Shown here one piece after another: positions 1 through 64,000 of a stretch of 64,000 nucleotides of DNA (its first letter is position 1; the number at the start of each line of letters is the position of its first letter). Position numbers and translations under genes: made by a program. This DNA is from Squalus acanthias (Eukaryota): positions 15,936,001-16,000,000 of the forward strand of contig CM059432.1 in NCBI GenBank assembly GCA_030390025.1, read 5' to 3'. The notes under the pieces are model-generated. The model was not told where the DNA came from. It saw only the letters and a list, made by a program, of their open reading frames with translations, and did no database searches.

Positions 1-813
1 AAGTCAAAAGCCATACAGACCGATGGATGTGTTGGGGATGACCTATTCTTAGATATATTCTGACCTATGCAGCATCAGAGAGAGGTAGCCAGACTGTCGA
101 CCCTTGAGCAGATGGGGCAGTGTTAAAAGACTAGCTAGCATTTACAGATTTCCACATTGATTCCAAGAATGCAAGAGCTGCCACAGAACACGTGCCAATA
201 CAAAATGTCCACACAAAATATGTGAGTCACGGATTCAGAGACCAGTTATTCTCCCTGTAGCACTCGTTCACATAGGGAGCGGTCGAAAACTCTGCTTCAT
301 CAGAAGTTTAAATGCTGCTAAACCAGGGTTTGTTGAGCGTGTATTAGGCATTGGGAGATCTGTGACTGATAAATGCTGTAAATTGCTTCAAGGTTGTCTC
401 CTTTCAGCAACCCAGGGTTAAATTCCGGAGACATTAAAGGGTAACATTTTCCAGTGGGTGATGTTCAGGTCTAGATGCTGAGTACGCTCATATTACACTC
501 CTCTGTGCGGTGCTTTTAACCAAGCATTCATCCACTCATTATAAACGGCCTAAGATCCGCCTAAAAGTAACACACTGAGGATTGTAGTATGAGCATGTTG
601 CTCATTATTATCTGAACTTCAGCAATTGGAAAATACACAAACCTCATTGTATTTGAGGTCCAAGTTATACCACATAATATGCAAGGGAGAAAAAAAAACA
701 ACTTGGAAAGCACTAGATCCCATTAAACAAGAAATAGCTAAGGCAGTTGTAATCTGATGTGAATTATTACCCGACCATCTCATTGTCTGTGAGTTTGTTT
801 GTTTTTTCTTCAG

Positions 814-967
814 GCAACGCACAGTATCCCTGCTTGTCTTGGCAGCGTGACCTTGAATAACAAGCCCCTGGACATGGAGCGGCCAGTTTCCATCCTCACC
901 GTCAGCAGATGTTACACTGCTGTCCAGGAGGGCACCTTCTTTGATGGCACTGGATTTGCTGCACTCG
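814..967 (+). CDS. LAMA1: Laminin alpha-1, internal exon (end of LG4 / start of LG5)
   Basis: ttcttcag acceptor and gtaaat donor. Translates ATHSIPACLGSVTLNNKPLDMERPVSILTVSRCYTAVQEGTFFDGTGFAAL, matching the recalled laminin alpha-1 C-terminus. 154 nt; phase fits the next exon. Confidence 0.93.
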
Positions 968-1494
968 GTAAATAGGGTTTAATGTTAAGAAGTTAGATTC
1001 TGCTTTATGCAGGTACTTGTGATTGTCCCCATAAAAGTAATCCAAAATTAAATGTATTCGTGTCCTGTATATAGATTTCTCTTCACCTCCCCAATGTGTC
1101 CTTAGGCAGATGACGTGGGATTTGGAAAGATACTGCATTGTATTTAAATGAAGAAAACTAGTCGTACTTCCCTCAGATCTTCTGCCAGTCAAACAGTATA
1201 AGTAACTTTCACCACTTTAATACTGGCACTCTAGTCTGGGAGAACAGCACTTAAGTAGACATCCAAACTCTACACTTCCCTTTTTGATGTGCCTCCAGTA
1301 CCTATTGGAGGGCCAATAGAAAGGGATACTTGGTTTCCCCACCACTGCCCTTCACTCTCAAGACCTACAAAACATTGAGCGGCATTGGAGGCACAGATTT
1401 TGCCACCATTATTTTATTGTTCTGTTAACGAGACTAACGTATTCCTGCTGCCACCACATGCTAACAATATAAACAATGCTATCACGCGGCACTG

Positions 1495-2590
1495 AGTCAC
1501 CAATAACCTGCTCACCAATGCTCAGTCTGCGTTCCGTCGGGACTGCTCAGCTCCAGACCTCATTACAGCCTTGGTCTAAATATGAAAACTGAAGTCAATG
1601 CGGATTAGGGTGAAAACTCTCCACTGGCTGGAGTCATACCTGACACAAAGGAAGATGATTGTGGTTGTTGAAGGCCAATCATCTCAGCCCCAGAATATCA
1701 CGCAGGGCTTAGGTCCTAGGCCCAACTATGTTCAGTTGCTTCATCAATGACCTCTCCATCATAAGGTCAGAAGTGAGACTGTTAGCTGACCATTGCACAA
1801 TGTTCAGCTCCATTCACAATTCGTCAGATAATGAACTAGTCCATGCCCATATGCAGCAAGACCTGGACAACATCCAGTCTTGGGCTGTTAAATGGCAAGT
1901 AACATTTGTGCCACACAAGTGCCAGGCAATGACTTTTTCCAAGAAGAGAGAGTCTAACCACCTCCACATGACATTCACTGGCATTATCATCACTGAATCC
2001 CCCACCATCAACATCCTGGGGGTCACCTTTTACCAGAAACTCAACTGGACCAGCCCTATAAATGCCATGGGTACTAGAGCAGGTCAGAACATAAGAAATA
2101 GGAGCAGGAGTAGGCCATTCAGCCCTTTTGAGCCTGCTCCGCCATTCAGTAAGATCATGGCTAATCTTCTGCCTCAACTCCACGTTCCCGCACTATCCCC
2201 AGATCCCTTGGTTCCCTCAGAGATCAATAGATTTTTGGATAATGTCTTGAATATACTCACCGACTGAACATCAACAGTCCTCTGGGTAGAGAATTCCAAA
2301 GATTCACAACCCTTTGAATGAAGAAATCTCTCCTCATTTCAGTCCTAAATGGCCGACCCCTTATTCTGAGTCAGTGACCCCTAGTTCTAGACTCCCCAGC
2401 CAGGGGAAACATCCTCCCAGCATTAACCAAGTCAAGCCCCTTAAGAATTTTACACGTTTCAATGAGATCACCGCTCATTCTTCTAAACTCTAGGGAATAT
2501 AGGCCAGAGGCTGGGTTATCTGCAGTGAGTGGCTCACCTGACTCCCCAAAGCCTATCCACCACTACAAGGCATAAGTCAGGAGTGGCCTC
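1495..2590 (+). mobile_element. Degenerate CR1-group LINE fragment interrupted by a CR1 3' end (about 2090-2505, -)
   Basis: RT-like ORF 1728-2087 similar to 8611-9594; the host sequence resumes at about 2506. Confidence 0.8.
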
Positions 2591-2884
2591 ACCACACCCA
2601 ATGCTACTCGTGCTGCCTGCGCCAAGAATCAGAAGAATTTTCTTCTCCAGCTGGGTGAATGCACATGGTTAGATACAAAATTGGATGGGCAGTTGCACAG
2701 TCATCCTTGGCCACACTAACAGAGCAGGAATGGCAGAAAATTGTCAGTACATCAGCTCTCCCTGCACATTGTGTGAAAAATAAGAAAATGCCTTGGGAAA
2801 GACCTTTTTGGTTGCAGTTTAAAGTCTCTCTCTTTTAAGGAACCTGAACAATGGACTAAACATCTTTTGGGGTTTTATTTGCAG

Positions 2885-3018
2885 TCAAAGAAGGTTACAA
2901 AGTGAGGTCCGACGTAATTGTTACGTTTGAGTTCCGCAGTACGACCAGGAGCGCGGTACTGCTCGGTATCAGCAGTGCTAAGGTGGATGCAATTGGATTG
3001 GAGATCGTAAATGGCAAG
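2885..3018 (+). CDS. LAMA1: Laminin alpha-1, internal exon (LG5)
   Basis: ttgcag acceptor and gtgaga donor. (V)KEGYKVRSDVIVTFEFRSTTRSAVLLGISSAKVDAIGLEIVNGK; 134 nt, phase 1 to 0. Confidence 0.95.
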
Positions 3019-3654
3019 GTGAGAAAGAATCCTTGGTTTCCTGTTCCAGATTCATTCAGTGGACTGTGTGCAACGGGCAGGCGGTTGAGATCAGTCCCTC
3101 GTAGATTGTGATAGACCGAGTGACGCATTGAAAACTTTGGTCACTAAAGCCTAGAATTCACTGTTGGTGAAATCAGTGGCCAAATGCTTATTGCAACCAT
3201 ATGACATTCATACGCTTTTAAAATAGTGGAGAAAGGAATGTCGTACGAATACCGTAACTATCCGATCGCTATCATTTCCAGCAAACTGTCAATGAGCAAC
3301 CAGCAACCATCTTGACACCAACCGATCAAATCAATCAAAATATTTTTCCAGCTTCATTTGGTGGCCAAATTGGTCACGGACAATGTGGTAAAAAAAAATC
3401 AATGGAAATGAGAATCGGGCAGTTTCAAAAGTGGGCAGCCAATCCGCAGTGACAGTTATACGCCCGGGCAGATGTTGACTGTGTCCAGTTTGGCATTACA
3501 GAAAGTATAAGTTATTAGAGAGAGTCCAGAGGAGGGCTAGGAGGCTAATTCCTGAACTTAGAAGTGATATATAAGGGTTATAAGAAGTGATTGCCTACCC
3601 TGGGACTTCACTTTTTTGAGAAGAGGATGATATTGGGGTACTTGATAGCGGGCT

Positions 3655-4088
3655 TAGAAACATAGAAACATAGAATCTAGGAGCAGGAGTAGGCCATTCG
3701 GCCCGTCGAGCCTGCTCCGCCATTCAATACGATCATGGCTGATCATCCAAATCCAGTACCCTGTCCCTGCTTTAATCCCCACAGTACACATATCCCACCC
3801 TACCCCCGTAACCCCACGTATTTAATTCCCCCTAACATATCCCATCCTATCCCCATAACCCCACATATTTAATCCCCCCTAACACTAAGGGTCAATTTAT
3901 CATAGCCAAATCAACCTAACCCACACATTTTTGGACGGTGGGAGGAAACCGGAGCACCCGGAGGAAACCCACGCAGACACGGGGAGAATGTGCAAACTCC
4001 ACACAGACAGTCACCCGAGGTCAGATTCGAACCCGGGTCTCTGGCGCTGTGAGGCACCAGTGCTAACCACTATGCCACCGTGTTGCCC
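3655..4088 (-). mobile_element. HE1-like tRNA-derived V-SINE with CR1-derived tail
   Basis: A/B-box head on - (GGTGGCATAGTGG...GGTTCGAATC); V-domain-like gtttgcacattctccccgtgtctgcgtgggtttcctccggg; CR1 3' UTR tail. A second, 5'-truncated copy lies at about 48256-48555. Confidence 0.8.
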
Positions 4089-4412
4089 TAGGCTTAAAAT
4101 TGTTCAGGATTGAAAAAATAAATTGAGCAGGTTTTAAACTCTAAAATCCTTCATAATTTTATAAACTTCTAATAAGTCTACTCTCAACCTTCTCTGCTCC
4201 AATGGTATCTCAGTATCTCAATTCTCTCCTCAACTATTGTTTCCCATCCCAGGCATCAGTCTGGTGAATCAGTGTTGCACATGCTCAATGGCTTTGATGT
4301 TCTGTCTATAATGGGAGATGCAAAATTACACACAGTGCTCTCACTGTGTCTAAGCAATGCTTTGTATAAATTCTTCATTATTCCTGGTACTCTTGTGCTC
4401 TATCCCCTGTTC

Positions 4413-4950
4413 ATAGAATCATAGAATGGTTACAACACATTAGGAGGCCATTTGGCCCATCGAGCCCATGCCGGCTCTCTGCAAGAGTACCTCAGCTAGT
4501 CCCACTCCCCCACCCTTTCCCCGTAGCCCTGCAATTTTTTTTCCTTCAGATACTTATCCAACTCCCTTTTGAAAGCCGTGATTGAATCTGCCTCCACCAT
4601 CCTCAGGAAGTGCATTCCAGATCTTAACCACTCACTGCGTAAAAAAAGTTTTTTCTTTCGTCGCCTTTGGTTCTTCTGCCAATCACCTTAAATCTGTGTC
4701 CTCTGGTTCTCGACTCTTCTGCCAATGGGAACAGTTTCCCTCTATCTACTCTGTCCAGACCCCTCATGATTTTGTACGCCTCTATCAAATCTCCTCTCAA
4801 CCTTCTCTGCTCTAAGGAGAACAACCCCAGCTTCTCCAGTCTATCCACGTAACTGAAGTCCCTCATTCCTGGAATCATTCTCGTAAATCTTTTCTGCACC
4901 CTCTCTAAGGCCTTCACATTCTTCCTAAAGTGTCGTGCCCAGAATTTAAC
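4413..4950 (-). mobile_element. CR1 3' fragment
   Basis: ALERVQKRFTRMIPG...RRLRGDLIE ORF and CR1 tail. An adjacent + CR1 3' end lies at about 5047-5400. Confidence 0.85.
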
Positions 4951-5552
4951 ACTTTTGTACTCTATACCTCTATTTATGTGTCGGTGCAGGCTCGATGGGC
5001 CGAAATGGCCTCTATCTGCACTGTGGGGATTCTGTGATTCTGTGATCTCATTAAAACATATAAAATTCTGAGGGGGATTAACAGGGTAGATGCTGTGAGG
5101 TTGTTTCCCTGGCTGGAGAGTCTAGAACTAGGGGACACAGTCTCAGGATAAGGGGTCGGCCATTTAAGACTGAGATGAGGAGGAATTTCTTTACTCAGAG
5201 GGTTGTGAATCTTTGGAATTCTCTACCCCAGAGGGCTGTGGATGCTCAGTCGTTGAGTATATTCAAGGCTTAGATAGATAGACTTTTGGACTCTAGGGGA
5301 ATCAAGGGATATGGAGATCGGGCAGGAAAGTGGAGTTGAGGTCGATGATCAGCCATGATCTCACTGAATGGCGGAGCTCCTAATTCTTATGTTCTTATGT
5401 TCCTTGGTATTCGCACCAATAATCAAACCATTTCTACTTGCTGTTATGCAGCTCTTTCAAAGAGCCTGTACAGGCACGATGGGCCGAATGGCCTCCTTCT
5501 GTGCTGAATCACTCTATGACAAAGCTGATGTTTAGGGTTTCTGAGCTAGTCC

Positions 5553-8310
5553 TAGAATCATAGAATCATAGAAAGTTACAGCACGGAAGATGGCCATTTC
5601 AGCCCATCGTGTCCGCGCCGGCCAACAGCCTAATCCCAGTTCCCAGCTCTTGGTCCGTAACCCTGCAGGTTACAGCATCCCAAGTGCACATCCAAGTACT
5701 TTTTAAATGTGGTTAGGGTTCCTGCATCTACCACCCTTTCAGGCAGTGAGTTCCAGACCCCCACAACCCTCTGGGTGAAGAAATTTTCCCTCAAATCCCC
5801 TCTAAACCTTCCACCAATTACTTTAAACCTGTGCCCCCTGGTTTCTGACCCCTCTGCTAAGGGAAATAGGTCCTCTGTATCCACTTTATCTATGCCCCTC
5901 ATAATTTTATACACCTCAATAAGGTCTCCCCTCAGCCTCCTCTGTTCCAAGGAAAACAGACCCAGCCTATCCAGTCTTTCCTCATAGCTAAGATTCTCTA
6001 CTTCCGGCAACATCCTTGTAAATCTCCTCTGTACCCTCTCTAGTGCAATCACATCTTTCCTGTAATGTGGTTACCAGAACTGCATGCAATACTCTAGCTG
6101 AGGCCTAACTAGTGTTTTATACAGTTGAAGCATAACCCCCCTGCTCTTGTATTCTATGCCACGGCTAATAAAGGCAAGCATTCCGTATGCTTTCTTAACC
6201 CCTTATCTAACTGGCCTGCTACCTTCAGGAATCTGTGGACATGCACTCCAAGGTCCCTTTGTTCCTCTACACTACTCAGTGTCCTACCATTTAATGTGTA
6301 TTCCCTTTCCTTGTTAGCCCTCCCCAAATGCATTACCTCACACTTCTCCGGATTGAATTCCATTTGCCACTGTTCTGTCCACCTGACCAATTTATTGATA
6401 TCTTCCTGCAGTCTACAGCTTCCTACTTCAGTATCAACCACACAGCCAATTTTAGTATCATCTGCAAACTTCTTAATCATACCCCCTATATTCAAGTCCA
6501 AATCATTGATATATACCACAAAAAGCAAGGGACCTAGCACTGAGCCCTGCGGAACCCCACTGGAAACAGCCTTCCAGTCACAAAAACACCCATCAACCAT
6601 TACCCTCTGCTTCCTGTCTCCGAGCCAGTTTTGAATCCAACTTGACACTTTGCCCTGGATCCCATGGGCTTTTAACTTCATGACCAGTCTGCCTTGTGGA
6701 ACCTTATCAAAAGCCTTGCTAAAGTCCATATAAACTACATCAAATGCACTATCCTCATCTACCCTCCTTGTTACCTCCTCAAAAAATTCAATCAAGTTTG
6801 TCAGACACGACCTTCCCTTAACAAATCCGTGCTGACCATCCTTGATTAATCCGTGTCTTTCTAAATGAAGATTTATCCTGTCCTTCAGAATTCTTTCCAA
6901 TAACTTTCTCACCACCGAGGTTAGGCTGACTGGCCTGTAATTACTCGGTCTATCATTTTCTCCCTTTTTAACAAGGGTACAACATTAGCAGTCCTCCCGT
7001 CCTCCGGCACCACACCTGAAGCCAGAGAGGATTGAAAAATGATGGTCAGGGCCTCTGCTATTTCCTCTTTTGCTTCGCTTAACAGCCTGGGATACATTTC
7101 ATCCGGGCCTGGGGATTTATCCACTTTTAAAGCTGTTAAACCCCTTAATACTTCCTCTCTCACTATGTTTATTTCATCTAATATTTCGCACTCCTCCCCC
7201 CAATAGCAATGTCTGCTTCGCCCCTCTCCTTTGTGAAAACAGACGCAAAGTATTCATTAAGAACCCTACCAACGTCTCCCGCCTCCACACACAGATTACC
7301 CTCATGATCTCTAATAGGCCCTACCCTTTCTTTAGTTATCCTCTTACTCTTAATATATTTATAAAACATCTTTGGGTTTTCCTTGATTTTACTTGCCAAG
7401 AATTTGTCATGCTCTCTCTTTGCTTTCCTAATATCCTTTTTAATTGCACCCCTGCACTTTCTGTACTCCTCTAAAGATTCTGGAGTATTTAGCCCTCGGT
7501 GGTATCTGTCATACGCCTCCCTTTTTTTCTTTATCCTTCCCTGTATGTCCCTAGACTTCCAGGGGGCTCTAGATTTGTTAGTCCCACCTTTTTTCTTTAA
7601 GGGCACATGTTTGGTCTGAACCCTCCGGATCTCCTCCTTGAATGCCTCCCACTGCTCTGACACTGATTTACCTTCAAGTAGCTGTTTCCAGTCCACTATG
7701 GCTAAATCCCCTCTGAGCTTAGCAAAATTTGCTTTTCCCCAATTTAGAATTTTTATTCCTGGTCTATCCTTGTCCTTTTCCATAACTACCTTAAATCTAA
7801 CAGGATTATGGTCACTAGCACCAAAATGCTCCCCCACTGATACGCCTTCTCCCTGCCCAGCTTCATTCCCTAAAACTAAGTCCAGAACCGCCCCCTCCCT
7901 TGTTGGGCTTGCTACATACTGGCTAAAAAAGTTCTCCTGGATGCATTTTAGGTATTCCGCATCCTCTATACCATTCACACTAATTTTATCCTAGTTAATA
8001 TTGGGGTCGTTGAAATCCCCTACTATTACTGCCCTATAGTTTCTGCACTTCTCAGAAATTTGTCGACATATTTGTTCTTCTATCTCCCTCTCACTGTTTG
8101 GGGGTCTGTAGTACACTCCCAGCAGTGTGATCGCCCCTTTTTTGTTTTTCAATTCGACCCATATGGCCTCGTTTGATGATCCCTCCAACATATCATCCCT
8201 CCTCACAGCTGTAATAGTTGCTTTAATCAATACCTTGACCCCCCCCCTCCCTTTTTACCTCCCTCTCTATCCCGTCTGAAAATCCTGCAACCAGGAATGT
8301 TGAGCTGCCT
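5553..8310 (-). mobile_element. CR1 LINE, ~2.75 kb, frameshifted ORF2 (EN+RT)
   Basis: ORF fragments with VYYRPP/VGDFN, SDHN, KSPGPD, GVPQGSVLGP, FADD; (ATTCTATG)n tail. Confidence 0.93.
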
Positions 8311-8556
8311 CCTGTGGCATTCTCGTCTTCTTAGTTAAAATTCCAAGTTGCTTCCCTTCAGGGTTGGTTAACAGCATCCTAAACTGATCTCAGGATACCT
8401 TGACACAACTCCTTTTGATATACAGATCAGGGTCCTATGACGTACATAGGACCTCAATTGCAATCTTAGGACAGTGCATGCTCCACCCAGTACCAGCGGG
8501 GCAAAAGAGGAGACCAGCAGCTTAGTTTTAATTTATTTTTGTGGGGCTTTTTTTAT

Positions 8557-9731
8557 ATTCGTTTATGGGATGTGGGCGTCGCTGGCAAGGCCAGCATTTA
8601 TTGCCCATCCCTAATTCCCCTTGAGAAGGTGGTGGTGAGCCACCTTCTTGAACCGCTGCAGTCCGTGTGGTGAAGGTACTCCCACAGTGCTGTTAGGGAA
8701 GGAGTTCCAGGATTTTGACCCAGCGACGATGAAGGATCGGCGATATACTTCCAAGTCAGGATGGTGTGTGACTTGGAAGGGAACTTGGAGGTGGTGGTGT
8801 TCCCATGCGCCTGCTGCCCTTGTCCTTCTAGGGGGAAGAGGTCGCGGGTTTGGGAGGTGCTGCCGAAGAAGCCTTGGCGAGTTGCTGCAGTGCATCTTGC
8901 AGATGGTACACACTGCAGCCACGGTACGCCGGTGGTGGAGGGAGTGAATGTTTAAGGTGGTGGATGGGGTGCCAATCAAGCGGGCTGCTTTGTCCTCGAT
9001 GGTGTCGAGCTTCTTGAGTGTTGTTGGAGCTGCACTCATCCAGGCAAGTGGAGAGTATTCCATCACACTCCTTACTTGTGCCTTGTAGATGGTGGAAAGG
9101 CTTTGGGGAGTCAGGAGGTGAGACACTCGCCGCAGAATACCTAGCCTCTGACCTGCTCTTGTTGCTACAGTATTTATGTGGCTGGTCCAGTTAAGTTTCT
9201 GGTTAATGGTGACCCCTAGGATGTTGATAGTGGGGGATTCGGCGATGGTAATGCCATTGAATGTCAAGGGGAGGTGGTTAGACTCTCGCTTTTTGGAGAT
9301 AGTCATTGCCTGGCACTTCTGTGGCGTGAATGTTACCTGCCACTTATCAGCCCAAGCCTGAACGTCGTCCAGGTCTTGTTGCATGCGTGCATGGACTGCT
9401 TCATTATCTGAGGAGTTGTGAATGGCGCTGAACACTGTGCAGTCATCAGCGAACGTCCCCATTTCTGACCTTATGTTGGAGGGAAGATCATTGATGAAGC
9501 AGCTGAAAATGGTTGGGCCTAGGACTCTGCCCTGAGGAACTCCTGCAGCGATGTCCTGGGGCTGTGATGATTGGCCTTCAACCACCACAACCATCTTCCT
9601 TTGTGCTAGGTATGACTCCAGCCAGTGGAGCGTTTTTCCTGATTCCCGTTGACTTCAGTTTTACGAGGGCTGCTTGATGCCAGACTCGGTCAAATGCTGC
9701 CTTGATGTCAAGGGCAGTCACTCTCACCTCA
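8557..9731 (-). mobile_element. CR1-group (Daphne/Crack-like) LINE, 3' portion with open RT C-half
   Basis: 327-aa ORF (GVPQGRVLGP, FADD, ending HHHLLKGN). The same family recurs at ~1500-2590(+), 18030-18310(-), 57920-58265(+). Clade assignment is tentative. Confidence 0.85.
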
Positions 9732-9995
9732 GGAGGGACAGGAGCGCGCCTCCGCGCTCCACAAAAACAACCTGGATGCTGACGCGTCAGGTTCACCCCA
9801 CCACTTCCTTCCCGAAAATGTACCTCCTCCACCAGAGCTCAATGAAAGCTGCCCAAGCGGCACTTGCTGTCCGCTCGCAGTCTGCCAGCCCTATGCGACC
9901 AAAGCCCGGCCCTCCTCACGGGACTATTGGGCAGCCGGCGGGCACGCTCCACCAGCTGGCCCCTCAAACACCCGCTCTCTGCTTCATTGTGCAAT

Positions 9996-10251
9996 AGGGT
10001 TGCCAACCCTCCAGGTTTGCCCTGGAGCCTCCAGGAATGAAAGATTAATCTCCTGGACCCAGCTTCGAATAACCCAGGAGAAATATCATGGATGCATTAA
10101 AAAAAAAAGGTGTCTTTTTTGATTTACTTTGAACGCTTTCTTTTATTAGTTACAAAAATATTAGAGATGGGAAAAAAAGGCTGTTTGACTGGGCATTGGA
10201 GATCATATAATGAAGCCTGCAGGAATATGTTTAACCAGGGTTGGCAATCCT
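9996..10251. mobile_element. Small non-autonomous DNA transposon
   Basis: TIR AGGGTTGCCAACCCT / AGGGTTGGCAATCCT. A related piece lies at about 45838-45952. Confidence 0.6.
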
Positions 10252-10744
10252 GTTGTGCAATGTTAGCCAGTTGAATAATTATATTAATTACAAATAAAGC
10301 AAGGAGATACTATATAATCCTGGAAATATAGGTTAATGCTGTCGACCGGACATATTGTTCAAATATTAACACGGGATTATGTCAAAGAGATAGGTTAAAA
10401 CCTTCTTACTGATCTGCAATCAATGCAAATGATTTTTATCTTGATTTTTCAGCTGTTCAATCTAGCCATTAAGTCTGGTATTGACAGCAACATCAGACTA
10501 ACACAACGCATTAAATCAAAGATTTAATAACACTTACGGTTTCATTAGAAGTGTTTACAATTTTGTTTCATAGGCAATTGCCTATAGCTGTACTATTAGG
10601 ATTCAAATGTAATAATCTACCTAGTTACTATTACAGTGTGTACAAGCTTGTTTTGCACAAGATGTGGGCAAATATTTGTGGCTATATCCTTAAACGTACG
10701 TGTCCAATCTATATTCCACTCCAGGGATGGTATACATTAAAAAA

Positions 10745-11173
10745 GAAAGAAAGACTTGCATTTATATAGCATCTTTCATGACCACATGTCCCAAAGTGCT
10801 TGACAGCCAATGAAATACTTTTAAAGTGGCGTCACTGTTGTAATGTAGGAAACGTGGCAGCCAATTTGCGCACAGCGAGGTCCCACAAACAGCAATGTGA
10901 TAATGACCAGATAATCTGTTTTAGTGATGTTAATTGAAGGATAAATATTGTCCAGGACACTGGGGATAACTCCCCTGCTCTTCTTCGAAATAGTGCCACG
11001 GGATCTTTTACATCCACCTGAGAGAACAGATGGGGCCTCGGTTTTAACATCTCTTCTGAAAGATGGCACCTCTGACAGTGCAGCACTCCCTCAGTGCTGC
11101 ACTGGAGTGTCAGCCTAGATTTTATGCTCAAGTCTCTAGAGTGGGACTTGAACCCACAACCTTCTGACTCAGA
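10745..11173 (-). mobile_element. Deu-domain tRNA SINE (SacSINE1/AmnSINE-related) with L2-derived tail
   Basis: B box GGTTCAAGTCCC, Deu-like core and an L2-like tail; several similar copies elsewhere in the window. Confidence 0.78.
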
Positions 11174-12640
11174 TTAGTAATTTTTTTTTATTTGTTCTGG
11201 GATGTGGGCATCGCTGGCATTTATTGCCCATCCCTAATTGCCCTCATTAACTTTAAAATTCTACGCAAAAATAAATGTAAAATCATATTTGCTTTTATTT
11301 TCTTTTGTTCCTACTGTTACTGGGTTGAAAGCGGGACTTATTTCAGCAGTACTCTCCTCACTCATTTTTTCAAGCCTTCAAAAACTGTGGAACTTCTTAC
11401 CTCCTCTCATCGCTAAGCTTTTAAAACCCAAGGTGGCACAATCACTACTTCCCGATTGACCGGATTTCTTCTACTCTTTTCAATCAATATGATCGGCCTT
11501 GGCCCTTCACCCAAGTTCCTTGATGTTCGAAAAATCATGATAAAGCTGCTATTAAAATGGACAACTTAAAAAAAACTCATCAAATAATAATCTACATGTT
11601 TCACATCCGATCCTCTGGAAGTATCTGTAATTCAATCAATAAAGTATTCCATCATGCAGTTAAGGGAAATGATCAAAGCTGGCTTTACATGAAACGAGGG
11701 TACAATCTCAATTTAATAAATGAAGTTTGAAACAAAAGATTAGAGAGCTGCTGATTTTATTTAGAAAATGAAAATATGAGCCAAAGACAATCTCCCCATC
11801 AGACACAAAACACATATTGTATCCCTTTGGGAAATATCCTGCGTTAGTTTTATAAGGCAGCATAATTCATGTCGTTTTGAAGTTAATTGCCAAACTACAC
11901 CTGTTTTTTTTCTTTCTTTCATTCTTGATAACTGATATTTTGTCAAACAATCCACTTGTTGTAACAAGTGTACCGCTGTATTGTTTACACAGCATTGTTT
12001 GACTTATGTTTCTATTCAGGGACTGTTCCATTTTGGGTCCTTTATAATACAATTGCTCCCCAGTGTATTAAACAATGGTTGAGACAGATTAATGGTCTCC
12101 AGCTCACAAACCTTACACACCGTAAGTGTAGGTAGGTGATTGTGCCCGTGGTAAAACCGGCGGAGTCCTACTTTAAATATGCCTATCGGGCTCTGATGGT
12201 GATGGCATTGGGGCCCCGACTGCTATTTTAACCAGAAGTCACGCAGAGAAGCCTGTTGTGGCTTTCACCCCATGCCAACCTGGCGGGAAGAGGAGTCGGG
12301 GCACTCCTGCTCCTCCGGGCCCCACAAGGAAAGTTTGGGCCTCCCTACGCCAATTGCGAGGAGCTCCTGAACCACCCCCCCCCGCCCTCCCGGCGATTTA
12401 CCTGAGTACCGGGGACCACTTCTTCTGTCCCCGGCAGCCGCCTCCCGCTGCCCGGCATTGCGCCTCTGCCTGCAGGCCAGCTGCCACTTCCCGCCGGGAA
12501 ACTAACTGAGGCGATGCAGATGTGGCCCGGCAGTTAAAATCTCCCGGGCCTCGAGCTGCCGAGAGCAAGACAGTTTGCCTTCTGCCTTAGCCGCTGCCCG
12601 TCTGACTCCAGCCCAGAGTTAAAATTAGGGCTGAAACCAT

Positions 12641-13005
12641 GGGCTGGATTTTGATACTGGGGCGGGTTGGGGTCGTGTCATCCGCTTTTCGTGTTATCCA
12701 CCCGACTGCAATTGGATGTGGGAGATTGATGCAATTTTCACCTAATTGGGCAATTGAGTTCCAGCATGTGGGAACCCATGACCCAATTAGTGTTTTCAGT
12801 CTAAAAGTCACCTCTGATGATGTCATCATTGTTGCATTGAAGGTCTGCAAAGACTGCCTGGCCTTTGCTGTGAGAGCCTCCTCCTCCTCATCCATCATCT
12901 ATCATCATCTCCTCCTCCTCCTCCATCATTGGGTGGAGGTGGGCTTGTGCCCGCCCGCCAGTTTTCGCAATTTTAACCCTCCACGGGTCAATGAAAAATC
13001 TGCCC
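12641..13005. mobile_element. MITE (GGGC.GGATTTT TIR family)
   Basis: GGGCTGGATTTT ... AAAATCTGCCC. Related ends at 30537-30704, 43434 and 52593. Confidence 0.6.
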
Positions 13006-14389
13006 ATCGTGTTTCTCAAAGTGTCTTGCCTACATGTTCGTAGTGGGAACTGATTAGATTGTACTCTCAATGCAAGCAATAAGGACTCTTCCACCCCAGC
13101 CCCACCATCTCAGGGAAGGCAAGAGTGTTGGGGATCACCAGTTCTCCACCACTCCTAACAGCATATTAAACTGCAAACCAACTCTTTGCCACCCAGTTAT
13201 CACAATGCCTTGAGGTTGTGTGATGATTCCAGTCTGCTTGACAGCAGGCCAAGCTTGTATATTAGAGGGGTGGTGAGAACTCCAACCAATGAGGGAAGGA
13301 CCATGAATTTATGAACCCCCCCCCCCCCCTTTGCAGCATATGTCTATCAGAGTAGGGCAGAATTTGTGAACTTTATGCACAGTCGATGTATGCTCATTGG
13401 ATGTTTTTGAGCCTGTTCTTTGTCATCTGCTATTTTGGTTAGGCTATTGTCCAGTCCTTACCTATTAAGGGGTGGCCCTTAAGTTAAGTTTGCTCTCCTA
13501 TGCTTCATAGGCTTTCGATGTTATCTACACTGGTGGTGGCAAGCTTGGAGTAGAAACAAGAGATATGCCTGCAGTCGGTTACAGTCACCAGAGGCTCAGT
13601 GCAAGGGATGCCAGTGTGCTGGATCTTGTGGAATATATTGGGAGCCCAAAGGAAATGTTGGATCTGGAAGTAGTGGAAAATGTCCTTTTGAGGAATGAGA
13701 AATTGCTAGCCAACTTCTGCAAGGTCACCACTTGACCCTTGCGGAGCAATTTGCCCATTTTGTTGCTCCTTTCGTTCCAAGTCTTGATCCACTCTAAATA
13801 ATTTCATACTGTTAGCATAAATGTAATATAAACTTTGTCTTTTAATCCCCATTTAAGGCCGTTTTGTTTATTAAAAACATGAATTTAATGCCTGCATAGA
13901 CATTTTGATTTTTTTCCATATTATACACATAATTATGTGTTTAACCATGTGGAAGTACTTAAAATTTTAGGTTCAGTTTCTCGGGCTTTTTCCCCAAAGA
14001 ATTACATTAATCCTATTTCTGTTTAGTTAACTCTTTCTTTACTTCTCTCTTCTGTTCCATGAACAGAAATGCCTGAAGTAAATACAGTATATAAGATAAC
14101 TTGTATTTTTTGATTTGCCTCTTGTATCTCCGCTTCCCCCACCCCGCAAGTTGCCACCATTTTACAATTTGAGAATGCAGAGGAGCAATCCATTCCTAGC
14201 CACAATCAACATTGTTCTCTGACCAATGTCTGGGGATGCATGTGAGCAATCTTGGTTCATTCACAATTACTAAGCCCTCCATTTGGAGAAGCTCCTCTCT
14301 CTGGCCCATTGGAAACTAACAATTTGCCATGTAGGGAAATATGGGCAGCTCTTCATGTCACAGTAGTGCTGTGCCACCGATTTCAGTCA

Positions 14390-14655
14390 CTCCGCCATCG
14401 GCGGCCGTGTCTTCCGTTGCCAAGGCCCTAAGCTCTGGAATTCAATCCCTAAACCTCCTCCGCCTCTCTACCTCTCTTTCCTCCTTTAAGACGCACCTTA
14501 AAACCTACCTCTTTGACCGAGCTTTTGGTCACCTGCCCTGATATTTCCTTATGTGGCTCGGTGTCAAATTCCGTTCTGTAACGCTCCTGTGAAGCACCTT
14601 GGGACGTTTTACTATGTTAAAGGCGCTATATAAATACAAGTTGTTGTTGTTGTTG
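14390..14655 (+). mobile_element. L2 3' end
   Basis: LSSFKTHLKTYLF C-terminus, then aaggcgctatataaatacaag(ttg)n tail. Similar L2 pieces at about 41310-41660(-), 59850-60170, 61075-61410, 61720-62000. Confidence 0.82.
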
Positions 14656-14734
14656 GCTGTATAATATACGTTTTGTTCAACCTTCCAAGTTGGTGTCTGG
14701 TATTCTTTAATTGTTAAAACTTCTTTTCTTCCAG

Positions 14735-14957
14735 GTTCTGTTCCATGTAAATAACGGTGCTGGAAGAGTTACAGCCAGGTACGAACCCAAGGATTCAGGC
14801 CAGCTGTGCGATGGCAAGTGGCATAAACTTCGAGCCAATAAGAGCAAGCATCGTATTGCGCTGACTGTGGATGGAGTTACTGTGCAGGCTGATAATCCCT
14901 ATATTCAGTCAACCTCCGCAGACACTAATGACCCAATTTATGTGGGAGGCTATCCTG
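14735..14957 (+). CDS. LAMA1: Laminin alpha-1, penultimate exon (LG5)
   Basis: ttccag acceptor and gtaggt donor. VLFHVNNGAGRVTARYEPKDSGQLCDGKWHKLRANKSKHRIALTVDG...TNDPIYVGGYP; 223 nt. Confidence 0.95.
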
Positions 14958-16035
14958 GTAGGTATTGTTATTGTAGTCTGACTTCTGCATTGATGTGTTA
15001 GAACTAAAAATTGCACCTTATCCACTGCATGTTCCACTTCTTGAATCACTTTGCCAGTACATATTGCAGTAGTCCACATCTAGATCACAACCGTCACCAT
15101 TAGGGAAATATAAGGAGTGAGAATTCAAATTAAAAAGAACGAGACAGATCGCAAATCTGTTTTAAAAAATGAAAGTGCATTTATTTTTTGGGGTGACGTA
15201 CATCAAAACAGGCTAAATCTGTAAACCAAAATTAAATGAGTCTGACTCCAAGTGAATGAGACTTGGTGGGCCCAGGTTTTGTGTTGGTTACGCTCCATTT
15301 ATGGGGCGAAATGAACCAGAAAAAAGGGGCAGAGACCAGTAACGCCAGGTCTTCCACCCCTCTAGCATTGTCTCACACATTTCTGGTGGGATTGGAGGCA
15401 GGTGCGAGAAGCTTGAGCCTGATGCAGGAGGAGGCTTCAGAAGAGAGTGATGCAGAAGTATCGTTATGCTTTCCACATCTGTTGTCAGCCATTACACCAA
15501 TGCAATGCCACGTCTTAATCTCACCTGGGTCTGGCTCGGTTGCACCTTTATGTAAAAAGTTAGTTAAAGGGGCAGCCAGCAACTTACAAAAACAATTTAA
15601 ATTTATTTTTTTCAATTGTGAGAGAGGTTTTTTTTTAACCCATAACTGCATTGGTTCAGGGTCTTTGTAGGGTAGCTCTACAGTTAGTCGCTGTTACTCC
15701 CACCGTAGCCCTTCACACAATGGGTATCTCTGTGGGGAAACCCATTTTATGTGTCTTACTAGCGAGAGTATTAAATCTGCCAAAAATATGTTTAGTTAGT
15801 AAAGCAAAAAAAAAATTTTCCCCATAACTTTCACGTAAAATAGAAATAGCTGGTACAATCCTTATACAGTTTTCTCACTTTTTTGCCCCTCCTTTCTAGG
15901 AGACAGTTCTGTAGTGCCAGCAGAACATTGCTACAACATTCCTGTGTGAGGCTAGACAGTGAATGTTAACAGGCGATTCAAACCTTGGGAGGGGAGCATA
16001 GGCCAGGAAGATTGCAATCCTCACCCAATGTTTAT

Positions 16036-16876
16036 GGGGGTGATTTTCTCAGCCCCGAGGAGGCGGGTGTGGAGACGGGACTGCCGGGAAAATGGCAGAA
16101 TTTGGGGGCGGGTGGCAAACCCGCCCCCAACCCACCTCAATGCCATCTTTCCAGGAGGCGGGTAGCCGTCCCGCGCCGGGTCCCGTCTCCTTGGAGGCGG
16201 GAAGGGATTAAAGCCTATTAACTGCCTGTTAACAGATAGTTAACAGGCAGAAAATAGGATTATCCCCTTTTTGCCCTCACAAGTGCGGACATCCCGAAGG
16301 CTCCAAAACCCGCCACGTCAGCGAGGCGAGTAGGGGGGATCGGGGGTCGGGGGGTGCGAAAGTGTGCTGTGAAGGTAAGTGATGGGTGCAAGAGTGTAGA
16401 GGTGAGTATCTGAGGTAAGTCCTAAGTGTTTTGAAAAGTGTACTTACCTTTGTTTCTTCCTGCAGGCTTCAGTCGGTTTCTATACGGAGAGTCTCGCAGC
16501 TCTGTGTTGCAGATGAGAGATGTCCGTTGCATTCTCATAAGCAACAAACATCTCAATTCTGTAAAAGAAAGAAGGTTGATGAGGTCTTGAATGCAAGACC
16601 TCATCAAACTGCAGAGATTGTCACTGTTTGACAGCTTCACAGAGCTGTCAAACGATGACAATTCATCTGTCAATTTTTTGACAGATGACACGTCATACGT
16701 TGACGTGCTCTGCAACCGGCTTCCCCTTAATTGGCCTGCTAAGCCCGCTGGGTGGGCTTAACAAGGTCAATCAAGGGAAAATAGCGTGGATTGGCCACAA
16801 ATCGATGGAGTCGGGACATCGACCCGACAAGCAGCAGTCCCGCCTCCAACGCGCCCCCAGTCACAAAATCACCCCC
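16036..16876. mobile_element. Harbinger-like MITE
   Basis: Perfect TIR GGGGGTGATTTT / AAAATCACCCCC; internal similarity to 44374-45237; TSD not exact. Confidence 0.72.
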
Positions 16877-16916
16877 ACGATATGCGCTCTATCCAGCAAC
16901 GGATCCAGCACTGGAT

Positions 16917-17903
16917 AGAACATAAGAATATAAGAAATAGGAGCAGGAGTAGGCCATTTGGCCCTTTGAGCCTGCTCCACCATTCAATAAGATCATGGCT
17001 GATCTTCTACCTCATTTCCACTTTCCTGAACTATCCCCATATCCCTTGATTCCCCATATATTCAAAAATCTATCGATCTCTGTCTTGAATATACTCAATG
17101 ACTGAGCCTCCACAGCCCACTGGGATAGAGAATTCCAAAGATTCACCACCCTCTGAGTGAAGAAATTTCTCCTGATCTCAGTCCTAAATGGCCGACCCCT
17201 TATTCTGAGACTGTGACCCCTGGTTCTAGACTCCCCAGCCAGGGGAAACATCCTCCCAGCATCTACCCTGTCAAGCCCTGTAAGAATTTTATATGTTTCA
17301 ATGAGATCACACCTCATTCTTCTAAACTCTAGAGAATATAGGCCTAGTCTACTTAATCTCCCCTCATAGGACAATCCCCCCATCCCAGGAATCAGTCTGG
17401 TGAACCTTTGTTGCACTCCCTCTATGCAAGTATATCCTTCCTTAGGTAAGGAGGCCAAAACTGTATACAATACTCCAGGTGTGGTCTCACCAGGGCCCTA
17501 TATAATTGCAGTAAGACGTCTTTACTCTTATACTCAAATCCTCTTGTAATAAAGGCCAACATACCATTTGCTTTCCTAATTGCTTGCATGTTAACTTTCA
17601 GTGATTCATGTACAAGGACATCCAGGTCCCTCTGAACACCAACATTTTCCAATCTCTCACCATTTAAAAAAAATACCCTGCTTTACTATTTTTCCTACCA
17701 AAGTGGATAACTTCACATTTCTCCACATTATATTCCATTTGCCATGTTCTTGCCCACTCACTTAGTCTGTCTATATACCCTTGAAGCCTCCTTGCATCCT
17801 CCTCACAACTTACATTCCCACCCAGCTTTGTATCATCAGCACACTTGGATATATTACATTTGGTCCCCTAATCCAAATCATTGATGTAGATTGTGAATAG
17901 CTG
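16917..17903 (-). mobile_element. CR1 3' fragment
   Basis: CR1 ORF2 C-terminal peptides and (TTCTTATG/A)n tail. Confidence 0.88.
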
Positions 17904-18511
17904 ATAGTGACCAGTAGCAGGTACCTCTGAATGATTATTCTCCTTCCTAGCTCAGGGATCCCAAGGCCAATTGAGGTGCTTGTACTGTCACCTTGGCAGT
18001 AGCTGTACCTGTTCCTGGTCCTTTTTTTTTATTCGTTTCTGGGATGTGGGCGTCGTTGGCAAGGCCAGCATTTATTGCCGATCCCCAGTTGCCCTTGAGA
18101 AGGTGGTGGTGAGCTGCCGCCTTGAATCGCTGCAGTCCCTGTGGTGAAGGTACTCCCACAGTGCTGGTAGGGAGGGAGGTCCAGGATTCTGACCCAGCGA
18201 CGATGAAGGAACGGCGATGAACTTCCAAATCAGGATTGGAGGGGAACTGGGAGCTGGTGGTGATCCCTTGCGCCTGCTGCCCTTGTCCTTCTCTGTGGTA
18301 GAGGTCACGGGGACAGCACCTCCCAAATTATTCAATACACACTACCTAACTTTAAAAAAAAAAATTCAAAATTGTAACAAATTGTTTAAATATTAATTGT
18401 AACATTTACCCTGACTCACAAGCTTTAACTTGCCACATATTACATACATTGCTATGATTTTTCAGCCAATGAAACACATGTTAATAGGTGCACGTTTATC
18501 TGTTCACACAG

Positions 18512-18672
18512 CTAATGTGAAGCAGAATTGCCTGACCCTTCAGAAGCCATTCCAGGGCTGCATGAGGAACCTCAAGCTGACAAAAAACCAACAGACAGAG
18601 GCCTTTGACTTCAGCAGAGCCTTTGACCTCCGAGGAGTCTTCCCTCACTCCTGCCCTGGCAGCGAGCACTAG
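18512..18672 (+). CDS. LAMA1: Laminin alpha-1, terminal coding exon
   Basis: cacacag acceptor. (A)NVKQNCLTLQKPFQGCMRNLKLTKNQQTEAFDFSRAFDLRGVFPHSCPGSEH-stop; the FDFSRAF..GVF.HSCPG motif is typical of the alpha-1 C-terminus. Confidence 0.95.
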
Positions 18673-19082
18673 CCTCCAGGGATTGCCCTCCCTGCCAAGA
18701 GAATTTTATTAAAGCAACTGGAGCCATACCTGTATTGTATTAATCGCCCTCCTTGACTCAGGATAAATATGTGTTTTAAGCCAACAAAAATTGCTGTTTA
18801 TGACAAATGCTTAACTAAAAGATTTTGTACTGTACAACAATACCTCCATTAAAAAAAAAGCGTTAACGGCATCAGGATGAATATTTAATTTTTTTAATTT
18901 CAATCCATGTTTACAATTGATTTTCCTTGACAGTATTTACTGAAAAGTTAATCTTTGTTAGTTTTGACTATTTTAACATTTTTTGCAATTCAAATGCAAA
19001 CGTGATTCGATCCGAGTTCTGAAAGTGAAGTTGCTGACCCATTACCTGCCCTTCCAAACTGCGTGGTTAATTCTAAACCAAT

Positions 19083-19512
19083 AGCAAAATACTGCGGATG
19101 CTGGAAATCTGAAATAACAGAAAATGCTGGAAACGCTCAGCAGGCCAGGCAGCATCCGTGGAGAGAGAAACAGAGCACCTCATCTTTCGATTAGGCACTT
19201 TACAGCCTTCTGGACTCAACATTGAGTTCAACAATTTCAGACTATAACCTCTGCCCCTATTTTTTCACATGGCAGCTGTTGATGATTCTGCCATCCCCAT
19301 TTGCAACATTTAATCTCTCCTGCCTATCACAGACCGTCCCTTTTGTTCTTTCTTCCCCTTCCCCCCGCCCCTTTCCCTGCCTCTGCACCTACTTAAAATC
19401 TGTTACATCTCTAACTTTTTCCAGTTCCGACGAAGGGTCCCAGACCTGAAACGTTAACTCTGTTTCTCTCTCCACGGATGCTGCCTGACCTGCTGAGTGT
19501 TTCCAAGTGTTG
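19083..19512 (+). mobile_element. Penelope-like remnant (same family, internally deleted)
   Basis: Same inverted termini and a HLIFRLGTLQPSGLNIEFNNF fragment. A termini-only palindromic remnant lies at about 47429-47550. Confidence 0.82.
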
Positions 19513-20550
19513 AGTGTTACTTTTGGTTAATCCTAAAGTTGTTTCGAAAAACAACCCTGACAAGGAAAGAAGCCCTTCTGTCCCCTTCGGTGACTGACTT
19601 ACGATGTGACTGAATCCATCCACTAAGCCAGAATCAGCAAGGCCTGCGTTTATGGTAGTGCCTTACCGGATATCTCCGAAACATCTCAACCTTCAGTCTA
19701 ATCCCGATAATTTGAAGTTATTTTTCCACTTAAACAAAAGTCTGAATTATCCAGTAGTTTGAATTAGGCGATGGAAATAAACCAGCAAATTGGGAATCTA
19801 GTCCTTTAAAAAACAAAGTGAATTATCAGGTAATTCCGCTTGATACAAGTTTAGAGCAGACGGCAGTGAATTCGAAGTGCGGTGAATGTTATGTGGGCAA
19901 ACCTGGAAGCCATTTGCGCACAAACATTGTCACATAACTTTGCCGAAGGTGTAACAGATTGGTCAAATATTGGTTGTCGGGTTTGGTCTGATTTTTACAG
20001 AGTGACGGGAGTACCTGCAGGGTAAATTGGTCAAAAAAAGTCATAGCGTTGTACAATAAGATTTCATCCCCCTTTCATCTGTAGTGCTCTTGCTGCCAAT
20101 CCGCAGCGAACTAAAATCGCTTCTGCTTCCAGCCAAAGCTGACACAGTGCCCCAGAGCCCGAAGTACGTTGTAGCATCACAGTTACACATTGAGATGTCC
20201 CGTGCCGATTAGCATGAATCTGACTTTGTTGGACAGTAGCTAACGCACCTGAACGAGGTATGCACAGATGAGCTGCACTGGGTACACTGACTTGCGCCAA
20301 AATGCCACTGTGCATGTGCAGATGCATGTGTAAACCAGCATGTATGAACCTGCACAATGTCGCTGTATGTTTCAAAGGAATTCTCGATACCGTGAGTACA
20401 AATTGTTTGATGCAAGTGAGGCAACTTTATTTAACACTTGGACCGATCAAGGATTTATTAAAAGGCTAGGAGTTAATTGCCAATTATCCAAATGCTATAT
20501 AGCAGATCTAACCAAGCCAGGGGAGTTCTCTTAAGCCCTCCGTTAGCTGG

Positions 20551-20744
20551 TGTCGTAAGAATGAGCCTTACGCGTGGTGAACTTAAAGTAAGCTTTAATC
20601 AACTAAAAAGGTGCTACATACAAAAGAAGTCTTACTCTATGCCTCTCCAGGATCCAACTGATCAGTCCAGTATTTATCCTGGACTAATCACAGGAAGTGA
20701 TGCAATAAAGTTCGAGTCACAGGAAGCTGTATTGTGTTACCACA
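20551..20744 (-). repeat. 3' LTR of the Gypsy element (194 bp)
   Basis: Identical to 27185-27378 except for one A/G difference (caaaagaagt vs caaaagaggt). Confidence 0.97.
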
Positions 20745-20756
20745 TTCTCCCCCCCC
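20745..20756 (-). other. Polypurine tract
   Basis: GGGGGGGGAGAA on -, directly abutting the 3' LTR. Confidence 0.9.
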
Positions 20757-20762
20757 AAAAGA

Positions 20763-23645
20763 TTAGGAGGCCGGGATGCTCCCGCCATTTCGTAGCCGCT
20801 GGACGAGGGAGAGCCGCACCCGTTTGGGTTCTCGTAGCGGTAGAGGGCCCCTAGCCCGTTTACCCGCCACGGGCCGTGGACCAGAGTCCGAGTGATCCAG
20901 CCCGCTCTGTGAGGGGTCAGGACGATCCTGACTGTGTACTGGTACCCAAACGGGTGTCGGGCAGGGCTGTGGCAGATCCATTTCCGAGCGTACGGTACGG
21001 GGTGGATCGTGGCTGCGCGTGCGAGCCCCGACGGGCTCATAGTCAGTCTGCCCCAGGTCGGCACGCTGGAGTGAGGTACCAGCCAGCGTCAGATCCAGAT
21101 CGTGATGAGAGGCACCTGGCGAGCCCAGAGATGTGCCTGGTACAATATCATCCCCTGGTGTCCCTCTATGTTTCGGCGGGCAGGGAGCCAGATCCCGCAA
21201 TGACACGGTAGATTCCCGACCGTCAGGATACCGAATATAGGCGTAGGTAGGGTTGACGTCAGTGAGCTCAACTTCATCTACCAGGGGGTCATTCTTAGAT
21301 GCCCGGACATATCTTCGGAGTAGCACTGGTCCCGGTGTAGTCAGCCACGACGGGAGAGATATCCCATAGGATGAGCGACGCTGAAATCGGAAGAACCGTT
21401 CATGAGGCGTCGTATTTGTGGCGGTCGAAAGGAGGGACCGTGTGGAGTGTAATGCGTCTGGAAGTACTGCTTCCCATTGCTGGTTGGGTAGGCCCCGAGA
21501 TCTCAAAGCCAGACGTACCGCATTCCAGATGATAGCGTTAAAACGCTCGACTTGCCCATTCCCGACCGGATGATAAGGCGTCGTTCTGCTGGCAGCAATA
21601 CCCCGTTCCGAGAGATAGGCCTTGAGTTCTCCTGACATAAAAGAAGGGCCCCGATCCGAATGAACATAGGATGCCATGCCACAGAAAGCAAAAACCTGCT
21701 CAAGGCAGCTGATAACCGTGGTCGTCAGCATATTGGGGCAGGGAAAGGCAAACGGAAAACGGGAATACTCATCGACCATGGTCAACAGATAAGTGTTGCG
21801 AGTTGAAGAGGGCAACGGCCCCTTAAAATCGATGCTAAGCCGTTGCATTGGCTGGGTCGTATGTATGAGTATACCACCCGAGGGGCGGAAAAACTGAGGT
21901 TTCAATTCCGCACAGACTCTGCAGTCCGAGCACATCTTCTTTACATCCCCGGTAGAGAATGGGAGATTTCGGGACCGCACGAAGTGTAGCATGCGAGTAA
22001 CGCCCGGATGACACAACCCATCATGGATGTCTACGAGCATAGAGGGTGCCATGGCGGAGCAGAATGCTCGTGTGAGGGTATCCGGAGCCACATTCTCCTT
22101 GCCAGGTCGATAGTGGATGGTGTAACCAAAAGAGGCCAATTCCAGCCGCCAAAGCTGGATTTTATTATTTTTAATTTCGGTCCGTTTTCGATTATCGAGC
22201 ATGAAGGCGACCGAACGCTGGTCCGTGATTAAGGTAAAGTGCTGGCGAGCTAGGAGATGACTCCACTTCCGTACTGCCTCTATGATGGCTGTAGCTTCTT
22301 TCTCGACTGGAGGATAATGTAGCTCAGCCCCTTGAAAAGTCCTGGACAAAAATGCCACCGGACGACCTTCCTGATTCAGAGTGGCCGAGATCGCCACCTC
22401 CGAGGCATCACACTCAACAACAAAAGGAAGACTCTCATCGATGGAGTGAAGAGCCGCTTTCTCCAACTGTTTTTTCAGGAGGTTAAAGGCTGCAACAGCC
22501 GCTGTGTCTAGTGGGAATGTGCTGGCCTTCAGTAGAGGTTGGATTCGGTCCGAGAAGTTAGGAATCCATTTAGCATAGTATGCAAACAGGCCGAGGGCCC
22601 GGCGCAAGGAGGCCGGATTCTTAGGTGGCGGGAGTTCTTGGAGTGGGCGAAGCCTTTCAGGGTCAGGTTTAATGATGCCATTGCCCACACAATAGCCAAG
22701 GATGTTGATGGTTGGTTGTGACTCAATGGATTTAGCCGCATTTAATGTCAAATTACGGTGCTGGAGTGCATCCCAAAATCGTTGGAGATTGGCGTCATGT
22801 TCCTGCTGATTGCGACCTGCGACAGTAATATTGTCCAGATAAGGAAACGTATCCTTCAAGTCTTCCTGTTTGACCAGGTCATCCATTGCTCGCTGGAAGA
22901 CAGCCACTCCATTAGTGACCCCAAAGGGGAGGCGACGAAATTGATACAGCCGTCCATTGGCTTCAAAGGCCGTATACTGCTTGTCTGAGACCTTCAAGGG
23001 TACCTGATGATAGGCACTTTTCAGATCATATGTTGAGAACACCGTGTACTCAGCCAGTTTATTAACCATATCATCGATGCCCGGCAATGGGTATACGTCC
23101 AAGTCCGTATATTGATTGATGGTCTGTGAATAGTCAATGCACAGCCGTTTCTTGTGAGGTTGTAGAGGGTTCTTAACAATAACGACCTGGGCGCGCCATG
23201 GCGACGAACAAGGCTCGATGATATCCTCTGCTAAAAGCCGAGAAATCTCAGTCGCAATAAAAGACTGGTCTTCCTGACTGAAACGTCGTGACTTTGTTAT
23301 AATCGATTTGCATCGAGGAGGGATACTGGTAAACAGTGAGGGTTCATCCAGTGAAGCTGCTGACAATGCACAGAACGGTAATCGAGGTCGTATATTAGAA
23401 ATAGTGAGTTCAGGTTTGGATCCGCCGAACTCAATGGTGAGCTTCTTATGCTGCTTTTGAAAATCCAGCCCTAAGATAAGATCACTACATAAATCCTTGA
23501 GCACCGAAAGCCAGGTGGAGGGATACCTGTGACCATTAAGTGTTATTTCAACCATACAAAAGCCAGAAATTCTGGTATTAAGTGATGACTGAGCCATCGC
23601 AACTGCCTGGTCCGATGGGAAAACATGTAGCTTTAACTCTGCAAC
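20763..23645 (-). CDS. Gypsy pol (protease C-half, RT, RNase H, integrase)
   Basis: LILGLDF; DLKSAYHQV, LPFGV, YLDN; RNase H CDAS/EKE/TDQ/APD; integrase HHCC and D(SIDF)-D(HSDRG)-E(VERFN). No stops. Confidence 0.95.
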   Translation of the reverse strand, partial: VAELKLHVFPSDQAVAMAQSSLNTRISGFCMVEITLNGHRYPSTWLSVLKDLCSDLILGLDFQKQHKKLTIEFGGSKPELTISNIRPRLPFCALSAASLDEPSLFTSIPPRCKSIITKSRRFSQEDQSFIATEISRLLAEDIIEPCSSPWRAQVVIVKNPLQPHKKRLCIDYSQTINQYTDLDVYPLPGIDDMVNKLAEYTVFSTYDLKSAYHQVPLKVSDKQYTAFEANGRLYQFRRLPFGVTNGVAVFQRAMDDLVKQEDLKDTFPYLDNITVAGRNQQEHDANLQRFWDALQHRNLTLNAAKSIESQPTINILGYCVGNGIIKPDPERLRPLQELPPPKNPASLRRALGLFAYYAKWIPNFSDRIQPLLKASTFPLDTAAVAAFNLLKKQLEKAALHSIDESLPFVVECDASEVAISATLNQEGRPVAFLSRTFQGAELHYPPVEKEATAIIEAVRKWSHLLARQHFTLITDQRSVAFMLDNRKRTEIKNNKIQLWRLELASFGYTIHYRPGKENVAPDTLTRAFCSAMAPSMLVDIHDGLCHPGVTRMLHFVRSRNLPFSTGDVKKMCSDCRVCAELKPQFFRPSGGILIHTTQPMQRLSIDFKGPLPSSTRNTYLLTMVDEYSRFPFAFPCPNMLTTTVISCLEQVFAFCGMASYVHSDRGPSFMSGELKAYLSERGIAASRTTPYHPVGNGQVERFNAIIWNAVRLALRSRGLPNQQWEAVLPDALHSTRSLLSTATNTTPHERFFRFQRRSSYGISLPSWLTTPGPVLLRRYVRASKNDPLVDEVELTDVNPTYAYIRYPDGRESTVSLRDLAPCPPKHRGTPGDDIVPGTSLGSPGASHHDLDLTLAGTSLQRADLGQTDYEPVGARTRSHDPPRTVRSEMDLPQPCPTPVWVPVHSQDRPDPSQSGLDHSDSGPRPVAGKRARGPLPLREPKRVRLSLVQRLRNGGSIPAS

Positions 23646-26032
23646 AACTCGGGAACAGGCTATATTGGACTGGGTACTGTGCAATGAGAAGGGACTAATT
23701 AGTAATCTTGTTGTACGGGGACCCTTGGGTCAGAGCGATCATAACATGATCGATTTCTCACTCGAAATGGAGAGCGAAGAAATTGACTCAGAGACTCAGG
23801 TCCTGAATTTAAACAAGGGGAATTATGATGCCATTAGACGGGAACTGAGTAGGTCTGATTGGACAACGTTCCTGGGAGGACTGGAGGTAGATAAACAATG
23901 GCAAGCATTTAAAGATAGAATGACAAAATTGCAAAAATTGTTTATACCAATCTGGCATAAAAGGAAATCTAAAAAGGTGACTCAACCGTGGATAACAGGG
24001 GAAATTAGAGACAGCATAAAATCCAAAGATAGGGCGTATAAAATAGCCAAAAAACGCGCCAGAGCGGAAGATTGGGAACAGTTTAAGATAGAGCAAAGGA
24101 GGGCAAAGGGCTTAATCAAGAAGGGCAAAATAGCTTACGAAAGCAAGCTGGCGGAAAATATAAAAACTAACTCCAAAAGCTTTTATAAGTATATCAAGAG
24201 GAAAAGACTGGTGAAAACCAAAGTTGGTCCATTGCAGTCAGATACGGGGGAATATATAATGGGAAATAAGGAAATGGCAGACCAACTAAATGCATACTTT
24301 GGGTCAGTCTTTACGAAGGAAGACACAAAAAACCTCCCTGGGATATCGGGAAAAATAGGGACATTGGCAAAGGAGGAACTGACGCAAATCAATATCTCTA
24401 AGGATATGGTGTTAAGGAAGCTAAAGGGATTGAAGGCGGACAAATCCCCAGGGCCTGATAACATGCATCCTAGGGTACTGAAGGAGGTGGCCCTAGAGAT
24501 AGCGGATGCACTAAGCATGATTTTTCAGAATTCATTAGACTCGGGAACAGTGCCCATGGATTGGAGGGTAGCTAACGTTACCCCACTATTCAAAAAGGGG
24601 GGTAGGGAAAAAGCAGGTAATTACAGACCTGTAAGCCTTACATCAGTTGTGGGCAAAATGCTGGAGTCCATCATTAAGGATGAAATAGCCGAGCACTTAG
24701 CAAATGGGGACAGGATAGGACAGAGTCAACATGGATTTACAAAGGGTAAATCGTGCTTGACTAATCTATTGGAATTTTTTGAGGGAGTAACTGGTAAAAT
24801 AGATGGGGGAGAGCCAGTAGATGTGGTGTACCTGGACTTCCAAAAGGCCTTCGATAAGGTCCCACATAAAAGATTAGCATGGAAAATTGAAGCTCATGGG
24901 ATAAAGGGGAAAGTATTGACGTGGATAGAGAACTGGCTGTCAGATAGAAAACAGAGAGTTGGAATAAACGGCTCATTTTCTGAATGGCAGGCAGTAACAA
25001 GTGGGGTACCACAGGGATCTGTCCTGGGTCCCCAGCTGTTCACAATTTATATTAATGACCTGGATCAGGGAGTCGAATGCAGCATTTCCAAATTTGCAGA
25101 CGACACTAAACTAGGAGGGGGGGTGGGCTCAGAGGAGGAGACCAGGAAGCTCCAGAGCGATTTGGACAGACTGGGTGATTGGGCGGATAAATGGCAGATG
25201 CACTATAATGTGGACAAGTGCGAAGTTATCCACCTTGGGTGCAGGAACGGGAGGGCAAATTATTATTTAAATGGCAATAAATTGGGAGAGGGGGAAGTAC
25301 AGAGAGACCTGGGTGTTCTTGTACACCAGTCACTGAAGGCGAGCATGCAGGTGCAACAGGCGGTCAAGAAGGCAAACGGTATGCTGGCCTTCATAGCAAA
25401 AGGGTTGGAATACAGGAACAGGGATACCTTGCTGCAGCTGTACAGGGCACTGGTGAGACCACACCTCGAGTACTGTGTACAGTTTTGGTCGCCTCATCTG
25501 AGGAAAGATGTTCTTGCCATGGAGGGGGTGCAGCGGCGATTCACCAGGCTGATACCAGGAATGGCGGGATTGACCTATGAGGAGAGACTATGTAGTTTAG
25601 GGATGTACACACTGGAGTTTAGAAGATTGAGAGGGGACCTCATAGAAGTGTATAAAATTCTGACAGGTCTAGACAGATTAGATGCAGAAGGAATGTTTCC
25701 CTTGGCGGGTGAGAACAGAACTAGAGGACATAATTTAAGGATAAGGGCTAAACCATTTAGGACAGAAATGAGGGGGAATTTCTTCACTCAGAGAGTGGTG
25801 AACCTGTGGAACTCATTGCCACAGAGGGCAGTGTACGCCAGCTCATTAAATATATTTAAGAGGGAATTAGATATATTTCTACAGGCAAAAGGGGTTAAGG
25901 GTTACGGAGAGAAGGCGGGGACGGGATACTGAATTGAAGGATCAGCCATGATCTCATTAAATGGCGGAGCAGGCTCGAAGGGCCGGATGGCCTACTCCTG
26001 CTCCTATCTTCTATGTATCTATGTATCTATGT
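23646..26032 (+). mobile_element. 5'-truncated CR1 LINE nested in the Gypsy protease; open ORF2 fragment 23665-25932
   Basis: Endonuclease C-terminus (TREQAILD..SDHN), RT (GVPQGSVLGP, FADD), CR1 C-terminus and 3' UTR, ending in an (ATCTATGT)n tail. Confidence 0.96.
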
Positions 26033-27106
26033 AATCTGTTCCCTAATGAAACTATCAGTGCTACCTGAGTCAATTAAGGCATCTAAAGTATGTCCATTAA
26101 TTGATGCTTTTGTAGCTGCATGGAATAGGTTCTGAGGACAAGCAGCTGTAATTGGTGTCATTGCACAAAGAGTGGCTGAAACTCTAGGTGTGTTTCTTCG
26201 AGAGGAAACCCGAGGGGAAGCACGATAGATGTTAGCCGGAACATCTTGATAGGCCCTTACCGGGGCAGTTCGGTAGGACTTAGCTTGATAAGCCCTCGTA
26301 GAGGCTCTAGATAGGCAAACCTTTGCAAAATGACCCTTTTTGTTGCAATGACTACAAAACGCATTGCGAGCAGGGCAGAATTTCCGAGGGTGAAACTCAT
26401 CACCACAAAAGAAGCATTTCTTAGATTGCCAAGAGGCTGCCACAGTGGGGTCATCATCCTCTTCATCAGTGAAGTCATCAGATTGATCGTCAGGGATAAA
26501 GACCTCCCTAATAGAGTTCACCTGTGGCCTCTTAAATTGCCTGACTGTAGTTAAGGCAGTAGACCGAGGTCTGGGCACTGTATAAAGGTCCGCATTTCTT
26601 TTTGCCAGATCTAGAGAGCAAGCCATGTCATAAGCTCTCTGAAGCTCAAGTGTCTTACTTTCCAGTAGACGCTGGCGTATAAATGGGGAGGCAAGCCCGC
26701 AGATGAAAGCATCACGGATCATTTCTTCACGGTACAGCTCAGCTGAGGCCGCCTGAAAGTTACAGTCCATACTAAGTCTGCGAAGCTCTTGGAGGAATTT
26801 ATCAATGGATTCCTCCGGCCCTTGTTGGGCTGTAGCTAGTAGATGTCTGGCATAGACCTCATTCGGTGTCTTAGTATATAGTCTCTTAAGCGTCCGAATT
26901 GCCTCCTCGTAACTGTCCCATTCCTCCACATACTGAAATACATTCGGGGTGACACAGTTGATGAGTATCCGCAACTTTGAGTCATCATCAGCCTTGCAGT
27001 ATTCAAGAAAATTGTCAAACGTGCGATACCAGTGTTTCCACACCTTACCGGCTGCTGGGGTGTTTGGGTCCAAGTCAAGACGCGATGGTTTAAGGATGTT
27101 TTCCAT
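26033..27106 (-). CDS. Gypsy gag plus N-terminal part of aspartic protease (interrupted by CR1)
   Basis: MENILKPSRLDLDP...; tandem zinc knuckles CFFCGDEFHPRKFC-PA-RNAFCSHCNKKGHFAKVC; protease active site LIDSGS. Confidence 0.92.
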
Positions 27107-27172
27107 GATGGGTGATTCCCTGGATCCTTAGTTCCGAGTTCATCCAAAAAGTTTGAGTGCGAAGTTTTTCAA

Positions 27173-27183
27173 AGTTGATTAAA
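27173..27183 (-). other. Non-tRNA primer-binding site (putative self-priming)
   Basis: TTTAATCAACT on -, 1 nt from the 5' LTR, with no TGG. Perfectly complementary to AGTTGATTAAA inside the LTR (27228-27238). Confidence 0.7.
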
Positions 27184-27184
27184 T

Positions 27185-27378
27185 TGTCGTAAGAATGAGC
27201 CTTACGCGTGGTGAACTTAAAGTAAGCTTTAATCAACTAAAAAGGTGCTACATACAAAAGAGGTCTTACTCTATGCCTCTCCAGGATCCAACTGATCAGT
27301 CCAGTATTTATCCTGGACTAATCACAGGAAGTGATGCAATAAAGTTCGAGTCACAGGAAGCTGTATTGTGTTACCACA
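27185..27378 (-). repeat. 5' LTR of the Gypsy element (194 bp)
   Basis: On - it contains a GATAAATA TATA-like box, two CTTCCTGTGA repeats and ATTAAA; ends TGT...ACA. Confidence 0.97.
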
Positions 27379-27612
27379 GCTGGGGTACCTGGAGGGGGAG
27401 AGCCTTTTTTGGATAACCCGAAGTGTTGCACACTCTGGTGAGCATTCCATTGGTAACAGAGCGTTTGTGGGTTATTTAAAAGAGCACGTCAGCTAATCCG
27501 ATAGACATGACTACCACGGACACTGGTGCCTGGGAAACTAGTCATGCACACATGGTTGACTGCCCTAAAGGTAAACAAAGTGGTGCTAACTCCATACCTC
27601 CTGTGTACAAGA

Positions 27613-28272
27613 TATAAGAACATATGAAATAGGAGCAGGAGTCGGCCATTCGGCCCCTCAAGCCTGCTCCACCATTCAATAAGATCATGGCTGATCTTCT
27701 ACCTCATCTCCACTTTCCTGAACTATCCCCATATCCCTTGATTCCCTTAATATTCAAAAATCTATCGATCTCTGTCTTGAATATACTCAACGACTGAGCC
27801 TCCACAGCCCTTTGGGGTAGAGAATTCCAAAGATTCACCACCATCTGAGTGAAGAAATTTCTCCTCAGTCCTAAATGGCCGACCTCTTATTCTGAGACTG
27901 TGACCCCTGGTTCTAGACTCCCCATGATGCGGAGATGCCGGTGTTGGACTGGGGTGGACACAATTGAGGAAGGGGCGATCGATAGCTCCGAAAGCTTGTG
28001 ATTTCAAATAAAACTCTTTGGACTATAACCTGGTGTTGTGCGACCTCTCAATCTAGACTCCCCAGCCAGGGGAAACATCCTCCCTGCATCTACCCTGTCA
28101 CGCCCTGTAAGAATTTTGTATGTTTCAATGAGATCACCCCTCATTCTTCTAAACGCTAGAGAATATAGGTCTAGGCTACTCGAATCTGTCCTCATAGGAC
28201 AATCCCCCCATCCCAGGAACCAGTCTGGTGAACCTTCATTGCACTCCCTCTATGGCAAGTATATCCTTCCTT
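27613..28272 (-). mobile_element. CR1 3' fragment carrying a 127-bp Penelope-like insert
   Basis: The CR1 C-terminal coding sequence is interrupted at 27925-28051, flanked by a duplicated TCTAGACTCCCCA. Confidence 0.82.
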
Positions 28273-28889
28273 ATCCAACCCCTCACAGTCCTGTAACACT
28301 ATCCTATTTAATACTGGAGGAGTTTTGATATGTACTTGTTGATTAAACAAAAACTTTAGCACTCTTGCTATTGTGACATTTGACACTTGCTGTGGAATCA
28401 TAACTGGGACTACGACTCCAATGCCAGCCATCTATAGGCACTCATAACAGCAGTAATGAACTTTTGGTGGCCTGTACATAGTTGTAGCTGCAAGAGCTGA
28501 TAGAATATGTTGGAAATAAATGTTCTGACTTTTTGTTTTATTTTTAAATGGGATCATGTGCACAGCTAAATAGTTACATTAGTTCTCTTGAGATTTTTTT
28601 TTAAAAACTGCATATGCTGGACCTTTAGTAATAAAACAAAATACTGCAAATACACAGTAGGCCAGTCAGTATCTGAAGAGAGAAAAGATAGGTTCAAGTG
28701 TAGTCAGAAATAGCACTATGGGATTATAAATGAACTCCTTGATCGGACTGATGAGGGAGGGGGAGAAAAGAAGTTACTGGTAAAAGTCACATTAGATTGT
28801 TGAGTCCTATCATAGAAGGCTGCAAACAGGTTTTTAAAAAGTGGAAAGACGCGAAAATGAATGGATACAGTAGCCGAGAGGGAATGGAC

Positions 28890-29960
28890 TGGATGAGCAA
28901 CCCCTCTCCCCTGTCTCCACCCTCACCGCCAACAACAAGTGCGAGGAGCACATGGACTTCTTTGTCTCTAAGATTGAGACCATCCGATCAGCTGCCTCTG
29001 TCACTTCCCCGAGCCCACCCGGCCAAACATCCCCCCCTGCCCTTGCCCTGAACTCGCATCTTTCTCCAGTTTCTCTCGGTTCTCCCCTCATGACCTCTCC
29101 GCGCTCATCTTGTCCATGAGACCCACCTCCTGCTCCCTCGACCCTTTTCCCACTAAACTGCTGACCACCCAACTTCCTTTTCTGGTTCCCATATTAGCTG
29201 ACATTGTTAACGGTTCTCTCTCCTCAGGTACTGTCCCCCTCTCAGTCAAATCTGCCGTCATCACCCCTCTCCTCAAAAAAACAACCCTTGATCCCTCCGT
29301 CCTTGCAAACTACCGCCCCATATCCAACCTCCCTTTCCTCTTCAAAGTCCTTGAACGTGTTGTCGCTTCTCAAATTCGTGCCCAACTTTCCCGGAATTCC
29401 ATGTTTCAATCCCTCCAATCAGGTTTCCGCCCTTGCCACAGTAGCGAAACGGCTCTCATCAAAGTCACAAATGACATTCTTTGTGACTGTGACAAAGGTA
29501 AACTATTCCTCCTCGTCCTTCTTGACTTGTCTGCAGCCTTTGACACGGTTGACCATCCATCCTTCTCCAACGCTTCTCCACCATTGTCCAGCTGGGTGGG
29601 ACTGCACTCGCCTGGTTCCATTCTTACCTATCTAATCGTAGCCAGAGAATCACCTGCAACGATTTCTCTTCCCGCTCCCGCACCGTAACCTCTGGTGTCC
29701 CGCAAGGATCTATCCTTGGCCCCTTCCTATTGCTCATCTACATGTTGCCCCACGGCGACATCATCTGAAAGCACAGCGTCAGTTTCCACATGTACACTGA
29801 CGACACCCAGCTCTACCTCACTACCTCTTCTCTCGACCCCTCCACGGTCTCTAGATTGTCAGACTGCTTGTCCAACATCCAGTTCTGGATGAGCAGGAAT
29901 TTTCTCCAATTAAATATTGCGAAGACCGAAGCCATTGTTTTCGGTCCCCACCACAAACTT
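28890..29960 (+). mobile_element. L2-clade LINE RT fragment (frameshifted)
   Basis: TSCSLDPFPT, NYRPISNLPFL, QSGFRPCHSSETAL, LLDLSAAFDTVDH, YTDDTQLY. Confidence 0.9.
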
Positions 29961-30052
29961 TGTTTGTCTGTTTAATTCTTTCATGAACTGATTCAAAGCT
30001 GCTAAGTTGTTTGAACTGACTTTGACAACACACTATTACTGCTTGTTGAAAA

Positions 30053-30512
30053 GAAAGACAGACTTGTATTTATATAGCACCTTTCATGACCACCGGACGT
30101 CCCAAAGCGCTTTAGAGCCAATGAAGTACTTTTGAAGCATAGTCACTGTTGTAATGTAGGAAACGCAGCAACCAATTTGCGCACAGCAAGATTCCACAAA
30201 CAGTAATGTGATAATGACCAGATAATCTGTTTTAGTGATGTTGATTGAGGGATAAATATTGGCCAGGACACCGGGGATAACTCCTCTGCTCTTCTTCAAA
30301 ATAGTGCCATGGGATCTTTTACGTCCACCTGAGAGAGCAGACGGGGCCTCGGTTTCACGTCTCATCCGAACGACAGCACCTCTGACAGTGCAGCACTCCC
30401 TCAGCACTGCACTGGAGCCTCAGCCTAGATTTTTGTGCTCAAGTCTCTGGAGTGGGACTTGAACCCATGACCTGACGCAGAGGTGAGAGTGCTACGCACT
30501 GAGCCACAGCTA
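30053..30512 (-). mobile_element. Full-length Deu-domain SINE
   Basis: A box TGTGGCTCAGT, degenerate-flank B box GGTTCAAGTCCC, Deu-like core (aaagatcccatggcact...ccccggtgtcctggccaa), L2 tail. Partial copies at 31044-31313, 32042-32330 and 47872-48190(+). Confidence 0.8.
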
Positions 30513-33175
30513 ACATCAAATGTTGCTGTAAATGACGGGTAATTTAAAGATTTATTACCGGGTGAATTGGCTGCTTGTTCTACCACCCTGCCTGATTTTA
30601 TTTTCCTTTGAATTCAATGGATAAGAACATCAGGCGAGCTGTAAAACAGGTGGTCAATTCGCTATCGCTCATTTTTTGCCTGCCGATAAAAGGTAAAATT
30701 ACCCCATTGTAACTAAACCTAGTTTGTTAGTCTAGTTTACCCCAAAAGTGTTTGGTTTAACTGATATAGATCAATCATCTGAAGGGACATGGGCATGTAG
30801 TAAATCCAGAGAGAATAAACAAGTCTATTGGTTACCCTGGTCACAATATCTCAGATTAGCATGTGCACAAGATCTCCCTTCAGATCATAGGAGGCACACG
30901 GTTACTTTGGGAGATGACTTTTGTGTTGTACACAAGCAAAAGTAGATGGAGAAGCCCAAATTGCAGCACGCATTCAAACAGCAACTTATCTTAAGTATCT
31001 GCAAAGGGCAGGAGGGAGAAAAGGGCAAATTAAAAAAAAGAAAATGAAGTACTTTTGAAGTGTAGTCACTGTTGCAATGTGGGAACGCAGCAGCCAATTT
31101 GCGCACAGCAAGCTCCCACAAACAACAATGTGATAATGACCAGATAATCTGTTTTTGTTATGTTGATTGAGGGATAAATATTGGCCAGGACACCGGGGAG
31201 AACTCCCCTACTCTTCGAAATAGTGCCATGGGATCTTTTACGTCCACCTGAGAGAGCAGACGGGGCCTCGCTTTAATGTCTCATCCAAAAGATGGCACCT
31301 CCGACAATGCAGTAAAGGTTAAGGATACCAAAGCATAGTTGAAGGGAAGGATCTTAAGGAGGCTTTTGAAGGCAGGGAGGGTGGTTACAAGGTGGAGGGA
31401 CTGGAAGAAGGAATTCCAGAGGGTGGGAGTTAGTGGCTGAAGGAGCGGCTGGCAATGGTAAAGCAGGGGACTGCGATACAAGTAGTCTTGTGTCAGAGAA
31501 AGCTAGGCTGCCTACAGGGATATACAACTGCAAGACTTCACTGAGATGCTGGGTCAAAGCTATGGAGTGATGTAAAGCTGATGCAAGGTTCTAAAGGTGC
31601 TTTGTTGTTCGGTACTGGGGTTATGGTCCATAGAGAAAGGCAAGTCAGATAATTGCCATTCAGCTTCAGCCAGGTAGGGGTCCTTATACTGCATACCACC
31701 ACCGCCACCCTTGTTAATGGGTTTTATGACAACGTCAAGGTTGGAACTATGAGAATGGAAAGCTACAAGTTCAAAGAGAGATTTGGTATGGGGAGTAGAG
31801 AAATTCAGACAACCAATATCACACCTGAAGTTCTCAATGTATTACACAGCACAGACAGGCCATTCAGCCCAACTGGTCCATGGTTTATGCTCCACAACAG
31901 CCTCCTCCCACTCCTTCATCTCACCCCATCAGCATATACATCTATTCCTTTCTCCCTCATTTACTTATCTAACGTTCCCTTAAATCTATTCGCTTCAACT
32001 ACTCCATGTGCTAGCAAGTTCCACATTCTAACAACTTTTAAAGAAAATTTATATGCATTTCTATAGCGCCTTTCACAACCAGCGGTCATCCCAAAGCGCT
32101 TTAGAGCCAATGAAGTACTTTTTCCAAGTGTAGTCACTGTTGTAATGTATGAAATGCGCACAGCAAGCTCCCACAATGACCAGATAATCTGTTTTAGTGA
32201 TGTTGATTGAGGGATAAATATTGGCCAGGACACCGGGGATAACTCCCCTGCTCTTCTTCGAAATAGTGCCATGGGATCTTTTACGTCCACCTGAGAGGGC
32301 CTTGGTTCAATCTCTCATCTGAAATATGGACAGTCTTGTTGGTTATTAAAATGTAAAATTATGATTTCAAGATAATTATATGCAGGCTTTATAGTTTCAA
32401 AATGTTTTCATACTAAAACTGAATTAGTATATAACTGGAATGTAGAAATAAGTTAAAATGTAAAAAGCAACTTTTTTTTATTATTTTTATTGGTATATGG
32501 TATGAACTTGGTAAATTACAATATACATTTGTACACATTTTTAATGCGTTTGTGCATAGTCAGTAGTATTGGAGTATTCTTAGGAAGTTTGTCATTGCTT
32601 CCATTGAACTATTTGATATACTATGCACGTGGGTTGAGAACACAACTGAACATTTTGGCCGTTCTATCTCTGTACACATACTGAACATAAACACACCCAT
32701 GGGATGTTCTGTTCAGCTCGTCACCATTGGGAACATGGACTAAATGAAGGCTGCTCTAAGAGTAGCAAGTGGTTCTACAGCAGGAGTCCGGCAACGATAT
32801 AGAAGACCACTCCTACCAATTTTCTGTCATTACCCACTGTGTACCACTGATGCGCTGGAAGTGAAAGGCAAGTCGGAATCACCCATTGCATGGAGTCATA
32901 TCACGTAGCATGAAAGGTAGGTACGTACATAAATAACAGGAATAAAAAAAACAAAAAGGAGCCAAACAGAAGTAATTTGTCATGTTTTAAAGTAATGGTT
33001 GTATGTATAATTGTCCTATCCTATTAAAGGGGTAGTGTCAGTAAGAATATTTGGCTTGTAAGCCAGGATTTTCTGTCTAGAAATCTTGATTGGACTTTCA
33101 AAGATGACAGCTTCTCTTTAAATCAGATGTTTTTTGGATGATCTACAAAAGTAGGAGCTTCATTGAACAGTGTTT

Positions 33176-33340
33176 CTGTGTGACGCAGTGGGTTAAACAC
33201 TGGCCTTTCACCTCTGGGACTCTGGGTTCAAAGCCGGCTGAGGTTGATGGTATAAAAGTCTCCTCCTTCTGCTGGCTGTAAGGATCCTATGTGAAATGAG
33301 TTTGAATGGGCATGGGCCGACAGCACAAAACCGTCCCAAA
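33176..33340 (+). mobile_element. Old tRNA-derived SINE, LF-SINE-like
   Basis: tRNA-like head (gcagtgggttaaacactggcctttcacctctgggactctgggttcaaa) followed by ggctgtaagg..cctatgtgaaatgagtt, which resembles the recalled LF-SINE body. Confidence 0.5.
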
Positions 33341-36300
33341 ATGGGTATTAATTGGCAATGTCAGAGAAGATGCTCATGTGGGCATATGTTGTTGGGACTG
33401 ATTTACTGTGTATCTGGCTGTGCTATACCTGACCTGTGCTGAAACTGGGGGGGGAGGGGAGGAATTTCCATGGTGGGGGGGGGGGGGTCTCCTGATCTCT
33501 GAAGTTATGGTGGGAGACCGCGACAACCCCCCGTGGAAATTTCAGGTATGGATGTCTGAAATGGGAAGTGTTCCAGTTGACTGCACTAACACCCTGAAGA
33601 GCACACAAAACTTTTCTTTGTTCTCCCATCGGTTAGCGGTACACGTGTGAGCAGTTTTCAGCTCTGAGTCGAGACCAGGGGCCTAATTGTTAGCCTTCAC
33701 CGCCTGAGCATTAAGCAGGTGGAGCAGATCACCAGCCTGGGTAGAACCAGCTCCATTTAATAGGACGAAAGTCGGGCAGGTGGCCCGCTCCACCAAATTA
33801 CCGCCAGGCGGTGAAGGTGAAAGTTACTTTCAAGATGTTGGATAAAATTAGCTTCTTCCAGTTGAATTACAAATTGCATTTACAGCACTAGGCGGAGAGA
33901 AACCTGACCGTCAAACACTACGAGTAAATTAGGGTTAGTCGAGTGCGGAAGGCATGGATTAAACTCCAGTTTTTAATCACCAGTCTGTCTGAGATTGCCA
34001 ATTAGTGTTAAGTTACAGGCCGTCTAAGCTAATTTGAGATTTGAGATCCTTATAGATAGCGGAAGAGACTCTCATCCTATCAGACTGCTGAAAGGCCCGT
34101 CTTATATCTCATTAGGTAATCCAGTTGTCCATTTGAAACATTTCTTAAGAGCATGCCTTTTGGATCTGTCCAAAATCCGACTGTTGCTGCCAACTTTGCT
34201 GATGCACACTGAATGCTGCATGTATGGTGGGACTTCATAGCTCCGTACTGCACGAGCTCCACATTTGCTGATGGTTTACAGGTCATGATGGGGCAATCGG
34301 GAGTGAACGGGAGGACCCTTTTCCTCTCGGAGCCCTCTCAATTAATCCCCACTGCAGTTGTCAGGAATCAGTAAATTTGTGAATAAACAGAGGTAGCTTT
34401 GCAGAGACGTGTCAGAAAACACATTGTAAAAAATGCTTCAACAATAAACATATACAAGAGTGGCTAATGCTCCTAAACACACAAAAACACACTGTTTTAT
34501 GTACATTACAGTTTCCACTGCACTCTTGGCAGTAGAGTTAGTTATTGTTACAAACAAGGGTTTTCTAAACTCTTATTTTAGTGTTAAAAGTTAAAGCTAT
34601 ATTTATACTTTCCAATGGCAGTTCAATTGGAGTGTTATTAAAAATGTTATCTCGACTAATTTATCCAGGTCTTGTCAGAAGGTTTTTTTTCCCCCTTTCA
34701 GGCGACCCTTCCTCCACATCAGTTTTTTTTTGGTGCATTTCTGTCCTCTTCAAGGCAAGAGGTGCTGGTGATAGAAATGGGATACCAAGTGTCCTCATCC
34801 GATGTGAGGTATGGCACAGTCATCTTCTGAATACTACACTGCCCCACCAACGTGCCTTAGCCCAAACCTCCATTGAGCACTCTTTGCTGTACTTACTACC
34901 TTGGCATTTTACACATCCTTGTGGCCTGTCTGAGTGACATTGACAATTACTGCTAAATTAGGTGCAGTTTTGCGCTGTACACCCATGCCTACTAGTCACA
35001 GGGTTGAGAATACCCAAACACATTTCAACCAGAGCTCTGGTGTGGGTCCAAAGGCGAAACAATAGCGTGCTAATTCACTGCCATTCTTTGATCAGCCAGT
35101 GGAATGCCCGCCTACTATAGTGCGAGACATTCCTGGGATGTGGGGGTCACTGGCAAGGCCAGCATTTAGGGTGGTGGTGAGCCTTGCAGTGGTGAAGGTC
35201 GTAGCAGTTGTGTACAACTGAGTGGCCATTTCGGAGGGCGGTTAAGAGTCAACCACAGTGCGGTGGGTCTGGAGTCACATATAGGCCAGACCAGGTAAGG
35301 GCAGCAGATTTCCTTCCCTAAAGAACATTAGTGAACCAGATGGATTTTTATGACAATCACCATAACTGATTTTAGCTTTTTGTTGCAGATTTATTTATTA
35401 TTCATTTAAATTCCCCAGCTGCCGTGGTGGGATTTGAACTCACGTCATTAGTCCAGGCCTCTGGCTTACTAGTAATCTAACCACTATGCTACTGTTCCCG
35501 TAACACAGTTCACTACCTCACATAACAGACTGGATAGAGAATTGAAGACAGTTATTGCTGATTAAGCTCTGGGACTCAATTCCAAAGATTGTGAAACAAG
35601 TTTCTTAACCGCTGTTTTGTGATTCCTGTCATTTGTTTCCAAAACCACCAATGATATCATTCTCTATAACATCCTTGGTGGAAAACCAATCATTTTCTAG
35701 CCCTATCCAAGCCTCGCTTACCGATGCCAATTTTGCATTGCTGGTGAGCCCACAACTTTCAGAGGTCTAATAATAACTCTATAAAATATATATGCCAATG
35801 GATAAGAAGCACTTATCTAAGCGAGTGATCAGACAGTGTCTGCTGATAGTGGGGCCAAGCGCTGAGGCACACATGGGATGCTTGAGAGTGGTAATGTCTG
35901 GGGCCCATTTTCATCTCATTACCACCCCGTTGGGAAGAAGACGGTAAAAAAAAGCGCAAAAAGAAATTACCACCCATCTTTGCGCCTGATGCAATTTTGC
36001 CTTGAAATAGGCAGCCAGCGCTCCCACCTAAAACAGGCGGGGGCCACATGAATATATTTAAATTGGGGTTCTGAGAGACAATTAGGGCATCAATGCAATT
36101 CTGGTCTTTCACCGGGTGGCAGAGCACGATAGAACAGGCTATGCCGAGTGAAAATGAAGGTAGAAAAGGCCTAACGAGAGGCCCTTAAAGGAAGCCACTC
36201 TGAAAAAGGAAATGGTAATTTTTGGGAATGATTTCATCAGCCCTCCCGCTGCCGGTACCGCTACACCACCCCCATCCACCACTATTATCTGTCCCCTCCG

Positions 36301-38636
36301 AGGTGTCCCTTCCGACTCTGGGGAGGAGTCACCGAGTTTCCCCTGACCTCCTCCAGGAGGAGGCCAAGCTGCCTGGCAGTGCTTATTCAGCATTGGTAGC
36401 TTGCCAATTTTTGTTATATGAATGGTCCGGAGTGCACCTTCAAGTTGATGCTGGGTTGGTAGCCACACAAGTGGCACGGCCACCAATAGAACATCAGCCC
36501 AAACACAAACTGTGTAAATGTAACTCGGGTATGAACACACCCAAATCGAATTTAGACAAGTGTTGTCAGACCACCTCCACAATATAGTCTCGTACCATGT
36601 GGTCTTCTTAATAGACCATTCAGTCAGAGCCTTTCTAAAATCAGCAGGGAACTGAATGTCCCATCAAGTCTTTGCTAACAGTTAAATTTAACCAGCATAT
36701 AGAATTCTGATTTCCCTAGCCTGATAGCAACATGGAGACATCAGGATAATTTGGGTCTGCAGTCCCATATCACTCAACAGGTTATCAGTCTGAAACTGAT
36801 AGTTGTAGTATAATAATACCCTTAAAAATTCAACCAGCTCTGCTCTTTTATATTACATAGGGGCACTGTTAGGAAAGTGTGCTCCCATGAGAAGGGATGG
36901 AACATCGGGGGGGGGGGGGGGGGGGGGGGGGGGGGAGTGTGCACCCAAATTTCTCGGTGAACAAGGTTCCAGGTGCAATTTCAGAAAATTGCCTCTAGTG
37001 TATGTGTAGCTCAGTGCCCCTGTTAATGTGATTACTCAACGCGTACTGCCTGAAGGAACAAGCTAATACGGACTGCATAGATCAAACAGAAGGATACGCG
37101 GAGAGGGCGAGAGGAAGTAGGGGTGGGAGGAGGGTCGTGTGGAGCAGAAACCCCGGCCTGGGCCAGCTGGGCCGAATGGCCTCTTTCTCTGCTGTAAGTG
37201 CTACGTAAGCAGGAAGTGATGTCAGAGGTATCATCTAATTCACTTTCTGATATTGGAGCATGCAAAATACAGGACTTTTTTTTTAAAACTTTCCTCTGAA
37301 AAGTGCAGGGTTCTTTACTGCAAATGTTCTTATCTAATTGATATGCGCTGACCAACATAACAATGAAGGCTGGGCTGCCAAACGTTTACTGCTGCCTCAA
37401 TGTGCAGCCTCGAACATTGAAGTAGTAGCAAACAACCCCACATTTTCCCTGGGGGGTGGGGATGGGGGAAAAAGAGAAACAATTAAAATCATTCTAGCTC
37501 CCTCTCCCTGCAAACCTCCCCCCCCCCCCCCACCCCCCAAAAAAAGGTCAACTTTCATAAGACAGGGCAAGATTCCAAATTCTTCCCCACCTCCTTTCTT
37601 GTTAAACGATCAGCATTTTAAACAGCTTTGCAGTGTTGGCTAACTCCCGAGCAAATATACTAAAGCACCTACTGAGATATCCAGAACAATCGATCGTGCT
37701 CACATGTAGACTAATTATAGGAACAGGAGTAGGCCATTTAGCCCCTCGAGCCATTCAATGAGATCATGGCTGATCTGTGACCTAACTCCATATACAATAT
37801 TATCGGCCATACAAGGACGATCAGTGGGTTTTATCATCACAGAGAATAGGGCAATACTCTATCTCCACATGTTGACTCGCTTTCTGCTAATAGGACGCAA
37901 CACAACAAGAGAATGTTTCCTCTATGCACGGGAGATACTGAATTGCAATAAAAAGATTAATTGTTCGCATTCGACATGCGCTGTCCCATAGAGATTAAGT
38001 CCCCCCCCCCCCACCAAAAATGGCTCACTCCTTCCTCCAGCCTGTCGATCGGTTTCCTGTGTATTTTTTTTTAAAGCATAACAGAGTTTTGTTTTCAGTG
38101 GATCCGAGACCTTGTTTGGATGCAGTGGCCGCAGTACATCATTCTGTATGTACACAGACTCCGTGAGAACGCAAGTCTGGCCTTCAGTTAGCTGCAAAAC
38201 AAAATTCCAGGCAGATGTGTAACTGAGCCCGGGATCACGTTCCAACAGGAATTCCGAGCTGGTGCAGGTGCAGCTATCATCCTCTCTTTATGTAACAACT
38301 TCCCGTCTGATCGGATACACGGAATTTGGCACCGATTCCATTCGCACTAGAATGGCTATTTTTTATTTTTTTTAAAACGTCCTCCTTGTTTATTCTTTGG
38401 CTGCCCTCCATTCTGTGTTCATAACCTCAGCAAACACAATCCTCCCCACAACCACCCGCCCCCCCCCCACCCCAAAAAAATAACCAAAAATTAAAACGTA
38501 GTTGGTGTGTCGGTTGTTTCTCCAACTGTGTGGTCTACTGAAGACATAATTGTTTAAAATGCACATTCCTTCAAGATTGTGTCCTTAATGTTTCTGGCTG
38601 GCGGATTGACTTATTTCTTAAACACCACCAGATGAG

Positions 38637-38657
38637 TTTATTGCGAGTCTGTTTATT
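38637..38657 (-). terminator. Candidate ARHGAP28 poly(A) signals (two AATAAA on -)
   Basis: tttatt at 38637-38642 and 38652-38657, about 340 nt past the stop. A GU-rich tract (tggtggtgttt) follows on -. Confidence 0.45.
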
Positions 38658-38994
38658 TTAGGTCACGCAAAAAACCTTCTGCTGACTCCGACCTTCTGAG
38701 GTGGCTCATGCGTAGAAAAAGAGAAAAGGTTTAAAATGGTCAAGACGTTCGTTAGCGTTCCGAATTCCAGTCGAGCGACAGCACGCTGCGCGAAACGAGT
38801 AGGGTGGCGAACCTCTGAAGTGATCACCTTTCAAAGCAGAGGTCTTGCAGGTAACTCGTATCGTCAGCTCAAAGCCTCAGACACAAAGGCTCCACTGTAA
38901 AATGTCCACTGTTCTCAGGGGGATCCCTGCCGTTATATTCACCAGGACTGTTTCTAGATTGTTTTATGGCCCATCACTCCCGCAGCAAGTAATC

Positions 38995-39086
38995 TCACAG
39001 TGTTCTGGGTTTAATGACCCATGTGGCATTGGGATTTAAATGGTACAAGTCTAGAATGTACGTGTTGAGGTCCAGACAGCGCTCTC
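38995..39086 (-). CDS. ARHGAP28: ARHGAP28-like terminal coding exon
   Basis: ttgcag acceptor. (G)ERCLDLNTYILDLYHLNPNATWVIKPRTL-TGA; the NP.A.WVIK family terminus. Confidence 0.93.
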
Positions 39087-39858
39087 CTGCAAAGAAGGAA
39101 AAAGCACAATGTAAATAATGAAGTGTGTAAATAGCCGCATAGAGAATTAATGTAGCTGGAATAGTACCACACATTCCAATCTGTTGGTCGCACACACAAG
39201 GTCAACTTTCACACTGGCCAGCCGGGTAAAAGATTGAACTTGTGTTTAAGTCCCCCCCCCACCCCCCACCCGGTGAAAAGTACTTCATTGGCTGTAAAGC
39301 GATTCGAGACGTCCTGAGGTTGTGAAAGGTGCTATATAAATGCAAGTTCTTTCTGTCTTTACCCATGACCCTCGACAGTGAGCGTCAGCAGGTCGTTATC
39401 CAATCGTGTAGGCCATCGCAGCCAGGTCCGATTGCTGTTAGCTCGCATATCCCGCCGGCAGGAGTCACTGAAAAGTGGATTTTCCGGGCCTACGTTCACT
39501 GCCTAGCCTGGGGAGACTGAAGCTAATTGTCATTCCACAACTGGCTGAGATCAACTAGCACAGCACAGATCAAAAGTTAGGACCTGCTGGTCTGTGAGGC
39601 GCAGTACTGCGGCAAATAGCTACTTTACTGACTGAGCCAGTAGGGGACTTTACAGTAGCTATTGTACTTTACAAAGCAAAGGAAACAAAAGGAGTATAGC
39701 AGCAGGCCATAATTTTTTTTCTGGGCAGCTAGTGAACTAAAGGTAGAAATGACACTGATAGCAATTCACACAATCAAGAAATCAAAGATCAGATTATTCA
39801 ACAATGTGTCCTTCTCTCATACGTTTCACATGATAGTAACTTTAAAAAAAAAACCTAC

Positions 39859-39923
39859 CTATGTTTCCACCGACTTCAAACAAGTAATGGCTCTGTCCAT
39901 TAAGGGGCACTGCAGAACTCGTG
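39859..39923 (-). CDS. ARHGAP28: ARHGAP28-like penultimate exon
   Basis: tcacag acceptor and gtaggt donor. (S)TSSAVPLNGQSHYLFEVGGNI(G); 65 nt, phase 2 to 1, fitting both neighbours. Confidence 0.88.
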
Positions 39924-40255
39924 CTGTGAAGGTTCAAAAAAAAAAGCACCACTTAATTTAGAATTTGTTGAGAGGTGAGAAGTGCTGAATCATTCACTGT
40001 CTTTCGTGACTGTTGCGTTTATCAAACATCAACCTGACTTGAAATTTGCTGCAGGCCATTCAGTTCTGTTTACAAACATGAAACTATTTCCTTTTTAATT
40101 TGCATTTTTTTTTAAATTTGGCGACTCACAACAATTCTTTTTGTAGCGATGAGGGCGGGGCGGGGGAACGGAGGAATTGTCTTCTGAAACATTAAGGGGC
40201 TGCACTTTATGTTGTGAACTATTGGCCGGAGGGAATACAATAAATAACATTCTAA

Positions 40256-41253
40256 TACGATAGCAAAATACTGCGGATGCTGGAAATCTGAAATAACAAC
40301 AGAAAACGCTGGAAAAACTCAGCAGGCCGGGCAGCATCCGTAGAGGAGTACCACCAAACACATCTTCCCCTCACCTCCCCTTTCAGCATTCCGCAGGGAC
40401 CGCTCCCTCCGCGACACCCTAGTCCACTCCTCTACCTCTACAGCACCCCTTCCCCTTCGCCCGGCACCTTCCCGTGCACGCGCAGGAGATGCAACACATG
40501 CCCTTACACCTCCCCTCTTCCCACTGTCCAGGGCCCCAAACACCCCTTCCAGGTGAAACAGTGATTTACTTGTACTTCCTGCAATTTAGTATACTGTATT
40601 CGCTGCTCACGATGTGGTCTCCTCTACATTGGGGAGACCAAACGCAGATTGGGTGACCGCTTTGCGGAACACCTCCGTTCAGTCCATAAGGGGGACCCCG
40701 AGCTCCCGGTGGCCTGTCACTTTAATTCACCGCTTCACTCCCACTCTGACCTCACCGTCCTCGGCCTATTACACTGTTCCACGGAAGCGCAGCGTAAGCT
40801 CGAGGAACAGCACCTCATCTTTCGTTTAGGCACGCTACAGCCCTCTGGACTCTATATCGAGTTCAACAATTTTAGATCATAACCTCAGCTCCAATCACAT
40901 TTATATTTTATTTTTTCCACCCTTTTATTTGCCCCCCCCACACCTTTTTTTTCCTCCCAGAAGCTGGCAGCTGTCCTTCATTCTGCCAGTGGATTTCACA
41001 CTTCTTTCAGCCTTAATCTGTCACATTAACACCACCTCTAGCCTTGCATATCTCTTAATGTCTCTTCATCTCCCCCTTTGTTCTTTTATCCCCTCCCCCT
41101 TTTCCCAGCTTTACTCTGGCCTTAAATCTATTTGATTTCCGGCTCTTCACAGTTCTGACGAAAGGTCATCGACCTGAAACGTTAACTCTCTTTCTCTCTC
41201 CACGGATGCTGCCCGGCCTGCTGAGTTTTTCCAGCGTTTTCTGTTGTTATTTC
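40256..41253 (+). mobile_element. Penelope-like element remnant with GIY-YIG endonuclease C-terminus and inverted termini
   Basis: YCIRCSRCGLLYIGETKRRLGDRFAEHLRSV...HFN...EQHLIFRLGTLQPSGLYIEF. Inverted ends of about 50 bp; flanking 14-bp direct repeat AAATAACATTCTAA. Confidence 0.88.
41151..41187 (+). ncRNA. Minimal type-I hammerhead ribozyme motif in Penelope pLTR
   Basis: AGUU-CUGACGA-A-AGGUC(auc)GACCU-GAAA-CGUU-AACU: intact core, stem II, palindromic ACGU stem III, and stem I AGUU/AACU. Confidence 0.7.
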
Positions 41254-42206
41254 AAATAACATTCTAAACTTGGTTAGACCACACTTGGAGCACTGGAGAA
41301 GGTGCAAAAAACGTCTCAAGGCACTTCGCAGGAGCGTTATCAAAAAAAATTTGACACCGAGCCACATAAGGAGAAATTAGGGCAGATGACCAAAAGCTTG
41401 GTCAAAGAGGTAGGTTCTGAGGAGCGTCTTAAAGGAGGAAAGAGAAATAGAGAGGCGGAGAGGTTTAGGGAGGGAATTCCAGAGCTTAGGACCTTGGTAG
41501 TTGAAGGCACGGCCGTCAATGGTTGAGCGATTATAATCAGGGATGCTCAAGAGGCCAGAATTAGAGGAGTGCAGATATCTTGGAGGGTTGAGGGGGCTGG
41601 AGGAGCTTATGAGATAGGGAAGGGCGAGGCCATGGAGGGATTTGAAAACAAGGATGAGATCTCGTCCATGTGGTCATTCTTCATATGCATACTTAAACAT
41701 CGCTAGCTATGTGACCGTAGAGCGGGAATCATTGGAACTCTGGGGAATTAATCCCATCGCTAGCCTAGCTCACGGAGACTAATCGCAATGCCCCCATCGC
41801 TGCCCCCGCTGAGATCTGCTAGCCCAGTACAGACCATGCTGAACAGAGCACAGCTCCCCAGCAATAGGGCTGATAACTGTGCAATCGGGAAATCTAGTAC
41901 ATGGAAATGTGTTCAGTAACAGATCGATACAGAAATGTAATAGGTGCAATTTATTGCTTGGGCTACAAAAATGAGTGTTTGAGTCACCAGGTGCCTAGAA
42001 CCAGTAAAATACTTTGTCTGAATTCTGTGAATTGATGTCATAACAAGTGACAATGTGTGTACTGTTCGGGAGCTGAATATTTCCTGTTATGCAAATGGTG
42101 TGGGTTATTCCTTATCTGTCTCAGGCTTGTGTCACCCAGTTATTGAAAACCTTCAAAACTTCATTCACAATAAAATTGGGTTTTCTCCTCCCCTCCAGGA
42201 ACTCAC

Positions 42207-42331
42207 CTGTTTTCACAGTGAAACCGAGCCAGAATATCACTTGCTTTTGTCTCATTGTCCAACTGAATGGCCATGGAAACCTTTGATAGCCGAGTGGCAT
42301 AAACGCGGATAACTCCCTCTGGTATGTCCGA
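42207..42331 (-). CDS. ARHGAP28: ARHGAP28-like C-terminal domain exon
   Basis: tttacag acceptor and gtgagt donor. SDIPEGVIRVYATRLSKVSMAIQLDNETKASDILARFHCEN; 125 nt. Confidence 0.93.
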
Positions 42332-42493
42332 CTGTAAAGGGAAAAAATAAAAATCATTTAAAATTTCATACACAGCTATTTTCTCAAATAAGGAATTCTT
42401 GCTTCTTTATATAAACTGACAGCATTCGCTCAGAATTGTATGCTGGTTATATTTGCTTAACTACTAGAGTGCCAGCTTGGCCTTAAACTAATA

Positions 42494-43100
42494 GTCATAG
42501 AATATAAAAGCAGAGAGATCATGCTCGAACTTTATAAATCACTGGTTAGGCCTCAGCTGGAGTATTGGGGACAATTCTGGGCCCCACACTTCAGGAAAGA
42601 TGTAAAGGCCTTAGAAAGGGCACAGAGGAGGTTTACCAGGATGTTACCAGGGATGAGGGACTTCAGTTATGAGGCGAGGTTGGAAAAGTTGGGACTGTTC
42701 TCCTTGGAACAGAGAAGGTTAAGAGGTGACCTAATAGAAGTTTTCAAGATGATGAGGGGTTTTGATACAGTAGATAGAGAAAGGCCGTTCCCTCTGGCGA
42801 GTGGGTCAATGACCAGAGGTCATAGATTTAAAATCATTGTCAAAACATCTAATGGGGAGATGAGAATTTTTTTCACTCAGAGTTGTCGGGATCTGGAACG
42901 CTCTACCTGAAATGGTGGTGGAAGCTGATTCCATAAATAATTTTTTTTTTAAAAAGAGAGTTGGACAGGTACTTGAGGATGAGGAACTTACACACAGTTA
43001 CGGACAAAAAGCAGGAGTGTGGGTCTAAGCACGACTGCTCTTTCAAAGAGCCAGCACAGGCACGGCGGGCCGAATGGCCTCCTTCTGTGCTGTAAGTTTC
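42494..43100 (+). mobile_element. CR1 3' fragment
   Basis: LYKSLVRPQLEY...RRLRGDLIE ORF. Confidence 0.85.
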
Positions 43101-43152
43101 TATAGAAGAAAGAGGAATATTGGCCAGCCAATGGCAAGGCATAGGAGTGTAC

Positions 43153-43383
43153 CTGTAAACTGTGCCCCAGAGTGGTAGGACTTGAGTTCACACCTGGGAC
43201 GTCCCACAAGGCAGGCTCCTGGTTTCGGTTGCGCCCTCGGGGAGAGGCACCAGGTGGGGGTGAGCAGTTTCCCCTGAGGGCAGGAGGGAAAAAAAATGGA
43301 GTAGTCAGCCACGGCACTTTGCTCCGTCTTCTGTTCTCGCTTTCATTCATCTTCCGCACCTGAGCAATCATAAAGGACGGAAT
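43153..43383 (-). CDS. ARHGAP28: ARHGAP28-like post-GAP linker exon (3' boundary uncertain)
   Basis: acacag acceptor. IPSFMIAQVRKMNE matches the family. The frame stays open to CAG|gtacac (231 nt, phase 0, compatible with the next exon). A weaker in-frame donor lies after 43318. Confidence 0.7.
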
Positions 43384-43824
43384 CTGTGTAAGAGGAGAGA
43401 AAGGCCACAGTTATCATCGGTGTAAAACATATTGGCCCAGATTCTGCTGTCAAAATAACGGTGAGGTTAATGGCGCTCGCTGTTATTTGTGCACAATTGG
43501 TACGGCAGCTTCAGGCGAGGGGCAGATGGCACGGTTAAACTCGAATAGCAAAAAAGTTGCTGTCAGAGTTGCATCGCTCCGCCGATAGCTTCGCAAACAC
43601 GGCATCTCACCGACTGCCTCACCGTTGAAATGCATTGAACGGCGTGAAGTTGCTGTACTTGCACAGTAGATACGAACTAAACTCACCACAAAAAGGTAAG
43701 TCTTGTCCATTCCAGTCTAAGTACCCTCTTAACAACGTGACAAGTGTTAATTACTGCCAAACAACCTCTCTGGCACTGAGAATTAACTTTTACAAGTGTG
43801 GAGTCTCATTCCCTCAGCATTTAA

Positions 43825-45840
43825 TTCAAGAAAGGAGGGAGACAGAAAGCAGGAAACTATAGGCCGGTTAGCCTAACATCGGTCATTGGGAAAATGCTGG
43901 AATCCATTATTAAGGGAGTAGTAGCAGGGCATTTAGAAAATCATAATGCAATCAGGCAGAGTCAGCATGGTTTTATGAAAGGGAAATCGTGTTTGACAAA
44001 TTTATTAGAGTTCTTTGAGGATGTAACGAGCAGGGTGGATCAAGGGGAACCAGTAGATGTAGTGTGTTTGGATTTCCAAAAGGCATTCGATAAGGTGCCA
44101 CATAAAAGGTAAGATAAGTGCTCACGGTGTTGGGGGGAATATATTAGCATGGATAGAGGATTGGCTAACTAACAAAAAAGAGAGAGTCGGGATAAATGAG
44201 TCATTTTCGGGTTGGCAAACTGTAACTAGTGGGGTGCCACAGGGATCAGTGCTGGGGCCTCAACTATTTACAATCTATATTAATGACTTAGATGAAGGGA
44301 ACGAGTGTACTGTAGCCAAATTTGCTAACGACACAAAGATAGGTGGGAAAGCAAGTTGTGAGAAGGACACAAAGGCCGGAATTTTGCCGGCGCTCAGGGG
44401 GGCGGGACATCCGGCAAAATCGCAAAGATTGACAGCAGGTCGGAAACCCGCCGTCAACCCGCCTCCAATCAATTTTCCCAAGTGTCGGGTCCCCAATTTG
44501 CGCATGGACCCGACACCTAGCGGCGGGAAGAGGATTATAGCCACTTAACTGCTTGTTAACAGGTTGTTAACAGGCAGTTAACAGGCTTTTTCCAATTTTG
44601 ACACTTCTACTGTGGGCTTCCCGACGTCCAGACACCACGCCAGGTAAGTGTGGCGTGTTGTGAGTCTGCTGTAATGTTTATGCATTGATGACAACTGCAG
44701 AAGTGGTGTGAAGAATCCAGTGGTGCACTGGTGCGTTTCAGAGGTAAGAAAATGTTGGGAAATTCATTTTTAATGCATTTAGACTTTTCTGTAGGTAACA
44801 AGTTTTGATTTGTATGTGTAGTCCCACCACATTGGGAGAACCTCTCTCACCATTGACAGATCGCTTCTATAACCTCACCTGCAGCTGCCATCTGTTTTAG
44901 CCTAAGGAGGGAGTTACTGGTGAGCCTGGGTGCAAGAGCTCACCTTTGTACAGTGATTGTCAGTGTTTGCAGGACCTCAATGCTGTCAAACACTGAGAAA
45001 TCAGCTGTAAAAAAAAATATGCGTGGCCCCTTTAAGAAAACCGGCAGATGACGCGTTATCAAATGACGTCATCTGACACCGGCTTCCTCCTAATTGGCTG
45101 GCAAGCCCACAGGGCGGTCTTAACAAGCCAATTGACATAAAATCACGTCCGTGGGCCAGATGTCGTTGGGGGCGGGACTGAAACCCGGAGGCCACCTGAC
45201 CTGCTCCCAAGCAGCATCGATCGATAAAATCGCGGCCAAAGAGTCTGCAAAGAGATATAGATAGGTTAAGTGAGTGGGAAAAGATTTGGCAGATGGAGTA
45301 GAATGTGAGAAAATGTGAGGTTATCCACTTTGGTAGGAAGAATAGAAAAGCAAAATATTATTTAAATGGAGAGAGACTACAGAATGCTGCAGTACAGAGG
45401 GATCGGGGTGTCCTCATAAATGAAACACAAAAAGTTAGCATGCAGGTACAGCAAGTAATTAGGAAGGCAAATGGAATGTTGGCCTTTATTGTAAGGGGGA
45501 TGGAGTATAAAAGTAGAGAAGTCTTGCTACAACTGTACAGGGCTTTGATGAGACCACACCTGGAATACTTCGTACATATTTGGTCACCTTATTTAAGGAA
45601 GGGTATACTTGCATTGGAGGCAGTTCAGAAAAGGTTCACTAGGTTGATTCCTGAGATGAAAGGGTTGTCTTATGAGGAAAGGTTAAGCAGGTTGGGCCTA
45701 TATACTCATTGGAGTTTAGAAGAATGAGAGGTGATCTTATTGAAACATATAAGATGCTGAGAGGGCTCGACAAGGTAGATGCAGAGAGGATGTTTCCTCT
45801 CGTGGGGGAATCTAGAACTAGGGGGCATAGTTTTAGGATC
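43825..45840 (+). mobile_element. CR1 RT fragment split by a MITE
   Basis: QHGFMKGKSCLTNLLEFF, PQGSVLGP and later CR1 peptides; interrupted at 44374-45237. Confidence 0.88.
44374..45237. mobile_element. Harbinger-like non-autonomous DNA transposon (MITE)
   Basis: TIRs GGCCGGAATTTT / AAAATCGCGGCC; 3-bp TSD AAA; the host CR1 rejoins cleanly after removal. Confidence 0.8.
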
Positions 45841-46040
45841 AGTTGCTGGCAGCAGCACCCCGGAGAATAGTCTTTAATTCCTGGACGCTCCAGGGCAATC
45901 CTGGAGGCTTGGCAACCCGACCAGGAGTCCACCCGACTAGAGCTGGCAACACTATTACTGATTGCTATTTAAATCCTCGGCCTACTTGAAAAAGGCATGA
46001 AAGGTCAGTGAAATGTGCTGTGTGTTGTAGGTTCACTCAC

Positions 46041-46238
46041 GGTCCACAGGATGTCCTGGTATTTGATAAGCAATTGTACGATATTGGCCGCTTTGGTGGC
46101 TGCCTCTGCCTCTTGATGGTTTCCGCTTCTCCCTTTACACATGAAGAGGTTTGGTGCAACAATCATGGAGACATTCCACAGGCTCATTCTGTTTTTGGCC
46201 TCATTTGCCACGACTTTGCTGAGATATTCCAAGAAAGC
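46041..46238 (-). CDS. ARHGAP28: RhoGAP ARHGAP28-like, GAP-domain C-terminal exon
   Basis: ccccag acceptor and gtgagt donor. AFLEYLSKVVANEAKNRMSLWNVSMIVAPNLF...LLIKYQDILWT; 198 nt. Confidence 0.93.
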
Positions 46239-47700
46239 CTGGGGTGGGGGGTGGTGAGAGAGGAGGTTGGAGGAGGAATGGGTGGTGAGGGAAGAAGAGA
46301 TTCAATTCAGTTGTAATGTACCTTCTTTCAGCATTTCACTTCTTGCTTATTTCATACAAGAAAGAGATTCTGTTGGCATTCCTCACTTACCCACATTTTT
46401 TTTTTTATATAGAGGATTTATGGCCCTAAGGGATCTGGGTCCTATTTTGCTCCCACTATTCATAAACAATATGGAAGGAGTATGTCTTGTACAATATTAG
46501 AACATTGGTTTATGTCATCAAACTATATGCTCCGATTAAGGGATTTGGACCAATTATGTGAATGAGCTACGGAATGGCAAATGAATTTTAATGTGGATAT
46601 AAATTTAAGGTAGTGCAAAATCCTCTCTCTCTGACTCTTACCACGCAGTTTATTCCAATCAGAATCTCATTCTACTTTCTAATATCAAGCTACTTTTCAA
46701 TCCAGCCAACTAATTAGATTTTCTTAAAATTTGCCGATATAAAGAATCTAGGTTTTGCTCCAGATAACCTGAAGGAACTTTGCAGTTCCAAACACATCAA
46801 TCCAATTAGGCGTGAGAATCATAGAATCTTGCAGCACAGGAGGAGGTCATTCGGCCCGTTGTGCCTGTACCGGCTCTATGGAAGGGCTATCCAATTAGTC
46901 CCACTCAACCTGCTCTTTCCCCCTATCAGAGGTTTCCACAGGTGTCCGAAGGGTTGAAACCAAAACAGAAGAGGACCATCAATCCCCAGCGGTGCCGGAA
47001 TTCGTGAGTTGAAAGATCTGTACATTGGGATTGCTGCTGACGGAGTGAGGTGAGTGACGATGTATATAACTGCCGGCCCTTTTTTTATTATTGTCAGTGA
47101 GGTGTTTGGCTGCACAGGTCCTTCACCTCACACAATCAGCCACAATCCCAATGCAAAATGCACTAATCAGCAGCCGGGCGGGGAGAAGGGGGGGTTGGGT
47201 GGGGGGCAGGGCTTGGTGTAGGAGCCCTTTTTGGTGAATCCATTAGTAAAAGTGGAAAAGAAAAAGGATCTAGATGTAATTAATGACCTTTCACTGAAAA
47301 TAACCAGTTAGTGGAAAATTATCAACAAAGCTAATAATATACACGGATGTACATCTCACGGATATCTCACTGAGTTTAAACAAGTTATTCTAATCACGTG
47401 TATCAAACCTCGTGCATATCTGTTACAAAAGCAAAATACTGCGGATGCTGGAAATCTGAAATAAAAACAGAAAATGCTGGAAATACTCAGGCAGCACCTG
47501 TGGAGATGCTACCTGACCTGCTGAGTATTTCCAGCATTTTCTGTTTTTACTTTGTGCAACATCTAACCTCCTGCAACATCTAACCTCCCGTATTTCACTG
47601 AAGACACACTTGGAATATTTTGGGCGCTCTAAAGATCCTGATATATTCCACTGTTCACTATACAGCTTGACCCGATTCTTTCCCTTTCAGTCACACGTAC

Positions 47701-47783
47701 CTTGATAGTGTCTCTGTTGGGGTCAGGCAGTAACATGATGATAAGATGTAGAGCCTGTAACTGCAACTTGGTCGCTGAGATAT
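47701..47783 (-). CDS. ARHGAP28: RhoGAP ARHGAP28-like, GAP-domain exon
   Basis: tttcag acceptor and gtacgt donor. (N)ISATKLQLQALHLIIMLLPDPNRDTIK; 83 nt, phase 1 to 0. Confidence 0.92.
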
Positions 47784-49304
47784 CTGAAACCAAAACAAAG
47801 ACTGTTGTTAAGTTGCAAAATCTCATCCTCCGTAAAAACAGAAAAGGACAATTGCTCGGACTTTTTCTTTTGGATGAGACGTTAAACCGAGGCCCCGTCT
47901 GCCCGTTCAGGTGTGTGTAAAAGATTCTCTGGCACTATTTTGAAGAAGAACAGGGGAATTATCCTCCGTGTCCTGGCCAATATTTATCCCTCAACCAAGA
48001 CCTAAAAGCAAATTACCTGGTCATGATCACATTTCTGTTTGTGGGAGCTTGCTGTGCGCCAATTAGCTGCCGCATTTCCTACATTTCAACAGTGACTACA
48101 TTTCAAAAAGTACGTCATTGGCTGTAAAGCGCTTTGGGACATTCCGAGGTCATAAAAGGTGCGATATAAATGCAAATCTTTCTTTCTTTCTAGGAAATAG
48201 CAAATTTCTGGACATCAGGGTTAACCGATGCTCCGTCAGCACCTGCTGTCCCATAATAGAAACATAGACATAGAAACATAGAAACTAGGAGCAGGAGTAG
48301 GCCATTCGGCCCGTCGAGCCTGCTCCACCATTCAATACGATCATGGCTGATCATCCAAATCCAGTACCCTGTCCCTGCCCCCTCACACAGAATCCCCATC
48401 GAGCCTGCACCAACACATATCCCACCCTATCCCCGTAACCCCACGTATTTAATTCCCCCTAACATATCCCATCCTATCCCTGTAACCCCACATATTTAAT
48501 CCCCCCCTAACACTAAGGGTCAATTTATCATAGCCAAATCACCTAACCCGCACATAATGTTCCACCCTTAAGTGTGGGGTTCTGGTGTAGCATTAATATA
48601 TATAATAATGCATTTTTTTCACAGTGAAATATCCAGCAATTTAAGAAATAACTTAAATTTACATGATAAACCTTACTATCTCTCACAGGGAATCCTGCAG
48701 AATTTTCATCCCTCATAGTAGTAGATTGATATTACTACACTTACTTGAATGAATTAAAATTATTTAAAAAATGCTTGATTTTTTTTCTATAAGACACAGA
48801 ATTTTGCAAGGCTTGATTTCTCCAAGAATAACAAATAGTGACTATCTATCTATAACTTTACAAAGTCTGTTCAATATTCTTTTAAAAATTTGTTCTCAAG
48901 GATGTGAGTGATTACCTATCCCTTGTAGTGATTATTTATAGTAGCTTGGATTCGAGTCGCATGTAGGCCAGACTGGGTAGGGGTGACATTCCCTTCCCTC
49001 AAGGGCAATAGTGAAGCAGGTAGGCATTTTACGATAGATATCTAGTGCTCACATTATCGTAAAATGCCCACCTGCTTCAAGGCGTCTCGTCCAGTACTAA
49101 AAGCAATACACTAATGTACCTTTGGGAAGTGACGTTAAAACCATCGATGGAAATGAATGCAAGAAACACATTCTAGAGGAGAATTCACCACATGTGTGTG
49201 CATGTGTTATTTAGAGGATTGAATGGAGTCTGAATATGAATACACACATTTGGAAGCAGAAAAAGTGTGCAGTAATACATATCATTTCCTGACTAACAGG
49301 AAAA

Positions 49305-49770
49305 AGAAATAACTTGCATTTATATAGCGCCTTTCATGACCTCAGGACGTCCCAAAGCACTCTTACAGCCAATGAAGTACTTTTTGAAGTGTAGTCACTG
49401 TTATAATGTAGGAAACGCGGCAACCAATTTGCACACAGCAAGCTCCCACAAACAGCAATGTGATAATGACCAGATAATCTGTTTTAGTGATGTTGGTTGA
49501 GGGATAAATATTGGCCAGGATACCGGGGATAACTCTCCAGCTCTTCTTTGAAATAGTGCCATGGGATCTTTTACGCTCTCCTGAGACGGTAGACGGGGCC
49601 TCGGTTTAATGTCTCACCCGAAAGATGGCACCTCCGACAGTGCAGCACTCCCTCAGCATTGTACTGGAGTGACAGCCTAGATTTCTGTGCTCAAGTCTCT
49701 GGAGTGGGACTTGAACCCACAACCTTCTGACTCAGAGGAAAGAGTCCTGCCCACTGAGCCACAGCTGACT
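49305..49770 (-). mobile_element. Full-length Deu-domain SINE
   Basis: Same family as 30053-30512. Confidence 0.8.
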
Positions 49771-50140
49771 AGAAGGGGGAAATGGCTTCAAGTCCTGGAG
49801 CTATTTGGTCACTCAAATCTGCTGGCCCCCAATCAGAAGAATTACACCGGTGTTTGGCTGGGATTTTGTCAGATGGAACGCCAGGCGAAAGCACAGCCGG
49901 GGAGGGGCGGGGCGGGGTGGCACATAACATTATGCCTCCAGCTCGCAGACTACAGAGAAGCACTGATAGCACCAATGGCAAAGTCCAAAATGCAGACTAT
50001 TTCTCGCTCCAGGCTGGGGGGGAGAATGCTCATGCATGGGCACTGCTGCAAGGACAGATACACACACAAAAAAAACCAAGAAGATAAAAGTAAAACAAAA
50101 GAAAAGAAAGCGCAAAAAAAATATTTAGGTAACCACATAC

Positions 50141-50300
50141 TTTGCACAGCTACAAAGGCAGGGAGATACTCCACAGTGAGCAACGGGTAGGGCAGCTCCC
50201 GAATGAAGGTCTTCAGCAGGCACGCTACATCATTGTGATGGATTTGGTCCCAGTCAAAGGTGTCGTTGTAAAATTTTGCCTCCAGCTCTTGCCGATAATT
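50141..50300 (-). CDS. ARHGAP28: RhoGAP ARHGAP28-like, GAP-domain exon
   Basis: ccacag acceptor and gtatgt donor. NYRQELEAKFYNDTFDWDQIHHNDVACLLKTFIRELPYPLLTVEYLPAFVAVQ; LK.F.RELP RhoGAP motif; 160 nt. Confidence 0.92.
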
Positions 50301-52828
50301 CTGTGGATGAAAATTGCATCAATTTAAATCCAATTCACATCTTGTGGCTCCAATAGAAAACAAAGCAGATTTTGGGGTGGTTTCAAAATAACAAACACTT
50401 TTCTCTACATTTCCGTTCACGGAATATTGAATGCTACAGAGCCTAATGACAAAGCCAAATCTATATTCGCTAAAGGGCAGCAGTCTGCCTTGCAGGAGGG
50501 AGATGAAAATGGTTTAAATGTCCATGGTTAAAATGAGCCGGAATGGATTTGGGCTCTTTAGCAACTTTGCTCCGAGGTGCAGATCAGCCACGATCTCATT
50601 GAATGGCGGAGCAGGCTCGAGGGGCTGAATGGCCGACTCATGTTCCTGTGTAATCTCTGCTGCTGTAATAGTAATAGAGAAACCCTGAATCCTGGGGTTT
50701 GAGTCCCTTATCGGCCAGAAGGATGTCTTTCAAAAATAAAATGTTAATTTTTAAAATTCTCTTTTCCTCAGCAATACCCCATCTTCAGTACTCGAAATGT
50801 AATTTTAAGATAAATCTTTAAAAATAAATAATTTAAAATCCTTGCCAGTCAAGAAAGACAGAATACTCCACACGATAGATTCAACTTTAATCATCTATAT
50901 TGGATGTTACTGATTTCCTAAATCTCAGGATGTGCTGAAATGATCATTTTCTCACTTCCACCTTACGGTGTTAAATTTTCGTTCCTGCGATGTTCAGGTC
51001 CCATTAAATCTTTAATGAGGTAATATTTGGTGAAACAATTTCATTTCGATAAAGACTCCGACGTGGCCTATTCCTCCCGAGTGATTGATAATAGAAGGGC
51101 CATTTATGTTTGATCTGTCTTGCTCAGCATCGTGTAAAACCCCTGATCAAATAGGCAATCTGTCCAACCCACTTCATAGGGTTCTGTGCAAGGTCAGTCA
51201 GTACTGAAGGAAACAGCTGTTTCAAAAACTGCTAACCATTTCCCTTCACTGGTAGTTATTTGTCTTTCCGACACAGTATCAACATGCAGTTTGCGTTTGA
51301 CCATATGTTAATCTTTAAACAATTAAAAGGAAGTATCATTAACTTTAACCAAACTGACTACTTCTGAATGACATCATCGGGTGTACTGGCTTGGAGGAAT
51401 TGCTGAACTCAACAATATGTGCAAGCTCACTTAATCACACACTGAACTGGCAAAGACAGTGGGTTACCAATTATCTCTGCTGATGTTTGCTCAGCATGCT
51501 TATACTATTGGGCTTGGAGTCTTGCCCAAACTCGCTCCCTCAAAGATGTCATGGCATGGTGGTTCAGCAGTGGAGGTCCTTTGGAATTGATCGCCTCAGG
51601 AAGCAAGCACGGCACAGGGAGAAAATACTGAAACACTGGGGTTTCACCTACCGAAAACTAAAATGGCCTCGCACAGTACTGTTACCATCAAATTCTCAAT
51701 TATCATAAGCAAAGTTGTTTTCAAGAGACTTCATTTTACATTCATTAGTAAATCTCCCCTGGTCTTCCTTCTGGTTAGGGAGAAGAAATTACCGCCCAGA
51801 ATTTCCTCAGGGCTTCTCCTGTTCTGCGACCATAACTTTTGGCGGGTTCCCATGTTTACGCACATAAATGGAATTTCCGACGAACGTCTGCCAAAGTTAA
51901 GGCATCGCAGCGGGAGAAGCGCCGGAGAAATTCCGCCATAGGTCTTTTCGCTGTGTTTAGTCGAACAGGCCGAGTGAGGTTGCAGTGCCACCTCTGGAGG
52001 AGGTAAGAACAGCGGGCACGGTCGTTGCTCGAACAGAATTAGCCATTGATTTCAATGGACTGCGGACATGACATCGTCAACTCAAGGCTTTTAATATGTT
52101 ATCGATAGTTTATTCATATGACTGTCGTAGCCCAAGTTGTTTTCCTCAGCAGCAGACCTATGGAAATTGTTCCAGTATAAGAAGTCCTGTGATGCACAGG
52201 ACTTCACAGCTTGTTACTGCCGTTGTTGTTGTTTTGCTTCCTCTCCTAGCAACCTGTAAATTCTTCCCGAAGCAGAACAGTCTAGCTACACGAAAACCAA
52301 ATGAGTACTGCCATGGGTTTATCTTTTTCCAGTTTGTTGTCTAGTCATCTTAGCGATGGAAGGTTCTCGGTTTTGAATTAATATAAATTTAAAAAGCTTT
52401 CAGCTGTACTTTTCGTTTCTTGTTACAGGCTGACTGAAGGTTCAGATTTACATTTCCTGCCAATCACTTTGAACAAGAAAAAAAAAACTACAGAACACAT
52501 ACCAATGAAAAGATAATGGTTCATTTTTATATCTCCTTTAATGGAAATGCGCAAGAATTTCAGCATCTAGACCCTGCCCTTCCACACACAATGGGCTGGA
52601 TTTCACCAACCTCAGTGGGTCTGTGGCGGGTGCCAACCCCGCAGCTGGCTTGGTCCCGGCCTCTGACATGGTTTTCCGTTGATTGGGCTTGTTAAGCCCG
52701 CCCTGCGAGGTTCCCGGCCAATTTAAAGGAAGCGGGTCTGATGACGTCATTTGATGACACGCCATCAGCCGGTTTCCTTAAAGGGACCATGTCCACATTC
52801 ATTTTGATAGTTGTGCTGTCAGTGTTCT

Positions 52829-53503
52829 GCAGCCGGCACCAAGCTCATGGTCTACAGAGCAGCAGTGATACCCGCCCTGCTGTATGCCTCAGAGACATGG
52901 ACCATGTACAGCAGGCACCTCAAAGCACTGGAGAGGTACCATCAATGCTGCCTCTGCAAGATCCTGCAAATCTATTGGCAGGATAGGCGCACCAACGTCA
53001 GTGTTCTCGCTCAGGCCAACATCCCCAGCATTGAAGCTTTGACCACGCTCGATCAGCTCCGATGGACGGGCCACATCGTCGGCATGCCCGATACGAGACT
53101 CCCAAAACAAGCGCTCTACTCGGAGTTCCGACACTACAAGAGAGCCCCAGGTGGGCAGAGGAAACGCTTCAAGGACACCCTCAAAGCCTCCTTGAAAAAG
53201 TGCAACATCCCCACCGACACCTGGGAATCCCTGGCCCAAGACCGCACAAAGTGGAGGAAAAGCATCCGGGAAGGCGCTGAACACCTCGAGTCTCTTCGCC
53301 GGGAGCAAGCGGAAGCCAAACACAAGCAACGCAAGGAGCGCACGTCAACCCAAGCACCCCACCCACCCGCCCCTTCAACCACCGTCTGCCCCACCTGTGA
53401 CAGAGACTGTAGGTCCCGCACTGGACTCATCAGTCACCTGAGAACTCATTTTTAATGTGGAAGCAAGTCATCCTCGGTTCCGAGGGACTGCCTAAGAAGA
53501 AGA
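52829..53503 (+). mobile_element. RTE-clade LINE 3' end
   Basis: VIPALLYASETW, LRWTGHI..MPDTRLPKQALY, C-terminal C2H2 (CPTCDRDCRSRTGLISHLRTH), (AAG)n tail. Confidence 0.88.
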
Positions 53504-56500
53504 GTTCTGCAGCACGGAGGTGCACGGCTGCTCCCAGGCTCTCCCATGACTCCCTCCATATACTTATGATTGGACAAGGATGAGGGTGAGTGTGAGGGGT
53601 GGCTAGTGAGATGGGGAAGTGATAATGTAGATAGAGAGGGATGGGTGGAGGTGCAAGGTAAGTTGGTGTGAGTAAGGATGTGCAGGAGGTACTCTACACT
53701 GAAGCTTGTGACTACTGGACTTGCGCTCACAGAGGTGGCTATTGTCCTGGACGAGTGGTAGTGATGGAGGCTGCTTGGGAGCTGGTGGGGACAACAGCAT
53801 CGATAGAGGATAGGAAGTTATTGCAGAGAGATCGACAGAAGCATCAAAGTCATCCTGGGCGGTCAGTCAGATTTAGGGAGGTTGGAGTATGCGAGGTCAT
53901 GTGTGATGGAGTCCGGAAGTAGTTTTTTTGGCCAGGGGCAGAAGATTATGGTGCAGAGTTTGGGACAGGCAGTGGAGCACATCAGAGAAAGGAGATGAGA
54001 ACGAGTGATCAGAGATAGCCCTATCAGTGTTCTTGAAGCCACCTGTAATGGCAAGGTATAGGAGTGGTCGTGCGTGTGGGTGAGGGAACTGATGTGGAGA
54101 GTTACATTGAAAGGAGAGGAAGCCACAAAAATCAGAGGTGGTGGGGAAGGGTGTGTTCACGTGAAGGTTGAAGTCACTGAAGAGAAGGTCTCTCAGTATA
54201 CAGGTAAGGAGGCTCTTAAAGGAGAGAAGAGAGGGGTGATAAAGTGTGAAATGTCAAATGTAGAGAAAGAGCCAGAGGAATGAGGGGAGATCAGGGTGTG
54301 ATTTGGAAATGAGTGTTACACCATCACCGTGGTGGTTAGGGATCGCAGCACGGTGCAAGGTGAAACTGGGTGGGGTGGGGCTTCCTCGACGGGGAAATTA
54401 GTTGCCATCAGTCAGCTGGGTTTTGGTTAGGTCTAGGATGTTGATCTGCTTCTCCGAGATGGCGTGACAGACGAGGCAGGGGTTGTTCACAAGAGAGCAG
54501 ACATTATGTGTAGCAGTGCAGAGGGGGAGGGTGGCTGAGGGCATGTCGGAGAGTCAGGAGGCTCACTGGATTGGGTAAAAGGAATGGGGCAGTGAAAGGG
54601 GAGGAGTTTCAAGGTGTTTACTCCAACATAGTTGCTGGGCAGGGCAAACACCATTAGAGATGAACAAGGTGGTTAGGGTAGAGTTGCTGGCAAGAGCTGG
54701 ATAGAGGGAAGCATCCAGGAGGGTGTCCCATTTCAGGGTTATTTGACTGGTTTTTCCAGTGGAGAGAGTAAAAACAGAGTTAACGTTTCAGGTCGATGAC
54801 CCTTCGTCACAACCTCTAATATGGGGAAGCATGGTGTGTTCTTTATTTTGTATTATTACGTGCGAAGATAAGTCCAAAGCTAACTGCTATTCTGAATGTT
54901 CACCTTACTATGAAATAAAGCCACTTATCAATTTGTAATCAGGCCTCGTTTTACCAAGTGTTTGCTGGGTCTGTCTTCGGAGAGAGTGAAGAAGCACATG
55001 TACAAAAGACGCAAATATTCAGTTCAGATCACAATTTGTTGCACCCCTGGGTTACACTGTTGTATAGTTAGATATTACGAGCACACCCTTAAATGTAAGA
55101 GACTCAGATCGTCTACAGAAGTGACTGTATCTACTGAACCCAAGGCAGACTCAAACCTGCAAGAGAGAGATGGCAGCCTGGGGCTGCAGAAGAAAAGAGG
55201 TCAGTAGGGAACGAGCAGCAAGTTGGGCAAGACAGGCCAGGAGAGAGGAGAGTTGTCAGAGAGGTTTTGGGGGAGGTAGGGGTTACAAGAGGTAGAGAAA
55301 AGAGGAGGTGGTGGTGAGGAAGTAGATAGAGGGCAGAGAACAGGGCAGGGAAGAGAGAGATAGCGAGGCAGAGAAACCTGGAATCGAGGCAGCAGTCGTT
55401 TTGTGTGTGCGATGGAGGTAGCAGCAACAGACATAAGGACATTAAACAGCAAGAGGGATTTCAGTATGAGAGCTAGTTAAATAAGTAATTGAGTCACACA
55501 GGAGGCACCATTGGCCAGGGAGTTGGAGAGAGGTCTAGAGTCTCCGTGGAGGTCAGAGAGACCAGGGAGGGTGAGGAAGGTGGAGCCTGAGCTCTGACCC
55601 TGATAACTAACTCAGGGTCAGTGCAAAGGTCAGAGCGTATCCTGGGATCAGTGTTAACATCCGAGACTAATGCAGTGTGAAGCACAAATAGTCTACACAT
55701 GCACACCATTTAAACAGTGTACATGTGACACTCGAGGGCTGACTGACGACAGTGCGGTGTTCATGTGGTGCACTGGTTAATGTACTGCTCTTCGAGTATG
55801 GTGAAAATATTCTGCATGTAGTACAGGCTCAGTCAAGTGGATTACATAAAACTGGAACTTTTCCGACTACACTTGGGTGGCAAGGAACCTCACCCATCGT
55901 GGACTGGGCGCATAGCGGAAAATTGCGGCAAAGCACCCATAATTTTCCAGGAACAAGGTTCCTCGCCTCCGGCACGCAGCCAAAATATTTAGGCCATAAA
56001 GTCTATTTTTAAAAAAAAAATTATATTCGCTCATGGGATGTGGGCATCGCTGGCAAGGCCAGCAATTATTGCTCTTCTCAAGGGGCAATTAGGGATGGGC
56101 AATAAATGCTGGCCTTGCCAGCGACGTCCACATTCCATGAACGAATATTTAAAAAAATGTAATCTCTATTTAACAGATGTGATAGTTTACTTTCTCCTTT
56201 AGAGCCCCTTCCTTCTGCCCTCTCCTACCGTGCCATACCCACTCCCAAACCACGAAGCCAGGCAGCCTGCATACTTCCGGTCTACCGCCAGCACTGATCT
56301 GTATATAGGAGCTTCTACGTGAGACTGTCGCGTGGTGAATCACATTGCCAATGTCCTTTCCTGTCCTTGGTAAAAGGGCTTTGTCTCCCTCTGACGCTCG
56401 AGGCAAGATCAGGATCCCATCACATGGCAATGAAAGACGTCAAACCACAAAGAACATTTAAATGCGAGACCATGGTGGGCTTGTGCGAAGTTGGAGCTTT

Positions 56501-56962
56501 CCAGATTCCGTTAGTTCTTCATCTTTTTAGGCTGAGTTTGTGTCTCATATATGGTACAACCCGCAATTTTCAATCTTCCAATGTACATATAAGGAAGCGT
56601 GAGAGCAGTACACAGACAGCTAAGGAAATGCTTGGAGGATTAGTCACCCATCAGTATCTTCCACTTCTCTCCAAACAGCCCCATTTTTTCAACCAAGAAA
56701 CGCAGATAAGAACAAGAGACATTCAAGCAGAACAAGGCAATGTCTCTTCTCTACCTGAACTAAAATAGAATGAGCCCTGATACTACATCATGTCATACAA
56801 CGAGGATTCAAAACGGTTAACAATTACTGTATGGGTATGTAGTCTGTGAATCCTACAACATTTACATACAGCAGAAAGCACTTAGTAATAAATAGTTAAT
56901 TATATCATTGCAAGGATCAAATTAAACACAGAAGATTCAAGTATGTTTTAATTAAACTCATA

Positions 56963-57658
56963 GGGCTGGATATTCCGATCCCTACGGGTGTACATGCTGT
57001 GTACACAACCGTAGGGACATTGGAAATGCCGGTTTCAGGCATGCACAGCGCATGCGCTGAAAACTGGCATTTCCGATCTGTCAAGAATGCTCTTGACAGA
57101 TCGGACACCTGCCCTAGAGAAGGGCCTCTGCGAGCGGATAGTTCCGCCCGCAGAAAACCCTTAGAATTTTTACGCCTGGTAAAAGCAGGTGTAAGACCTG
57201 CTTTTACCAGGACAAGAGTTGAAAAAAAGTTTAAAAATGTTTTTTCCCCCACTCATTTAAAAAAACTTCAATTATTTTTTTCAACAAAGTAAATTTTTGT
57301 TTAAAATATTTAATTTATTGTAATTTCAACTAATTTAAAAAATGTGATTTAAAAAATTTTTTTATTTAATGTTTTAAAGTGTTTTTGGGGTGATCTCTAT
57401 TCATATATTTGACAGGTCTATCTGTCAAGTGTATGAAGGGAGATTCCCTTCTTTGATTGACTCCCCATGGCCCACGTGATCCCAGGGACGCTTGTGAACC
57501 GCATGCGCCTCTGGGATACGCGGGCCCCGCGCACTTGGAGTTCGAGAGGCCCAGCATCGGAACTATACGCACCTCGGGAGCTCTCAGGGAAGAGCGTAGA
57601 TTTTTTTCAGATCGGAGGCTTCCGCACGCGGGAAGCCTCCGATCGGAAAATACGGCCC
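56963..57658. mobile_element. Harbinger-like MITE with internal palindromes
   Basis: TIRs GGGCTGGATATTCCGATC / GATCGGAAAATACGGCCC; TSD ATA. Confidence 0.78.
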
Positions 57659-59020
57659 ATAATATGTGCAGCGGTATTAGCTGTAGAAGGACATTCTCTA
57701 ACTACTCTCACACCTGAAAACTGAACTGCTGACTTCCCTCAGTCTCCCAGTCCTCCTACAGTTTACAAGGTTTTTAAATCATAGCTTGGTGACACCTAAC
57801 CACTACTTCCTGCTTTATTTCATCTTGGTTCAGAATCTTTTCAACCTTGATGCTTTTCCCATTTATTGGGTTTGACCCGTTATCTAGGGTTCTCAAGCGA
57901 CAATATTTAAAACATCTTGTACCATCTACAAGATGCACTGCAGCAACTCGCCAAGGCTTCTTCGGCAGCACCTCCCAAACCCACGACCTCTACCACCTAG
58001 AAGGACAAGGGCAGCAGGCGCATGGGAACACATCACCTGCAAGTTCCCCTCCAAGTTACACACCATCCTGACTTGGAAATATATCGCCGATCCTTCATCG
58101 TCGCTGGGTCAAATTTCTGGAAGTCCCTCCCTAACAGCACTGTGGGAGTACCTTCACCACACGGACTGCAGCGGTTCAAGGAGGCGGCTCACCACCACCT
58201 TCTCAAGGGCAATTAGGGGTGGGCAATAAATGCTGGCCTTGCCAGTGACGGCCACATCCCAAGAACAAATTTTTAAAATAGCACGGTCTATGAGAGGGCA
58301 GAAGGAGGGGATCTAAAGGAGCAAGTAAAATACTAAATCTGTTAAATAGAGATTAAATAAAGAAAAATGCTGTGGAAAAGCAACTGGTAATAATAAATAA
58401 TGTTAGTGCAGGAAAATGTTAAAAGCCAATATAGATAAGGTTTTTGCCAGTTACATGTTAACCATTAATCTATGTGGTTTAACATGAAATTAATTGCTGT
58501 GTGACTGCAAGGTATAATAGATTACACATGGTCACAAATCCAGGTCTGCCCTGGGTCCCTTCTTGGTTTCAGTGGCGTTAGTTGTTCCCTTAAACAATCT
58601 GAGCATCTCACTTTTATCGACATGTAACCTATTCTACGAGACCCGGGGGTTTCACACTCATACCGTCCTTGTGAGCTGAACCAGACATCTGTATTGTTTT
58701 TCATTTGTATTCCTTCAATTTCTCTAAAGGCAGACACAAGATGAGATGAGGATTGATATGAATTGTTAAACTGCTTTTTCCACAGTAAAGTGAATGTGTT
58801 GAGTAAGTGTTATGGTTAGATTCGCTTCATTCAATAGGGTCTTATTTTTCATAATAGAAATAAAAATAATGGAAAAACTACATTACCCGACTTCAATGGG
58901 ACATCTCACTTAACTTAAACCGAATTACATCTCAGCATTTTATCTTGCAGCCCAGAACAGTACCTTCTCTCCTTGAAGATTCCTGTCCTTTTAGGGCGTG
59001 AATATTGCCAGGGAATGAGA

Positions 59021-59730
59021 ACTTCCGGTTGTCGAAGTTTTCACAGGAGCACCGAGGGAGCAGAGCACAGGGGGCGGGGAGAATCAGGAGCCCAGAGAGA
59101 ACAGAGCATGGGGGGCGGGGAGAATCAGGAGCCCAGAGAGAACAGAGCATGGGGGGCGGGGAGAATCAGGAGCCCAGAGAGAACAGAGCATGGGGGGCGG
59201 GGAGAATCAGGAGCCCGGAGGGAGCAGAGCGCGGCGGGGAGGGAGAACATGATCCATATGGGGAGATGGATAACGTGCTCTCCCCTTCCCCCCCATTACA
59301 CCTGGATCACGCTCGAGCATGAACGGCAGCAAGTTCATTTCTCGGAGTGACGCCATCGGATGGCCCGAAATCCGGACGTTAGGACACAGTGTCACTATTC
59401 ACTTTATAGTGTAAAAGTTGACCTGAAAACAATCCATGACCCAGACACGATGCCCCATCAGCCACCACAGCTCTCTCCCAGAGTGTTTAGTTTGATGGAG
59501 TGATTAGCGACAGTGTGAGTTTCAGTTTTCGATCGACCCGTGACCTCATCCTTCCGCACATGCGCCGGGCCACCCGATGACGTCACTAAGCATTGCACCC
59601 GGGCACCCAATGACATCACCGATCATGCGCCAGGGGCACCCGTGACGTCACTCTCAGCGCATGCCTAAGAAGCTACAGCTCCGCCAGTGACGTCACGTCC
59701 AATGACATCACCCTCGCCCGTTCTCGTTGA
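59021..59730. promoter_or_regulatory. Intronic CpG-rich promoter/enhancer-like island (CRE cluster, NRF1-like, GC boxes, ETS)
   Basis: TGACGTCA at 59578, 59643, 59688; variants at 59541, 59611, 59703; GCACATGCGC/GCGCATGC; ACTTCCGG at 59021; repeated GGGGCGGGG. Confidence 0.6.
59045..59240. repeat. 41-bp GC-box minisatellite (~4.5 copies)
   Basis: Unit gagaatcaggagcccagagagaacagagcatggggggcggg starts at 59079, 59120, 59161 and 59202. Confidence 0.92.
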
Positions 59731-60727
59731 ATGAAATGCGCCTCACTAAACCAGCCTTGCAGCTCAAATTATGTAAAACAGTCAAAGCTGTGGATGTCAA
59801 ATTCAGCCTCAGAGAAACAGCTACAGCACCCCACATGATCTTGCAGTGCCCGTTCATGGGGTCACATAATTGCAAAATATGCATTTTCAAAAACGACCTA
59901 CTTCCACCTCCACAACATTGCCCATCTCAGCCCATCTGCTGCTGAAACCCCCATCCATGCCTTTGTTACCTCTAGAATATTGACTATTCCAGTGTTCTCC
60001 TGGCCGGCCTCCCATCTTCCGCCCTCGATAAACTTGAGCTCATCCAAAGCTCTGCTGTCTGTAGCCTAACTCGCACCAAGTCCCGTTCACCCATCACCCC
60101 TGTGCTTGCTGACCATTAGCTCCCGGTCCGCCAACGCCTCGATTTAAAAATGCTCATCCTTGTTTTCACCCCTAACAGTCTTTTTATCCTTCTCATAGTA
60201 CTGTGCTGGTACCGATTGCCCCCCACTTTCAGAGCTCTCTCTTTTTAGTTTTCCTTCTCACTCTCTGTCAGGAAGCACGTGACCTCTGATTGGCCCCTTT
60301 CACCCTATCCCCCAACATGACATACCGAGAGCAGGAACTCAATAAGGGAAGAATCATGGGTAATGCCCTTCTACTGACCAATATATACTACACAACACTC
60401 AATTATTTCACATTAGCAGTACGTACTAACACACTTTTTCACTTAAAAACATCTTCAGATGTCCCTTGAAAGCATTTAAGTTTCAATGATTAACTTGGGA
60501 CCAATGTTTTAGATTATTCCATGTTGCTCCAATTATTGGCCGTTGACCCATGTATCATTGCTTTGAAACTCACACTCCGTTAAAGGCAATTTCTTGTCCA
60601 TTTTCTGCAACAGGCATTTATCATCCACCTTTTAGCAGCCCAGTAACCAAACAATGACCTGTTATTTTATGTCATTACACTGTAATGAAGACAGATCAGA
60701 AGGAGGATAATGGGAAGTGACTCCTAC

Positions 60728-60805
60728 CTTCACCCGTGAGGCAGACCCAGGTACTCGCAGAATTCCCTCAGCGTCCAAACCCGTTTCTTCCATTCTTGAC
60801 AAAAG
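60728..60805 (-). CDS. ARHGAP28: RhoGAP ARHGAP28-like, exon carrying the arginine finger
   Basis: tcctag acceptor and gtagga donor on -. LLSRMEETGLDAEGILRVPGSASRVK (78 nt); GILRVPG is the RhoGAP catalytic-Arg motif. Confidence 0.9.
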
Positions 60806-63800
60806 CTAGGACAAGGAATTATTACACAGTTAACCTATTTTCATTATGGCAACTGGATTAAACACATTTGAATGAAAGGGATGGTGCTGTCATATATTGT
60901 TCAAGCTGGCTCAGCCAAATCTGAAATCTCTTCTCTATATCCTTCATTTTCAGCATCATAAAAAGCTCATGCTCCAACTGCCTCTGATGCAATTGGAACT
61001 TTATTCATGTAAATATAGGAACAGGAGTAGGCCATTAAACCCCCGAGCCTGTTCGGCCATTCATATCCATCACCAAGACCGCCTACTTCCATCTCTGTAA
61101 CATTGTCTGACTCTGCCTCTGCTCATCTGCTGCTGAAACCCTCATCCATGCCTTTGTTACCTCTAGACTATTGACTATTCCAATGTTCTCCTGTCCCGCC
61201 TCCCATCTGCCACCCTACATAAACTTGAGCTCATCCAAAACTCTGCTGCCCGTGTCCTAACTCGCACCAAGTCCCGTTCACCCATCACTCCCCGTGCTCG
61301 CTGGCTCCTGGTCCGGCAACACCTTGATTTTAAAATTCTCATTCTTGTTTGCAAATCCCTCCATTCCCTCAGCCCTCCCCATCTCTGTAAACTCCTCCAG
61401 CCCTACAACACTCCGAGATGGCAAAACTAAAGGCCATCAATATAAGATCATCAAGAAATCCAATAGGGAATTCAGAAGAAACTTCTTTACCCAGAAAGTG
61501 GTGAGAATAAGGAACTCGCTACCACAGGGAGTGGTTGAGGTTAATAGTTACGATGCATTTAAGGGGAGGCTAGATAAGCAAATGAGGGAGAAGGGAATAG
61601 AGGGTTAGGCTGATAGAGTTGGATAATACGGGAGGAGGCCCAAGTGGAGCACAATCGGCGGCATAGACTGATTGGGCCGCATGGCCTGTTTCTGTTCTGT
61701 ATATTCGATGTAAAGATCTTCGCGCTCCTCCAAATCTGGCCTCTTGCGCATCTCCGATTTTAATCGCTCCAGCATTGGCGGCCGTGCCTTCAGCTGCCTA
61801 GGCCCCAAGCTCTGGAATTCCCTGCCTAAACCTCTCCACCTCTCTCTTCTCCTTAATACCTACCACTTTGACCAGGCTTTTGGTCATCTGTCCTAATATC
61901 TCCTTATGGGGTTCGGTGTCAAATCTTGTTTGATTACGCTCCTGTGAAGCGTCTTGGGATAACTACATTAAAGGTGCTATATAAATGCAAGTTGTTATTG
62001 TAGATCCTGGCTGACGTGTGCCTCTACGCCATTGATCCATATGTCTTGATACACTTAGCCAATAAACATTTATTGATCTCAGCCTTGAACATTTCAATTG
62101 ACCCAGCAACCACAGCACTTTGAGGGAGAGAGTTCCAGAGTCCCACTACCCAGATTCCCGATTTCACTCCTGAATGGCCTAACACTAATTTTAAGAACAT
62201 ACCCTCTGGTTATGGATTCCCCCACCAGAGAAAATAGCTTCTCTGTATCTACTCTAGCGATCCGGTTTGTAATTTTAAACACCTCGATTAGCTCACCCCT
62301 CGATATTCCAAACTCAAGTGAACACAAGTCAAGTTTATGCAACCTGGCCTTCTAATTTAACCCTTTAAGCCCCAGTCTCATTCTGGTGAATCTGCGCTGT
62401 GCCCTGTAAGAAAGATGGGCTTTGGTATCCTGACAAATATATACCGATGAACCAGTCAAATCCTTAACACTTTCCTTTAACTCCTCACTATGGAACCATC
62501 TGGGGTTTTTCTACCATGCCTTCAGCTGCCAAGACCCTAAGCCCTAAACATCTCTGCCTCTTTTTCCTCCTTTAAGGCACTCCTTAAAACCTACCTCCAC
62601 CTGCCCTAATATCTCCTTACGTGACACTCTCAGCTCTGCCTGTAACGAGCTGTGTAGCCACAATTTAGTTTCTAACCTCTGACACTCTTGTACTGGTAAG
62701 GATACCTCTTACATCTGCTAGATACAAGTTCTTACAGGAGAATAGAGGAAATAAAAAAGTCTTCTTCTGGCTAACACTGGACTAAGAAAGACTGCTACTT
62801 CTAGCAAAGACAAACCCTACCTCCGAGTGACCCATGTGGCAGAAGGGCTCACGCTTTTTTGTATCAATGATTTCCAACAATCAGTACTTCCCAGGATTTC
62901 CAGACAGGTTGGCTCCACTTTTCCAATCCTCTCCCCCCCCCCCGCCCCCACCTTACAGCTTTACTTTTAACAAAGGGACCCACACAATTATTAGGGGTCG
63001 TGACTTGTTTGCGACTCACTAAGTGCTTCTTCCCTGGATCCAAGCCAGGGATAATGACTTTACGACTTAATTACTTAAAAGCCTGTATTCACTGCTATGG
63101 CCCAGCACTCAGTTCAACAGCTGAACTCCATATTGTACCCCACGGGTATCCTCAGGCCATTTCCTTTACAATCTCAGAGGCAACATTTTGGCAATTTTAC
63201 GGGGCACTGTTCCTACAACGACCTTCATGGGCCAATATATATTTCCTAAGGTTCGGTACCCAAAACTGAATGCAGTACTCCAGATGGAGTCTGACCAAGG
63301 CCTGATGCGTCAATTCCTCACTCTCGAATTCAAACCCCCTTGGAGATAAAGGCCAACATTCCATTTTCGAGGGTGCTCGAATTTTTAGGCCATAATGTTA
63401 CATTACTGTTACTTATTTGCTTTGGTTAAATAAATGCACTCATTAGTTTTAACCTAAAACGAGGTACAATTTGGTGGCAATCTACCACTTGTTGAAGACA
63501 GCAGATAGATCTGATGGTGGTCCTAGGATAACTCCGACCTAAAATATTTAACGGAAATGTTATCTCGGGCACGTTACTGAGAGCTTACCTGGATATGATA
63601 GAAGTGAAAGATATTCTTGAAGGCATAGGGGAGCTGGGGCTCACCAATTAAAAAAATATTTTTACAAATGGGAGCCAAGAAATTTAGAATAATAACAATA
63701 GAAATGACACAAAAACATAACAGCCCCATTTAAAGACTTTGGAGCTGTATTTTTTTTGTTGGAAGAATGCGATATGTCACAAGAGATCATATGATTAAAC

Positions 63801-64000
63801 CAAGATGAGGGAGATTCACTCCAAAAGAATGAGACTTGACAGGCCTGGCTTGCAGAAAGTCTGCATGCATCTGTTAAAATCCTGTGACAGCCCCACCCCC
63901 CCAAACGGTGGATTCAATGTGAAGAACTAACCATCCAGTTTTGGCTTCATGCAGAGAGAGAAAAATCTTTTAAGTATTCAACAATAGTTGAAGAGATCAG

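Follow-up and report, generated by a model that had tools for sequence, protein, structure and literature searches.

Candidate self-primed reverse transcription in a chromodomain-less Ty3/Gypsy lineage of animals: a primer-binding site that covaries with its own LTR

Introduction

How does an LTR retrotransposon begin reverse transcription when the sequence behind its 5′ LTR does not resemble a tRNA target? The question is raised by a Ty3/Gypsy copy on the minus strand of a 64,000-nt stretch of Squalus acanthias DNA (the window, a term used here for the whole stretch). An earlier note on this DNA had reported that TGG is missing after the 5′ LTR, and this is borne out: the minus strand continues with one A and then TTTAATCAACT (27183..27173). 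The same note had described an 11-nt primer-binding site (PBS) that pairs with the element's own LTR 44 nt upstream and overlaps an ATTAAA. That pairing is exact, since AGTTGATTAAA at 27238..27228 is the reverse complement of TTTAATCAACT in 11/11 bases, with a loop of 44 nt.

An arrangement of this kind recalls self-priming, which has been described for Tf1 and Tf2 of Schizosaccharomyces pombe and for Tj1 of S. japonicus, in which the PBS is bound by a segment from the 5′ part of the mRNA (PMC4600332). Predictions extend it to the Tf1/sushi group (fungi to vertebrates, with sushi-ichi and others), to the plant Tcn1 clade and to TAR elements of Ty1/copia (PMC6317226). The published criterion is a stretch of at least 10 nt that is complementary to the 5′ LTR and starts 0–5 nt after it; the window element has 11 bp. 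The mechanism itself is already known from the Tf1/sushi, Tcn1 and TAR groups, so that the earlier warning about novelty was justified: non-fungal Gypsy elements (the sushi group and plant Tcn1) as well as TAR Copia elements figure in the published predictions. What appears to be new, on the best reading of the sequences, is a self-priming architecture supported by covariation in a chromodomain-less animal lineage where tRNA priming is the described rule. The publications listed for self-priming and gypsy, judged by title, include none on Mag, SURL or Steamer-type elements; older work (Butler 2001; Volff 2001 on Jule; Springer 1991 on SURL) or Repbase may mention it.

Architecture and Placement of the Element

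The element measures 4,443 bp once a nested LINE is excluded, and it belongs to Ty3/Gypsy (Metaviridae): the LTRs, the target-site duplication, the polypurine tract and the order of the pol domains all fit (Table 1). The 5′ LTR terminus reads ...CTTACGACA on the minus strand and ends at 27185. The gag frame starts at 27106, and its translation contains two C-X2-C-X4-H-X4-C arrays, with a weak Pfam match to zf-CCHC_3. Within pol, the Pfam order is RVT_1, RT_RNaseH, Integrase_H2C2 and rve, with Asp_protease upstream. The LINE is an insertion into this copy, and elsewhere in the genome 26033 is joined without interruption to 23647 in other copies. The stretch of LTR and leader has at least 759 candidate matches in the 3.7-Gb genome, and all 40 that were scored are 98–100% identical; the family is therefore young and abundant in this genome. 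Such near-identical copies are uninformative on covariation, for which more distant relatives are needed. An Rfam search of positions 27000–27450 returned no family at E ≤ 1.

Table 1. Features of the Ty3/Gypsy copy and of the LINE nested in it, in window coordinates
Feature	Position	Strand	Basis
Target-site duplication, 5′ copy CCAGC (5 bp)	27379..27383	-	sequence
5′ LTR, 194 nt, TGT...ACA ends	27185..27378	-	1 mismatch to 3′ LTR
TATA-like ATAAATA inside the LTR, shared with sister family B	27305..27311	-	sequence read
Proposed self-primer arm AGTTGATTAAA, final six bases ATTAAA (poly(A)-signal-like)	27228..27238	-	
Small hairpin GCUUA/UAAGU, directly 3′ of the primer arm	27215..27227	-	predicted fold
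U5 hairpin CGTAAG(G)/(U)CTTACG, arms 27206..27201 and 27193..27188	27188..27206	-	
Single spacer A between LTR end and PBS	27184	-	sequence
Putative PBS TTTAATCAACT, complementary to 27238..27228, without TGG	27173..27183	-	
gag (two CCHC knuckles) and start of protease, interrupted by the nested LINE	26033..27106	-	
Nested 5′-truncated CR1-like LINE (RVT_1) in the protease region, foreign to the Gypsy element	23648..26032	+	
Remaining pol: rest of protease, RT, RNase H, integrase; no chromodomain	20766..23647	-	
Polypurine tract GGGGGGGGAGAA, directly before the 3′ LTR	20745..20756	-	
3′ LTR, 194 nt, TGT...ACA ends	20551..20744	-	1 mismatch to 5′ LTR
Target-site duplication, 3′ copy CCAGC	20546..20550	-	

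The element had been called chromodomain-less, and Pfam agrees even at a permissive threshold. There is no chromodomain match in the window pol (E ≤ 0.001), in its C-terminal 278 residues (E ≤ 1) or in the 1,313-residue gag-pol protein of a sister family, B (E ≤ 1), nor does one occur in the Pfam lists of 120 listed homologs. Because the chromodomain is absent, the clade would fall outside the chromoviruses to which Tf1 and sushi belong. A Mag-like placement is plausible on architecture, namely two CCHC arrays, a single gag-pol frame in the relatives and LTRs of 150–220 nt; within that lineage the clade may be of the C-clade or SURL-like. Two CCHC arrays in the nucleocapsid are given as a trait of the Mag lineage (PMC2577118), for which short LTRs, one frame for gag and pol and a broad distribution in metazoans are also reported (PMC6238403, PMC3601003). 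The fit to the LTR end motifs of Mag C, TGTNATRT ... AYANAACA (PMC3601003, Table 3), is loose, with 1–4 mismatches at either end in 12 loci that have two LTRs.

The Self-complementary Pair in the Window

The 11-bp match exceeds what the composition of the LTR would readily produce, the 11-mer being found in 3 of 20,000 dinucleotide-preserving shuffles. The 81-nt RNA that spans the pair has a minimum free energy of -16.6 kcal/mol with the arms paired (z-score -3.48), and none of 200 shuffles folds as well. A stem-loop in U5, CGTAAG/CTTACG at 27188–27206, is present as it had been described.

Conservation among Relatives

Sister family B, from the same genome, is about 72% identical to the window family in pol DNA, with a 215-nt LTR and an unrelated U3. 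Its open frames are uninterrupted, mostly of 1,315 residues and at most of 1,341. Its pair consists of 13 bp, CAAGTTGATTAAA / TTTAATCAACTTG, and likewise lies 1 nt past the LTR. Beyond the genome, the pol protein has hundreds of relatives at 55–88% identity. The homologs listed have 629–1,551 residues and are mostly gag-pol proteins of about 1,200 residues; their named hosts include cnidarians (sea anemones, a soft coral), molluscs (a mussel), crustaceans (shrimp, sea louse), a nematode, a tunicate and a catshark.

Metagenome contigs were scanned with a 20-sequence alignment, which gave 70 loci. At each locus up to 260 nt upstream of the gag start were taken and the best perfect inverted repeat was reported, its arms being unspecified beforehand. 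A gag start is detectable in 33 loci, the window included. A perfect repeat of 10–19 nt is present in 28 of them; three others have too short an upstream region (L058, L066, L067), and two (L084, L107), though long enough upstream, lack any repeat that reaches 9 nt. When only those loci are counted whose sequence extends 200 nt or more upstream of gag, 27 of 29 carry a perfect inverted repeat of 10 nt or longer, vs. 14 of 290 shuffled sequences.

The repeat keeps a constant position relative to the LTRs. A second LTR copy occurs in 12 of 24 representative loci, 3.8–4.3 kb downstream of the first (6.6 kb in the window). The LTRs of these loci measure 152–220 nt in 11 cases, the twelfth being a gapless estimate that is cut short; the elements span about 3.9–4.5 kb without insertions, and 8 of the 12 show 5-bp duplications. 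In all 12, the similarity between the LTRs runs as far as ...CA, and the 3′ arm begins 1 nt later. Downstream of the 3′ LTR, the sequence that would pair with the LTR arm is absent. Five more distant or gag-less loci (L061, L089, L091, L097, L110) yielded no LTR pairs and hence no outgroup PBS. The space behind the LTR is also narrow: in 13 of the 28 repeat-bearing loci the arm starts only 13–18 nt before the gag ATG, which leaves no room for another PBS.

Covariation and Shape of the Pair

Covariation between the PBS and the 11-mer of the LTR in related families had been put forward as a check, and matched double changes are found in 14 of the 18 pairs. The set comprises 25 aligned sequences in which both 18-nt arm windows were kept gap-free, and 16 distinct 12-nt cores occur among them. 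Standard pairs fill 86.7% of cells, vs. 70.5% in shuffles, a figure that holds core pairing partly by construction, because the alignment was built from the best repeat chosen in each locus. The constant position of the arms and their constant poly(A)-like end are independent of how the alignment was made. For the covariation score, 0.470, the mean of the shuffles is 0.165 and none of 500 reaches the observed value; sliding the partner register by 1–3 columns lowers pairing to 25–49%. Columns 9–15 are paired in 25/25 sequences; six of these seven columns vary, and they do so by double changes only. The core of the helix has hardly any G-U pairs, with a single cell in columns 6–18.

Some of these changes can be followed between close copies. 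Between L049 and the group of L055, L056 and L111 one pair changes by G-C to U-A, and between L053 and the group of L054 and L057 one changes by U-A to C-G, the loops being near-identical within each comparison. A single mismatch is seen in three aligned copies (L048, L051, L076). In L048 the same arm variant is present in both LTRs and the PBS is unchanged.

The inner end of the 5′ arm is A/T-rich and resembles a poly(A) signal. Among the 25 aligned sequences, the terminal hexamer is ATTAAA in 13, AATAAA in 2, GTTAAA in 3, TTAAAA in 3, TTTAAA in 1 and another sequence in 3, so that a canonical AAUAAA/AUUAAA hexamer is present in only 15/25. The 5′ arm is followed by GCC in 17/25 and by ACC in 5/25. 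The four bases before the 3′ arm are ACAA or TCAA in 22/25, followed by TTTA or TTTT. The loop measures 24–68 nt, and predicted folds pair the arms in 25/25 sequences with a median z-score of -3.95. Predicted folds of many relatives also place a hairpin of the CCU...AGG type right after the 5′ arm.

The sequences themselves show that the arms pair, where they lie and that they covary, and that a tRNA-type site is missing.

Transcription Start

The earlier note had placed the start of transcription near 27238, at the outer end of the 11-mer, a placement that finds no support here. A TATA-like ATAAATA (27311..27305), which is conserved in family B, would put it near 27281, some 43 nt before the 11-mer begins, and the start probably does lie further upstream. 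If so, the primer would be internal to R and would not comprise the first bases of the RNA, unlike in Tf1. A start upstream of the arm would also mean that the 5′ copy of the poly(A) signal needs to be silenced.

Contig ends in the metagenomes were considered as transcript ends and rejected: terminal repeats of exactly 127 nt in three contigs, and of 105, 123 and 43 nt elsewhere, are assembler artefacts. Separately, the contigs of four sequencing runs include short unitig-like pieces that break only at the LTR ends, 27185 and 27378, and give no start site.

A Model for Priming

Because of the pairing, the position of the PBS and the covariation across the clade, Tf1-like self-primed reverse transcription is the best reading of the pair, and we consider it probable for the window element and its animal relatives alike. 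The earlier proposal of a tRNA-independent, Tf1-like priming system is in this way backed by covariation among many divergent relatives. The proposed sequence of events would start with a stretch of the LTR transcript, 10–19 nt long and ending in the poly(A)-signal-like hexamer, folding onto its complement 1 nt past the LTR. The RNA would then be cut behind ...AAA, where the duplex has its inner end, and by analogy with Tf1 the cut may be made by the RNase H of the element. The freed 3′-OH would be extended across the 24–68-nt loop (U5). The resulting short strong-stop DNA would transfer to the 3′ end of the RNA, presumably through homology in the stretch from the hexamer to the poly(A) site. 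Since the PBS half exists only at the 5′ end of the RNA, the helix could in addition mask the 5′ copy of the poly(A) signal. In the window element, this model predicts a minus-strand strong-stop DNA of about 44 nt, joined at its 5′ end to element RNA that ends in ...UUGAUUAAA. Since the family is young and abundant in the genome, the RNA and cDNA intermediates should be observable.

The details of the covariation fit priming better than a purely structural helix. The scarcity of G-U pairs suggests that the PBS is probably re-copied from the primer as DNA. The pattern seen in L048 would also be expected, because the arms of a new copy would come from the 3′ R and its PBS from the template.

Alternative Explanations

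A first alternative, which we regard as unlikely, is that the pair forms a regulatory RNA helix only, for masking of the 5′ poly(A) signal, packaging or dimerization, and that another primer is used. It draws on the coincidence of the inner end of the 5′ arm with ATTAAA (13), AATAAA (2) or other A/T-rich hexamers (10) in the 25 sequences, on the lack of a partner for the arm downstream of the 3′ LTR, and on the need to silence the 5′ signal if the RNA starts upstream of the arm, as the TATA-like box would have it. It leaves the element with no alternative PBS, however: TGG is absent after the LTR, the short distance to the gag ATG described above allows none in 13 of 28 loci, and wherever a second LTR can be checked the 3′ arm occupies the PBS position itself. 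The near-absence of G-U pairs would likewise be unusual in a purely structural RNA helix. Moreover, masking and priming are compatible, and masking may be an added function of a priming helix.

A broader and more tentative reading, which we regard as possible and rather doubtful, is the following: in a pan-metazoan clade of compact, chromodomain-less Gypsy elements, an R-internal piece containing the poly(A) signal may have replaced the tRNA primer, so that one helix of 10–19 bp both primes and hides the 5′ signal only, its partner being missing behind the 3′ LTR. Matched double changes with few G-U pairs, and copies of the L048 type, would then arise because each cycle copies the PBS anew from the primer. 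Were this dual role real, self-priming would have arisen repeatedly in Ty3/Gypsy or would predate the chromoviruses.

A second alternative is a variant of self-priming in which the 5′ R of the same molecule does not supply the primer; the source would be the identical arm of the 3′ R or another RNA packaged alongside (priming in trans). The arm would be present at both ends of the RNA if R spans it, as the structure of the LTRs suggests, and the L048 copy, with its variant arm in both LTRs, points to inheritance of arm and PBS by different routes. Cis and trans priming are indistinguishable in the present data, but the short conserved loop and the folds with paired arms favor local fold-back, and we take the trans variant to be improbable.

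The remaining alternative is that a host tRNA, tRNA fragment or small RNA primes and that the match to the LTR is secondary. Described elements of the Mag lineage do carry tRNA sites (PMC3286476, PMC8905726, PMC11046912), and the host tRNA set was sampled only sparsely, as genes for tRNA-Lys(UUU) and tRNA-Cys. ARAGORN finds no tRNA in the 64,000-nt window. In the whole genome, 63 of about 369,000 candidates from the Rfam tRNA model were scored and 30 loci examined; these represent 7 distinct tRNA-Lys(UUU) or tRNA-Cys sequences, whose longest complement to the leader is 5 nt, a sample too small to count as evidence. Steamer elements have a PBS, TGGTGTCAGAAG, that is complementary to tRNA-Leu (PMC8905726); this motif occurs at no LTR end among 145 loci, and its single match there lies in coding sequence and is a chance match. 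None of the PBS sequences in the clade begins with TGG. Several different pairs are found in contigs that have a common record prefix (L047, L049/L055, L064), and the 16 cores among 25 sequences always follow the LTR to which they are complementary. As the PBS thus varies with its own LTR, a host tRNA primer is very unlikely.

Implications

If self-priming holds, it concerns a clade that is very widespread in animals and whose described relatives, Steamer and the mosquito Mag families, use tRNAs. Annotation pipelines that look for tRNA-complementary sites would mislabel such elements or invent tRNA matches for them, and silencing by tRNA fragments aimed at primer-binding sites would miss them. 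With primer and poly(A) signal in one overlapping stretch, a short LTR could have a simple means of silencing its 5′ poly(A) signal.

Comparison with Known Systems

To our knowledge, experimental proof of self-priming is confined to the Tf1-type elements of fission yeast. The Tf1 primer consists of the first 11 nt of the mRNA, that is, its 5′ end; in the present elements, transcription probably starts upstream of the primer. Here the proposed primer also ends in a poly(A)-signal-like hexamer, within a duplex of 10–19 nt. A hairpin within the loop is a further likeness to Tf1, whose U5-IR stem-loop was reportedly described by Lin and Levin in 1997/1998. As in Tf1, Tf2 and Tj1, a tRNA site is absent and the sequence adjacent to the LTR has its complement in a short stretch of the element's own 5′ RNA (PMC4600332). 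The Tf1-type elements are fungal chromoviruses, in contrast to the present clade with its lack of a chromodomain.

The predictions for the Tf1/sushi, Tcn1 and TAR groups rest on the same kind of evidence as is used here and on the same criterion of at least 10 bp (PMC6317226). The Tf1/sushi and Tcn1 elements are chromoviruses and TAR is a Copia group; the present chromodomain-less metazoan clade is not found among the groups named there.

A very similar architecture is seen in the Steamer and Steamer-like elements and the mosquito Mag families, which share a length of 4–5 kb, an LTR of about 150–220 nt and a 5-bp duplication, with gag-pol in a single frame and two zinc knuckles, and likewise have a broad range across aquatic animal phyla (PMC8905726, PMC11046912, PMC3286476). 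In these described elements a tRNA-type PBS directly follows the LTR, for tRNA-Leu, Ser or Arg in the mosquito Mag families (PMC3286476) and putatively for tRNA-Asn in MchSLE1 (PMC11046912), whereas the present clade lacks one. A tRNA-type PBS is a trait of the described Mag members, not a defining feature of the lineage.

The HIV-1 leader forms a poly(A) hairpin, which contains the hexamer of R and probably restricts its use at the 5′ end. The helix described here resembles it in being an RNA structure that takes in such a hexamer. The HIV-1 hairpin lies wholly inside R and can form at both ends of the RNA; in the present elements the partner of the hexamer-bearing arm lies outside the LTR, at the 5′ end only, and at the position of the primer-binding site.

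Variation in the proposed primer arm and the LTR

In L048, a related locus from the metagenome contigs, the primer arm (the stretch of the LTR proposed to act as self-primer) carries one A-to-T change, which is the same in both LTRs (8988-9070, with the 3′ LTR copy 3857 nt downstream). Despite this change in both arms, the primer-binding site (PBS) that follows the 5′ LTR is still the unchanged partner. This pattern is what would be expected if a new copy took its arm from the 3′ R region and its PBS from the template. The A-to-T change is possibly the first step toward a compensatory pair of changes. At two further related loci, L061 and L073, an 18-nt perfect inverted repeat lies on the strand opposite the pol match, and its 3′ arm begins directly after ...ACGACA. 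The repeat may be part of another element with the same type of LTR-PBS pairing.

A second variant of the Gypsy LTR (window 27185-27336) differs by 12 letters and by one extra base, inserted behind 27237 and adjoining the primer arm. It is found in contigs of all four sequencing runs compared with the window (X1, X2, X4, X9), and these bear three different organism labels; thus, both the Gypsy family and this sub-family are present in several labelled organisms. The ends of three metagenome contigs (L052, L053 and L057) were considered as transcript ends lying immediately downstream of the poly(A)-like hexamer, a reading that is rejected because their terminal repeats are exactly 127 nt each, an assembler k-mer artefact.

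Other repeats in the window

The CR1-like LINE found inside the Gypsy copy (see table) is absent from other copies of the family. The 252-nt repeat looks like the tail of a LINE or SINE. When contig depth is summed in the four runs, the repeat (bins 27618-27700) reaches hundreds of times the value for the Gypsy LTR, which marks it as extremely abundant in this genome group.

Repeats located within and around the Gypsy copy
Feature	Window position	Strand	Description
CR1-like LINE, 5′-truncated	23648-26032	+	nested in Gypsy protease region; 779-residue stop-to-stop frame with RVT_1 domain
252-nt repeat, two copies	27614-27865 and 16922-17173		copies 94% alike
Direct repeats D2 and D5 (repeat families), 110-136 nt	30159-32256		spacing about 920-1040 nt; 71-92% identity

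Identity across phyla

Gag-pol proteins 70-76% identical to the cartilaginous-fish element occur in invertebrate records and in metagenome contigs (protein homolog list; locus L046). Identity this high between phyla is reminiscent of the horizontal transfers that have been reported in Steamer-like elements.
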